From Centroscyllium fabricii (lineage: Eukaryota): 64,000 bases of DNA. Made by a program: the position numbers and the translations under genes. A model generated the notes under the pieces. It did not search any database. It was not told the origin of the DNA and saw only the letters and a program-made list of their open reading frames with translations. Shown here one piece after another: positions 1-64,000 of this stretch (position 1 is the first letter of the stretch; each line of letters begins with the position of its first letter). Where the stretch lies: positions 116,560,001-116,624,000 of the forward strand of contig JBNRSN020000008.1 of the NCBI GenBank assembly GCA_051313645.2, read 5' to 3'.

Positions 1-1057
1 AAGATGTTGGAGGAGGAGGTCAGCAGGAGGGGAAGGACCTCATCTTTTCACTCTGCAGCAAGATGATATCCCGAATAGCTTCCTGGCAACAACGGGCAGA
101 GGTGGTAGAGCACGTCAGCGCCAGAATTGTGACTCCAAGGAACCGTTGCAATGTAGGAAAAAATGTAATGATCTGACAAGGGCTACTAAGGTAAGGTTGA
201 TAACTTGCATCTCATTACTCTCTGCTTAGCCCTGTATTACCAGTAGCCTCGGCACTCATAATCCTTCCCACCACTCTCTTCCAATCTCTGCTGCTATTGA
301 TGCACTCTGCACCTGCTACTGATCTAATTATCACTTCCCTCACCTCCTCACAGCTGTGTCATCTTTCACACACCAACAACACTATTCTACCCTGACATGC
401 ACATCCTCAGAGCATCTCACCAGGCTAACACTAGCATATTCCCTTCTTTGTTGCAGGAGAAGCTGGCATGCAATAACGAGGATGAGGCTAAGCATCCATA
501 CACATCCTGTCCCCTCTGGAAGGGACTGTAATGGACACTGTGGGCAGGGTGTGCATCAGGAAGGTGACTACTGTACGGGATGGGGGAAAAGACCCTCAGG
601 GTTTTTGGCCATATCGCCCTCTTTTCCTTCTCATTAAAATCTCACCCTCGCACAGTGTGCATGACAAAGGGCTGCTGCTTTCAGCAGTCGCTCATCTGTT
701 TCTGTTTATCGATGTCACTAACTGCTAACCCTCGTACCTATCTTCCCTTTCAGATCCTGAAACTGTAGCAGGCACAGCAGGAACGGAGGATGAGGAGGAT
801 AGCTCTCCTGAAGCTCCAGCGTCATCCACCCTACCCTGGCAGACACCAGCTTCGAGACCCTGCATACTTGAGGCTAGAGTAGAGAGTTCTGCAATGGCAG
901 ATTCACCGAGCACAGATGTGCAGGAGCAAGGGCAGGTGGATAAAATGGCCCAGGAAGCATGTCACCGAAGGATGATCTCACATCCTAGCCCTACTGCAGA
1001 GGGTGAAGGTGAAAACCTCGCAGGCTCAGCCTACAGAAAAAACTGCTGGCTATTCCC
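1..1057 (+). mobile_element. Degenerate Harbinger (PIF) transposon Myb/SANT-like gene, 5' part, with remnant introns
   Basis: Reads ...QCRKKCNDLTRATK then GTAAGG donor at 191, a Myb/SANT-like helix typical of Harbinger ORF2. Acceptors TTGCAG (~457) and TTTCAG (~753) are followed by a low-complexity acidic exon. Frameshifted. Confidence 0.55.
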
Positions 1058-1478
1058 AGGCACAATTTCAAAATTTGCAGCTGACACGAAAAGTGTAGCA
1101 AATAGTGAGGAAGATGGTAATAAACTTCAATCGGACGTAGACTGGCTGGTGGAATGGGCGGACACATGGCAGATGAAATTCAACGCAGAAATGTGAGAGA
1201 TGATGACGTTTTGGTAGGAAGAATGAGGAGAGACAATACAAGCTAAATTGTACAATTTTAAAGGGGATGCAAAAACAGAGAGACCTGGGGTGTGTATGTG
1301 CTTGATGGTGACAGGACAGGTTAACAAAACAGTTATCATGGGGTTTATAAATTGAGGCATAGAGTACAAAAGCCAGGCAGTTATGTGAAACCTATATAAA
1401 ACACTAGTTTGGCCCCAGCAGGAGTATTGTGTCCAATTCTGGGCCCCACACTTTAGGAAGGCTTTGGAGAGGGTACAG
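1058..1478 (+). mobile_element. CR1 LINE 3' fragment (RT C-terminus), part 1; split by Gypsy A
   Basis: ISKFAADTK...WADTWQMKFN...YCVQFWAPH; the frame ALERVQ|KRFTRMVPG continues at 12205. Confidence 0.85.
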
Positions 1479-1750
1479 TGTAGAGGCATGCAGGGCCGAA
1501 GAACCACACTGGACACAGAGGATTCGGAAAGTTATCATTTAATGTTACTACAGCTAGGGCCAGGTGGAAAAGAGAGTGAGCCACCTGGAGCTCAGGTATT
1601 TAAAGGTCCCGCGGCAGGTGACGTCACTGCCGGGTATCCACCTGGCGACGTCATCACGCCGGAAGTCGCGGTGACGTCAGCCCGGCGGGCGGGGCCGTCT
1701 TGCAGCGCTCCCGAGGCGGATTCGATGTTGTTGGTGGGCGTGTCGCCACA
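1479..1750 (-). repeat. 3' LTR of Gypsy A (272 bp)
   Basis: Near-identical to 11922-12200; preceded on the minus strand by the purine tract GGGGGGGAGCTG. Confidence 0.95.
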
Positions 1751-2110
1751 CAGCTCCCCCCCAGAATCCGTGAGGGAGAGCGGGGCTGGACCTAGAGGAG
1801 AGGGAGACATAAAGGAGAGCAAGCACACATTTTGAATTAACACATAGAATGTCCGGCAGTTTGCCGAGGTGGCCTGATGTTGTGGCCCGCACGTGTCGTG
1901 CGCTGTTCCGTGTTCCGAAAAGCGATGTTGCGGCGGGCTGATGGTGTAGCCTGCACGTGTCGTCTCAGGCGAGGCGCTGAGGTGGCCTGATGATGCGGCC
2001 AGCACGTGTTGTGCGCTGCTCCTTGTTCTGTGTAGGAGTGTGGGCGGGGTTTGGTGCGGTAGGGCGTCCGCGCTTTGGTGGCTGTGCGGGGACTGTTGTC
2101 TCGCCCGCCA

Positions 2111-4730
2111 TTACGTGTGCTGGTTTGAGATGGTCTCGGCTCTGTTGCCCATTTTAATTTCAAAAGTTTTGGGTCCCGCCCGAAGCACTCTGAATGGTCC
2201 GTCGTACGGTGGTTGTAGTGGTGTTCGATGTGCGTCGTGGAGGACAAACACATACTTGGCATTTTGGATGCCGTCTGGGACCCGTGCTGCCGGCTGTCCG
2301 TGCCGGGCCACCGGGAGTGGTTTTAATGCGGCTGCCTGATTATTAAAGTCTCTGAGGCAGCGCTCGGCTGACCAGGGTTCGTTGGTTTCTGCCACAAACT
2401 CGCCCGGTACCGTTAGTGGTTGGCCATAGACCAGTTCAGCTGCTGAGGCGTGCAGGTCTTCCTTGGCCGCTGAACGCAGGCCGAGCATTACCCAGGGCAG
2501 GCGGTCGGTCCAGGTTGCGTCTTGGAGGCTGGCCCGCAAGGAAGCTTTGAAAGATCGGTGGAACCGTTCGCAGAGGCCATTGGCCTGTGGGTGGTAGGCG
2601 GTGGTTCGGTGCAGGGTTGCCCCGAGGTCGTGGGCGATGGTTGCCCATAGGGTTGAGGTAAATTGGGGGCCCCTGTCTGAAGTGATGTCAGTGGGGACGC
2701 CAAAACGGGCGACCCAGGTGGCAATGAAGGCCCTGGCGAGGTCGGCGGTGGTGGTAGCTGTGAGGGGGACTGCTTCTGGCCAGCGGGTGCTGCGGTCGAC
2801 CATCGTTAAGATGTGTGAATGTCCACGTGATGGTGGTAGTGGTCCGACGAGGTCGACGTGTACGTGGCTGAAGCGTCTAGCTGGGACGGCGATGGTTTCG
2901 AGCGGTGCCTTGATGTGGTTGTGCACCTTGGCGCGCTGGCAGGCATTGCAGGAGTTGGTCCAGGCGCGGACATCTTTGCGTAGGCCGCGCCAAACGAATC
3001 GCGCAGAGATGAGTTTGGTGGACGCGCGGACACCGGGGTGGTACAGGCCATGGAGGGTCTGGAAGATGTGGCGCCTCCATGTGTGGGGGACGACGGGTCT
3101 GGGTTGGGGGAGGGAAACGTCGCAGCGGACCTCTCTGGCTGTGGGCCCGTGTGCTACGGTGGCCAGGAGCAGGCCGGGGAGGTTGGTGGCAGGGTCGAGC
3201 AGATCGGGGTCGGTTAGTTGGTCGGCCGCCATTTTAGTATAGTCGACGGCCGTTTGGACGGAGTTGATGGTTGGGCGTGAGAGGCAGAGCGCGCAGACGT
3301 TGTGGGTGGTGGGAGGCAGTCGGCGACCACGTTGTCGATGGTGGGGGGTGGTCGGAGGCCGGTTTGCCGATGGTGGGGCGTGAGAGGCAGTCAGCGACCA
3401 CGTTGTCGCGGCCGGCGATGTGTTGGATGTCGGTCGTGAATTCCGACACGGCCGCGAGCTGGCGCTGCTGCCTGGCCGACCAGGGTTCAGAGATCTTAGC
3501 CATTGCAGACACAAGTGGCTTGTGATCCACGAAGGCTGTGAAGTGGCGGCCCTCTAGGAGGAAGCAGAAGTGGCGCACCGCGAAGTAGAGAGCGAGTAGC
3601 TCCCTATCGAAGGCGCTGTACTTGACCTCCGGGGGCCGGAGTTGTCGGCTGAAAAAGGCCAGGGGTTGCCAGGAGTCGCCGGTCCACTGCTCAAAGACTG
3701 CTCCGACAGCGCGGTCGGAGGCGTCGGTGGTGAGGGCTACTCTGGCGTTGGGCCTAGGGTGGCTGAGGAGCGTGGCGTTGGCCAGGGCTGTTTTGGTTGC
3801 GGTAAAGGCGGTGGAGGCTTCGGCCGTCCACTCGACCGCAGCCTTGTTGGACTGCCCGCGGGTGGCCTGATAGAGGGGGGCCATGAGAGCGGCTGCTCCG
3901 GGGATGAAACGGTTGTAAAAGTTAACCATCCCGAGGAATTCCTGCAGCCCCTTGATGGAGTGCGGGCGAGGGAATTCCTGGACCGCCTGCACCTTGGAGG
4001 GCAGGGGTATGGCCCCGGTCTGGGAGATGTGGTGGCCGAGGAAGTCGATAGCCTCGAGGCCGAATCGACACTTGGAGGGGCTTAATATGAGGCCGTGTTC
4101 GGCCAGGCGGTCGAAAAGGGCCCTGAGATGGAGGAGGTGTTCCTGGGGGGAGGCGCTGGCCACGAGGATGTCGTCGAGATAGATGAACGTGAACTGCAAG
4201 TCCCGTAGGACTGAGTCCATGAGGCGTTGGAAGGCCTGGGCCGCGTTTTTCAGTCCGAAGGGCATTCGGAGAAATTCGAACAGGCCGAATGGGGTGATGA
4301 CGGCTGTCTTAGGGACGTCCGCCGGGTGCACTGGTACCTGGTGGTAGCCCCGTACCAGGTCGATCTTTGAAAAGACCGTGCAGCCGGCTAGCCTTGCGGA
4401 AAAATCTTGGATGTGGGGCACGGGGTACCTGTCTGGGGTGGTGGCGTTGTTAAGGCGGCGGTAGTCTCCGCAGGGGCGCCAGCCGCCGTCGGGTTTGGGG
4501 GCAATGTGGAGGGGGGAGGCCCAGGGGCTGCTGGAGCGGCGGATTATGCCGAGTTGTTCCATGATGTGGAACTCGGCGCGCGCGATCTCCAGCTTGGCTG
4601 GGTCCAGCCTGCGTGCGTGGGCATGGACTGGGGGGCCTGTGGTGGTGATGTGATGCTCCACACCGTGCTTGGCGGTGCGGGCTGTGAAGGTGGGGTTGGT
4701 TAGGGCTGGAAACTCCGCGAGCAGCGTGGC
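2111..4730 (-). pseudogene. Gypsy A pol: RT, RNase H, integrase (frameshift near 3270-3390, truncated IN C-terminus)
   Basis: SSSPWASPLHIAPKPDGGWRPCGDYRRLN, FIYLDDILVAS, TTDASD, YSAFDRELLA; IN HX3H...CX2C, HVHVDLVGPLP, TSDRGPQF, ANGLCERFHR, GPF motif. Confidence 0.92.
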
Positions 4731-4735
4731 GTACG

Positions 4736-5026
4736 TGACGTATCGTCAATACCTCAGATTAAAAGAGTCGACGAGTAGTTACCGAAACTAAAGGCTTTTA
4801 ATCGCTAAGAACGGAGCTACCCTCCGGAACGAACTTCAGTACAGGAATGAGGAGCCTCGGTCAGTTTCCACCTATAAAGGGCCTCACCTGGGGGAGGAGC
4901 TAGAGGTGTGGCTGACCTGGCTCCCAACAGTATTACACAGTATACAGGGCTGTGCCTTACATCTGCACAGCCCATTATTGGCACAATAATTACAGTGGTA
5001 AACAACTATATACAAGGGTTACCACA
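4736..5026 (-). repeat. 3' LTR of Gypsy B
   Basis: Direct repeat of 10402-10692. Confidence 0.95.
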
Positions 5027-6206
5027 TTCACCCCTTCTTGAAAATTTTAAGTCCGGGGGGGGGGGGGGGGGTGAATGGGCTGAACAGTTCATGATCAGTC
5101 TGTCCGGCGGTCGTGTCTGCCTGGAGGACCGCCGGCGTTCCGGTGTTGGTGGTGGTGCCTCCTGGTTCGTGCCACTTGCATCTGCCGGTGGTGACCGCTG
5201 ATCGGGTGCCGTGGGTTCTGGTGGCGATGGATCCGGCTGCTCCCCGCCGTCCGGGTCGTAGTTCAGTACTGGCCACTGCTCTGGGAAGCTCGGGGGCCAT
5301 CGTGTGTCTGGTGGGTTTTCTGGATACCGCGGCTGAGCGGCCTGCTGGCCGGCCAGGGGCTCTGTGGTGGTGCTTCCTGCGGGAGCCAGGTCCCTGATGG
5401 ACACGGTGTCCTCACGCCCGTCCGGGAACTGCACGAATGCATAGTGGGGGTTCGCGTGTAGGAGCTGTACCTTGTCCACCAGGGGGTCTGTCTTGTGGCT
5501 CCGGACATGTCTTCTAAGCCAAACCGGCCCCGGAGTCGTCAGCCATGGAGGAAGAGCTGTCCCCGAAGTCGATTTCCTAGGGAAGGAGAAAATCAGATCG
5601 TGCGGGGTGGCGTTAGTAGCAGTACATAATAGAGAGCGTATAGAGTGCAGCGCGTCTGGGAGGACTGCCTGCCAATGGGACACTGGAAGGCCTCTGGACT
5701 TGAGAGCCAGGGTGACCGCCTTCCAAATGATCCCATTCTCCCTTTCTACCTGGCCGTTCCCCCGGGGGTTATAACTGGTCGTTCTGCTCGTGGCAACCCC
5801 TTTCTGGAGCAGAAACTGGCGCAGTTCATCGCTCATGAACGATGACCCCCGGTCGCTATGGATGTAGCTGGGGAGACCGAAAATGGCGAACAGCGTGGTG
5901 AAGTGTTTGATCACCGTTGCGCTCGTCATATCTGCGCAGGAGAAGGCGAAGGGGAAGCAGGAGAACTCATCCACTACCGTGAGGAAGTATGAGTTGCGGT
6001 CGGTGGAAGGGAGGGGGCCTTTGAAGTCCACGCTGAGACGTTCAAAGGGGCGGGTGGCCTTAATGAGGTGCGCCGTGTCTGGCGGGAAAAAGTGGGGTTT
6101 GCACTCGGCGCAGACAGGGCACTCTCGGGTCATAGCCTTGATCTCCGTGATGGAGTAGGGGAGGCTACGGGACTTAACGAAGTGGGCGAGTCTGGTGACA
6201 CCCGGG
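5006..6206 (-). pseudogene. Gypsy B integrase, cut off from the rest of pol by the hAT insertion
   Basis: PGVTRLAHF...CPVC, LSVDFKGPLP, IHSDRGSSF, NGQVERENG. Joins LHDRLCHPG at 7305 once the insert is removed. Confidence 0.92.
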
Positions 6207-7304
6207 CAGTGTTGGGAAAGTTCACACTTAACAAGAGCTAGCTCAAAGTTCAGTTCAATCATTTTAAAATGAACTAGTTCAAGTTCATAGTTCATAATTT
6301 TGAATTTTGAACTTAAGTTCGCAGCTCAAAAATGAACTAGTTCAAAGTTCGTTTTTTTTTTCTTTTCTTCTAATGCGCTGCCCCGAGCTATTATTTTTCA
6401 ATAGAACATCCTCTTATCCATCCACTGACAGCCCCCAATCATTGCTACAGCCCATTAAAGAATAATAGAAGCTGATTACTTTATAAGTTTTATCACTGAA
6501 TCATTGTGTCAGTAGTTTCCTGTGGGGTAGAGTCAGTTTGAAGCAATGCAAATTATGAAGCAGGAGGAACAAATATCCGATATAGAGAACTGTCTGTATG
6601 TATATACACAGGCTGAGTATATAGGGTGGCATGGTGGCACAGTGCTTAGCACTGCTGTCTCACAGCACTGGAGACCTGGGTTCAAATCCAGCCTCGGGTA
6701 CTATCTGTGTGGAGTTTGCACATTCTCCCCGTGTCTGCGTGGGTTTCCTCCGGGTGCTCTGGTTTCCTCCCACAGTCCAAAGATGTGTGGGTTAGGTTGA
6801 TTGGCCATGATAAATTGACCCTTAGTGTTAGGGGGATTGAATATGTGGGGTTACGGGGATATGGTGGGATATGTGTCAGTGTAGGCTCAATAGGGATATG
6901 GGAAGAGGGCAGGGGCGGGTTACAGGGTTTGGATGATCAGCTGATCTCATTGAATGGTGGAGCAGGCTTGAATGGCCTACTCCTGCTCCTATCTTTCGAG
7001 AGAGAGAGAGAGAGATTGAGATTTTTTTGCAAAAAGCCCCGCAGAGCACTCAGTACAGGCGACAGAGTCCAGGTCCGGCACACTCACCGTTCAGGAGACG
7101 CCAGCAGCGATTCAGACTCGTGGAGACGATCTGCGCATGCGTTTGGCGTCACAAAGCGCGAGAGCGCCGCTCACACCCTCCAAAGCGAGCGCCACTCACG
7201 TTTTCGCTCAGGCTGCTGGGAAAGAGCACGCTCGTTCAGCGTTCACGAAAATGTGAACGCGCTCGTGAACGCCCGCTCATTTAGCGCGCTCACGGCCAAC
7301 ACTG
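6207..7304. mobile_element. Non-autonomous hAT DNA transposon (1098 bp)
   Basis: 9-bp TIR CAGTGTTGG/CCAACACTG; 8-bp TSD CACCCGGG at 6199-6206 and 7305-7312; subterminal arrays (AGTTCA on the left, CGCTC on the right). Confidence 0.9.
6624..6998 (+). mobile_element. tRNA-derived SINE (HE1/V-SINE-like) with CR1-type tail, inside the hAT
   Basis: A box TGGCACAGTGC, B box GGTTCAAATCC, GTGTGGAGTTTGCACATTCTCCCCGTG core, AATGGCCTACTCCTGCTCCTAT tail; homologous to 32270-32674 and 52326-52728. Confidence 0.85.
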
Positions 7305-10300
7305 CACCCGGGTGGCAAAGGCGGTCGTGGAGGTCCTTCAGCCGGTCTAGCTGGGCACTGGCGCACGTTCCCCTGGACAGTGCGTCCGGGGGTTCATTGA
7401 GTTTACCTGGTTGGTAAAGAATGTCATACTCGTAAGTCGAGAGTTCGATCCGCCACCGCAGGATCTTATCATTCTTGATTTTACCCCGTTGTTCATTATT
7501 AAACATAAACGCCACCGACCGTTGGTCGGTGAGCAGGGTAAAACGCTTACCGGCCAGGTAATGACGCCAGTAGCGCACGGCCTCCACGATGGCCTGGGCC
7601 TCCTTTTCCACTGCGGAGTGGCGAGTTTCGGGTCCCTGTAAGGTGCAGGAGAAAAACGCTACGGGCCTGCCTGCCTGATTCAGGGTGGCAGCAAGGGCAA
7701 AGTCTGAAGCGTCACTCTCCACCTGGAAAGGGATGGATTCATCAACAGCGAGCATGGTCGCCTTGATAATATCTTCCTTTATCCTTGCGAATGCCGTTTG
7801 GGCTTCTACAGAAAGGGGGAAGACCGCAGCCTTGAGGAGTGGTCTAGCCTTATCTGCGAACTGTGGGACCCATTGCGCATAATAGGAGAAAAATCCTAGG
7901 CATCTCCTCAAGGCTTTGGGGTTGTGAGGTAGGGGCAGTTCTTGCAGGGGTCGCATACGCTGTGGGTCGGGGCCGAGGACCCCGTTCTCCACCACGTATC
8001 CGAGGATGACGAGCCGGTCTGTATTAAAGACACATTTGTCCTTGTTATACGTAAGGTCCAGCTTGTCCGCCGTGTCGAGGAATTTGGCCAGATTGGCATC
8101 GTGGTCCTGCTGGTTGTGGCCGCAGATGGTCACGTTGTCCAGGTAAGGGAAAGTGGCCTGCAAGTCATTTTGGTCAACCATGCGGTCCATCTCCCGTTGG
8201 AACACCGACACTCCGTTGGTCACGCCAAAGGGGACCCGGAGGAAGTGGTAGAGCCGACCGTTCGCCTCGAAGGCGGTGTAGGGGCAGTCGGCTTTCCGAA
8301 TCGGGAGCTGATGATACGCCGATTTAAGGTCGATCGTGGAGAACACCTTGTACTGGGCGATCTGGTTGACCATGTCTGAGATGCGGGGAATGGGGTAGGC
8401 GTCGAGCCCGGTGTAGCGGTTGATAGTCTGGCTGTAATCGATAACCAGCCGCTGTTTCTCACCAGACTTCACCACGACAACTTGGGCGCGCCAGGGGCTG
8501 GTGCTGGCTTCAATTATCCCCTCCTTCCGCATCCGCCCGACCTCCGACCTGATAAACGTGTGATCCCCATCACTGTACCGCCGACTCTTAGTAGCAATGG
8601 GTTTGCACTTCGGATCGAGGTTGGCGAACAGCGAGGGGGGGTCGATTTTCAGGGTGGAGAGGCCGCAGGCCGGGCTCCGCTTTGGGAAGGGATTGTCCCG
8701 GCTACTGACGGTGAGGGGGGGCAAGGTCCCGCCGAACTCCATTGTCACGCTCTTGAGGTGGCACTGGAAATCCAAACCTAGTAAGGCTGGGGCACACAAC
8801 TGCTGGAGGGTATACAATTTAAAATTATGGTACACGCGCCCCTTGACGGTGAGCGCGACGGAGCAGTAGCCAGTGATGTCCGCGGTGTGGGACTGTGAAG
8901 CTAGGGAGACTTGGTAGTTAGTGGGCCGGACCTGCAGTCCGCAGCACTGCACTGTATCGGGGTGTACGAAACTCTCAGTGCTTCCTGTGTCAAAAAGGCA
9001 GTTAACCGTGTAGCCGTTAATCAAAATGGGCATTATAGAGTTAGACAGGGTATGTGGCCTGTCCTGGTTCACTCTGATTCTGGCTGCCGCAGCCATGCGT
9101 TTCCGTGTGCGTGGGGCCCTTGCTGGTCGGGGCTGTACACAAGATGGCGGCGCCCCTGGCTCGCACATGGTGGGGCCCTGGATACAAAATGGCGGCGCCC
9201 CTGGCCCGCACATGGAGGGGCCCTGGATACAAAATGGCGGCGCCCCTGGCTCGCACATGGAGGGGCCTTGGGTACAAAATGGTGTCGCCGGGGGGTCGCA
9301 CATGGTGGGCCGCTGTGAGCGCGCTGGCGGCGCCCGTGATTCGCACGCAGCGGACCGCGGTGATCGGGTTGGCGGTGCCCGTGATTCGCACGCAGCGGGC
9401 CGCGGTGGTCGGGTTGGCGGTGCCCGTGATTCACACGCAGCCGGCCGCGTTGGGGGGTCGCGCTTGGCCGGCCTTTGCCGCATCGGGGTGGGAGATAGGG
9501 GCGCTTGTTGTCTACCCCCGGACCGTCGCTGGATCGCGCTGCTATTGCAGCTTACCTGGTGTCTGTCGGTGCTCTCACAGGCTGCACTGTTGTACCTTGG
9601 GTTAGACGCTGCTGGAGCTGATCTGCAGGCTTTAGCGTAATGACCTTTCTTAGCGCATCTCTCGCAGGTCGCTGTCCTGGCCGGGCATCTCGCTCTTGGG
9701 TGCAGTCCCTGGCTGCAGAAGTAGCAGCGCTTATCTTTTGTGGCTGTCGCAGCCATCGTGGGGGTCTCGACCCGTTGTGGTGCTGCCCAGGCCTGGGCCC
9801 GTTGTGGCGCGGCCCAAATGTCGTAGGCTTGCGGGTTAGTGCCGCTGTACGCCTGTAACTTGTTTCGGGCCCCCTCTACTGATTTGGCTATCTTAGTCGC
9901 CTCCTCGAGGGACAGAGTGTCTTTCTCCAGTAGCCGCTGACGGGCTTCCACACACCGTAGTCCCGTAACGTAAGCGTCCCGAACGAGGAGTTCCGCCTCC
10001 TCTTCAGCTGTTCTGGCTTGGCAGCCACAGACCCATACCAGGGCCTGGAGCGCTTGCTCGAACTGCTCATTGGACTCACCCGGTAGCTGAGATCTGGTCG
10101 CAAGCACATGTCGGGCGTAAACCGAATGGACCGGGCGCTCGTAGCATTTTCGTAGTAGTGTTACGGCCGCTGTGTAGGTTGAGGCGTTCCTGATGAGGGA
10201 GAATACCCTGCTGGAGATCCTCGACCGGAGGACCTGCAGTTTGTTCCTGTCCGATGTAGCCTTGGCGGCGTCCATGTAGGCCTCCAGGAGGCCGAACCAG

Positions 10301-10377
10301 TGTTCGAACGTGGTAGCAGCGGCCAGGTCCTGGGGGCTGATGTCCAGCTTCTCAGGTTTAACTGCGCTGCTCTCCAT
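7305..10377 (-). CDS. Gypsy B gag-PR-RT-RNase H polyprotein; frame open up to the hAT insertion
   Basis: 1044-aa ORF: CYFC..H..C and CERC..GH...C knuckles, LFDTGS, SPWRAQVVVV, FPYLDNVTI, VESDASDF, EKEAQAI. Confidence 0.9.
9140..9450 (-). repeat. 45-bp (15-aa) coding tandem repeats between NC and PR of Gypsy B
   Basis: AACESRAPPTRPPRP x3, then MCEPGAPPFCIQGPS x4. Confidence 0.9.
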
Positions 10378-10401
10378 TTTAAAATATTTAGCGATTAAAA
10401 T

Positions 10402-10692
10402 TGACGTATCGTCAATACCTCAGATTAAAGGAGTCAACGAGTAGTTACCGAAACTAAAGGCTTTTAATCGCTAAGAACGGAGCTACCCTCCGGAACGAAC
10501 TTCAGTACAGGAATGAGGAGCCTCGGTCAGCTTCCACCTATAAAGGGCCTCACCTGGGGGAGGAGTTAGAGGTGTGGCTGACCTGGCTCCCAACAGTATT
10601 ACACAGTATACAGGGCTGTGCCTTACATCTGCACAGCCCATTATTGGCACAATAATTACAGTGGTAAACAACTATATACAAGGGTTACCACA
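10402..10692 (-). repeat. 5' LTR of Gypsy B
   Basis: Direct repeat of 4736-5026; the gag ATG lies 24 nt downstream. Confidence 0.95.
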
Positions 10693-10697
10693 GTACG

Positions 10698-11825
10698 TGT
10701 CGGAGTTCCGGGCTCGGCAGTGTGCCGCTGCGTGGGTCTGGTGTGCCGGCCTTGTGGAGCATGGGATGGTCGACATGTTGTGGATGTCGACCAGGCGGCG
10801 TCGGGTAACGTCGACCAGGAGGCCGTGGGCGCACAGAAAGTCGGCCCCGAGTAGGGTTATTTTGACTTGTGCAGTGATAAAGTCCCACGTGTACGTGTGG
10901 CCTGCCAGCTTGATGGTGAGCTGGCGGGTGCCGAACGTAAGTATCTCGGAGCCGTTTGCGGCTTCGAGTGGTGGGCCTTGGGTGCCTTGCTTGGCTTCTG
11001 CGGGGGAGGCTGGCACGATGCTGTGCTGCGCGCCTGTGTCGCAGAGGAAGCGGAGGCCTGAGACACTGTCTATGACGAAGAGCAGTGCTCCGGAGCGGCC
11101 TACGGACATGGTGGGGCCTGGGCTGGTTTGGGGTTTGAAGGTGCAGGGCTGGACGCAGCGCTGCGCTTTGGCTTCAAACCTGGTGTGGTAGTAGCACCAG
11201 CCTGGGCCCGTGGTGCGCGGTTTTTTGTGGGTCCGCACAGCTCTGGCTTGGGGCCTGGGTTGCGTGTAGTGCTGCTCTGGTGGGGCGGCAGCGTTACGGT
11301 GCATGGTGGCGCGGGTGCGCTCGGCCTTAATGAGCTTGTCTGCCTCCTGAGCTAGTTGCTTGTTAGGTGCTCCAGGACCATCAGAGTCGGTCTGACGGAG
11401 GGGGGTAGTTTAAGGAGGTACAAGGCGTGCTTGAGAGTGGCCGGGTCTGGGTTGAGCGCTTCGAACTGGGCCCACAGGTCGGTGGGGTCTGCGTCTCCCA
11501 GGTCGGGGAGGTTAATGACCTGGCAATCGCGCTCAAAAACGGTGGGGGTAAATTTTTGGAGCAGCGCGGCCTTTAGCGTTTCATACCTGCCAGCAGTAGG
11601 TTCTTGCTCGATGGAGTCCCACATTCTGTCGATGGTGGGCTGCGCAAGGGCTGCGAAGAGCAGGCTGTAGCGATCGTCCCCCTGCACGCCATAGATGCGG
11701 AAGGTGTTCTCAGTGTTGAGGAACCAGGCCGCTGGACGGAGTTCCCAGAACTCGGGTAGGGTTGGGATTTGGCTGCAGTGTTGACCCCGTCTGTGGTGGC
11801 GTGCTGTTTCGATCCCTGCTGGCAT
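10698..11825 (-). pseudogene. Gypsy A gag-protease (frameshift near 11355)
   Basis: LPEFWELRPAAWF gag N-terminus; WCYYHTRFEAKAQRCVQPC (CHCC); RFLCDTGA protease; LLGADFL. Confidence 0.9.
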
Positions 11826-11921
11826 GGTGGTTGCGATTCCACTGAGGCAGCTTGGCCCTCAGTCCTGCAGCGACTGCTTCATTGTTCCCTTGGGAATCGT
11901 CCCAAGTATCGAGGTCACCAC

Positions 11922-12200
11922 TGTAGAGGCATGCAGGGCCGAAGAACCACACTGGACACAGAGGATTCGGAAAGTTATCATTTAATGTTACTACAGCTAG
12001 GGCCAGGTGGAAAAGAGAGTGAGCCACCTGGAGCCCAGGTATTTAAAGGTCCCGCGGCAGGTGACGTCACTGCCGGGTATCCACCTGGCGACGTCATCAC
12101 GCCGGAAGTCGCGGTGACGTCAGCACGCCGCCCGGCGGGCGGGGCCGTCTTGCAGCGCTCCCGAGGCGGATTCAATGTTGTTGGTGGGCGTGTCGCCACA
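11922..12200 (-). repeat. 5' LTR of Gypsy A (279 bp), followed by Trp-type PBS at 11909-11920
   Basis: Direct repeat of 1479-1750. Confidence 0.95.
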
Positions 12201-12204
12201 ACAG

Positions 12205-12518
12205 AAGAGATTTACTAGAATGGTTCCAGGAATGAGGGACTATAGCTGTGTAGATAGACTGGAAAAGCTGGGGTTATTCTCCTTAGAGCAGAGAAGGCTA
12301 AGAGGAGATTTGATGGAGGTGTTTAAAATCATGAAGTGTTTAGATAAAGTAAATAAAGAGAAACTGTTTCCAATCATAAAGGGTCAATAACAAGAGGATA
12401 CAGATTTAAGGTGATTGTCAAAAGAACCAGAGACAACATTAGAAAATATTATTTCCACAGCAAGTTATGATGATTTGGAATGAGCTGCCTTTAAAGGATG
12501 GTGGAAGCAGATTCAATA
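12205..12518 (+). mobile_element. CR1 LINE 3' fragment, part 2
   Basis: KRFTRMVPGMRDYS...LGLFSLEQRRLRGDL; resumes at 13302 after the MITE. Confidence 0.85.
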
Positions 12519-13299
12519 CAGGTTGAGCACCGGTAATCTGGCACGGGCGGGACCAGGCCCGTGCCAAGAAAGTGAAAAAACCGGCAGAATGAAGTCAGTC
12601 AGTGCGCATCATTCAAAATGGCTGCGCGCATGTGCATAACATTGGAAGTGGCCGCCGCGAAGTTTTAAAGAATTCGAAACTCGTTCTTTTTTTAATTAAA
12701 AATGAGGCACATCACTTTTTCATCAAATGCCAGATTCCTTTCTCTCTCCCCGCTTCTCTGAGTGGAGATTTCCAACCGAGCCAAAGCCCAGACCCGGGAC
12801 AGAGATCCGGCACAAAGTACAGCAGCAAACTGGCCGCCACTCCCGGAGGGAAGGGGTGGCGGGGCTGCGCCCAGTTAGTCGGCCGGTAGTGAAGAGCTTG
12901 CGGCAGGTTTGCGGGGACCCGGGACATTTGAAGCCAGGCGGCGCCACGCAATCCCTTTAAAGAGAAGCCAGGCTCAACGGCACGCCCAAGGAACCCATTC
13001 CAGCCCAGGCCACCAGTCCAGCGGCTCAGTCTCCTCATTCTTCAAACTCTCCGCCCGGCTTTGACACAACGACCGCCTTTACCTTTCCGTGCTCTTCTCA
13101 GCCACGCATGCGCAGATCATTCAAAACCTCTGGCGGCCGTTTTGAATGATCTGCGCATGCGCTTGCCGTTTGGCGACGCATGCGCAGATCATTCCCCGAA
13201 GCATCGATCGCGGTGGCCATTTTGCGCATGCGCAGGGCAGTCGGGTCAATTGGTTCCGGAAGGCTGAAGCTGCCGGCTTATCGAGTAACGGATTACCTG
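12519..13299. mobile_element. Tc1/mariner (Tigger/pogo-like) non-autonomous element
   Basis: TA TSD at 12517-18 and 13300-01; left end CAGGTTGAGCACC; right TIR partly deleted; ends are homologous (inverted) to 50512-51184. Confidence 0.8.
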
Positions 13300-13519
13300 T
13301 AGTAACATTCAAAAGAGAATTGGTTTGGATTTGGAATGCATTGCCTGATAGGGTGGTGAAAACAGATTCAATAGTAGCTTTGAAAAGGCAATTGGATAAT
13401 TAGTTGCAGGGATATGGGGCAAGAGCCAGGGAGTGAGACTGACTGGATTGCTCTTCAAAAGACCTGGCATAGACTCGATGGGCAGAATGGCCTGCTTCTG
13501 TGCTGTACTATTCTATGAC

Positions 13520-15745
13520 CCTGTAGTAAAGGGGACTCTGGGGAACAGTGACCATAATATGATGGAATTTTATATTGAGTTTGAAAGTGATTTCGTTAAA
13601 TTTGAAACTAGGGTCTTAAATCTAAACAAAGCAAACTATGTAGGTATGAGGGGTGAGTTGGCTAAGGTAGATTGGGAAACTACATTAAAAGATATGGTGG
13701 TAGACAAGCAATGGCTAGCATTTGAAGAATTAATACATAATTTACAACAAATATACATTCCTTTAAGGCACAAAACCCCCACAGGAAAAGTGGTCCCACC
13801 ATGGCTAACAAGAGAAGTTAAAGATAGTATTAGATCAAAGGAAGAGGCTTATAATGTTGCCAAAAAGAGTAGTGAGCCTGAGGATTGGGAGGATTTTAGA
13901 ATTCAGCAAAGGAGGACCAAAAAATTGATAAAGGAAAAATAGAATATGAGAGTAAACTAGCGAGAGACATAAAAACATACTGTAAAGGCTTCTATAGGTA
14001 TGTAAAAAGGAAAAGATTAGCAAAAGTAAATGTGGGTCCCTTACAAGCTGAGACAGGAGAAATTATAATGGGGATTAAGGAAATGGGAGAGAAATTCAAC
14101 AAATACTTTGTCTCTGTCTTCACGGAAGAAGACGCAAAAAACTTCTGGAAATAATGGAGATCCAAGGGTCTAGCGAGAATGAGAAACTGAAAGAAATTAG
14201 TATTAGTAAAAAAAAAATTGGAAGAATTAATGGGACTGAAAGCTGTTAAATCCCATGGACCTGATGGCCTACATCCTAGGGCTTTGAAAGAGGTGCCTAT
14301 AGAGATAGTGGATGTGTTAGTTGTCATTTTCCAAAATTCCATAGGTTCTGGAACGGTTCCTGTGGATTGGACGGTAGCAAATGTAACCCCACTATTTAAG
14401 AAAGGAGGGAGAGAGAAAATGTGGAACTACAGACCAATTAGCCTGACATCAGTAGTAGGGAAAATGCTAGAATCTATTATTAAGGATGTGGTAACAGGGC
14501 ACTTAGAAAATAATAGGATTGGGCAGAGTCAACATGGATTTATGAAAGGAAAATTGTGTTTGACAAATCTGTAACTAGCAGAATAGAGGGGGAACCAGTG
14601 GATGTGGTGTATTTGGATTTTCAGAAGGCATTCGATAAGGTGCCACACAAGACGTTATTAAACAAAATTAGGGCTCATGGGATGGGGGTAATATATTAGC
14701 ATGGATTGAGGATTGGTTAACGGACAGAAAACAGAGTAGGAATAAACAGGTCATTTTCGGGTTGGCAGGCTGTAACTAGTAGGGTACTACAAGGACCAGT
14801 GCTTGGACCTCAGCTATTCACAATCTACATCAATGATTTGGATGAGGGGACCAAATGTAATCTATCCAAGTTTGCTGATGATACAAAGCTGGGTGGGAAT
14901 GTAAGTTGTGAGGAAGATGCAAGGAGGCTTCAAGGGGATATAGACAAGCTCAGTGAGTGGGTAAGAACATGGCAAATGGAATATAATGTGGAGAAATCCA
15001 CTTTGGTAGGAAAAATAGAAAAGCAGAGTGTTTTTTAAATGGTGAGAGATTGGGAAATGTTGGTGGACCTGGGTGTCCTTGTACACAAATCACTGAAAGT
15101 TAACATGCAGGTACGGCAAGCAATTAGGAAAGCAAATGATATGTTGGCCATTATTATAAGAGAATTCAAGTATAAGAGTAAAGATGTCTTACTGAAATTA
15201 TATGGGGCCCTGGTGAGACCACACCTGGATTATTGTGTACAGTTTTGGTCTCCTTACCTAAGTAAGGATATACTTGCCATAGAGGGAGTGCAATGAAGGT
15301 TCACCAGACTGGTTCCTGGGATGGGGGGATTGTCCTATGAGGAGAGATTGAGTAGACTAGGCCTATATTCTCTCGAGTTTAGAAGAATGAGAGGTGATCT
15401 CATTGAAACATACAAAATTCTTACAGGGCTTGACAGGATAGATGCAGGGAGGATGTTTCCTCTGGCTGGGGAGCCTAGAACCAGGGGTCACAGTTTCAGA
15501 ATATGGGGTTGGCCATTTAGGACTGAGATGAGAAATTCCTTCACTCAGAGGGTGGTGAATCTTTGGAATTCTCTACCCCAGAGGGCTGTGGAGGCTCAGT
15601 CGTTGAGTATATTAAGGTCAGAGAGCGATAGATTTTTGTATATTAAGGGAATCAAGGGATATGGGGATAGTGCAGATGAGGTAGAGGATCAGCCATGATC
15701 TTACTGAATGGCCCACTCCTGCTCCTAGTTCTCATGTTCTTATGA
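13520..15745 (+). mobile_element. CR1 LINE ORF2, 5'-truncated and degenerate
   Basis: [33 protein letters not shown]1 3' tail; multiple stops. Confidence 0.9.
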
Positions 15746-16690
15746 TTCAACATGAACTGCTAAATGTGCTGGGAAGTTTGACATTCAGCTTCCACATGAT
15801 GGCAGAGAGCACGGGTAAGTCCAACTCCAACTTCTGCTTGCTCTTTGCACATGCTATCCAGACCATGGAATGAGTGGTCAGCTCTGTGCATACGCCATTG
15901 GGACCCACAATGATGGAGCCTCTGGTGGCAACTCTGACAGCTTTGATGGAAGCTCAGACTGCTGCCATCTTCGCTTTGGGCACCAGAATGTCACATGGCT
16001 TGCAGAGTATGAAGGACAGTGTGGATAGGGGCTTCTCTTCACTCCTGCACTCTATTCTCCTGCAGAGCAGTGGGAGTGTTGAGGTGCAACCCCATGTGAG
16101 TGGCAGTGGTTCCATGGGAGAGTCAGATGTCATCCTTTGTCAGGATTACAGCATGCCTACTGCCCTGCCACACACTCAACCAATGCACCTGTGAGTGCCA
16201 GACAGTGAGCTGGGCCTCACTGCCACTGCGATGCTGCAGTCTGCAGCTGGACCCTCTATGGCCAAAGCTACTCAAGATTGCCCACCATGGCCATCTCTGG
16301 AGTCCTCAATAGAAGCTCAGCAGCCTTCTACCTCCCTTTCTGTAGCCAGTGGGTAGCCAGTGTAGAAAACAGGCAGTAGGACAATGTTTAGTTCTCTCTG
16401 TTCATTATAAGCAATTGTATTTTGAAGAGTGATCAAGTATCTTGGTATAGTAATTTGTTTACTTGGATTGCTTTTTGGTCTTCGTATTCTTAGTTGTACA
16501 AGGGCAACACCCATGAAGTTGGAACTGCATGAGAGAATTCAAATGGTAGTTGTGAGGATTGAGTTAGGTGGATGAAGGGATTGTTCGTGCATTGGGAAGG
16601 TGGGGGGGGGGGGAGGGTCATGCAGCGGAGGAAGCATTCATGAGAATTCCTCATCGAGTTGCTGCCTGAGAGATCTAGCACTTCCGCTGC
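15746..16690 (+). mobile_element. Probable continuation of the Harbinger remnant
   Basis: Degenerate coding-like sequence resuming after the CR1 block; 16530-16640 has an inverted homolog at about 59095-59220. Confidence 0.35.
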
Positions 16691-16699
16691 AGCCTAACC

Positions 16700-17275
16700 T
16701 TCTCAAGGCGCTTCACAAGAGCGTAATCAAACAAAAATTGACACCGAGCCAAAGAAGACAAAATTAGAACAGGTCACCAAATGCATGATCAAAGAGCCAG
16801 ATCTTTAGCAGCATCTTAAAGGAGGAGAGGTAACCAGGTTTGGTGAGGGAATTCCAGAGCTTAGGGCCTAGCTGAGATCAGTGCGTCAAATTCAAAATTC
16901 TCATCCTTGTGTTCAAATGCCTTGATGGGTTTGCCCCTCTGTGAACTTCTCCGGCCCTACAACCCGGCAAGAACTTTCCTTTCCTCCAACTCTAGCCTCT
17001 TATGCACTCCCACAGCCTTAACTTCAGTATTGTCAGACATGCTTTCAGCTGTCTATGCCTTAAATTATGGAATTCCCTCCTAAACTTCTCCGTCCCACCA
17101 CTTGTCCCTCATCCTTTAAGACCCTCATTAAAACTTACCTCTTTGACCAAGCTTTTAGTCACCCTCCTAAGATCTCTTTCTTCAGCTCGGTGTCAATTTT
17201 TTGTTTAATGTGCTTCTGTGAAGTGGCTTGAAACGATGTCCGATGTTACAGGCGCTATATAAATGCAAGTTATTG
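16700..17275. mobile_element. L2 LINE 3' end fragments in both orientations
   Basis: TTTGACCAAGCTTTT...GCGCTATATAAATGCAAGTT tail, as at 25130-25267. Confidence 0.6.
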
Positions 17276-18499
17276 CGGTTACTGAGTCTAGTACTTTTCA
17301 CTCCTCCTCGATGGTCCACCATTCCTTAATCATCGCTGTGTTAAAGTCCTGGAATTCCCCACCCAGCACCACGTGGGAGCACCATCAACAAAACAATTGC
17401 ATGGGTTCAAGAATAATGCTAGTCACTTTGCCCATCCCTAGTTGCCCTGAAACCAATGAAAAGGTAGCATTCCCAGCATCACCCACATCCCGAGGCGATA
17501 ATAACGCATTAAGTCAGTAGGCATGAATCTAGGCTGGTTGCTATGGTAATTTGAAGTGCTAATTAGCTACCCAATGAGAGACAAGACTAAGTGTTCCGTA
17601 TGGGAATGGTAGCATAGTGGTAATGTCACTTGTCTAGTAATCCAGAGGCCTGGACTAATGATCCAGAGACGAGAGTTCAAATCCCACCATGGCAGCTGAG
17701 GAATTTAAATTCAGTTAATTAAATAAATCTAAAATTATCAGTAATGGTGACCATGAAACTATCGGAAAGTCGTAAAAATCCATCTGGTTCACTAATGTCC
17801 TTTAGGGAAGGAAATCTGCTGTCCTTACCTGCTCTGGCCTATATATGACTGCAGACCCACAGCAATATGGTTGACCCTTAAGTGCCCTCTGAAATGGCCT
17901 AGCAAACCACTCAGTTGTAACTAACTGCTACGAATAACAAGAATGAAACTGGACAGGCCACCCGGCATCGACTACAGAACTGGCTACGGACACGGCAACG
18001 GCACACCCAGCCCAGTCAAACCTGCAAAGTCCTCCTCACCAACATTTGTGGACTTGTGCCAAAATTGGGAGAGCTGTCCCACAGACTAGTCAAGCAACAG
18101 CCTGACATAGTCATACTCACAGAATCATACCTTTCAGCCAATGTCCCAAACTCCTCCATCACCTACTGCCCTCCCTCAGCTGATGAATCAGTACTCCTCC
18201 ATGTTGACCACCACTTGGAAGAAGCACTGAGTATAGCAAGGGCACAGAATGTACTCTGGGTGGGGACTTCAATGTCCATCACCAAGAGTGGCTCAGTAGC
18301 ACCACTACTGACCGAGCTGGCCGAGTCCTGCAGGACATAACAGCCAGTCTGGGCCTGCAACAGGTGGTGAGTGAACCAACAAGAGGGAAAAACCTACTTG
18401 ACCTCATCCTCACCAATCTACCTGTCATAGATGCATCTGTCCATGACAGCATTGGCAGCAGTGACCATCGCACAGTCATTGTGGAGACGAAGTTCCATC

Positions 18500-19108
18500 T
18501 TTTTTTTTTTAAATTAATTGATGGGATGTGGGCGTCGCTGGCTGGCTAGGCCTGCATTTAGTGCCCATCCCTAATTGCCCTTGAGAAAATGGTGGTGAGC
18601 CACCTTCTTGAACCACTGCAGTCCATATAGTGTAGGTACACCCACAATGTTGTTAGGAAGGGAGTTCCAGGATTTTGGCCCAGCGACAGTGAAGGAGCGG
18701 CGATACAGGTCCAAGTCAGGATGGTGTGTGGCTTGGAGGGGAACTTGTAGGTGGTGCTGTTCCCATGCGTCTGCTATCCTTGTCCTTCTAAGTGGTAGAG
18801 GTCGCGGGTTTGGAAGGTGCTGTTGAAGGAGCTTTGGCAAGTTGCTGCAGTGCATCTTGTAGATGGTACACACTGCAGCCACAGTGTGCCGGTGGTGGAG
18901 GGAGTTAATGTTGAAGGTGGTGGATGGAGTGCCAATCAAGCGGCCTGCTTTATCCTGAATGGTGTCGAGCTTCTTGAGTGTCGTTGGAGCTGCACTTATC
19001 CAGGCAAGTGGAGAGTATTCCATCACACTCCTGACTTGTGCCTTGTAGATGGTGGAAAGGCTTTGGGGAGTCAAGAGGTGAGACACTCGTCGCAGAATTC
19101 CCAGCCTC
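18500..19108 (-). mobile_element. 3' fragment of the same LINE family, inserted inverted into copy 1
   Basis: RLGILRRVSHLL..IYKAQVRSVMEYSPLAW; poly(A) appears as a T-run at 18499-18510. Confidence 0.8.
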
Positions 19109-20513
19109 TTCACACTGAGAACACGCTCCATCGTGTTGTGAGGCACTAACACCGTGCTAAATGGGATAGATTCAGAACAGATCTAGCAGCTCAAAACTAG
19201 GCATGCATGAGGCGCTGTGGGGAAGCAGAATTGTATTCCATCACAATCTGTAACCTCATGGCATATCACTCACTCTACTATTACCATCAAGCCAGGGGTC
19301 CAACCCTGGTTAAACAACGAGTGTAGAAGAGCATGCCAGGAGCAGTACCAGGCGTACCTAAAAATGAGCTCCCAACTTGTGGAAGCTGCAACACAAGACG
19401 ACATGCATGCTAAAAAGCAAAAGCAGCATGCTATATACAGTGCTAAGCAATCCCACCATCAAAGCTCTGCAGTCCTGCCACATCCAGTCGTGAATGGTGG
19501 TGGACCATTAAACAACTAACAGAAGGAGGAGGCTCCAAGTGCCGAGTGGATGATCTATATCGGCCATCTCCCAAGGTCCTCACCATCACAGAAGCCACTC
19601 TTCAGCCAATTCGATTCACTCCACATGATGCCAAGAAACAGCTGAGCGCACTGGATACAGCAAAGGCTATGGGCCCCGACAACATCCCGGCTATCGTGCT
19701 GAAGACTTGTGCTCCACAACTAGCTGCGCCTCTAGCCAAGCTGTTCCAGTACAGATACAACACTGGCATCTATCCGACAATGTGGAAAACTGCCCAGGTA
19801 TGTCCTGTCCACAAAAAGCAGGACAAATCCAACCCAGCCAATTACCGCCCCATTAGTCTATCATCAGCAAAGTGATGGCAGGTGTCACCGACAGTGCTAT
19901 CAAATAGCACTTATTCACCAATAACCTGCTCACTGATGCCCAGTTTGGGTTCTATCAAGCCCATTCAGCTCCTGACCTCATTACAGCCTTGGTCCAAACA
20001 TGGACAAAGGAGCTGAATTCCAGAGGTGAGGCGAGAGTGACTGCCCTTGACATCAAGGCAGCATTTGACCGAGTCTGGCATTAAGGAGCCCTAGTAAAAC
20101 TGAAGTCAATGGGAATTAGGGGGGAAATGCTTCACTGGCTGGAGTCATACCTAGCACAAAGGAAGATGGTTAAAGGTCAATCATCACAGCCCCAGGACAT
20201 CGCTGCTGGTGTTCCTCAGGGCAGTGTCCTAGGCCCAACCATCTTCAGCTGCTTCATCAATGACCTTCCTTCGAACATAAGGTCAGAAATGGGGATGTTT
20301 GCTGATGACTGCAGAGGTGTTCAGCGCCATTCGCAACTCCACAGATAATGAAGCAGTCCATGCCCGCATGCAACAAGACTTGGATGATGTTCAGGCTTGG
20401 GCTGATAAGTGGCAGATAACATTCATGCCACAGAAGTGCCAGGCAATGACTATCTTCAACAGATGTAAGAAGTCACACAACACCAGGTTATAATCCAACA
20501 GCTTTATTAGAAA

Positions 20514-20550
20514 TCACAAGCTTTCGGAGCGCTGCTCCTTCATCAGGTGA
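20514..20550 (-). ncRNA. Minimal type I hammerhead ribozyme motif in a Penelope-like repeat fragment (20462-20555)
   Basis: Minus strand UCAC-CUGAUGA-A-GGAGC agc GCUCC-GAAA-GCUU-GUGA. Confidence 0.7.
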
Positions 20551-22025
20551 AGTCACTGACCTTGGGAACACCACCACCTCCAAGTTCCCCTACAAGTCAC
20601 ACACCATCCTGATTTAGAAGTATATCGCCGATCCTTCATCGTCGCGGCTCACCACCACCTTCTCGAAGGCAACTAGGGATGGGCAATAAATGCTGGCATT
20701 GCCAGCGACGCCCTTATCCCATAAAAACTAATAAAAACATTTTTTTTTAATGTTGTAGCTTTCAGTGTTTGACAGCTCAGCGGGCCAAACTCCTGATCTA
20801 TTTCTCTTCAAATTCTGATATCTCATGATAGAATCTACCACCTTCATCTGCATCTTTTACCATCTGTTCGATCTTCAGTGCCCGTCCATCTCCATGTTTT
20901 AGGATTTCTTTATAGGCTCATGGAAGCTCATTTGACCAATGTCATATGGGTTAACCACAAGTCCAAAATTATCTTCAGTTGAGAACTATTTTGCACAAAG
21001 GTTTACTCTTTTTCTCCAGATAGACTAAAGATTAGAGAAATTTGCAACTAGATGACAAATCGATTTGTTTCTAATGCCTATTAGATGGACATGGTAGACC
21101 TCTTATATATTTAAGTATATATTTGCTAACTTTAGTTGATTCAAGAGATGCATTTTTGAGTACCTTTATTCCTGCTGCAACTTAAGGATGCTAGCGATAC
21201 ATCCCAGGAGCAGTCTTATACCATTTTCTACATCACATTTGGAGGTGGCATGTCAAGACTTTTGAGCCATACATATTCCCACATGAAGGGTTACTTTATT
21301 GATGTCACTCCAGGTTTAGTATCAGTCGAGTTAATGAAATGTCACATTTGTTATTTTTTGTATCAGAGAAGGGAGTACGAATTAAAAGCGGTTAAAAAAA
21401 AATAGAGCAAACTCCAGGATTGTCTTTGTTACTGCTTATGTTATTTTTAATGAACCTGCTCTGTTGTTTATAGCTTAAGCCATGGTCCAATAGAGTGATT
21501 ACTCTATTACTTTCTAAAGTCTAGGAGATCATGAGTGGGCTCATGACATATTCAGTAAGCTAAATACAGTGACGAACGAGAGTGTCTGTTCAATCCCTAA
21601 GATAAGTACATGATACTCTCCAGATTGTAGAGAATGGAGGCTCACTTACAGGAGTGTCGTTTGGTGCTGAATACGAGGAAAATATCCAACAGTGGAACAT
21701 ACTCATTAATACATATCGTAAAAATAGCAGCTCCATGGCATGAGGGATTTGTTGTCACCAAAGGAAAGGATGGAGGGTTAGGAAATCTGTGTAGTCAAGG
21801 CAACGTATGAATATACTTCAGGTGCAATAATTAAATGCATCATAACCATCAGTGGATTGAGATAAATAACTTCACTCAAGAAGCAGACCATAATACATTT
21901 GGGAATTATCCAGCAAGTCTATGTTTAAATTTTACCAAATTATACTGCTGCCCATGACACATCCTTGATGTTTTCACATCTGCATTTGTAATACTAAATG
22001 TAAAATCTCATCCCTATCTTTACAG

Positions 22026-22076
22026 AAACTTCCAAGTAAATTCAAGAAAATCTATTCAGAATTTGAAAGCTTGATG
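22026..22076 (+). CDS. RAPGEF4: Rap guanine nucleotide exchange factor 4 (Epac2), CDC25-HD exon
   Basis: AG|KLPSKFKKIYSEFESLM|GT. Confidence 0.93.
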
Positions 22077-23544
22077 GTGCGTATGCTTTAACTTTTACAG
22101 TCATTTTAAAAGTATTAATAAAGATACATAATCATTATATTCGGGTTTTGTTGATTTCCACGATAAATATCCCGATTATTTTATGTTGTAGATTGCTAAC
22201 CAAACAATTCTCCTAATTTTACAATAAACTGCCTGACACCCCTCTCCCACCCCAAATTCTCACTGCATTTTAGGCTGAAGATCTGGTCCCAAGATGCATG
22301 TGCATCGCATTTATGACATCATCATACATGTGCTATACATATTGACGCACAATGTGCAGCACACAATGTGCATAATCATGTCACTGATGTGATGTGTGTG
22401 TATCTTGGAAATTTTTCTTAAGGTGTATTTAGAGTTATGCATTGGGCTATTAGTATTTTATTATGCGGGTTTATTGGTGAGTGTTATTTCATCAGTATAC
22501 GTAATTTTTGGGGGTATGTTGTTTTATCAGGTATTAGTGTGTGATATAGTGAAGTTCCAAAATTGAACCTGATATTTCCTGATTTTTCTTCCGGTTTGGG
22601 ATCAAATTTTTCTCTTGTTTCCTGGTTTTTGATGCTAAAAATAGAACCTGAAGACAGACCAAAAACAGATTTTTAAATCTGTAACAAGAAAGTAAGTGGA
22701 GCATAATTGAACAGCACTTTTCACATCCTTAGGACACCTCAAAGTGCTTCGCAGCCAATGGATTACTTTTGAAGTGTTTTGTAGGCAAATACAGAGCCAA
22801 TATGAGCGCACATAATCTGTGTTGGTGGTGTCAGTTAACATAGAAACATAGAAACTAGGAGCAGGAGTAGGCCATTCGGCCCTTCAAGCCTGCTCCGCCA
22901 TTCAATGAGATCATGGCTGATCATCCAAACCCAGTATCCCGCCCCTGCCCTCTCCCCAAATCTCTCTCGAGCCTGCATCGACACATATCCCACCCTATTC
23001 AGTTGAAGGCTGAATGTTGGCAAGGCTCAGAACTTTCTGTTCTTTTTCAAATAGTATTATGTGATCTTTCACGTCCATCTGAACAGGCAGATGGAGCTTT
23101 AGTTTATTGTCTTATCCAAAAGTTGTCATCTATGATAATGCTCAGCACTCAGCATTGTACGTAGGTGGCAGCCTAGATTATGTCCTCAAGTCCTGGAGTG
23201 GGGCTTGAACCAATTTTAATGACCCTTAGTTTAGGATACATATAACTTTATTACTAATGGTGTTTTTAACCAGGCTCATTAAAAACTGGACAGCAACAAT
23301 ACATATACAGGTATAAATTTAATTTGCTCAAGAGGTAAAGGCTTTTTTGAAGGAATGATATATCTTGTGTTTTTTCGACCTCCTGGATGTCATTATTTCT
23401 AAAATTCTCCTTTGTTTAAAACTACAGAACTTGCTCTGTACTTATGTAAGCAGTTGTATTTCACTTAGCACAAACCTGCTTAACATGTCTGCTGCACTGA
23501 ATTAATTATTGAATGAATATTAAATATTAAACAATTCTGTATAG

Positions 23545-23632
23545 GATCCTTCCAGGAACCATAGGGCATACAGACTTTCAGTAGCTAAACTGGAGCCACC
23601 AATCATTCCCTTCATGCCTTTACTTATAAAAG
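23545..23632 (+). CDS. RAPGEF4: RAPGEF4 exon
   Basis: AG|[30 protein letters not shown]|GT; phase matches the next exon. Confidence 0.95.
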
Positions 23633-23899
23633 GTAATTCAATCATACTTTCTTCCTCGTGCATTGCATTGCAAATGTCATTTATCAAGCTGCTAACTGTG
23701 GATTGTTTTTATTGCTTTAATAACTTCATCCAAAACAGTTAAATAAGAACAAGCAGTAATTATAATACTTAGCTAAAGCTGGTTAAGTCATGTTACCTAA
23801 TTAAATTAATCAGTTCAGGAATGTGTGAAGAATGTAATGCCAGCTTGAGGTCTTTTGCAATTGGAAGATATTGTTTGCTGATTGCCTCTTTCTTTACAG

Positions 23900-23964
23900 A
23901 CATGACATTTACCCACGAAGGCAACAAAACATATGTTGAAGGTCTTGTCAATTTTGAAAAAATG
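23900..23964 (+). CDS. RAPGEF4: RAPGEF4 exon
   Basis: AG|(D)MTFTHEGNKTYVEGLVNFEKM|GTAAG. Confidence 0.95.
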
Positions 23965-24597
23965 GTAAGCTTCAAAACATGTGGTTTTAGGGGAAGCATA
24001 GAGCAGAATTTCCACTTTCACTTGAATTATTGATCTGTTTTCACCCTTTCAGCCTTTCAGAGATTATGGTAGCATTATTTTTTGCTGCCGTCTTTAGTGT
24101 TTCAGCTTTAACATTATTTAGAAAATACAGTTGATAATATGTTCTTTCATTCTTTAAGCGGAAAATATCAAACCTGTTCCGTTTCTAATATTGTAGCTTA
24201 TATATTAATTGCTATACTTGTTTTTACCTTCTGCTGTAGATAACGTTACAAGCAACATTAACAGCAGAAATTAGAAGGTTATGCTTAGCGGGTTAAAGGA
24301 AGAGGGATGGGAGGAGGCTCTTGTGGAGCTTAAACACTGGCATGGGCCAGTTGATCTGATCTGAATTGTATATTCTGAATAATTCTATGTAATGAGTTAA
24401 GTGAGAAATCAGTTCCAAGACTTGTTGATCAAGTTAGATATACATATGCAATGTCTATTAGAAAGAAATCTATTTTGAACTCACTTTGTTATACTCCCTA
24501 TTACCAGTTTTCAGAGAATTGTCCATATTTTCCAATGTAGATAAAATTCAGCATTTAAGGTTGTGAATTTACCCTCCTCCCTCACCACTCTTTTCAG

Positions 24598-25267
24598 GGT
24601 AGTGCATAACTAAGACTGTCTACTTCCACCTCCGTAACATCACCCATCTCCACCCCTGCCTCAGCTCATCATCTGCTGAAACCCTCATCCATGCCTTTGT
24701 TACCTCCAGACTTGATTATTCCAACACACACCTGGCTGGCCTCCACGCTTTACCCTACATAAGCTTGAGGTCATCCAAAACTCGGCTGCCCGTGTGCTAA
24801 CTCGCAGCAAGTCCCATTCACCCATCACCCTGTGCTCGCTGACCTACATTAGCTCCCGGTTAAGCAACGCCTCGATTTAAAAATTCTCATCCTTGTTTTC
24901 AAATCCCTCCATGACCTCGCCCCTTCCTATCTCTGCAATCTCCTCCAGCCCCACAACTCCCCGAGATATCTATGCTCTTCTAATTCTGCCCTCTTGAGCA
25001 TCCCTGATTATAATCGCTCAACCATTGGGGGCCATGCCTTCAGCTGCCTAGATCCTAAGCTCTGGAATTCCCTCTCTAAACCTCTCTGCCTCTCTTTCCT
25101 CCTTTAAGATGCTCCTTAAAACTTACCCCTTTGACCAAGCTTTTGGTCATCTGTCCCAATTTCTCCTTGTGTGACTCGATGTCAAATTTTTGTCTTATAA
25201 TATTTCTGTGAAGCGACTTGTGATGTTTTACTATGTTAAAGATGCTATATAAATACAAGTTGTTGTT
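24598..25267 (+). mobile_element. L2 LINE 3' fragment
   Basis: FHLRNI..ETLIHAFVTSRLDYSN..; tail ATGCTATATAAATACAAGTTGTTGTTG. Confidence 0.8.
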
Positions 25268-25572
25268 GACTCATGTTCACTTCAATTCCAAAGACACTAG
25301 CAGCTCTCCAGTACTGTGCGATCAGAAGCAAGAACCCTTCCTTATTTTCTGCACCCTCCCCCTTCCTTTTTCCTCCTCCCCCACCCCAGTCCAAAGCCCT
25401 GGGAGATTGAGGGAAATTAATCATTAATACAGCAGTTTAGACCTCAAATCTTTCCAGTCTACATGGCTTAAGACTATATCATGGAAGGCTATGTTTTAAT
25501 TAAAAACTCAATTTATGTGTGGAAAAACATATGTGTAATGTTTCATTAAAGTTTAAAATTCACTGAACAAAT

Positions 25573-26936
25573 GGGCTAGAAATTCGGCTCCGTAGTGCTA
25601 GATTTTTTGGCGCTACAGGTGCCGTTTTGTGTCAAATGACGTCCACGTTGTGCACGCACACTTCTGGTGCGGGCCACACCGGATATCATTTTGGAGAGGG
25701 CCGTAGGGTAGGCATTATGAGTGCATGCTGGAAGTATGTAGAGTAGTCAGATAGTGATGTCAATCAACGCGCAACGCTGATTTGACGCAAGCGCTGCCAT
25801 TTTCGTCCTCAACGATGAAGCTTAACCTTGCACAGCTGAACATGCATTCAGCAGCTGCAAGGACCGCTCACCAGCGTTATTTAAAGGGATCATCAAACAC
25901 TTTCAGGTTAGTTGTTGACTTTTTTATTCGTTCCTGGGATGCAGGCATCATTGGAATGCTAGAATTTATTGTCTATCCCTAATTACCCATGAGAAGGTGG
26001 TGGTGAGCCGCTGCCTTGAACCGCTGCAGTCCTTGTAGTGAAAGTAGTCCCATGGTGCTTTTTGGGAGTGAGTTTCAGGATTTTGATCCAGCGATAATGA
26101 AGGAATGGTGATATATTTCCAAGTCAGGATGGTGTGTGACTTGAAGGAAACTTTGAGGTGATGGTGTTCCCAGGCACCTGCTGCCCTTGCCCTTCTAGGT
26201 GGTAGAGATCACAGATTTGGGAGGTGCTGTCAAAAGAAGCCTTGGCAAGTTGCTGCAGTGCATCTATATATTAATAACTTGGATGAAGGAATAGACTGTT
26301 GCATATCCAAGTATGTTGAAGATTTCTACTGGATCTGTGTAAGTTTGTAGAAGTGTGATGTGCTTTCCAGAGTTGTTTAAAGTTACTGGGGTGCGAGGGA
26401 GTGGTGCTGCAAGTGCAGAAGGCCTTGGTTCTGACTTCAAGGGTTCTGGTCAGAACACTTCCTCCCAGTCATGGGTGCTGTATTCTATCCCCCTTGGCCT
26501 GCAGCATGATAGGGAGATGGAGCAGAGGCAGCAAAGAAGAGGACAAGCTGCTCGTAGAGGAGGGGGAAGGGAGGAGGCAATCAGCACATCCTGTCTCCGG
26601 CCAGGCTGTCAGTGATTGCTTCATTCAACTAAGGTTCCACTGAACACAAGCCCAAATCCCCATTGTATTTCCTGCTCAGATTCTGTTCCCCAGCCAGTTG
26701 AATCACCTGCTGCAGCCAGAATGCACCTCCCCGTTAAGAGGTGCAGACTGCCTTAGAGAAGTGCAGGCTAGCTTTAATTTGTACTTGCCTCGCACAAACT
26801 TGGGCCCCCTGCTGAGAATGCAGCCACTCAGCAGTGCATTCAGCGCTGGGCTGCATGTCACAATCATGTTAATCACTTTGAACAGGTCTGGGGTGATCCC
26901 TGCGCCTGTTTTCGGGGGCAATCACATTTCTAACCG
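25573..26936. mobile_element. Degenerate Harbinger-type non-autonomous element with a nested LINE 3' fragment (~25920-26262)
   Basis: GGGCTAGAAATT start and CATTTCTAACC end form a weak TIR. Confidence 0.4.
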
Positions 26937-27222
26937 ATCGTTTCCCTAAATTGCAGCCTGTTTCACTCTATGCTGGTGCTCACTTTATATCATGGTATTT
27001 CTGAATTACAGCACATTGTCTCACACTTGATATATATTTGGCAGTCTAAATTTGGAAAGATGTTGAGTAAGTATAGGATTCATACCAATATTAAGCACAC
27101 ATGGATTCCAAATTTTCATTGTTTTAAGGGATGAGCATCAATAGGCCCACTGACTTGATTTTTAATAAGATTTTTATGTTTTAGTAGTTCAGTTGACTTT
27201 AACTTTTTTATTTTTGTTTCAG

Positions 27223-27277
27223 CATATGATTGGCAACACAGTAAGGACAGCCAGACACTGCAGAAGTCAGCCTTTCA
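27223..27277 (+). CDS. RAPGEF4: RAPGEF4 penultimate exon
   Basis: AG|HMIGNTVRTARHCRSQPF-A|GTAAGT. Confidence 0.93.
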
Positions 27278-27969
27278 GTAAGTCAGTAATATGTGAATAT
27301 GAACTGAATGCCAGGTTTTTCTGAGCTTAATATCCCTACTCTCTGATTTGTCACTCCTATTTGAACTTGTGTCAGGGGACTCTCTGGGCAATCTAGATCC
27401 AAACTCGTCACAATCATATTAACGATATATAGAAATGTTACTGAAACTGTTTACATTCAAGTTGGTGGTGGCCAATAAACTTAATCCACAGATGCATCAA
27501 TGGATCCGGAATGCATTTTGTGAAGAGGACAGGCTACTGTTGCTAAGTTCCCGAGTGACTTTAGAAGTTAATTTCACAGTAATCATACAACTCAGCAGGG
27601 ACAAATGAACCCAAGTGGAAACAGCACAAAAAACCTTGGTTGATTTCTACTTTGAACTTAAGATTAACTTGTTAATCCAGTCTGTACATACAAAACATGA
27701 TTGTGTTGATGATAGGTACCTTACAATCTTGCTATCTTTCCATTGAATTCTCATCTATGATTCAGCAAATAAATGCTTTATCCCTTCCACTATATCATTA
27801 GTGTGGCCTAATGACTCGTGTGAACCATACCAAGTTATGATTCCTGCATTTCTCCAATTTTCTAAGTGTTCTAAATAAAATATGATTTGGCCCAGTTAGG
27901 AATTAATGAGTTTTAGCACTTCTATTAAAATATTCAGCTTCTTATTTAAATGTTTTGCTGTATACTTTT

Positions 27970-29537
27970 ATAGAAACATAGAAGATAGGAGCAGGAGTAG
28001 GCCATTCGGCCCCTCGAGCCTGCTCCGCCATTCAATGCGATCATGGCTAATCATTCAATTTCAGTACCATGCCCCTGCTTTCTCCCCATATCCCTTGATC
28101 CCTTTAACCTTAAGAAATATATCCAACTCTTTCTTTAATATATTTAATGACTGGCCTCTACTGCCTTCTGTGGTAGAGAATTCCACAGGTTCGCCACTCT
28201 CTGGGTGAAGAAATTCCTCCTCAGCTCTGTCCTAAATGGCTTACCCCTTATCCTTCGACTGTGACCCCTGGTTCTGGACTCCTCCACCATCGGGAACATC
28301 CTTCCTGTCCTGTTAGAATTTTATAATTTCAATGAGATCCCTTCTCATTCTTCTAAACTCCAGCGAGTACAAGCCCAATCGACCCAATCTCCTCATATGT
28401 CATTTGTGCCATCCCAGGTATCAGCCTGGTGACTCTTCACTGCACTCCTTCCATGGCAAGAACATCCTTCCTTAGATAAAGTGACCAAAACTGTACGCAA
28501 TACTCAAGATGTGGTCTCACCAAGGCCCTGTACAACTGCAGCAAGACATCCTTGTTCCTGTACGCAAACCCTCTCGCTACAAAGGCCAACATAACATTTG
28601 CCTTCTTAACCGCCTGCTGCACCTGCATGCTTACCTTCAGCGACTGGTGCACAAGGATGCCCAGGTCTCGTTGCACTTCCCCTTCTCCCAATCTATTGCC
28701 ATTCAGATAATACTCTGCCGCCTTGTTTTTGACACCAAAGTGGATAACCTCGCATTTATCCACGTTATATTGCATCTGCCATGCTTCTACCCAATCACCC
28801 AACCTGTCCAAATCAGACTGGAGTTTCTCGGCATCCTCCTCACAGCACACACGCCCACCCAGCTTTGTGTCGTCTGCAAACCTGGAGATATTACATCTAG
28901 TTCCCTCGTCTAGATCATTAATATATATTGTGAATAGCTGGGGTCCAAGGACCATTCCTTGCGGTACCCCACTAGTCACTGCCTGCCATGCGGAAAAAGA
29001 CCCGTTTATTCCAACTCTGCTTTCTGTCTGCCAACCAGTTCTCTATCCATATCAATACCTTGCACCCAATCCCATGTGCCTTACTTTTACACGCTAATCT
29101 CTTATGCGGGACCTTATCGAAAGCCTTTTGAAAGTCCAAGTACACCACATCCACTGGTTCTCCCTTATCTATTTTACCAGTTACATCCTCAAAAAATTCC
29201 AGTAGATTAGTCAAGCACGATTTACCCTTTGTAAGTCCATGTTGACTTTGTCCAATCCGGTCACTATTTTCCAAGTACTCTGCTATTACATCTTTTATAA
29301 TGGACTCTAGCATTTTCCCCACTACCGATGTCAGGCTTACCGGTCTGTAATCCCCCGTTTTCTCTCTACCACCTTTTTTGAACAGTGGGGTAACATTAGC
29401 TACCCTCCAATCCATGGGTACTGTTCCAGAGTCTATCGAATTTTGGAAGATGACCAGTAATGCATCCACTCTTTCTAGGGCCACTTCTTAAATACCCTAG
29501 GATGGAGATTATCAGGCCCTGGGGATTTATCGGCCTC
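27970..29537 (-). mobile_element. CR1 LINE RT, 5'-truncated
   Basis: [36 protein letters not shown]1 tail. Confidence 0.9.
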
Positions 29538-30287
29538 ATTTGAATACTTTTGGCAAGCTGTCATTGCTCAATGAGCACTGACGAGCAGCTCACAGTTCGG
29601 AGGTGGTATGGCGGGCGGCGGGCGGGGCGGGCGGCGGGTGCTACTCCATGGAGCTAAGCTGAAAGTAAGCATTTAAATGAGAGAGGGCTCCTCAGAAATC
29701 AAGTGCAGAAAGGAAAACCAAAGTTGCATCAGGAACAAACCACATTGGACCTCAATTTAACTATTTTAATAAGGCTCCCGCCTGTTCCGGGTGGGAGTGC
29801 TGGCCAGCCATTTTGAGGTGACCTTGAAAATTGAGTGGGGTGGCCTCAGACAGCCAGCGAGCAGTACTTTTTTGAAATAGATTTTCTGCCAACCGCTTCA
29901 TTTTTCAGCTTGAATGTGATGGTAGGCAGCTGAAAATCACCCCCAGTAGATCAGTGCCATGCTACTGTATTCATCTCCTTCACTGTGGCATGGAAATACT
30001 GCATCAGCCACTTGAAGAGAAGCAAAGATAATGTGTGTGTGCTGCTAATAGTACAAGTACTATTCAGTGCACAGTAAAAGGGATCAAAAATCTTAGCTCA
30101 ATATCTTCAGGATCACAGGAATAGATGGGACTGGAAAAGCCTATTGCTGTCCATCCAGCCAGTCCCAAGTTTAAAATGATCATATTGTACTCTCTTATAC
30201 CCCTTCAATCACGTCATTCATAAAAAAGCTAACCTGCTTCTTCTTGAATTTGTTCACACCATCTGCTAATCTTTTTGAATAAAGGCC

Positions 30288-30324
30288 AGTTCTGACGAAA
30301 GGTCTTCGACCTGAAACGTTAACT
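30288..30324 (+). ncRNA. Minimal hammerhead ribozyme motif (Penelope-derived fragment 30285-30385)
   Basis: AGUU-CUGACGA-A-AGGUC uuc GACCU-GAAA-CGUU-AACU. Confidence 0.65.
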
Positions 30325-30444
30325 CTGTTTCTCTCTCCACGGATACTGCCTGGCCTGCTGAGTTTTTCCAGCGTTTTCTGTTGTTGCTCAAATCTAAATT
30401 TGGTTTTGTAATTCTTTCAGCTAACAATATTTCTCTTTCATCAG

Positions 30445-30572
30445 ATCCAGATTCATCACTCGCAAACAAGAACCATCAGGATGTGCGTGCATATGTGCGC
30501 CAGCTTAATGTAATTGACAATCAGAGGACTTTATTACAACTGTCTCACAGATTGGAGCCACGCCGATCCTAA
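30445..30572 (+). CDS. RAPGEF4: RAPGEF4 last coding exon
   Basis: AG|(N)[41 protein letters not shown], matching the Epac2 C-terminus. Confidence 0.96.
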
Positions 30573-32005
30573 TAACAGTTATTGTCCACTATTGCACTGC
30601 CATAAAAGAAACTATTTATTGTATTTCAGCACAATGGGCATTCTGTGGTTTATAGTACAGGGTATTAACAATAATTATTTTGAAACTGGACAGTATTGTA
30701 ACTGCCTTCGTTCCAGAGGAAGACCATTCTGAATTGGAATCAACTTTAGCCCCTGTTACAGCTACCATAACTGCCTCTTCCAGGATTTTGAAATTCATAC
30801 TGTGTTTCAGAAAGACCACAATATCCACTACACCTTATTGGGTGATTGAGAGAAGAAAGTAGGGTTTTCTATTTTCCCGATTCTAATGCGTACAATGCAG
30901 AAGAATTTGTGCCAGAGTTGCCCTATATGTACTTAAGCACACTGATGAGATGGTCGTCTAATAGGAAACAATTTACATTTGTTAAGATTCTATAAGCAGA
31001 TTCTTTTGTTTTAAGATGGTATGGGCACAAAATATTTGCTATTTTTACTGATTGATTCTTCTAAAAAGTATTTCTAAACTTTCCACATTAAACTTAAACT
31101 GGGAAAATAGCACAAACTGCACAAGGTAAAATTGATGAAGTATTCCAGCAATTCATACAACTTTTTTTTTGTTTTCAATATTCTCAGTAAGCTTTTGTCC
31201 TTTCATCTATCTACATGAATTTTAATTGTGACTGAATTTAGGCATTTTCTGTTTGCTTAGAAGGCACTTCATTCAAAATGTTAGTTGCTCTAAGCAGCTC
31301 TCAACAGCATGGAGCCTGCTGTTCTTGTCAGTACCACACTACTTTAATTAAGCACCGCACAGCTAACTAATCTTGAGCGCCCCACTGACACCAGACTTTT
31401 ATTCTTCATAGAATGTTTTGTAACTTGTACTTTTTTTAAAGAATGAATTTCAAATAAGCAAAATGTAATTTAGAAGCTGCAATATATGTGCTCAAAACAC
31501 ACCAGATTTATTTTCTGAAATTTCAATCGCTTTCTCCCCCCATCGCAAGGAAACCACATTCCCAGGCACCTGAAAATATTACTAAATATCAAGTTGTTGT
31601 GACAGCACCACACACTGCTTCAGAAATCTGTGGGAAACCCTGAATGTTGATTATTTGTTTTAGCACTATTAAGCAAGTGTAAATAGTAAAAAAAAAACAC
31701 GCTTGCGTAATGCATTTGTCAATGACGGTTCTATAATGGATACTGTGCCAAAAGTATTGCTTAATTTATTTATTTCATTTTAATAATTTAATGTATGTTT
31801 AAATGTTGGTCTGCAACCTATTATATTACATTGCATTTTTGCTGTAGAAGTTTTCACTCCCTTGTATTCATTGTCTAAAAATAACGTCATTAAATATACA
31901 GTAATTAAATGTCTCTAATGTTAGCACAAATAAAGCAAAAGTTGCATTGTACAGAGTATGCTGTGTTGCCCCAAGTAAATAAAAGCTAAGCTGTTTCTAC
32001 AAAAT
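30573..32005 (+). other. RAPGEF4: RAPGEF4 3'UTR; poly(A) signals AATAAA at 31929 and 31978; ARE nonamer at 31766-31774
   Basis: AT-rich, repeat-free stretch after the stop codon; the 3' end is inferred. Confidence 0.6.
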
Positions 32006-32269
32006 GTAGCTGCTATATCTGGTTTTCCTGTAAACTGGTACTAAGCAGTTGCCCTTCCATTTCATCAACATAGATTAGAATTTTAATTCAATTGAATTCT
32101 ATTATCTAGTGTACAATATGGCTGATTTTCCTGTCCTGAATGCATTGTATTTCACCAATGCAGAGAAAAATGGGGCAAAGAGGTGTAATGTGGGCTCTTT
32201 GCCTCTTTTGCATATTATGCATATTTTTGGCAGTCCAAGCAAACCAGAAACAGGTGGGAGCTTCATTAT

Positions 32270-32674
32270 AGAAACATAGAAACATAGAAGATAGGAGCAG
32301 GAGTAGGCCATTCGGCCCCTCGAGCCTGCTCCGCCATTCAATGAGATCATGGCTGATCATCCAAACCCAGTACCCTGTCCCTGCCCTCTCCCCATATCCC
32401 TCGATCCCTATCGAGCCTGCACTGACACATATCCCACCCTATCCCCGTAACCCCACATATTCAATCCCCCTAACACTAAGGATCAATTTATCATGGCCAA
32501 TCAACCTAACCCGCACATCTTTGGACTGTGGGAGGAAACCGGAGCACCCGGAGGAAACCCACGCAGACACGGGGAGAATGTGCAAACTCCACACAGATAG
32601 TACCCGAGGCCGGATTTGAAGCCGGGTCTCCAGTGCTGTGAGACAACAGTGCTAACCACTGTGCCACCGTGCCG
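32270..32674 (-). mobile_element. tRNA SINE (HE1/V-SINE-like), full length
   Basis: Inverted homolog of 6624-6998. Confidence 0.85.
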
Positions 32675-32987
32675 TGTGTAATTATGATATGAAAATTACA
32701 CAGTAGCACCAAGAACTCCCATATAAATGGGCATCCTGAATTCCTAGGTTTTGTGTAATACCCAGAAGTTTAAAGGACCAAAACAATTAATGCAGCTGTT
32801 TTGAGATGGTTACTTTCTCATTTATCCTATTTTTTTCTCTTTCCTGGCAGTGATAAGTACTGGTTAGCAGTGGCCTCAACCTGCCTCCAGTTCCATTCAA
32901 GCGTGCTAAAATACAGACTAATGGAGATGGTGTGGAGTGAGGTAGAGCCGATGCTCCTCACAACTCCCTCCTGCAACATCGCTACTT

Positions 32988-34960
32988 CAACAACAACTTG
33001 TATTTATATAGTACCTTTAAAGTAGTAAAACGTCACAAGACGCTTCACAGGAGTGTTACAAGACAAAGTTGACACCGAGTCACGTGAGAAATTAGAGCAG
33101 GTGACCAAAAGCTTGGTAAAGAGGTAGATTTTAAGGAGCGTCTTAAATGAGGAAAGAGAGGCGGAGAGGTTTAGGCAGGGAATTCCAGAGCTTGGGGCCT
33201 AGGCAGCTAAAGGTACGGCCACCAATGGTTGAGTGACTAAAATCAGGGATGCTCAAGAAGAAGAAAAACAAAAGACTTGCATTTATATAGTGCCTTTCAT
33301 GACCACCAGACCTCTCAAAGTGCTTTACAGCCAACTAAGTACTTTTTGAAGTGGAGTCACTGTTGTAATGTGGGAAACGCGGCAGCCAATTTGCGCACAG
33401 CAAGCGCTCTCAAACAGCAATGTGATAATGACCAGATAATCTCATTCTGTTATGCTGGTTGAGGGATAAATATTGGCCAGGACACTGGGGATAACTCCCT
33501 TTCTCTTCTTCGAAATAGTGCCATGGGATCTTTTCCGTTCACCTGAGAGAGCAGACGGGGCCTCGGTTTAACACCTCATCCGAAAGACGGCAGCTCCAAC
33601 AGTACAGCACTCCCTCAGCGCTGTACTGGAGTGTCAGCCTAACTTCTATGTGCTCAAATCCCTAGAGTGGGACTTGAACCCACAACCTTCTGACTCAGAG
33701 GCAGGTGTGCTACCAACTGAGCCAGAGCTGACACAAGGGCAGAATTAGGAGGGCAGATACCTTGAGGTTGTGGAGCTGGAGGAGTTTAGAGATGGGGAGG
33801 GGCGAGGCCATGGAGGGATTTGAAAACAAGGTGTTGCTTAACCGGGAGTCAATGCAGGTCAGCGAGCACAGGGGTGATGGGTTAACGGGACTTGGTGCGA
33901 GTTAGGACACGGGCAGCCGAGTTTTCGATTACTTCAAATTTACATAGGGTAGAACATGGGAGGCTAGCCAGGGGTGCATTGGAATAGTCAAGTCTGGAGG
34001 TAACAAACGCATGGATGAGGGTTTCAGCAGCAGATGAGCTGAGGCGCGTGGCGGAGGTGGTAGTTATGGCATGGATATGTGGTCAGTAGCTCATTTCAGG
34101 GTCAAATATGACACCAAGGTTGCGAACAGTCTGGTTCAGCTTCGGACAGAAGTTGGAGAGGGATAGAGTCGGTGGCTAGGGAACAGAGTTTGTGGCGGGG
34201 CCAAAGACAATGGCTTCGGTCTTCCCAATATTTAATTGGAGAAAATCCCTGCTCATCCAGTAATGGATGTCGGACAAGCAGTATGACAATTTAGAGACCG
34301 TGGTGGGATCGAGAGAAATGGTGAGGTGGTCATCAGCGTACATGTGGAAACTGACGCTGTGTTTTCGGATGATGTCGCCGAGGGGCAGCATGTAGATGAG
34401 AAATAGGAGGGGACCAAGGATAGATCCCTGGGGATTCCAGAGGTAACTATGTGGGTGTGGAAAGAGATGCCATTGCAGGTGATTCTCTGGCTACAATTAG
34501 GCAAGTGCAGTCCCACCCAGCTGGACGACAGTGAAGAGGCGTTGGAGAAGAATGGAGTGGTCAACTGTGTCAAAGGCTGCAGACAGTTCGAGGAGGGATA
34601 GTTTACCTTTGTCACAGTCGCAAAGGATGTCTTTTGTGACTTTCATGAGAGCCGTTTTGGTGTTGTGGCAGGGGCAAAAACCTGATTGGAGGGATTCAAA
34701 CATGAGTTCCTGGAAAGATGGGCACGGATTTGGGAGGTGACAACACGTTCAAGGACTTGAGGGGAAAGGGAGGTTGGAGATGGGATGGTAGTTTGCAAGG
34801 ATGGAGGGGGGGTCAAGGTTTTTTTTTGAGGGATGATGACGGCAGATTTGAAGGAGAGGGGGACAGTACAGGAGGAGAGAGAACCGTTAACAATGTCAGC
34901 TAACATGGGAACTAGGAAAGTTGGTTGGGTGGTCAGCAGTTTAGTGAAATAGGGTCGAAG
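32988..34960 (-). mobile_element. L2 LINE RT, degenerate
   Basis: [40 protein letters not shown]. Confidence 0.85.
33275..33735 (-). mobile_element. tRNA-headed SINE with L2-type tail (DeuSINE/SacSINE1-like), nested in L2
   Basis: Minus-strand GGCTCAGTTGG A box and GGTTCAAGTCC B box; homolog at 53718-54165. Confidence 0.75.
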
Positions 34961-36363
34961 GGACAGGAAGTAGCCATCAAACAGGGGGTTAGGTGCTGGG
35001 CTGCTCCATCACTTGTCTGCAGATTCACACCTGTTCATGGGGATTGTTTTTCATCTGTGACTTCTTAATCCCAATCTCTTCTTGGCAAAATGTGCTAATG
35101 GGCTAATAGACCTTTTGACCTTTCTAAAGGTTTTCTCTTTATTTCCCCCTCACCGCACTCCCCCCCCCCCCCCCCCGATCCTTATTGTGACAGTTCCCTT
35201 TAATTGTCCAGTCGCCTTAAATTTCATTTACACAATTACCCACTCTTAGCAAAAAGTGCTCCATACACCTGCCTGGATTTGTGAATAATTATGCAAATAG
35301 ACTGACTCAGGAAATATAAGTGATATTAACTCATCAGGAACTCTTACCAGTTCTTAACTATTTAGACATGGTTTGCATCAGTGGATGAAAAACAGCCCAA
35401 TATTTCAAAAAAAATAATCATTTTCTTCCCACCAGATTAGACTACTCCTATCTTCTATGATTCTATGATATGATCTGTTTAATAAACCACCAGTCTGCAC
35501 AGTTAGCTGCAGCATCCGCCTTCTGACTGATGAAAAATAAGTTTTAAACTAAATGCAGAAAGAAATGTTTTTCCAAAATTTGACTCTCCTGCATATGCTA
35601 GTAGGTGTTCACTGAAGACTGCCTTTCACCAGCAAGGTCTTGGTGTTCAAGTTAGCTGTTTTGTCTTCTTAAATCTAATAAGCAACATTTGAATAGAATG
35701 CTTTCCAGCCATCCTTTTTAGGGGGGCTATTTGTCTCCAGTTCCAATTTGGTTGTATCCTGTTATTGCCCTCCACATTTTACAATTTTAAAATCCTTCAT
35801 TTTGTTTAAATGTATTTTCTCCTTACAACTTGTGTCCTGTGGTACATGAGGAAAGTAACCTGGGGTGTTCCTAGGCCTCTGCAGATGTTGTTGAGCTGAC
35901 ATGTAGGAGTTGTCTGAGAGTTCTCAGTTGATTTACGCACTAATTTTATCTTCCTGTCTTAGGGAAAACACTAACCATATATTTGGTTCTCCTCTTCTTC
36001 AACCATGGCATGGTCAAGATCAGGAGGAGCTCACTGAGTTTTCATTATTATTTACTTCTCAATGACACAGAATGTAGGTGCGGACTCTGCAACCTGTCCA
36101 GGATTAGAAACCTGTGCGGGGGAGTTGATTCTATATTCTGTCCTCCATAAAGATTAGTACACTAAAATGTTTTCTTTGGTCATATAGAATCAAGCATAAT
36201 TAACCCAGTTATGGGAATTTAAAAGATTTCAATTTTGCATAGCTATGAATTTTCACAAAATAATCAACACTTGCAACATTGCCCCAGTACACTGACTATG
36301 CTATAGGATTAAATGTTAACTAAAACAGTCCTGCTGCAAGCTGACTGAGCACAACTACACAAT

Positions 36364-37168
36364 GGGCCAGAATTTCCTGTGCTCCAGAGCTGCTGCACAC
36401 TCACGGAGGGGGGTCCGAAATGCCCCGTTGGTGTGCAGCACGGGTGATGCCCACGAACGGGAATTTCCTCTCCTGATGGGCAAGGCCCGTCAGCATGTAC
36501 CGCATGAAGAACTTGCACTGACGATTTCCTGTCAGAACGGGTGAAAATGCGTGCGTCATCACGTGGGCAAGTCGCTAAGGAGCTGCACATCTGAGAAGCA
36601 GTCGTAGCTTGGTGCTGTGGTGCGTTGAGAACGGGAAAAGCACTCTCATAGCGTTAAAAGGTAAGTTATTTGTTGATGTGTGTGTGTGGTGTTTCAACTG
36701 TTAAATTTAAGTGATTCTGATCTTTTTTGGGGGTTTTGAGCTGTTTTGCTGCCTTTTCTTTTTTAAACACCGTTTTTTGATTCCTAATGTAAAAATTAAC
36801 TAGCTGCTGTCTTCTCAGATAAGTTAAAAGTGCTTTTCCAAAGTTATAAAAATTATCACAGAAAACGATGAAAAGTAAGCATTCTTACCTAGAGATCTCC
36901 TTTTCAGCTGCTGAGCCTTTCCTTCGTTCAGCAAGATTTGTGCGTTCTGTGGGGGCGTGTTCACAGAAATCAGACCTCAGTGGGCGGGGCTTGGTGATAG
37001 CCCACGCAGCACGCTCTACGCAGCAAGACAGGCTACATCGCTACGCAGCCCATGAAGCTGCCAAATCGGACAGGAAATTTTCGGTAAAAAAAAAAATTAC
37101 GTGCGCGTGCGTCACGGGTGTGCAGGAGCGCTCACCCACACGAAACGGAGCACAGGAAAACCTGGCCC
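36364..37168. mobile_element. Harbinger-type MITE
   Basis: 22-bp TIR GGGCCAGAATTTCCTGTGCTCC (2 mismatches); 3-bp TSD AAT; CpG-rich subterminal regions. Confidence 0.85.
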
Positions 37169-37276
37169 AATAGTGTTATGATAGCAAAATATTGCGGATG
37201 CTGGAAATCCGAAATAACAACAGAAAACGCTGGAAAAACTCAGCAGGCCAGGCAGCATCGGTGGAGAGAGAAACAG

Positions 37277-37313
37277 AGTTGACGTTTCAGGTCGATGACC
37301 TCTCTTCAGAACT
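37277..37313 (-). ncRNA. Minimal hammerhead ribozyme motif in a Penelope-derived repeat (37183-37400)
   Basis: Minus strand AGUU-CUGAAGA-G-AGGUC auc GACCU-GAAA-CGUC-AACU, with a canonical GUC triplet. Confidence 0.7.
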
Positions 37314-37859
37314 GGAGAAACCAGGAGAAAGGGGTAAATTTTAAAGCTTGTAGGGACTGGGGAAAGGAAGGGGGGGCTGAAAGAACAAAGGAAAGATCAG
37401 CAACAGGCCACACTTCTGGGTCTTTTTCTTTACTCTGCCAGAGCCGTTCACACCTATCCAGAGCCATCCTGTGTTCCTTCAATTTCTCCTAATATCTCTT
37501 ACCTTCCCCCGCCTTCTAGCCTGTTGCTGATCTTTCCTTTGATCTTTCCGCCTCCCCCCCCCCCCCCCCCACACACACACTCATGGATCTACTTCCTCTG
37601 CCTGACTGCCTTTGAATGGGGCACTATTCTCCTCAGATGTCTGGCTCCAAGCCCTGCATAAGAACATAAATAGGAGCAGGAATAGGCCATTTACTCCCGT
37701 GAGCCTGCTCTACCATTCAATAAGGTTATGGCTGATCTTGTACCTTAACTCCACTTTCCTGCACTATCCCCATATCCCTTAAATCCAGAAGTCTATTGAT
37801 CTCTGTCCTTAATATACTCAACGACTAAGCCTCCACAGCCCTCTGGGGTGGAGAACTCC

Positions 37860-40800
37860 AAAGACCCAGACAAGATGTATCCCAGGCTGCTGTGAGAGGC
37901 AAAGGAGGAGATTGCAGGGGCTCCGACACAAATTTTCAGAACCTCTCTGGCCACAGGGGATGTGCCAGAGGACTGGAGAACAGCTAATGTAGTGCCATTA
38001 TTCAAGAAGGGCAGTAGGGATAAACCAGGGAATTACAGGCCAGTGAGCCTAACATCAGTGGTAGGGAAATTACTGGAAAAATTCTGAGGGACAGAATTAG
38101 TCTCCACTTGGAGAGGTAAGGATTAATCAAGGATAGTCAGCATAGCTTTGTCAAGGGAAGATCCTGTCTGACCAATTTGGTTGAATATTTCGAGGGGGTG
38201 ACTAGGTGTGTGGATGAGGGTAGTGCAATGGATGTGGTATACATGGATTTCAGTAAGGCTTTTGATAAAGTCCCGCATAGGAGACTGGTCAAGAAGGTAA
38301 GAGCCCATGGGGTCCAGGGCACCTTGGCACATTGGATCCAAAACTGGCTTAGTGGCAGAAGGCAGAGGGTGATGGTCGAAGGTTGTTTTTGTGACTGGAA
38401 GCCTGTGTCATAGAATCCCTACAGTGCAGATAGAGGCTATTTCGGCCCATCGAGCCTGCACCGACACATATCCCACCCTATCCCCGTAACACCATATATT
38501 TAATCCCCCTAACAATAAGGGTCAATTTATCATGGCTAATCAACCTAACCCGCACATCTTTGGACTGTGGGAGGAAACCCACGCAGACACTGGGAGAATG
38601 TCTGTGTGGAGTTTGCACAGTCACCCGAGGCTGGATTTGAACCCGGACCCCTGGCGCTGTGAGGCAACAGTGCTAACCACTATGCCACCGTGCCGTCCAG
38701 TGGGGTACTGCAGGGATCGGTGCTGGGTCCCTTGCTGTTTGTAGTCTACTTTAATGATTCGGATGTGAATGTAAAAAGTATGATCAGTAAGTTCGCAGAT
38801 GACACAAAAATTGGTGGGGTGGTAAATAGCGAGGAGGGAAGCCTCAGTCTGCAGGACGATATAGATGGGTTGGTCAGATGGGCGGAACAGTGGCAAATGG
38901 AATTTAACCCTGAAAACTGTGAGGTGATGCATTTTGGAAGGACTAACAAGGCAAGGGAATATACAATGAATGAACATAGAACATACAGCACTGTACAGGC
39001 CCTTGGGCCCTCAATGTAGTGCCGCGCTTAGTCCGTCTTCGATTTTTCCTGTCCCCCCTACTCTTCCTTCCTCTCCATGTACCTATCTATCATCCTTTTA
39101 AAAGCTCCCAGACTGTCCACATCCACTATTTCAGATGGTAGCCTATTCCACTCCCCGACCACTCTCTGTGTAAAGAACTTGCCCCTGCCATCCCTTCTGA
39201 ATCTTCCTCCTTGAATCTTGTGCTCGTGCCCTCTTGTTGTCGTTCTTCCCACCCGGGGAAACAGTCTCTGCACGTTTACTCTATCGATCCCCTTCATCAT
39301 CTTGAACATCTCTATTAAGTCCCCCCTCTTCCTTCTCCGCTCCAGGGAGAAGAGTCCCAGCTCCCTCAACCTCTCCTCGTACGACTTTCCCCCCATTCCC
39401 GGCAGCATCCTGGTGAATCTCCTCTGCACCCTCTCCAACACCTCCACATCCCTCCTGTAGTACGGTGCCCAGAACTGCACACAGTACTCCAAGTGTGGTC
39501 TCACCAGTGACCTGTACAGCTGTAGCATGACCTCCCGGTTCTTAAACTCTATTCCCCTGTTGATGAAGGCCAATACACCATAGGCCTTTTTTACTGCCTT
39601 ATCCACCTGGGTGGCAGCCTTCAATGATCTGTGTACATATACTCCCAGATCCCTTTGCTCCTCTATTTCGCTCAGGACCCTGCCGTTGACCCTATATTCC
39701 CTATTCCTATTTGCCCTACCGAAGTGTATCACCTCGCATTTCCGTGTTGAACTCCATTTGCCATTCTTCAGCCCAGCTCTGCATCCTATCTATATCCCTC
39801 TGAAGCCTTCTACTTCCTTCCTCCTCATCCACTACTCCCCCAATCTTTGTGTCATCTGCAAATTTGCTGACCCACCCCTCAGTCCCCTCCTCCAAGTCAT
39901 TGATAAAGATTACAAATAGTAGTGGCCCCAACACCGACCCCTGTGGCACCCCACTGGTGACCGGTCTGCAACCCGAGTATTGGCCCTCTACCACTACCCT
40001 CTGCTTTCTCTGAGCCAGACAGTTCTCAATCCATCCCACTACTTCGTTGTTTACCCCGCAACTCCTTACTTTCTTCATGAGTCGACCGTGCGGGACCTTG
40101 TCGAACGCCTTGCTGAAGTCCATATATATGACATCAACCGCCTTTCCCTCTTCAAAGAATTCTATCAGGTTGGTCAGGCACGATTTGCCCTTAACGAATC
40201 CGTGCTGACTGCTCCTGATTAATTTGCCCCTTTCTAGATGGTCGTAGATCCTGTCTCTCAGGACCCTTTCCATCACCTTTCCGACCACCGAGGTAAGGCT
40301 GACTGGTCTGTAGTTCCCTGGCACGTACCTGCTCCCCTTTTTAAATATGGGAACCACATTCGCCTCTCTCCAGTCCTCAGGGACTATCCCCGAGGATAGC
40401 GAGGAACTAAAGATAGAGGTCAGTGGCTCTGCGATTTCGTTCCTCGCTTCCCAGAGAATCCTTGGATATATCCCGTCCGGCCCAGGAGATTTGTCTGCCT
40501 TCAGTTTCTCCAAAATATCTAATACCTCCTCCCTCTGAATATTTACTTCCCCCATCCTTTCCCCTTGTATCTTGCACTCCTCCTCTACTTTTAGTTCCCT
40601 CTCCCTTGTGAACACGGACGCAAAATATTCATTTAGTGCTTCCCCAATTTCCTCTGACTCCGTGCACATTTCTCCCTTGCCGTCTTTGATCGGCCCTACT
40701 CTTATCCTAGTCATCCTTTTATTTCTCACGTAAGCATAGAAAGCCTTAGGGTTCTCCTTTATCCTTCCCGCTAATGCCTTCTCATGCCCTCCCTTTGCCT

Positions 40801-41948
40801 TCCTTAGCCCATTCTTCAGTTCTTTCCTTGCTTCTTTGTACTCCTTTCCCGCCCATGCTGTACACTGCTTTCTCATTCTATCATATGCCTCCTTCTTCTT
40901 CTTTACTAATTGTTCTACCTCTTTCGTGATCCACGGTTCTCTCATCTTTCCCTTGTTTCCCATCCTACTCGGGACATGCTTATCCAGGGCTTTCATAATT
41001 TGCTCACTGAACACTCTCCATTTTTCTTCCGTTCCTCTCCCAGCAAGTTCCCGTTCCCAATCGGTGTTAGCTAAATTGTGCCTAACCCTGTTGTAATTTC
41101 CCCTCCCCCAGCTGTATACCTTACCCTGCCTCATGCTCCTATCCTTCTCCATTACTATTGTGAACGTCACCGAGTTGTGGTCACTGTCCCCAAAGTGCTC
41201 CCTTACCCCTTCTACCACTTGGCCTGGTAAGACCCTAGGAGAGACAAAGGATCAGAGGGACCTTGGTGTGCATGTACATAGATCCCTGAATGCAGCAGGA
41301 CAGGTGGATACGGTGGTTAAAAAGGCATGTGGGATACTTGCCTTCATTAGCCGAGGCATAGAATATAAGAGCAGGGAGGTTATGATGGAGCTGTACAAAA
41401 CACTGGTGAGGCCACAGCTGGAGTACTGTGTACAGTTCTGGTCGCCGCACTATAGGAAGGATGTGATTGCTTTGGAGAGGGAGGGTGCAGAGGAGATTCA
41501 CCAGGATGTTACCTGGGCTGGAGCGTTTCAGCTATGAAGAAAGACTGGACAGGCTGGGTTGTTTTCCTTGGAGCAGAGAAGGCTGAGGGGGGACCTGATT
41601 GAGGTGTACAAAATTATGAAGGGCATAGATAGGGTAGATAGAAAGGAACTTTTTCCCTTAGTAGAGGAATCAATAACAAGGGGGCATAGTTTCAAGGTAA
41701 GGGACAGGAAGTTTAGAGGGGATTTGAGGAAGATCTTTTTCACCCAGAGGGTGGTTGGAATCTGGAACTCACTGCCTGAAAGGGTGGTCAAGGCAGGAAC
41801 CCTCACAACATTCAAGAAGCATTTAGATGAACACTTGAAATGCCATAGCATACAAGGCTACGGACCAAATGCAGGAAAATGGGATTAGAATGGACAGGGC
41901 TTGATGGCCGGCACAGACAGCCTCTTTCTGTGCTGTATAATTCTATGA
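37860..41948 (+). mobile_element. CR1 LINE RT, interrupted by a SINE (38410-38695) and an inverted CR1 (38973-41224)
   Basis: [20 protein letters not shown]; the sequence resumes as ...AATG|GTAAGACCC at 41225. Confidence 0.85.
38973..41224 (-). mobile_element. Younger CR1 LINE (EN end plus RT), one frameshift
   Basis: ORFs 39716-41218 (500 aa) and 39058-39732 (224 aa): [27 protein letters not shown]. Confidence 0.92.
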
Positions 41949-41949
41949 C

Positions 41950-43265
41950 TCTATTCACCACCCTCTGAGTGAAATAATTTCTCCTCATCTCAGTTCTAAA
42001 TGGCCGACCCCTTATACTGAGAATGTGACCCCTGGTTCTAGGCTCCCCAGCCAGGGGAAACATCCTCCCTACATCTACCCTGTCAAGCCCTGGAAGAATT
42101 TTGTATGTTTCAATTATATCACCTCTCATTCTTCTAAACTCTAGAGAATATAGGCCTAATCTATTCACTCTCCCCTCAGGACAATTCCCCCATCCCAGGA
42201 ATCAGTCTGGTAAACCTTCATTGCACTCCCTCTATGGCAAGTATCCTTCCTTTGGTAAGGAGACCAAAACTGTACACAGTACTCTGGGTGTGGTCTCACC
42301 AGGGCCCTATATAATTGCAGTAAGACGTCTTTACTCTTATACACAAACCCTCTTGTAATAAAGGCCAACATACCATTTGCTTTCCTAATTGCTTGCTGTA
42401 TCTGCACGTTAATATTCAGTGATTCATGTACAAGGACACCCAGGTCCCTCTGAACACCAACATTTCCCAATCTCTCACCTTTTAAAAAATACTCTGCTTT
42501 TCTATTTTCCTACCAAAGTGGATAACTTCACTTTTCTCCACATTATATTCCATTTGCCATGTTCTTGCCCACTCACTTAGCTTGTCTATATCCCCTTGAA
42601 GCCTCTTTGCATCCTCCTCACAACTTACATTCCCACCCAGCTTTGTATCATCAGATAACTTGAATATATTACATTTGGTCCCCTCATCCAAATCATTGAT
42701 ATAGATTGTGAATAGCTGAGGCCCAAGCACTGATCATTGTGGTACCCCATTAGTTACAGCCTGCCAACCCAAAAATGACCTGTTTATTCCTACTCTCTGT
42801 TTTCTGTCTGTTTACCAATCCTCAATCCATTATAGCATATTACCCCCAATCCCATGAGCCCTAATTTTGTTTAATAACCTTTTGTGTGGCACCTTATTGA
42901 ATGCCTTCTGAAAATCCAAATACACCATATCCACTGGTTCCCCCTTATCTATTCTGCTAGTTACAACCTCTAACAGATTCGTCAAACACAATTTCCCTTT
43001 CATAAATTCGTGTGGACTCTGCCCAATCCTATTATTATTTAAGCGCCCTGTTACTACATCCTTAATAATAGATTCTAGCATTTTCCCTACTACTGATGTC
43101 AGGCTAACTGGTCTGTAGTTCCATGTTTTCTCTCTCCCTCCTTTCTTAAATAGTGGGGTTATATTTGCTACCTGCCAATCTGCAGGAACCGTTCCAGAAC
43201 CTATGGAATTTTGGAAAATGACAACCAATGCATCCACAATCTCTATAGACAGCTCTTTCAAAACC
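41950..43265 (-). mobile_element. CR1 LINE RT fragment, same subfamily as 13520-15745
   Basis: [23 protein letters not shown]. Confidence 0.88.
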
Positions 43266-45165
43266 CCATTTGTCTATAACCAGACTTTATTCAACCACTG
43301 TCTTTTGGTTCTCTTTCAGAATTTTGATGACTTTTCTCATCCCAAGACCCATCCTGCCTCAACTAGACTCTTACCTAACTTAAGCTATCTCTAATGTGTG
43401 CACCTGCTGCCAGGCTGGACCGAAAACCCACCTACTCTCATTTCTGGATAACCCAGGTGTCACCAATCATGATCAAATTAAACAAAAATGTCCCCTATTT
43501 AAAGGGCACAAACAATAAAATCTAAATTATAAATAAAAAGAAAGGAATCTTAAATGAATTAAATTAAGATACTGCTCCTTGTGTTGATGATGCATTCCAG
43601 TGACAATTGCAATCTGTACAAAATAAGTCTCAAACTTGCACTATCCCTTAAAACAATTTCCTGAAGCCATCATAATTTAGGGGTATCTCACGAAATGTGT
43701 TATTGGAACCAAGTCGATAAACAGATATAAGTTTCTTACACAATAAAAAGGGACAATAAATTAATTACAGCTATTAAGCAGGAAATTGTATACACAATTG
43801 AATCCTAACAAAAAATGGTTTAGAATGGAGATGGGAGTCTCCTGTTTTTCCCTTTCCTAGTTAGGAAAAAGTATAGCTCGGCCTATTTTTTGGAAAAGAA
43901 ATTGTCAATAAAACAATAGACATTTTACTCTGAATAGTTTTCAGTGATTTACCTCTCAAATTTTAATCATCTAAATAATAAATGTTCTAATTACAATTTT
44001 CTGTAATTCAAGGCAGAGGAAATGTTTGAAATTAAAAAAAATTAAACTTGATCTTTTTTCAGTCTGTAAAAAATTGTTTTACAACAAACTAAGCCTGGAC
44101 TAGAGGATATGCAGTGATTTTAAACAGTATTTGAACCTCTCATTTTTGTATAACTTATTTGTTGAAGTGAATCAAATTTCATAAGTTATTTAAATAAGTT
44201 ACTTGATTATTTTGAAGCAGAAATGAGGATGGTTTACAGATGAATTGCCAAAATTCACGACAGGTAGTTATTGAGGCAAAAACGATACCATTGTTTAAAA
44301 GGGAACCAAATAAGTCATTGAATCAGTCTGGAGTAAGCAACTGTACTTTACTCAACCAAAACATCGCCCAAGCAATTTCTTGGGAGTATGCCAATGTAGA
44401 ATCACAGAAATTGCAGCGCAAAAAAGAAGCCTGCTGTCACCCATAACTGTGCTAATTCTCATTCTTCAACGGGAGTTATATACTCTTATCCCATTTACTT
44501 GTCCTTTTTTGTGTAGCCTTTTATATTCTTCCTTTTCAAATACTTATTTAAATAATGTTAAATGTTTTCCCCTCAATAACCACTTGTGGTAAAACATTCC
44601 ATGTCCTATTAACCCTCTGTGTGATTTTTCTTTATAACTCCTCCCTTTGTCCTTGGGATAATCATAGAATCATACACCACAGAAGGAGACCATTTTTCCC
44701 ATCCTGCCTGTCCGGCTCCTTGAAACAACTATCCAGTTAGTCCCGTGCCACTGCTCTTTCCCCATAGCCCTGCAAATTTCCCACATTCAAGTATTTATCC
44801 AATTTCCTTTTGAAAGTTATAATGAATCTGCTTCCACCAGCCTTTCATTCAGTACATTCCAGATCATAACTTGCTGCATCATTTTTTCTTCCTCATGTCA
44901 CCTCTGGTTCTTTTGTCAATTTTCTTTTGTGTCCTCCGGTTACTGACCCTTCTGCCACTTGAAACAGTTTCTCCTAATTTACTCTTTCAAACCCTTTCAT
45001 GATTTTTTTTTGACGTTACTCTTTTATTTAAAACCCAATTACAAAACAACATTACTCAAAACATTTACAAAAAAACCCCAACATTACCGCACTCGAATCA
45101 CGGCAAATTCGCAAGCCCTCATGCCTACAAGGCAGGGGTCAAAGTCTCCAGCCCTCATGCCTACG

Positions 45166-46274
45166 AATGCTGTTTATTGACTACAGCTCAGCATTCAACA
45201 CCATCGTCCCCAGCAAATTGTCTAACAAACTCCTCACCCTCGGCCTGAACATCTCCCTCTGCAACTGGACCCTGGACTTCCTAACCAACAGACCACAGTC
45301 TGTGAAGTTAGGCAACCTCACCTCCCCCCCTTACCCTGAACACGGGGGCCCCACAAGGTTGTGTGCTGAGCCCCCTCCTCTACTCCCTCTTCACTCACGA
45401 CTGTGCAGCTGTCCATGGCTCCAACACGATCATCAAGTTTGCGGATGACACCACGGTGGTTGGCCAGATCACCAACAACGACGAGTCAGCCTACAGGGAT
45501 GAGATCCAGCGCCTTGTGGGTTGGTGTGCCGACAACAACCTGGCACTGAACACCGAGAAAACTAAGGAGATCATAGTGGACTTCCGGAGGACTGGAAGCA
45601 GAAGACACACCCCCATCTTCATCCAAGGGGCTGAGGTGGAAAGGGTGTCCAGCTTCAAGTTCCTCGGTGTCCACATCTCGGAAGATCTCTCCTGGTCACT
45701 AAACACCTCCTCTCTGGTCAAGAAGGCCCAACAGCGCCTGTACTTCCTAAGGAAGCTGAAGAAAGCCAGGCTGTCATCCGGCATCCTCTCCAACTTCTAC
45801 CGCTGCACAATAGAAAGCATACTGACAAGCTGCATCACTGTCTGGTATGGAAATTGCACTATCTCAGACCGAAAAACCCTGCAGCGGGTAGTCAAAACTG
45901 CCCAACGAATCACCGGTACCCAGCTACCGTCAATGGAAAGCATCTACCTCAAACGCTGCTTACGGAGGTCTATGAACATTATTAAAGACCCCACACACCC
46001 CAGCCACAGTCTGTTCGCCCCCCTGCCCTCCGGGAGACGCTACAGATCAATTCGCACCCGCACGACTAGATTTCAGAACAGCTTCTTCCCCAGGGCTGTC
46101 AGCCTCCTGAACTCTAAAAATAAACTCCGGTACCTGCACGCCTGATAATGTACTTTACTGTATGCAATTTGCATGTAATTTATTTGCACTACTCTCGGGA
46201 GAGTCGAGTCTTCGTCTCGTTTTATTGTACTCGTACTCTGCAATGACAATAAAACTTGAATTGAATTGAATTGA
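45166..46274 (+). mobile_element. Rex1/Babar-type LINE, 5'-truncated, near intact
   Basis: [55 protein letters not shown]; tail AATAAAAC(TTGAA)4. Confidence 0.9.
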
Positions 46275-46535
46275 AAAGTCTCCAGCCCTCATGCCTACAA
46301 TGCAGGGGTCAAAGTCTCCAGCCCTCATGCCTACAAGGCAGGGGTCAAAGTCTCAAGCCCTCATGCCTACAAGGCAGGGGTCAAAGTCTCAAGCCCTCAT
46401 GCCTACGAGGCAGGGGTCAAAGTCTCAAGCCCTCATGCCTACGAGGCAGGGGTAAAAGTCACAACAAGCCCTCATGCCCACAAGGCAGGGGTCACGATCA
46501 CAAGTCCTCATGCCTGCAAGGCAGGGGTCCAAGTC
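46275..46535 (+). repeat. 36-bp minisatellite (also 45110-45164), probably in the 3'UTR of a minus-strand Tx1/L1-like element (45003-46666)
   Basis: Unit AAAGTCTCMAGCCCTCATGCCTACAAGGCAGGGGTC, about 7 copies, split by Rex1. Confidence 0.85.
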
Positions 46536-46876
46536 TCTCCAAGCTTCCCGGTCATCTTCGCCCATTCATCTGGACAGCGGGTCTCCAGGAAAACACACAG
46601 ATGGGGGTCGGCGCTCCCAGCGGATGGCTGGTGCAGATCCGGCAGTCTCCGGTTGACGCTACTCCATCAAGCAATATAAACTAAATGGTTCCTGCACCCC
46701 TTTAAAATGATACCATTTAGTTTATATTGCTTCACCTCATTCTTCCGACCAAAATGAATCGTTTCACACTTCTCTGCCTTAAATGTCATCATGTGGAGGT
46801 GCCGGTGTTGGACTGGGGTGGACAAATGCAAGAAGTCACACAACACCAGATTATAGTCCAACGGTTTTATTTTAAA

Positions 46877-46913
46877 TCACAAGCTTTCGGAGCGCTGCTC
46901 CTTCCTCAGGTGG
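46877..46913 (-). ncRNA. Minimal hammerhead ribozyme motif in a Penelope-like fragment (46788-46960)
   Basis: Minus strand CCAC-CUGAGGA-A-GGAGC agc GCUCC-GAAA-GCUU-GUGA. Confidence 0.65.
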
Positions 46914-47104
46914 ACAGAGAGAGACTGACTTAAAGATCACATATCGGAGGAAGGGAGAAATCCGATCTCTTCCACATCTCACCCTAGAGACAGAGAGCAC
47001 ACAAAGGCATATTAACATATTTTATTAAATATATTAAATGTCATCTACCATGTGTCTGCCCATTTCTCCAGTGTGTCTACACTTTTTGATAGGCTCTTAA
47101 CCAA

Positions 47105-47300
47105 ATTGACTGTAAATTAATAAAACTTAACAACTTAAATTAACATTTGATTTGCTGGGTTGATGATGCACTCCAGCCCCCGTGGCGCCCACCGGTCACG
47201 GAAAGCCTCAAATGTACCGGCGGACACCGCGTGCTCCATCTCCAGGGCCACCCGGGCGTGAACATGGCCGCGGAAGAGAGGCCGGCAATCCGGCCGTCCA
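47105..47300 (-). mobile_element. Tx1-type LINE ORF2 C-terminal fragment nested in a CR1 fragment (47030-47680)
   Basis: DCRPLFRGHVHARVALEMEHAVSAGTFEAFRDRWAP. Confidence 0.65.
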
Positions 47301-48779
47301 GTGTGTCTATGTCCTCCTGAAGTCTGTTACTATCCTCCTCATTGTTTACTAAATTTCCAAGTTTCGTGTCATCTGCAAACTTTGAAATTAAGCCCCGTAT
47401 ATTCAAGTCCAGGTAACTAATATATATCAAAAAGAACACTGACCCCTGGGGGACACCACTGCATACTTCCCTCCAGTGTGGAAAACAACTGCTCAACACT
47501 CTCTGCTTTCTGTCCCTTAGCCAATTACGTATCCGCGCAGTCATTGCCCCATTAAGCTTCAATTTTTCTAACAAGGTACTTTATCAAGCGCCTTGAAAGT
47601 ATGCACATCAAACGCACTACTCTCATCAACCCTCTCCATTACTTCATCAAAAAACCCAATCAAGTTAGTAGAGTAATCCTGAGTATATATCCCCTTGTTG
47701 CTGATTTGGAAATAAGTAGAAACAGCTTTTCACTATTTATGCTTACAAATACCAATTATTTGTGCCTGATGGCTGTCCAGAACCAGGGGTAAACCAGAGT
47801 GTGGTAACCTGTGGAATTATCTGCCACGCAGGGCAGGAGAGGCCAATTCATTAAATATATTCAAGGAGTTGGGTATATGTCTTAAGACTAAAGGGATATG
47901 GGGAGAAAGCAGGGACAGGGTACTGAATTTGGATGATCAGCCATGATCTCATTGAATGGCCTGCTCCTATCTTCCTTTATTTGATTCCCACCCACCGCCC
48001 CCCCCCCCCCCCCCCCAACCTTCTCTGTTACAATAGGTAAAAAAGCTCCAATTTCAAATCTTTTTCCCTAACTATAACCTCTCATTTTGAATATCATTCT
48101 AGTGAATCTTCACTTTACCCTTTCCATGGCTCTAATATCTTTCCTATGAGATGCTCAGAACTTCATGCGATAGACATTGTTGCTGCATTAAGTAGAGAAA
48201 TAGAAAAGTTAGAGGAAAAGAAGAACGTTTTATAGCCTGAATGTTCTTCAAATGGTTCTGTATACATGTACTGTTACTTTTTCTTACATACAGTTCCTGG
48301 AAAATATTTGTCCAGTTAAGTAAATTGTTTGCTCTGTTACTGATTAACCGAGCTCTTTCTTGTGGTATAGATTTTGCCATGGTGTAGAAATTGTATCCTT
48401 TGGTAAGATAACCCCAGTTATTTCAAAGTATGCCATGGACATGCATTGAAATTAGTGAAAGCAATTTTTGAAAGGTATCGGGAATGCTTCTTTACTCAAG
48501 TTGTGATAAATGTTTAATCATCTACGGAGCAAGGCAATAGAAGCAAATATATTAGGATTATTTAAAATTAGATCGCATGATGAGAGATTTAGAGAATGAA
48601 TTTTAATAGATACGTAGCCTTTTTTCATTCTGACTTTGTTTGGTGAGTGGAAATATTAAGAACTCCTGGGGAAAGAGTGCCATTACCCAGTCTAGCTGAG
48701 CCCCCCTCCTCCTGCTCCCCCTCCCCCGCTCCTTGGCCATATCCCCTGCTCATAAATCATATACGCCAGCCTCAAAACA

Positions 48780-49330
48780 TTAGCACTAGCTAACGGCTTC
48801 AAACAAAACACGCCAACCACCGCAAAGCTGGCAATTTGAGCGCGGCGGGAGTGATTGGCGCTGCCGCTTGCTCACAGGGCGGGCTGGCGGGCGGGTTGCC
48901 CGAGTGCTCCCGGTGTAAGGGGCGGGCTCTCAGCGCAGGGACTCTCCCGCCGCTCAGCTTCTTTCCAGCAATTAGCGCCGCTGCTCCCGCATTCCCGGTC
49001 GGTGGCCGGAGCAAGTGCAAACGAGGTAAGAAATGTTCCTAGAACCGAAAGTCGGCATTTCATCGGTGCCCTTCCCTCCCAGTTATGGTCGTGTGGGTGG
49101 GGGGAACTTGCGGAAGTGCAAAGATAAGGAAGGTCGGCGCCTGCAAATATGTCTGAAGTTTAAACTGCTGCCGGGTGTACTTTCACAGCCTTGTGCCATC
49201 GAATGGTTTCTGTTTTGAGAAAGTGCGGCTGCCGCTGCGGTTCGGTGACCTTTGCTCGAGGCCCGGTGGATGGGTTTGACGGCCGGGGTTTTGCTGCCGT
49301 GACCAGAGGACCCGAGGACAGACTCACTCC
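48780..49330 (+). promoter_or_regulatory. MAP3K20: CpG-island promoter and putative non-coding exon 1 of MAP3K20 (donor GAG|GTAAGA at 49025/49026)
   Basis: Non-repetitive CpG-dense stretch; inverted CCAAT at ~48853; three GGGCGG boxes; strong donor about 2.2 kb upstream of the coding-exon acceptor. Confidence 0.7.
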
Positions 49331-49462
49331 TCTACAGCCATTGTTTGTTTCTTTACCTGTCCTATTCCTCGAATATCTCTTTAATGCCTCTTTCATACCC
49401 TCCCCCATTTCCCAGCCCCCGGACTGCCTTTTAATCTCTTTAATTTCCAGCCTTTTATTCTC

Positions 49463-49498
49463 GGTTCTGAAGAAGGGTTTCGACCCGAAACGTTGACT
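49463..49498 (+). ncRNA. Minimal hammerhead ribozyme motif in a Penelope-derived repeat (~49345-49560)
   Basis: GGUU-CUGAAGA-A-GGGUU uc GACCC-GAAA-CGUU-GACU. Confidence 0.6.
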
Positions 49499-50297
49499 GT
49501 TTCTCTCTCTCTCCACGGATGTTGCCTGGCCTGCTGAGGTTTTTCGGCGTTTTCTGCTGTTAATAACCGACTGGCTCACTCTGACCCCCAACATCTCACC
49601 GCGCCTCACGTCACGGCTTTCGCCGAAAGCGCCTCCCAGTTCCCAGAAGTGTTGTGTTTTTTAAAAACAGCTTCGAAGTAACAGCCACAACTTTCGCTGA
49701 AGCGGCGCATTCGTTTTAGAAAAGTCTATGTTGGCATATGGTCTTTATTACAACTGTTTAAAGTGAGGGAGAGGTTTGTGGCCGAGCACCGCCCAGTGAG
49801 CGGCCGGGGCTGTGGCGCAGTTGGTGCCACAATGTCCCCAGTCGCGCTCGCGCTCTCTCTCCCGCCCACTCACTCACCCACTCTGGCTCTCTGCGGGTAT
49901 TTTGTGTGATGGGGTCACATCGCCGAGCGATTGCGTGCCTGGCATTCCACGGCCATGATTCAGCCTCCGAGCTTACAGACACCTCGTTACCCAGGCTCTG
50001 TGCCAGTGGAGGGTGCAACGAAATCTTCTGGCGCAGTGTCTGTTGGAAAAGCAAGAACCTGCGTTTATATAACGCCTTCCACATCCTCGGGCCCGTCCCA
50101 GAGCGCTTTGCAGTCAATGAAGTACTTTTGAAGTTAAGTCACTGTTGCAATGTAGGAAGCCTACAATTTTAAAGGGGGGAAACGTGGGATAGTATCAGCA
50201 GCAGTCGTCATAGTTGACGTTATGATCATGCAAACTTAGAAACATGTTTTTTGTTCTAATCACCCTCCCCTCCCCCAACAGATGCACTACTTTTGGG

Positions 50298-50445
50298 GGC
50301 AAATGCAAGAAGTCACACCACACCAGGTTATAGTCGAACAGTTTTATTTGAAATCAAATCAAACTGTTGGACTATAACCTGGTGCTGTGTGACTTCTTGC
50401 ATTTGTCCACCCCAGTCCAACACCGTAGCACCTCCACATCATGGC
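50298..50445. mobile_element. Penelope-like pLTR fragments in inverted arrangement
   Basis: Inverted repeat of about 50 bp, flanked by the direct repeat CTACTTTT(T)GGGGG. Confidence 0.65.
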
Positions 50446-50511
50446 TACTTTTTGGGGGACTAGAGTATGCATCTTAAGACGTTAACTTGCAATTGTAGAA
50501 CCGATCAGTTA

Positions 50512-51184
50512 CAGGTTGTGCACCGAAAATCCGTGACCCGAAACGCCGGGAGCTTCAGTCTGCCGGCACAAATTGCCCCGACTGCACTGCGCATGCGCAA
50601 TCGCGGCTTCGGCGAATGATCTGCGCATGCGCCGCCGAACGGCAAGCGCATGTGCAGATCATTCAAAATGGCTGCTAGGTGTTTTGAATGATCTGCGCAT
50701 GCGTCGCCGGACGGCTAGCGCATGCGCAGATCATTCAATACAGCCGCCAGTTATTTCCTCGACAGCTGAGCCCCTTGACTGAGGCGGACAGTCATCAGGC
50801 AGCAGCTGTCAGCCCGAGTTCGGCTCAGCGGCAGCAGCAACCCCAAAGGCAATGGCGAGGGAAGGCGGACCTACTGGGCCCGACCCGCGCCCGCATAACC
50901 CTCCTTTTCCCCCCCCCCTGCAAGACCGGCCTGTCACTGCTGCCCGACAGCCCTAAAAGCCAAACGGAACGCCACAAAAGCCTGAGCCCGTCAAAAAACT
51001 TTGCGGCGGCCATTATTGGATGATCTGCGCATGCGCTCGCCAGCCACTCCCAATGTTGTGTGCATGCGCGTGGCCATTTTGAATGGTGGGCGCATGCGCA
51101 TTGTCCAACTTCATTCTCCCGGTTTTTTCACTTTCCCGGCATGGGCCTGGTCCCGCCTGTGCCGGATTAATGGTGCACAACCTG
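50512..51184. mobile_element. Tigger/pogo-like MITE in MAP3K20 intron 1
   Basis: Perfect 13-bp TIR CAGGTTGTGCACC; TA TSD at 50510-11 and 51185-86. Confidence 0.9.
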
Positions 51185-51266
51185 TAATATAGTTTGGCTA
51201 TAGGAATATGGATTTCAATGGCATTTTATTTAACTGATCACTTATTTCATATTTTTCAGATTCTGA

Positions 51267-51470
<204 letters not shown>

Positions 51471-51661
51471 TAGTACCCCTTCCCATTATCCTATTTTCAC
51501 GTTTATAAAAAAAAAAAGTCTTGAATCAGAACAGACTGACTCATTTCTTGAGCACCTTAACCCTTCTATTGCAATAATTGCATCGCATTTTTTTGCCTGT
51601 TGCACTTCCGAACCTTCCTTCAGCTTGTAGGGCACGTCAAACAAAACCACGGACTAATATT

Positions 51662-51907
51662 GGCCCGTAATTTATGGCCCCTATGGGTGTGTCTGTGCCT
51701 GTAAAGGCTGCGCAAGTTCTGGGTTTCAGCGCACGAATCGCATGCGAATAAACGTGGAACTTGCGATCTGTCACTAATCTTCTTGGCAGATCCAACACAT
51801 CCTGGGAAAAGGGCATCGAGGTGGAGATTCGAGCGAATGCTCGTGACATTCTTATGCCTGGTAAAAGCATTTCCCTGGCGGCAGCCCCTGACTGCAAATT
51901 CAGGGCC
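51662..51907. mobile_element. Short Harbinger-type MITE
   Basis: TIR GGCCCGTAATTT/AAATTCAGGGCC; 3-bp TSD ATT. Confidence 0.7.
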
Positions 51908-52325
51908 ATTATTTTTTAATCTTGAAATTCATCTGGTCAGACACTTGAGTTGCCCCAACTATACACCCTCACACTTGTACAAAAAGTGTCTGACTAACCA
52001 CTATTGAGATTACTCTCCACTAGCAAAGTAACATACTAAATGTAGACGTGTTAGATATGTGGCTTTTGTGGTTCTGTAGATTAGTTAAAGGTTCTCCCCA
52101 CAGTCAGTAAGTTTATCATGCCACTGAGATATTCAGATAATTAACACTTGTGTTGCTACAAGTGTTTCTGTTCATTTGACATATTTAACCTAACCTTTTT
52201 TTCTGTTGCATGGAAGCATGTTTATATTTTTGTGGTATTAGTGTCCAGCCTATGTAGGTTTCATTTTGAGCTTTGTTGTGCTTGTCAAGTTACTACAATT
52301 CCTCGGAGTGGGGAAGAGGAGAAGG

Positions 52326-52728
52326 AAACATAGAAACATAGAAGATAGGAGCAGGAGTAGGAGTAGGCCATTCGGCCCTTCAAGCCTGCTCTGCCATTCA
52401 GTGAGATCATGGCTGATCATCCAAACCCAGTACCCCGCCCCTGCCCTCTCCCCATATCCCTCTCGAGCCTGCACCGACACATATCCCATCCTATCCCCGT
52501 AACCCCACATATTCAATCCCCCTAACACTAAGGGTCAATTTATCATGGCCAATCAACCTAACCCACACATCTTTGGACTGTGGGAGGAAACCGGAGTACC
52601 CGGAGGAAACCCACGCAGACACAGGGAGAATGTGCAAACTCCACACAGATAGTACCCGAGGCTGGATTTGAACTCGGGTCTCCAGTGCTGTGAGGCAGCA
52701 GTGCTAACCACTATGCCACCGTGCCACC
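52326..52728 (-). mobile_element. tRNA SINE (HE1/V-SINE-like)
   Basis: Near-identical to 32270-32674. Confidence 0.85.
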
Positions 52729-53717
52729 CAAAAGGCCCTTTTCCGTGCTGGCTTGATTTATTTGGGCTGGCATACATGACCACTTTGGTTTCCCCATTAG
52801 TGAGTTCTCATAAGGAATGCTGTGAAGAGAGATGTGGTGAACGGCAGACAAACTTTTTATGCAGGAATATAAGCAGCTGTCTTTCTATGGACAAACACCT
52901 GGCAATCATTTTATGATGGAACATAAATAGTTGGACCAAGCTGGCAACATGGTATGAAAGAATACATTTTCCTGCCTTCCAAATTCTACAGCCTCATTTA
53001 CTGCTGCTACTGAATTGGATGTTGGCACTAGAATTGCATAGATGGATTTCATAGAGCGGCTTTGATGATGCTGGTGGAGAGCTCTACTGAAACTTAACTA
53101 ATAAAATTCTGCATATGTTTTCTCAATCTGCATGTCTCTAGAGAAATTCATTTCTAAATTTTAACTTTTTTTAATATGCTTCTTAGTAGTGGGCTGCAGA
53201 GAACAACTTGAATAAGAGGTATATAATACTTAACGGGATAGAGAAAGTAAACGATACCTTTGCACTCGGATATATTTTCCAAGCATGCCAATGTGTCAGT
53301 AATCACAATATCCATCCCAAGCACCAGCACCGAAAAGGCACCCTGGGTGGGATAGATAGAGTTAGAGGGTTCTGCCCAGGATGAAACACTAGTGAGCAAG
53401 AGTGGTGTAGCCCAGGTGATGGCTCACCGGAGTCAAGCCTGGGTCCCAGGTTTGCTAAAGAGATGATCACTTTAGAGGCTCAGCATTGCGAAGAAAGTCT
53501 CTTCCCGTGCACCAATAATTATTTCAAAGATAGCTTACCTCCGAGCTACCTCACCACGTCCGACAGGATGAGGAGTCGGCTTGCAGCTTATGTAATGTTC
53601 GGGCTCAACGCATCAACTCTGCAGTCTGCTGCCGAGTGTGTGGGCAGCTCTATGGATGCTGCGATCGAGCCCTCAACAGGACTCCATGGCACCAGCTCTT
53701 GCAGCTTTGTGTGTCTG

Positions 53718-54165
53718 CTGTGTCTCAGTGGGTAGCACTCCTGCCTCTGAGTCAAGGTTGTGAGTTCAAGTCCCACTCCAGGGACTTGAGCACTAAAATT
53801 TAGGTGACACCTCAATGCAATGCTAAGGGAGTGTTGCACTGTCAGAGGTGCCGTCTTTTGGATGGGACGTTAAACCAAGGCCCCTTCTATTCTCAGGTGA
53901 ACATAAAAGATCCCATGGCACTATTTCAAAGAAGAGCAGGGGAATTAATCCCCAGTGTCCTGGCTAATATTTATCCCTCAATCAACAGAACAAAAACAGA
54001 TTATCTATCTGGTCATTGTCACATTGCTGTTTGTGGGAGCTTGCTGTGTGCAAATTTGCTGCCACATTTCCTACATTACAACAGTGACTCCACTTCAAAA
54101 GTACTTCATTAGATGTAAAGCGCTTTGAGATGTCCGGTGGTCGTGAAAGGCACTCTATAAATGCA
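53718..54165 (+). mobile_element. DeuSINE/SacSINE1-like SINE
   Basis: Homolog of 33275-33735. Confidence 0.75.
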
Positions 54166-54348
54166 AGAAGTAAAAGGGATTAAGGGTTACGGGGAGCGGG
54201 CAGGAATGTGGACATGAGTCTAGGTTCAGATCGGTCATGGCCCTGTGGGTAGTGGAGCGGGCCCAGGGACCGTGTAGCCTGATCCTGCTCCTATTTCGTG
54301 TGTCTCCCTTCCTCCCATATGTGCGTTCTTCAAGTCAGTCTCTCTCTT

Positions 54349-54386
54349 TCACCTGACGAAGGGGCAAAAGCTCTGAAAGCTTGTGA
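54349..54386 (+). ncRNA. Minimal hammerhead ribozyme motif in a Penelope-like fragment (54300-54437)
   Basis: UCAC-CUGACGA-A-GGGGC aaaa GCUCU-GAAA-GCUU-GUGA. Confidence 0.65.
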
Positions 54387-55527
54387 TTTAAAATAAAACT
54401 GTTGGACTATAATCTGGTGTTGTGTGACTTCTTGCATTAATTCTGTTAGATTCAGGAGATGGTTCTGTGATAGTAGATTGGTGGTTAGGATCCGATCAGC
54501 CATGATCTTATTGAATGGCGGAGCAGGCTCGAGGGGCCGATTGGCCTACTCTGCATGTTCTAAGTCTTGTTTGCTGAAACTGGTGCCATTTGGTACTGGG
54601 CTCCACCATTTCCATTGCCTTCAAAAGGCTGGGGGAGTGTGTTGATGGAGGCTTCGGTTGCATCATGAATCACCTACACTCTGCTCCCCTGCAGATCAGT
54701 GGGAGTGCCAAGTGACAGCCCCATAGGAGTGGCTCACAGTACCTCTCAATGATGGCAAGCCTGCTCCCGTGCCAGTCCCTCAGCCAATGCTAGACCTGTT
54801 GGCAGGAGCCAACATGGCCTGATTGCCCCAGAAGCATGTTTTTTTTTGTTGAGATTTCCAGCACCTGCAGTTTTTATTCATTTGCATTACAGTTGAGTCA
54901 TTTTGTCTGAGGGTACGACAGAGTTCTGTAGTGTAGATGTCCCTTGCCTTGATCCAAACAAAAATTTAGCCTCATAAAAGCCTGTGTTCTTTGCTCTTAT
55001 GAATAGCAGAGAGGAGGCAGAGGGAAATTAGTTCTCGATGAATCTTGTACATAATCTTGTCTCGCGTTCCTGCAGCTTTGATGTAAAGCTGCTTGTGGTC
55101 CAACAAAATCTGGTTACCAAATATTTGGAATATCAATATTTTCCGTTAAAATTAAATGTCCAGAACAAGCAATTTATTCTTGAAATACATTATATAATAC
55201 GTTGTAGAGCAAACAAACAGTTTTACTCAGTTTAAATGATAGTCCATTTCAGTTGAGGGTTGCAATAACTTTTATTAGCACAATTGTTAATGGGAGAAAA
55301 TGATTTTAACACCTTTGGTAATTTTTTTAACATTTCTGCCGCTAGTTTGGGGATTTTGGAGCAGTCACGTTGCATTTAATTCTAGTTTTTTTAAATGTGC
55401 AGCTTTTAAATGCCACAAGGTACTGCAGTGAAATTATAATAACCTCTTACAGTATTTCAGCTATTTGCATTAAAATGCCATGGTTGATATTTGTTTGAAT
55501 AGTATATTTTCTGATTTTTGAATTTAG

Positions 55528-55665
<138 letters not shown>

Positions 55666-56619
55666 TAGTGCTTTAATGCAATGCTATTCCTATTCTTGTT
55701 ACCTGTCATAATTCAGAAATTTGTTAGTTTTTGTCTGTCGGCTTATTCTCCAATTCGCAAAAAATACAAAATAGCAGATTTTTACATGCATCACATATCC
55801 ACAGATTTTGTGCTTGCAAGTGTGGCCTAAATACATAGTCATAGAGTCATGAAAGAGGCCCTTCAGCCCATCGCGTCCATGCCGCCCATCAATCCCAGTC
55901 TATACTAGTCCCATTTTCCCGTATTTGGTCCGTAGCCTTGTATGCTGTGGCATTTCAAGTGCTCATCCAAATGCTTTTTGAATGTTGTGAGGGTTCCCGC
56001 CTCTACATGAAATTACTTTTGTACAAATTTACCGCACAGATTGCTTCCAATATTCCATGCAGTCAGCAATTTTAGCAACAAACATTTTTGTAAATATGTG
56101 TTTAACAAGACTACCTAGTCATGGTCTACTTTTATCTCATAATCTCATTTAAAATTTGTTTCTGAAGTTGGGTAACTGCATAAGCTGTTCCATTTTCCAT
56201 ATTTACATTTTTTGCGTGTATATGAGTGTGCATTTATACAAATGATTAATTGATATTACATTGTAAATGTAATTTGTATCTTTGCTGAAATAAATATTCC
56301 ATTTTTTAGATTTAAAATATACATCTTTCATTAAATACAATGAGTCAGTCTTTCTGGCAAAGTGAAGTATTTTGGAAATACTGTATTTGTTGGATGCTGT
56401 AAATTTTATTATATTTTGTTTGTAAGTATTCTGCCAAAAACACTCTTCACATGATTATATTTAGAATGAATATTATCAAACTCTTATCACCTTTACCACG
56501 TCATTTTTGCACCATGTTCCTCTTGTTACAAAAGCTTCACAACAAAGGAACTGCACTACTGGCTGCAAGTAAGTGTGCTCCACCTTGTGGTAAACTGGAG
56601 ACCTCCTCTCCAGCTCCAC

Positions 56620-57580
56620 AATTATCTAAATGGCAATCGATTGGGAGAAGGGGAAGTGCAACGAGACCTGGGTGTTCTTGTGCACCAGTTGCTGAAGGTA
56701 AGCATGCAGGTGCAGCAGGCGGTTAAGAAGGCAAATGGTATGCTGGCCTTCGTAGCGAGAGGGTTTGAGTACAGGAACAAGGATGTCTTGCTGCAGTTGT
56801 ACAGGGCCTTGGTGAGACCACGTCTCGAGTATTGTGTGCAGTTTTGGTCACCTTATCTGCGAAGGATGTTCTTACCATGGAAGGAGTTCAGCGAAGATTC
56901 ACCAGGCTGATACCTGGGATGGCAGGAATGACGTATGAGGAGACATGCAGGTTAGGTGAATTGGAGATACTAAAAATTGCCCATGGGTATGAGATATAGT
57001 TCTTGGATTTGGGGGGGTGGGGGGGGCTATGGGGAGAAGGTAGGAGGGGGGTGCTGGGTTTGGATGATCAGCCATGATCTCATCAAAATGGCAGAGCAGG
57101 CTCAAAGGGCCGAATGGCCTACTCCTGCTCCTATCTTCTGTTTCTGTGAGGAGAGATTGGGTCGATTGGGCTTGTACTCACTGAAGTTTAGAAGAATGAG
57201 AGGTGATCTCATTGAAACTTATAAAATTCTAACTGGACTGGACAAACTAGATGCGGGAAGGATGTTCCCGATGGTCGGGGAGTCCAGAACCAGGGGGTCA
57301 CAGTCTAAGGATAAGGGGTAAGCCATTTAGGACAGAAATGAGGAGGAATTTCTTCACCGAGAGTGGTGAACCTGTGGAACTCTCTACCACAGAAGGCGGT
57401 GGAGGCCAATTCATTAAATATATTCAAGAAGGAGTTCGATATATTTCTTAAGGCTAAAGGGGTATGGGGAGAAAGCCGGGACAAGGTACTGAGTTTGGAT
57501 GATCAGCCATGATCTCATTAAATGGCGGAGCAGGCTCGAGGGGCCGAATGACCACCTCCTGCTCCTATCTTCTATGTTTC
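56620..57580 (+). mobile_element. CR1 3' fragment with a nested SINE 3' part (56945-57143)
   Basis: YLNGNRLGEGEVQRDLG..., CR1 tail. Confidence 0.85.
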
Positions 57581-58108
57581 TACAACATATGTGTTGCTGA
57601 AGCACATGCATAACATATCCCAATCTAAAAAAGGTGGTGTTCAGCCTCTGCCTGAGACTGGAGAAACACCAAGCAATCTGGGGCCTATTCGAAGAGACCC
57701 GATCCTACCTTTTTCTCACCCCACAACCCACCATTGATGATGAATGGCAATGACCCTAACTGACATGATTGCGCCCCTCACCACCACCACCAGCCCTTGC
57801 TCTCCCAATACTAAAGCAAAATAACTGACTAATACAAAGCAGGTTAAAGGTCTTTGGATTGGATGTCATTAATTACTTGAGAATGAATTATCTTATAACT
57901 CAGAAGATAACTCCTTCCCAATTTATTCTGTATTACGAAAGACCCAAATGCTTCATCAGATGCTAAATAATGTTATAATGTGTAGAATGGGACAGGGTAG
58001 ACAAAAGCAGATACTTTTTAGTAGTTGGGTCAAGAATTGGGGACCACAGATACAAGATTAAATGTAAGAGATTGAGAGTAGAGGGAAGGAGAAACGTCTT
58101 CAAACACT

Positions 58109-61100
58109 GGAATGGTAGCGTAGTGGTGATGTGCCCGGACGAATGATCCAGAGACGTTAGTTCAATTCCCACCATGGGAGCTGGGGAATTTAAATTCAGT
58201 TAATTAAATAAATTTGGAATAATCAATAATAATAACTATGACACTATCTGATTATCGTAAAACCCATCTGGTTCATTAATGTCCTTTAAGGAAGGAAATC
58301 TGCTGTCCTTGCCTATGTGACTCCAGACCCACAGCAATGTGGTTGGCTGTTAACTACCCTCTGAAATAGCAAGCCACTCAGTTGTAACAAACCGCTGCAA
58401 AATACAATAATAAGAATGAAACAGGATGGACCACTCAGCCTCGGCACCTGCTACAGACACGGCAATGGCACACCCAGCCCAGTCGATCCTGCAAAATTCT
58501 CCTTACCAACACCTGGGAACTTGTGCCAAAATTGGGAGAGCTGTCCTAAAGGCTATTCAAGCAACAGCCTGACACGGTCATACTCACAGAATCATACCTT
58601 TCAACCGCTGTCCCAAACTCCTCCATCACCATCCCTGGTATGTCCAGGGGTGGCGGCACAGTCGGGAAGGAGTGGCCCTGGGAGTTCTCAACATTGACTG
58701 CGGTCCCCATGAAGTCTCAAGCATGGGTAAGGAAACCTCCTGCTGATTACCACCTACTGCCTGCCCTCCATCAGCTGATGAATCAGTACTCCTCCATGTT
58801 GACCACCACTTGGAAGAAGCACCAAGAGTAGCAAGGGCACAGAATGTACTCTGGGTTGGGGGACTTCAATGCCCATCACCAAGAGTGGCTCGATAGCACC
58901 ACTACTGACCGAACTGGCCGAGTCCTGAAGGACATAACAGCCAGTCTGGGCCTGTGACAGGTGGTGAGAGAACCAACAAGAGGGGAAAAACCTACTTGAC
59001 CTCGTCCTCACTAATCTACCTGTCGTAGATGCATCTGTCCATGACAGCATTGGCAGCAGTGACCACCGTGCAGTCATTGTGGAGACGAAGTGAAGGAACT
59101 CATGAATGATCCCTCCCTTCCCCAATGCACCAACAGTCCCTCAATCCACCTAACCCAGTCCTCAGAACTACTATGTGCATGGCCTGATCCAGTCCAACTT
59201 CATGCCCTTGCATGACAAGTATATCTACCGCCCTCCCTCAGCTGATGAATCACTACTCCTCCATGTTGAACACCACTTGGAAGAAGCACTGAGAGTAGCA
59301 AGGGCACATAATGTACTCTGGTGGACTTGAATGTCCATCACCAAGAGTGGCTCGGTAGCACCACTACTGACCGAGCTGTCCGAGTCCTGAAGTACTTAGC
59401 TGCCAGTCTGGGCCTGTGACATGTGATGAGAGAACAAACACGAGGGAAAAACCTACTTGATCTCGTCCTCACCAATCTACCTGTCCCAGATGTATATGTC
59501 CATGACAGTATTGGTAGTGATGACCACCACGCAGTCATTGTGGTGACGAAGTCTCATTTTCACACTTGAGGACACTCTCCATTGTGTTGTGGCACTACCA
59601 CTGTGCTGAATGGGATAGATTCAGAACCAATCTAGCAGCTCAAAACTGAGCATCCATGAGGTGCTGTGAGCCATCAGCAGCAGCAGAATTATATTCCACC
59701 ACAATCTGTAACCTCATGGCCCGGCATATCTCTCACTCTACCATTACCATCAAGTCAGGGGACCAACCCTGGTTCAATAAGGAGTATAGAAGAGCATGCC
59801 AGGAGCTGCACCAGGTGTATCTAAAAATGAGATGCCAACCTGGGGAAGCTGCAACATAGGACTACATGCACACTAAAAAGTGGAAGCAGCATGCTATAGA
59901 CATGGCTAAGCGATCCCACAATCAACCGATCAGATCAAAGCTCTGCAGTCCTGCCACATCAGTCGTGAATGGTGGTGGACCATTAAACAACTAATGGGAG
60001 GAGGAAGCTCCATGAATATCCCCATCCTCAATGATGGTGGAGCCCAGCGAGTGAGCTGCAAAAGAAAAAGCTGAAGCATTTGCAACTACCTTCAGCCAGA
60101 ACGTGTGGATGACCCATATCGGCCTCCTCCTGAGGTCCCGACTATCTCCGAAGCCAGTCTTCAGCCAATTCGATTTACTCCACATGATATCAAACAGCTG
60201 AGTGTATTGGATACAGCAAAGACTATGGGCCCCGACAACATACCAACTATCGTGCTGAAGACTTGTGCTCCAGAACAAGCTGCGCCTCTAGTCAAGCTGT
60301 TCCAGTACAGCTACAACACCTTCTGACATCTATCCGACAATGTGGAAAACTGCCCAGGTATGTCCTGTCCACAAAAAGCAGTCCAATCCGTCCAATTACT
60401 GCACCATCAGTCTACTCACGCATCAGCAAAGTGATGGAAGGTATCCTCGACCGTGCTATCAAGCGGCACTTACTCACCAATAACCTGTTCACTGATGCCC
60501 AGTTTGGTTTCTGCCAAGACCACTCGACTCCAGGCCTCATTACAGCTTTGGTCCAAACATGGACAAAAGAGCTGAATTCCAGAGGTGAGGTGAGAGTAAC
60601 TGCCCTTGACATCAAGGAGCCCCAGTAAAACTGACGTCAATGGGAATCGGGGGGGGGGGAAACTCTCCACTGGCTGAGTCATATCTAGCAGAAAGGAAGA
60701 TGGTTGTGGTGGTTGAAGGTCAATCATCACAGCCCCAGGACATCGCTGCTGGAGTCCCTCCGGGCAGTGTCCTAGGCCCAACCATCTTCAGCTGCTTCAT
60801 CAGTGACCTTCCCTCCAACATGAGGTCAGAAATGGGGATGTTCGCTGATGACTGTACAGTGTTCAGCGCCATTCGCAACTCCTCAGATAATGAAGCAGTC
60901 CATGCCCGCATGCAACACGACCTGGACAGCAAGCTTTGGGTGATAAGTGGCAGGTAACATTTGCGCCACACAACTGCCAGGCAATTACCATCTCCAACAA
61001 GCGAGAATCTAACCACCTCCCCTTGACATTCAGTGGCATTACCATCACCAAATCCCCCACCATCAACATCCTGGGGGTCACCGTTGACCAGAAACTTAAC

Positions 61101-61720
61101 TGGACCAGCCACATAATTACTGTGACCACAAGAGCAGGTCAGAAGCTAGGTATTCTGCGGCGAGTGTCTCCCCTCCTGACTCTTAAAAGCCATTCCACTA
61201 TCTACAAGGCACAAGTAAGGAGTGTGATGGAATACTCTCCACTTGCCTGGATGAGTGCAGCTCCAACAACACTCGAAGCTCGACCCCATCTGGGACAAAG
61301 CAGCCCGCTTGATTGGCACCCCATCCACCACCTTAAACATTCACTCCCTCCACCTCTGACGTATCGTGGCTGCAGTGTGTACCATCTACAAGATGCACTG
61401 CAGTAACTCACCAAGACTTCTTTGGCAGCACCTCCCAAACCCGCAACCTCTTCCACCTTGAAGGACAAGGGCAGGAGGCGCATGGGATCACCATAACCTC
61501 CAAGTTCCCCGCCAAGTCACACACCATCTTGACTTGGAAATATATTACTGATCCTTCATCGTCGCTGGGTCAAAATCCTGGAACTCCCTACCTAACAACA
61601 CAGTGGGAGTACCTTCACCACACTGACTGCAGCAGTTCAAGGAAGGCGGCTCACCACCACCTTCTTGAGGGCAATTAGGGATGGGCAATAAATGCTGGCC
61701 ATGCCACATCCCATAAATTA
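58109..61720 (+). mobile_element. CR1-group LINE (EN-RT) with tRNA-like 5' head, copy 2, with internal duplication (58750-59090 / 59225-59550)
   Basis: Colinear with 17602-20735 from head to tail; EN and RT motifs present, many stops. Confidence 0.8.
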
Positions 61721-62202
61721 ATTTTAAAAAACTTTTTGAGGCTGTGGAATTCACTTCCTGGATTGGTGATTGAGGCAGAAACAAATGTCAACATTCAAGA
61801 TTAGGTTGGATAGATGGGTGCAGGAAAAGCGATTGAAGGGATATGGGAACAGGATGGTTAAATATGATTGGAACTATTTGCTCGTGTAACCCTTTTTACG
61901 ATTGGCCCCCCCCCTCTCCTTTACTGAGAATGGGGGGGTTAGGTTACCACCAATTACCCCGTAGGTTCTGAACGTACCCCACGTGTAGAAATCTGTGACC
62001 TCCACCCAAATGTAACCCTTTTACCTTAAGAGAGATGAATCAGAGACAAAATTTCTATTAACAAACTTTAATAACAGGGATGTGAGGTAGAGTTTAAATA
62101 CAAACAGTGTTAAACAACTAGCAACTGCATACACAAATAGAAAGCAGCATTAATGTCATACAACAAATCATTTACACATTCATTCAGCTCACAGCCACTC
62201 CC

Positions 62203-62488
62203 AAGAACACACTTCAATCAGAACTTTACAATGGCAAGGCACTCGCTTTAGCACCCTTCCAGAACACATTTCAATCAGAACTTTACAATGGCAAGGCACT
62301 CGCTTTAGCACCCTTACAGAACACATTTCAATCAGAACTTTACAATGGCAAGGCACTCGCTTTAGCACCCTTACAGAACACATTTCAATCAGCACTTTAC
62401 ACTGGCAAGGCACTCGCTTTAGCACCCTTACAGAACACATTTCAACTGGACATTTACAATGGCAAGGCATCCACTTTAGCACCCTTAC
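62203..62488. repeat. 57-bp tandem array, about 5 copies
   Basis: AGAACACATTTCAA recurs at 62261, 62318, 62375 and 62432. Confidence 0.92.
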
Positions 62489-62522
62489 ACCTTGTTCCCC
62501 AAGCCATTTTCTCAGAAGTTAT

Positions 62523-63250
62523 ACTCACGACTGTCCGAATAGGGCTTGACAATGAGGACCGTACACTACAGTCTCCTCATCTCAAGGGAGACAACGACGG
62601 CTCTTGGATCTGCCTCTGTCCTTTTAACACGAAAGCTTCCAGCATCTTCCAGCAGTGGGCGTCGCACACAGCTCTCCACCCTCTGCTTCCTGCAACCTCG
62701 TCTTCCCCAAGCCCCTCTCCCGGTAGCCGCCACCCACGACTGTCCGAACAGGGCTTGGCAATGAGTACCGTACACTACAGCCTACTCATCCCAAGGGAAA
62801 CAACGACGGCTCTTGGGACTGTCTCTCAGTCCTTTTAACACGAAAGCCTCCAGCCTCTTCCAGCAATGGGCGTCGCACACAGCTCTCCACCCTCTGCTTC
62901 CTGCAACCTCGTCTTCCCCAAGCCCTTCTCTCAGTAGCCGCCACTCACGACTGTCCGAATAGGGCTTGGCAATGAGTACCGTACACAACAGCCTACTCAT
63001 CCCAAGGGAAACAACGACGGCTCTTGGGACTGTCTCTCAGTCCTTTTAACACGAAAGCCTCCAGCATCTTCCAGCAATGGGCGTCGCACACAGCTCTCCA
63101 CCCTCTGCTTCCTGCAACCTCGTCTTCCCCAAGCCCTTCTCTCAGTAAGTGCTACTCACGACTGTCCAAATAGGGCTCGACGATGAGGACCGTACACTAC
63201 AGCCTCCTCATCCCCAGGGAGATAACGACGGCTCTTGGAACTGCCTCTCT
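62523..63250. repeat. About 210-bp tandem array, about 3.4 copies
   Basis: CACGACTGTCC recurs at 62526, 62735, 62946 and 63157. Confidence 0.92.
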
Positions 63251-64000
63251 CATGGCTTCTCTGGATCTTTCCCGGATCTTCTCTCCATCTAACCTCCTGC
63301 TCAATCTTCTCCCTTCTCTCCAGCTCAATCTTACTCCTTCTGGATCTAACTAACTGTCTCTAGGCGTGTCCAGCCTTTTATCCTGTCCTGGCTCCACCCT
63401 CCAGTAACTCACCCCACTTTTAGCCAGCCTATCGCAAAGCAATCACACAGCCCCCACCTGCAAGACCAACTTGTTTTTCCAGACTGGCCGGAGCCGAGTG
63501 CTGGTTTCCATGGCAGCCCAGCTCTTCGGCAACATTGTTCATTCTCACACCTGGTCAACAACCCCATGTGATCTGAACTTCCAGACAAACTGGCACCGAA
63601 GAGGTCACCTGACCTCAGACCACTGGATCCCTAGACTTTTAACCCTTTAGGGAGATTCTCCCTGACTCTGGGTTTCAGACCCAGGTTACACTCGCATGGA
63701 AGAATAAATGCTGGTACGGACTGGTTAGGCCAAATGGCCTGTTTCGGTGTTCTAACATCTATATGTATCCTGTGTTTAGTACCATGAAGAAAGCTGACCA
63801 CAAAGGTTGCCTAGGAAAAGAATGTACTGTCATTGAATCATGGATGTGAAATTATAACTTGTAGGAGTCCCAAGTAAAATGATTCTAATTCAGTTGAAAT
63901 AAAACCTCTTAATACTCTTCTTTGAAATTGAACTGTACCATTTAATAAAAAATTTAAAAAAAGTAATCTGGTGGAATCTGATTCTCTTTATGGGAAATTG

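Follow-up and report, generated by a model that had tools for sequence, protein, structure and literature searches.

A primer site complementary to its own LTR across an animal Ty3/gypsy lineage, and the case for self-priming

In the LTR retrotransposon Tf1 the RNA's first 11 bases pair with the primer binding site (PBS), RNase H cutting between base 11 and base 12 (PMC7175516), and an extra structure next to the primer duplex, the 'pretzel', has been described (bioRxiv 10.1101/2022.12.06.519325). Self-priming has also been predicted from PBS-LTR complementarity in the copia TAR lineage (Houba and Osr-1) and in the plant Tcn1 clade, and TAR is a case in which the trait arose outside Tf1/sushi (PMC6317226). 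The mechanism class is already known from Tf1, and a second origin has already been predicted in copia. In fungal GalEa elements, the available part of PMC5445492 describes a Conserved Hairpin Site, with no tRNA site and conserved pairing at the PBS position. The available portions of the papers that we consulted tie self-priming to Tf1/sushi, Tcn1 and copia TAR (PMC6934838, PMC3601003, PMC8220671, PMC8556966, PMC4600332, PMC6317226, PMC7175516, bioRxiv 10.1101/2022.12.06.519325, PMC5371799, PMC5445492, PMC5341516, PMC6238403). Among openly readable papers we found no description of self-priming in the lineage reported here. For animal LTR elements, priming by a tRNA is taken to be the norm, and among Gypsy elements Tf1/sushi is the exception.

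The element in question, Gypsy B, lies on the minus strand of the window (the whole 64-kb stretch of Centroscyllium fabricii DNA that was analysed) and runs from 10692 to 4736. Its 5′ LTR (10402–10692, 291 bp, TG...CGTCA) and 3′ LTR (4736–5026) are identical at 287 of 291 bases, with four differing positions, and a 5-bp target site duplication, CGTAC, flanks the element at 10693–10697 and 4735–4731. Gag, protease, RT and RNase H share one frame from the ATG at 10377, which is 24 nt past the 5′ LTR, as a preliminary description of this DNA had stated. This frame (7305–10377), with two CCHC knuckles and a YLDN motif, extends up to an insertion, beyond which lie the remainder of the integrase (5040–6206; Pfam rve, no chromodomain) and, before the 3′ LTR, a polypurine tract with AA at its end (5027–5039). 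The two knuckles, the SPWRAQVVVV motif and the lack of a chromodomain (by Pfam) are all as first described. Gypsy B thus has the Ty3/gypsy order gag-PR-RT-RNase H-IN between LTRs, together with a polypurine tract and a target duplication. Its RNase H domain was found by domain search, and its cleaving activity is predicted. Six 45-bp in-frame tandem repeats (about 9088–9402) lie between gag and protease, where the linker is longer than in the relatives.

The 1.1-kb insertion (6207–7304, so 7304–6207 in the direction of Gypsy B) is non-coding and interrupts the zinc-finger region of the integrase; it has 9-bp terminal inverted repeats and an 8-bp target duplication, and we take it to be hAT-like. 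It carries a SINE-like repeat, other copies of which occur elsewhere in the window. Gypsy B itself sits in the pol gene of another minus-strand element, Gypsy A (1479–12200; LTRs at 12200–11922 and 1750–1479, 4-bp duplication CTGT), giving four nested layers: Gypsy A, Gypsy B, the insertion and the SINE-like repeat. Gypsy A has a DUF7041 gag, contains stops and frame breaks, and groups with rows of our trees that we presume to be of CsRn1 type. It has a TGG-type primer site one base after its LTR (11909–11920, minus strand), and so provides an internal control with a normal tRNA-type site. A plus-strand TATAAA at 10537–10544 lies in the LTR antisense to Gypsy B, at a position not common to the relatives, and tandem arrays with units of 36, 57 and 211 bp, unrelated to the primer site, occupy 45069–46539 and 62147–63246 of the window.

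The primer site position of Gypsy B (10388–10400) begins TTTT, not TGG, and reads TTTTAATCGCTAA (10400–10388), the exact reverse complement of 10474–10462 within the element's LTR. That the site is a perfect 13-nt complement of its own LTR and has no TGG was the central claim of the preliminary description, and the match is exact. A single A (10401) separates the end of the LTR from the site. The complementary LTR segment (10462–10474, minus strand), which we call the arm and which is the predicted self-primer, has its second copy at 4808–4796, and the three exact occurrences of the 13-mer in the window are the two LTRs and, inverted, the primer site. The ATTAAA reported earlier within the arm was located at 10468–10463; it is a putative poly(A) signal that would be used in the 3′ LTR copy. 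An Rfam search over 10250–10750 gave no matches. In folding calculations the long helix of arm and primer site dominates, with pair probabilities of 0.54–1.0 in three sequence contexts, the largest of which is the entire LTR with a further 100 nt, and the 131-nt region folds with z = −2.0. A small 7-bp hairpin across the LTR end (ATTGACG-ATA-CGTCAAT, 10400–10416), which shares base 10400 with the long helix, is a minor competitor, at 0.23–0.44 in the same three contexts.

Close relatives of this copy were found in contigs from four of 21 listed runs, with different organism codes, which were aligned to 10200–10760. In all four runs contigs continue over the LTR-site-gag junction with a non-TGG site. 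This supports the absence of TGG from other copies; a normal TGG there would have marked the arrangement as a local rearrangement. Among the best 40 of 105 contig differences none falls at 10394–10400, and those inside the two arms of the helix are at 10392, 10393 and 10469. Positions 10393 and 10469 are pairing partners and are changed together in one contig (X17, record 17), which also carries the unpaired change at 10392. All three changes are CpG transitions and their shares in run X14 do not match; the joint change is weak evidence of compensation.

More distant relatives were collected with a gag profile, which matched 460 metagenome stretches, of which 355 were confirmed and the best 80 of these 355 examined (29–42% identity in the best segment). 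Four of the 80 were skipped, having less than 70 nt upstream of gag, and the remaining 76 with the window make 77 loci, in which an upstream complement was sought for each CA within 110 nt before the gag start. At 53 of the 77 loci the first 11 pairs or more match perfectly, counted from one base past a CA that resembles an LTR end; 36 of 7500 dinucleotide shuffles of the same segments pass this test. Nine further loci have one mismatch, and 15 have no pairing at the anchor. The loci fall into 27 gag sequence clusters, 26 of which were examined for pairing, and 21 of the 26 contain a perfect case; several clusters come from one assembly, so they are not all independent hosts. Of 29 listed rows with two LTR stretches, both LTR ends could be read in 18, and in the intact ones the site lies one base after the terminal CA. 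The pairing is thus a real feature of the whole lineage and no local accident.

The exceptions are of several kinds. Among the 15 failures, L054, L070 and L078 have the pairing with the LTR end or the arm changed, and L009, L043 and L061 are apparently shortened relative to their family mates. Of the five clusters that lack a perfect case, F23 has a leader that matches a cut-off 3′ LTR at the contig end over 12 nt, F26 pairs over 9 bp only, and in F09, F21 and F24 the complement search before gag gave no evidence of pairing. At the F21 locus L031 a CA is closely followed by TGG, roughly 51 nt ahead of the ATG at 119; its LTR end is undefined and it has no detectable self-pairing, and it could be a tRNA-primed member or a rearranged copy. 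A skipped locus, L024, has a 14-nt match in its contig tail. In the family of L027, L029 and L032 (leader before 5989) the match reaches 19 nt, up to the gag ATG, and copies are split between match and mismatch at position 14.

Named relatives come from rays, sharks, corals, an anemone, a sea slug, flukes, nematodes and crustaceans. A search of viral contigs gave no relative, a search of the ESM Atlas gave generic gag clusters only, and ARAGORN called no tRNA in the window and made one doubtful call in the 31 loci scanned of the 80. Some loci are flanked by Gypsy neighbours with the integrase upstream of RT (L046, 2–3400; L035, 9900–12732; L029, 2500–5786; L039, 10000–12732), an order that we take to be of Gmr1 type; two of these neighbours were used as outgroups.

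We defined 27 family variants as the distinct combinations of cluster and 11-mer among the perfect loci; they were chosen for perfect first 11 pairs, so that all 27 match their own LTR by selection, and across clusters a match occurs in only 6 of 678 comparisons. At each of positions 6–11 all four Watson-Crick pair types are seen. Over all arm positions of the variants 349 of 351 pairs are Watson-Crick, two are mismatches and none is G-U, the lack of G-U being partly built into the selection; in a wider set of 63 loci with at least 11 of 13 pairs there are 802 Watson-Crick pairs, one G-U and 16 others. Pairing holds at positions 12 and 13 in 26 of 27 variants, and is found at position 14 in 16 of 26 and at position 17 in 6 of 26. 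The spacer between LTR end and site is A in 27/27, the site starts TTT in 24, TTA in two, TCT in one and TGG in none, and loops between arm and site are 24–72 nt long. After the arm comes G or A (26/27), then C (27/27), then C (24/27), that is, RCC. Conservation of the pairing across relatives, on which the original proposal had been made to depend, was upheld: the letters differ among the variants and the pairing is kept. Two single cases from one family bear on how this happens. In L046 the same substitution is present in both LTRs with the matching change in the primer site, and L040, in which both LTRs are changed and the old primer site is kept, is the intermediate predicted by a model of primer copying (below).

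A conserved structure also accompanies the arm, although it is not the one first proposed. The LTR-boundary hairpin of the preliminary description is present at 10416–10400 in the window copy, but it is not a conserved U5 inverted repeat; pairing of the LTR end exceeds shuffles in only 10 of 27 families, and so the hairpin is particular to the window copy's family. What is conserved in its place is, usually, an RCCT/AGGY hairpin that stacks on the end of the arm. The loop contains AGGY in 17 of 27 variants (3.8 would be expected), and in 22 of 27 the pairing of the four bases that follow the arm exceeds that in loop shuffles (0.66 vs 0.33). This motif was noticed and then tested in the same data, and its p-value does not come from an independent set. 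In the window copy its two sides are GCCT directly after the arm (10458–10461) and AGGT (10417–10420); the hairpin is weak there, with a pair probability of 0.15–0.26. In the 17 families the first pair of this hairpin is G-U in nine, A-U in five, G-C in three and never A-C, and the contrast in G-U pairs would fit an ordinary RNA hairpin beside a helix one side of which is copied from the other. When flank pairing is compared with shuffles, the three-duplex 'pretzel' of Tf1 is not evident in the 27 variants: the LTR end pairs with the loop above shuffle in 9/27, which is at chance, and the downstream leader with the loop in 18/27 (6.3 vs 5.7 nt), slightly above chance.

Of the 27 arms, 16 contain a canonical hexamer (AATAAA or ATTAAA), which in 15 cases finishes exactly where the arm does; nine more arms have a near variant from the commonly listed set, and two (L052 and L059, which pair for 11 and 15 nt, respectively) have no listed variant. 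L019, L034 and L052, whose arms have no canonical hexamer, carry one in the loop and not in the helix. The suggestion that the fold hides the 5′ poly(A) signal accordingly fails as a general purpose, with 16/27 arms canonical and 2/27 without a listed hexamer variant, and survives at most as a secondary one. The arm 5′ end usually reads Y-D-A-G-Y at positions 13–9 (10474–10470 in the window), with A at position 11 in 22/27 and G at position 10 in 22/27. An RNA starting at the position-11 A would, by analogy, give an 11-nt primer as in Tf1, and the pairing at positions 12 and 13 suggests that the RNA often reaches beyond position 11. No TATA box was found at a fixed distance of 25–35 nt upstream of the arm in the 27 variants, and the 13th arm base is a pyrimidine in 25/27; for these two reasons we leave the start position loose. 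The Y-D-A-G-Y motif is preceded by T-rich sequence and is initiator-like, but C never precedes the A. A splice acceptor upstream of the arm is unsupported (4/22, with 2.0 expected), and the AG at arm positions 11–10 is unlikely to be one, with C before it in 0/27 and pairing running across it.

The reading that we favour, and consider quite probable, is that the primer site pairs with the 13-nt stretch of the element's own LTR, and that this stretch is cut from the element's own RNA and used as primer instead of a tRNA. The cut is predicted between AAA and RCC, which in the window lies between 10462 and 10461. The RNA would start at or near the arm 5′ end, 11–13 nt before the cut; the arm would pair with the primer site, and the RCCT/AGGY hairpin would stack on the arm-site helix. 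The cut between AAA and RCC would then be made by a nuclease, which on the Tf1 precedent would be the RNase H of the element itself, and would leave a 3′ end paired beside the LTR boundary, from which RT could copy U5 and the rest of R before jumping to the 3′ LTR. With the usual spacing, the hexamer that ends the arm there would set the poly(A) site 10–30 nt past the cut and so leave overlap for the jump. Plus-strand synthesis would copy the primer into the next primer site, and the match would in this way stay strictly Watson-Crick. Self-priming as originally claimed is thus well supported by the comparative evidence, while three of its details (the hairpin, the poly(A) signal, and the Mag-like assignment with its bearing on origin) are weaker.

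Other readings of the same match deserve to be weighed. The primer might be LTR-derived and yet arise without a Tf1-type cut of the folded genomic RNA, as a short capped or prematurely ended RNA, or as the RNA end of another copy or of the 3′ LTR, annealing in trans. The comparative signs indeed attest only to the match of arm and site and not to how the arm's 3′ end arises, and the canonical hexamer, which where present nearly always (15 of 16) finishes precisely with the arm, ties that end to RNA-processing signals; however, the usual place of poly(A) cleavage is well downstream of the hexamer and not at it, the loops are short (24–72 nt), and the invariant C two bases after the arm (27/27) with the stacked hairpin fits a structure-defined cut in cis, so that we judge the trans route unlikely. 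It is also improbable, to our minds distinctly so, that the helix serves mainly to hide the poly(A) signal of the 5′ LTR while priming takes another route. A canonical hexamer in 16/27 arms, a near variant in nine more, and a helix that exists only at the 5′ end, as masking requires, are what this reading would predict; but L059 and L052 pair over 15 and 11 nt with no listed hexamer in the arm, three families have a canonical hexamer in the loop outside the helix, and beside the LTR no alternative primer site is seen. A masking helix should moreover tolerate G-U pairs and a drifting register, and the arm-site helix does neither. Masking may be a side benefit, one that would leave the fixed register and the exceptions unexplained.

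Half-tRNA priming exists in copia elements (PMC6317226), and the site might by that precedent bind an internal tRNA segment or a half-tRNA, the LTR match being incidental. This seems very improbable, since each of the 27 variants matches its own LTR and only 6 of 678 comparisons match that of another cluster, and tRNAs from an unchanging pool would not follow a change in the LTR like that of L046. There remains the idea that the window copy, which is old enough to have been interrupted by another insertion, once had a normal primer site and lost it to a local inversion or duplication. The same arrangement in 20 other gag clusters and the contigs continuous across the junction in four runs refute it, 10394–10400 being also unchanged among the best 40 of 105 differences, and we give it almost no credence.

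The placement of the lineage bears on whether such priming arose separately. The relatives are about 4.0–4.5 kb long with one ORF of 1187–1283 aa, and the closest named ones by RT are from rays and a catshark, which makes a cartilaginous fish the probable host. A PDB search gave Ty3 RT as the best hit, which does not settle the clade. No chromodomain was found by Pfam, at E up to 0.01, in the pieces of the window or in 9/9 uninterrupted relative ORFs. In a tree of RT/RNase H with 55 rows (quick search, mixture model) a long branch with support 100 separates the 23 lineage rows, taken together, from the chromodomain-bearing, the Mag-type, the CsRn1-type and the Gmr1-type rows. These group labels come from Pfam chromodomain calls, domain order, source names and characteristic motifs, with no named Tf1, sushi, Mag or Cigr-1 among the rows; the Mag rows are those that we presume to be such from motifs and 'K02A2.6-like' source names. 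A search for representatives gave mostly multi-domain fusions, which were left out of the trees. In a set reduced to 34 rows (lineage rows cut from 23 to 8, six other rows dropped; quick search, LG+G4), AU tests rejected both nestings of the lineage among three chromovirus-type rows, two with a Pfam chromodomain and one grouping with those two (p = 0.006). The test did not reject the lineage as sister to the chromovirus-type rows (p = 0.15), as sister to the Mag-type rows (p = 0.42) or in two positions inside Mag (p = 0.15 and 0.08); in both free trees the lineage RT falls outside the six to seven Mag-type rows.

By these chromodomain and nesting tests, made without a named Tf1 or sushi reference, the lineage is not a member of Tf1/sushi. 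Because it has no chromodomain, has an RT branch of its own, and is rejected as nested among chromodomain elements, an origin of self-priming separate from Tf1/sushi is likely, although unproven. The element had been called Mag-like. Its gag fits, since the lineage has two CCHC knuckles and no chromodomain, as we understand the Mag lineage (A, B and C clades) to have; but its RT forms a long branch of its own in trees that hold no named Mag reference. A lead to a clade name is presumably Cigr-1, with 245-bp LTRs and an ORF of about 1210 aa, close to that of the relatives; one row in the available part of a supplement labels Cigr-1 as Mag (PMC6238403).

The fullest account would be that a widespread animal Gypsy lineage left tRNA priming independently of Tf1/sushi, that a single 13-nt stretch of the LTR has two roles, as the primer at the 5′ end and the poly(A) signal at the 3′ end, that RCC and the stacked hairpin mark the cut, and that copying of the primer rewrites the site in each cycle; taken as a whole we regard it as an even chance. 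If true, a second broad self-priming lineage of Gypsy elements would mean that the switch is repeatable, and its many natural variants could be used to test what RT/RNase H recognises in cutting an RNA duplex. Such elements would presumably escape control by tRNA fragments aimed at primer sites, and they would be overlooked or ranked low by annotation tools for which a tRNA site is obligatory.

Compared with the described systems, the Gypsy B lineage differs from GalEa, where, in the available part of PMC5445492, both pairing arms lie downstream of the LTR and no LTR complement was found, whereas here one arm is inside the LTR. TAR belongs to Ty1/copia in plants and Tcn1 is a chromovirus clade, whereas this is an animal Ty3/gypsy group. 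From Tf1/sushi it differs in having no chromodomain, two gag knuckles and its own RT branch, and from Tf1 in that flanking 'pretzel' duplexes are not evident and the predicted cut usually coincides with the end of a poly(A)-like hexamer. With Tf1/Tf2 of Schizosaccharomyces pombe, Tj1 and the Tf1/sushi chromoviruses it nevertheless shares the lack of a tRNA site and a post-LTR site that complements an LTR segment; the match is of similar length, 11 nt in Tf1 (available text of PMC7175516) and a 13-nt core here, and extra structure lies by the primer duplex (available text of bioRxiv 10.1101/2022.12.06.519325), in this lineage as a hairpin that is predicted to stack on the primer 3′ end.
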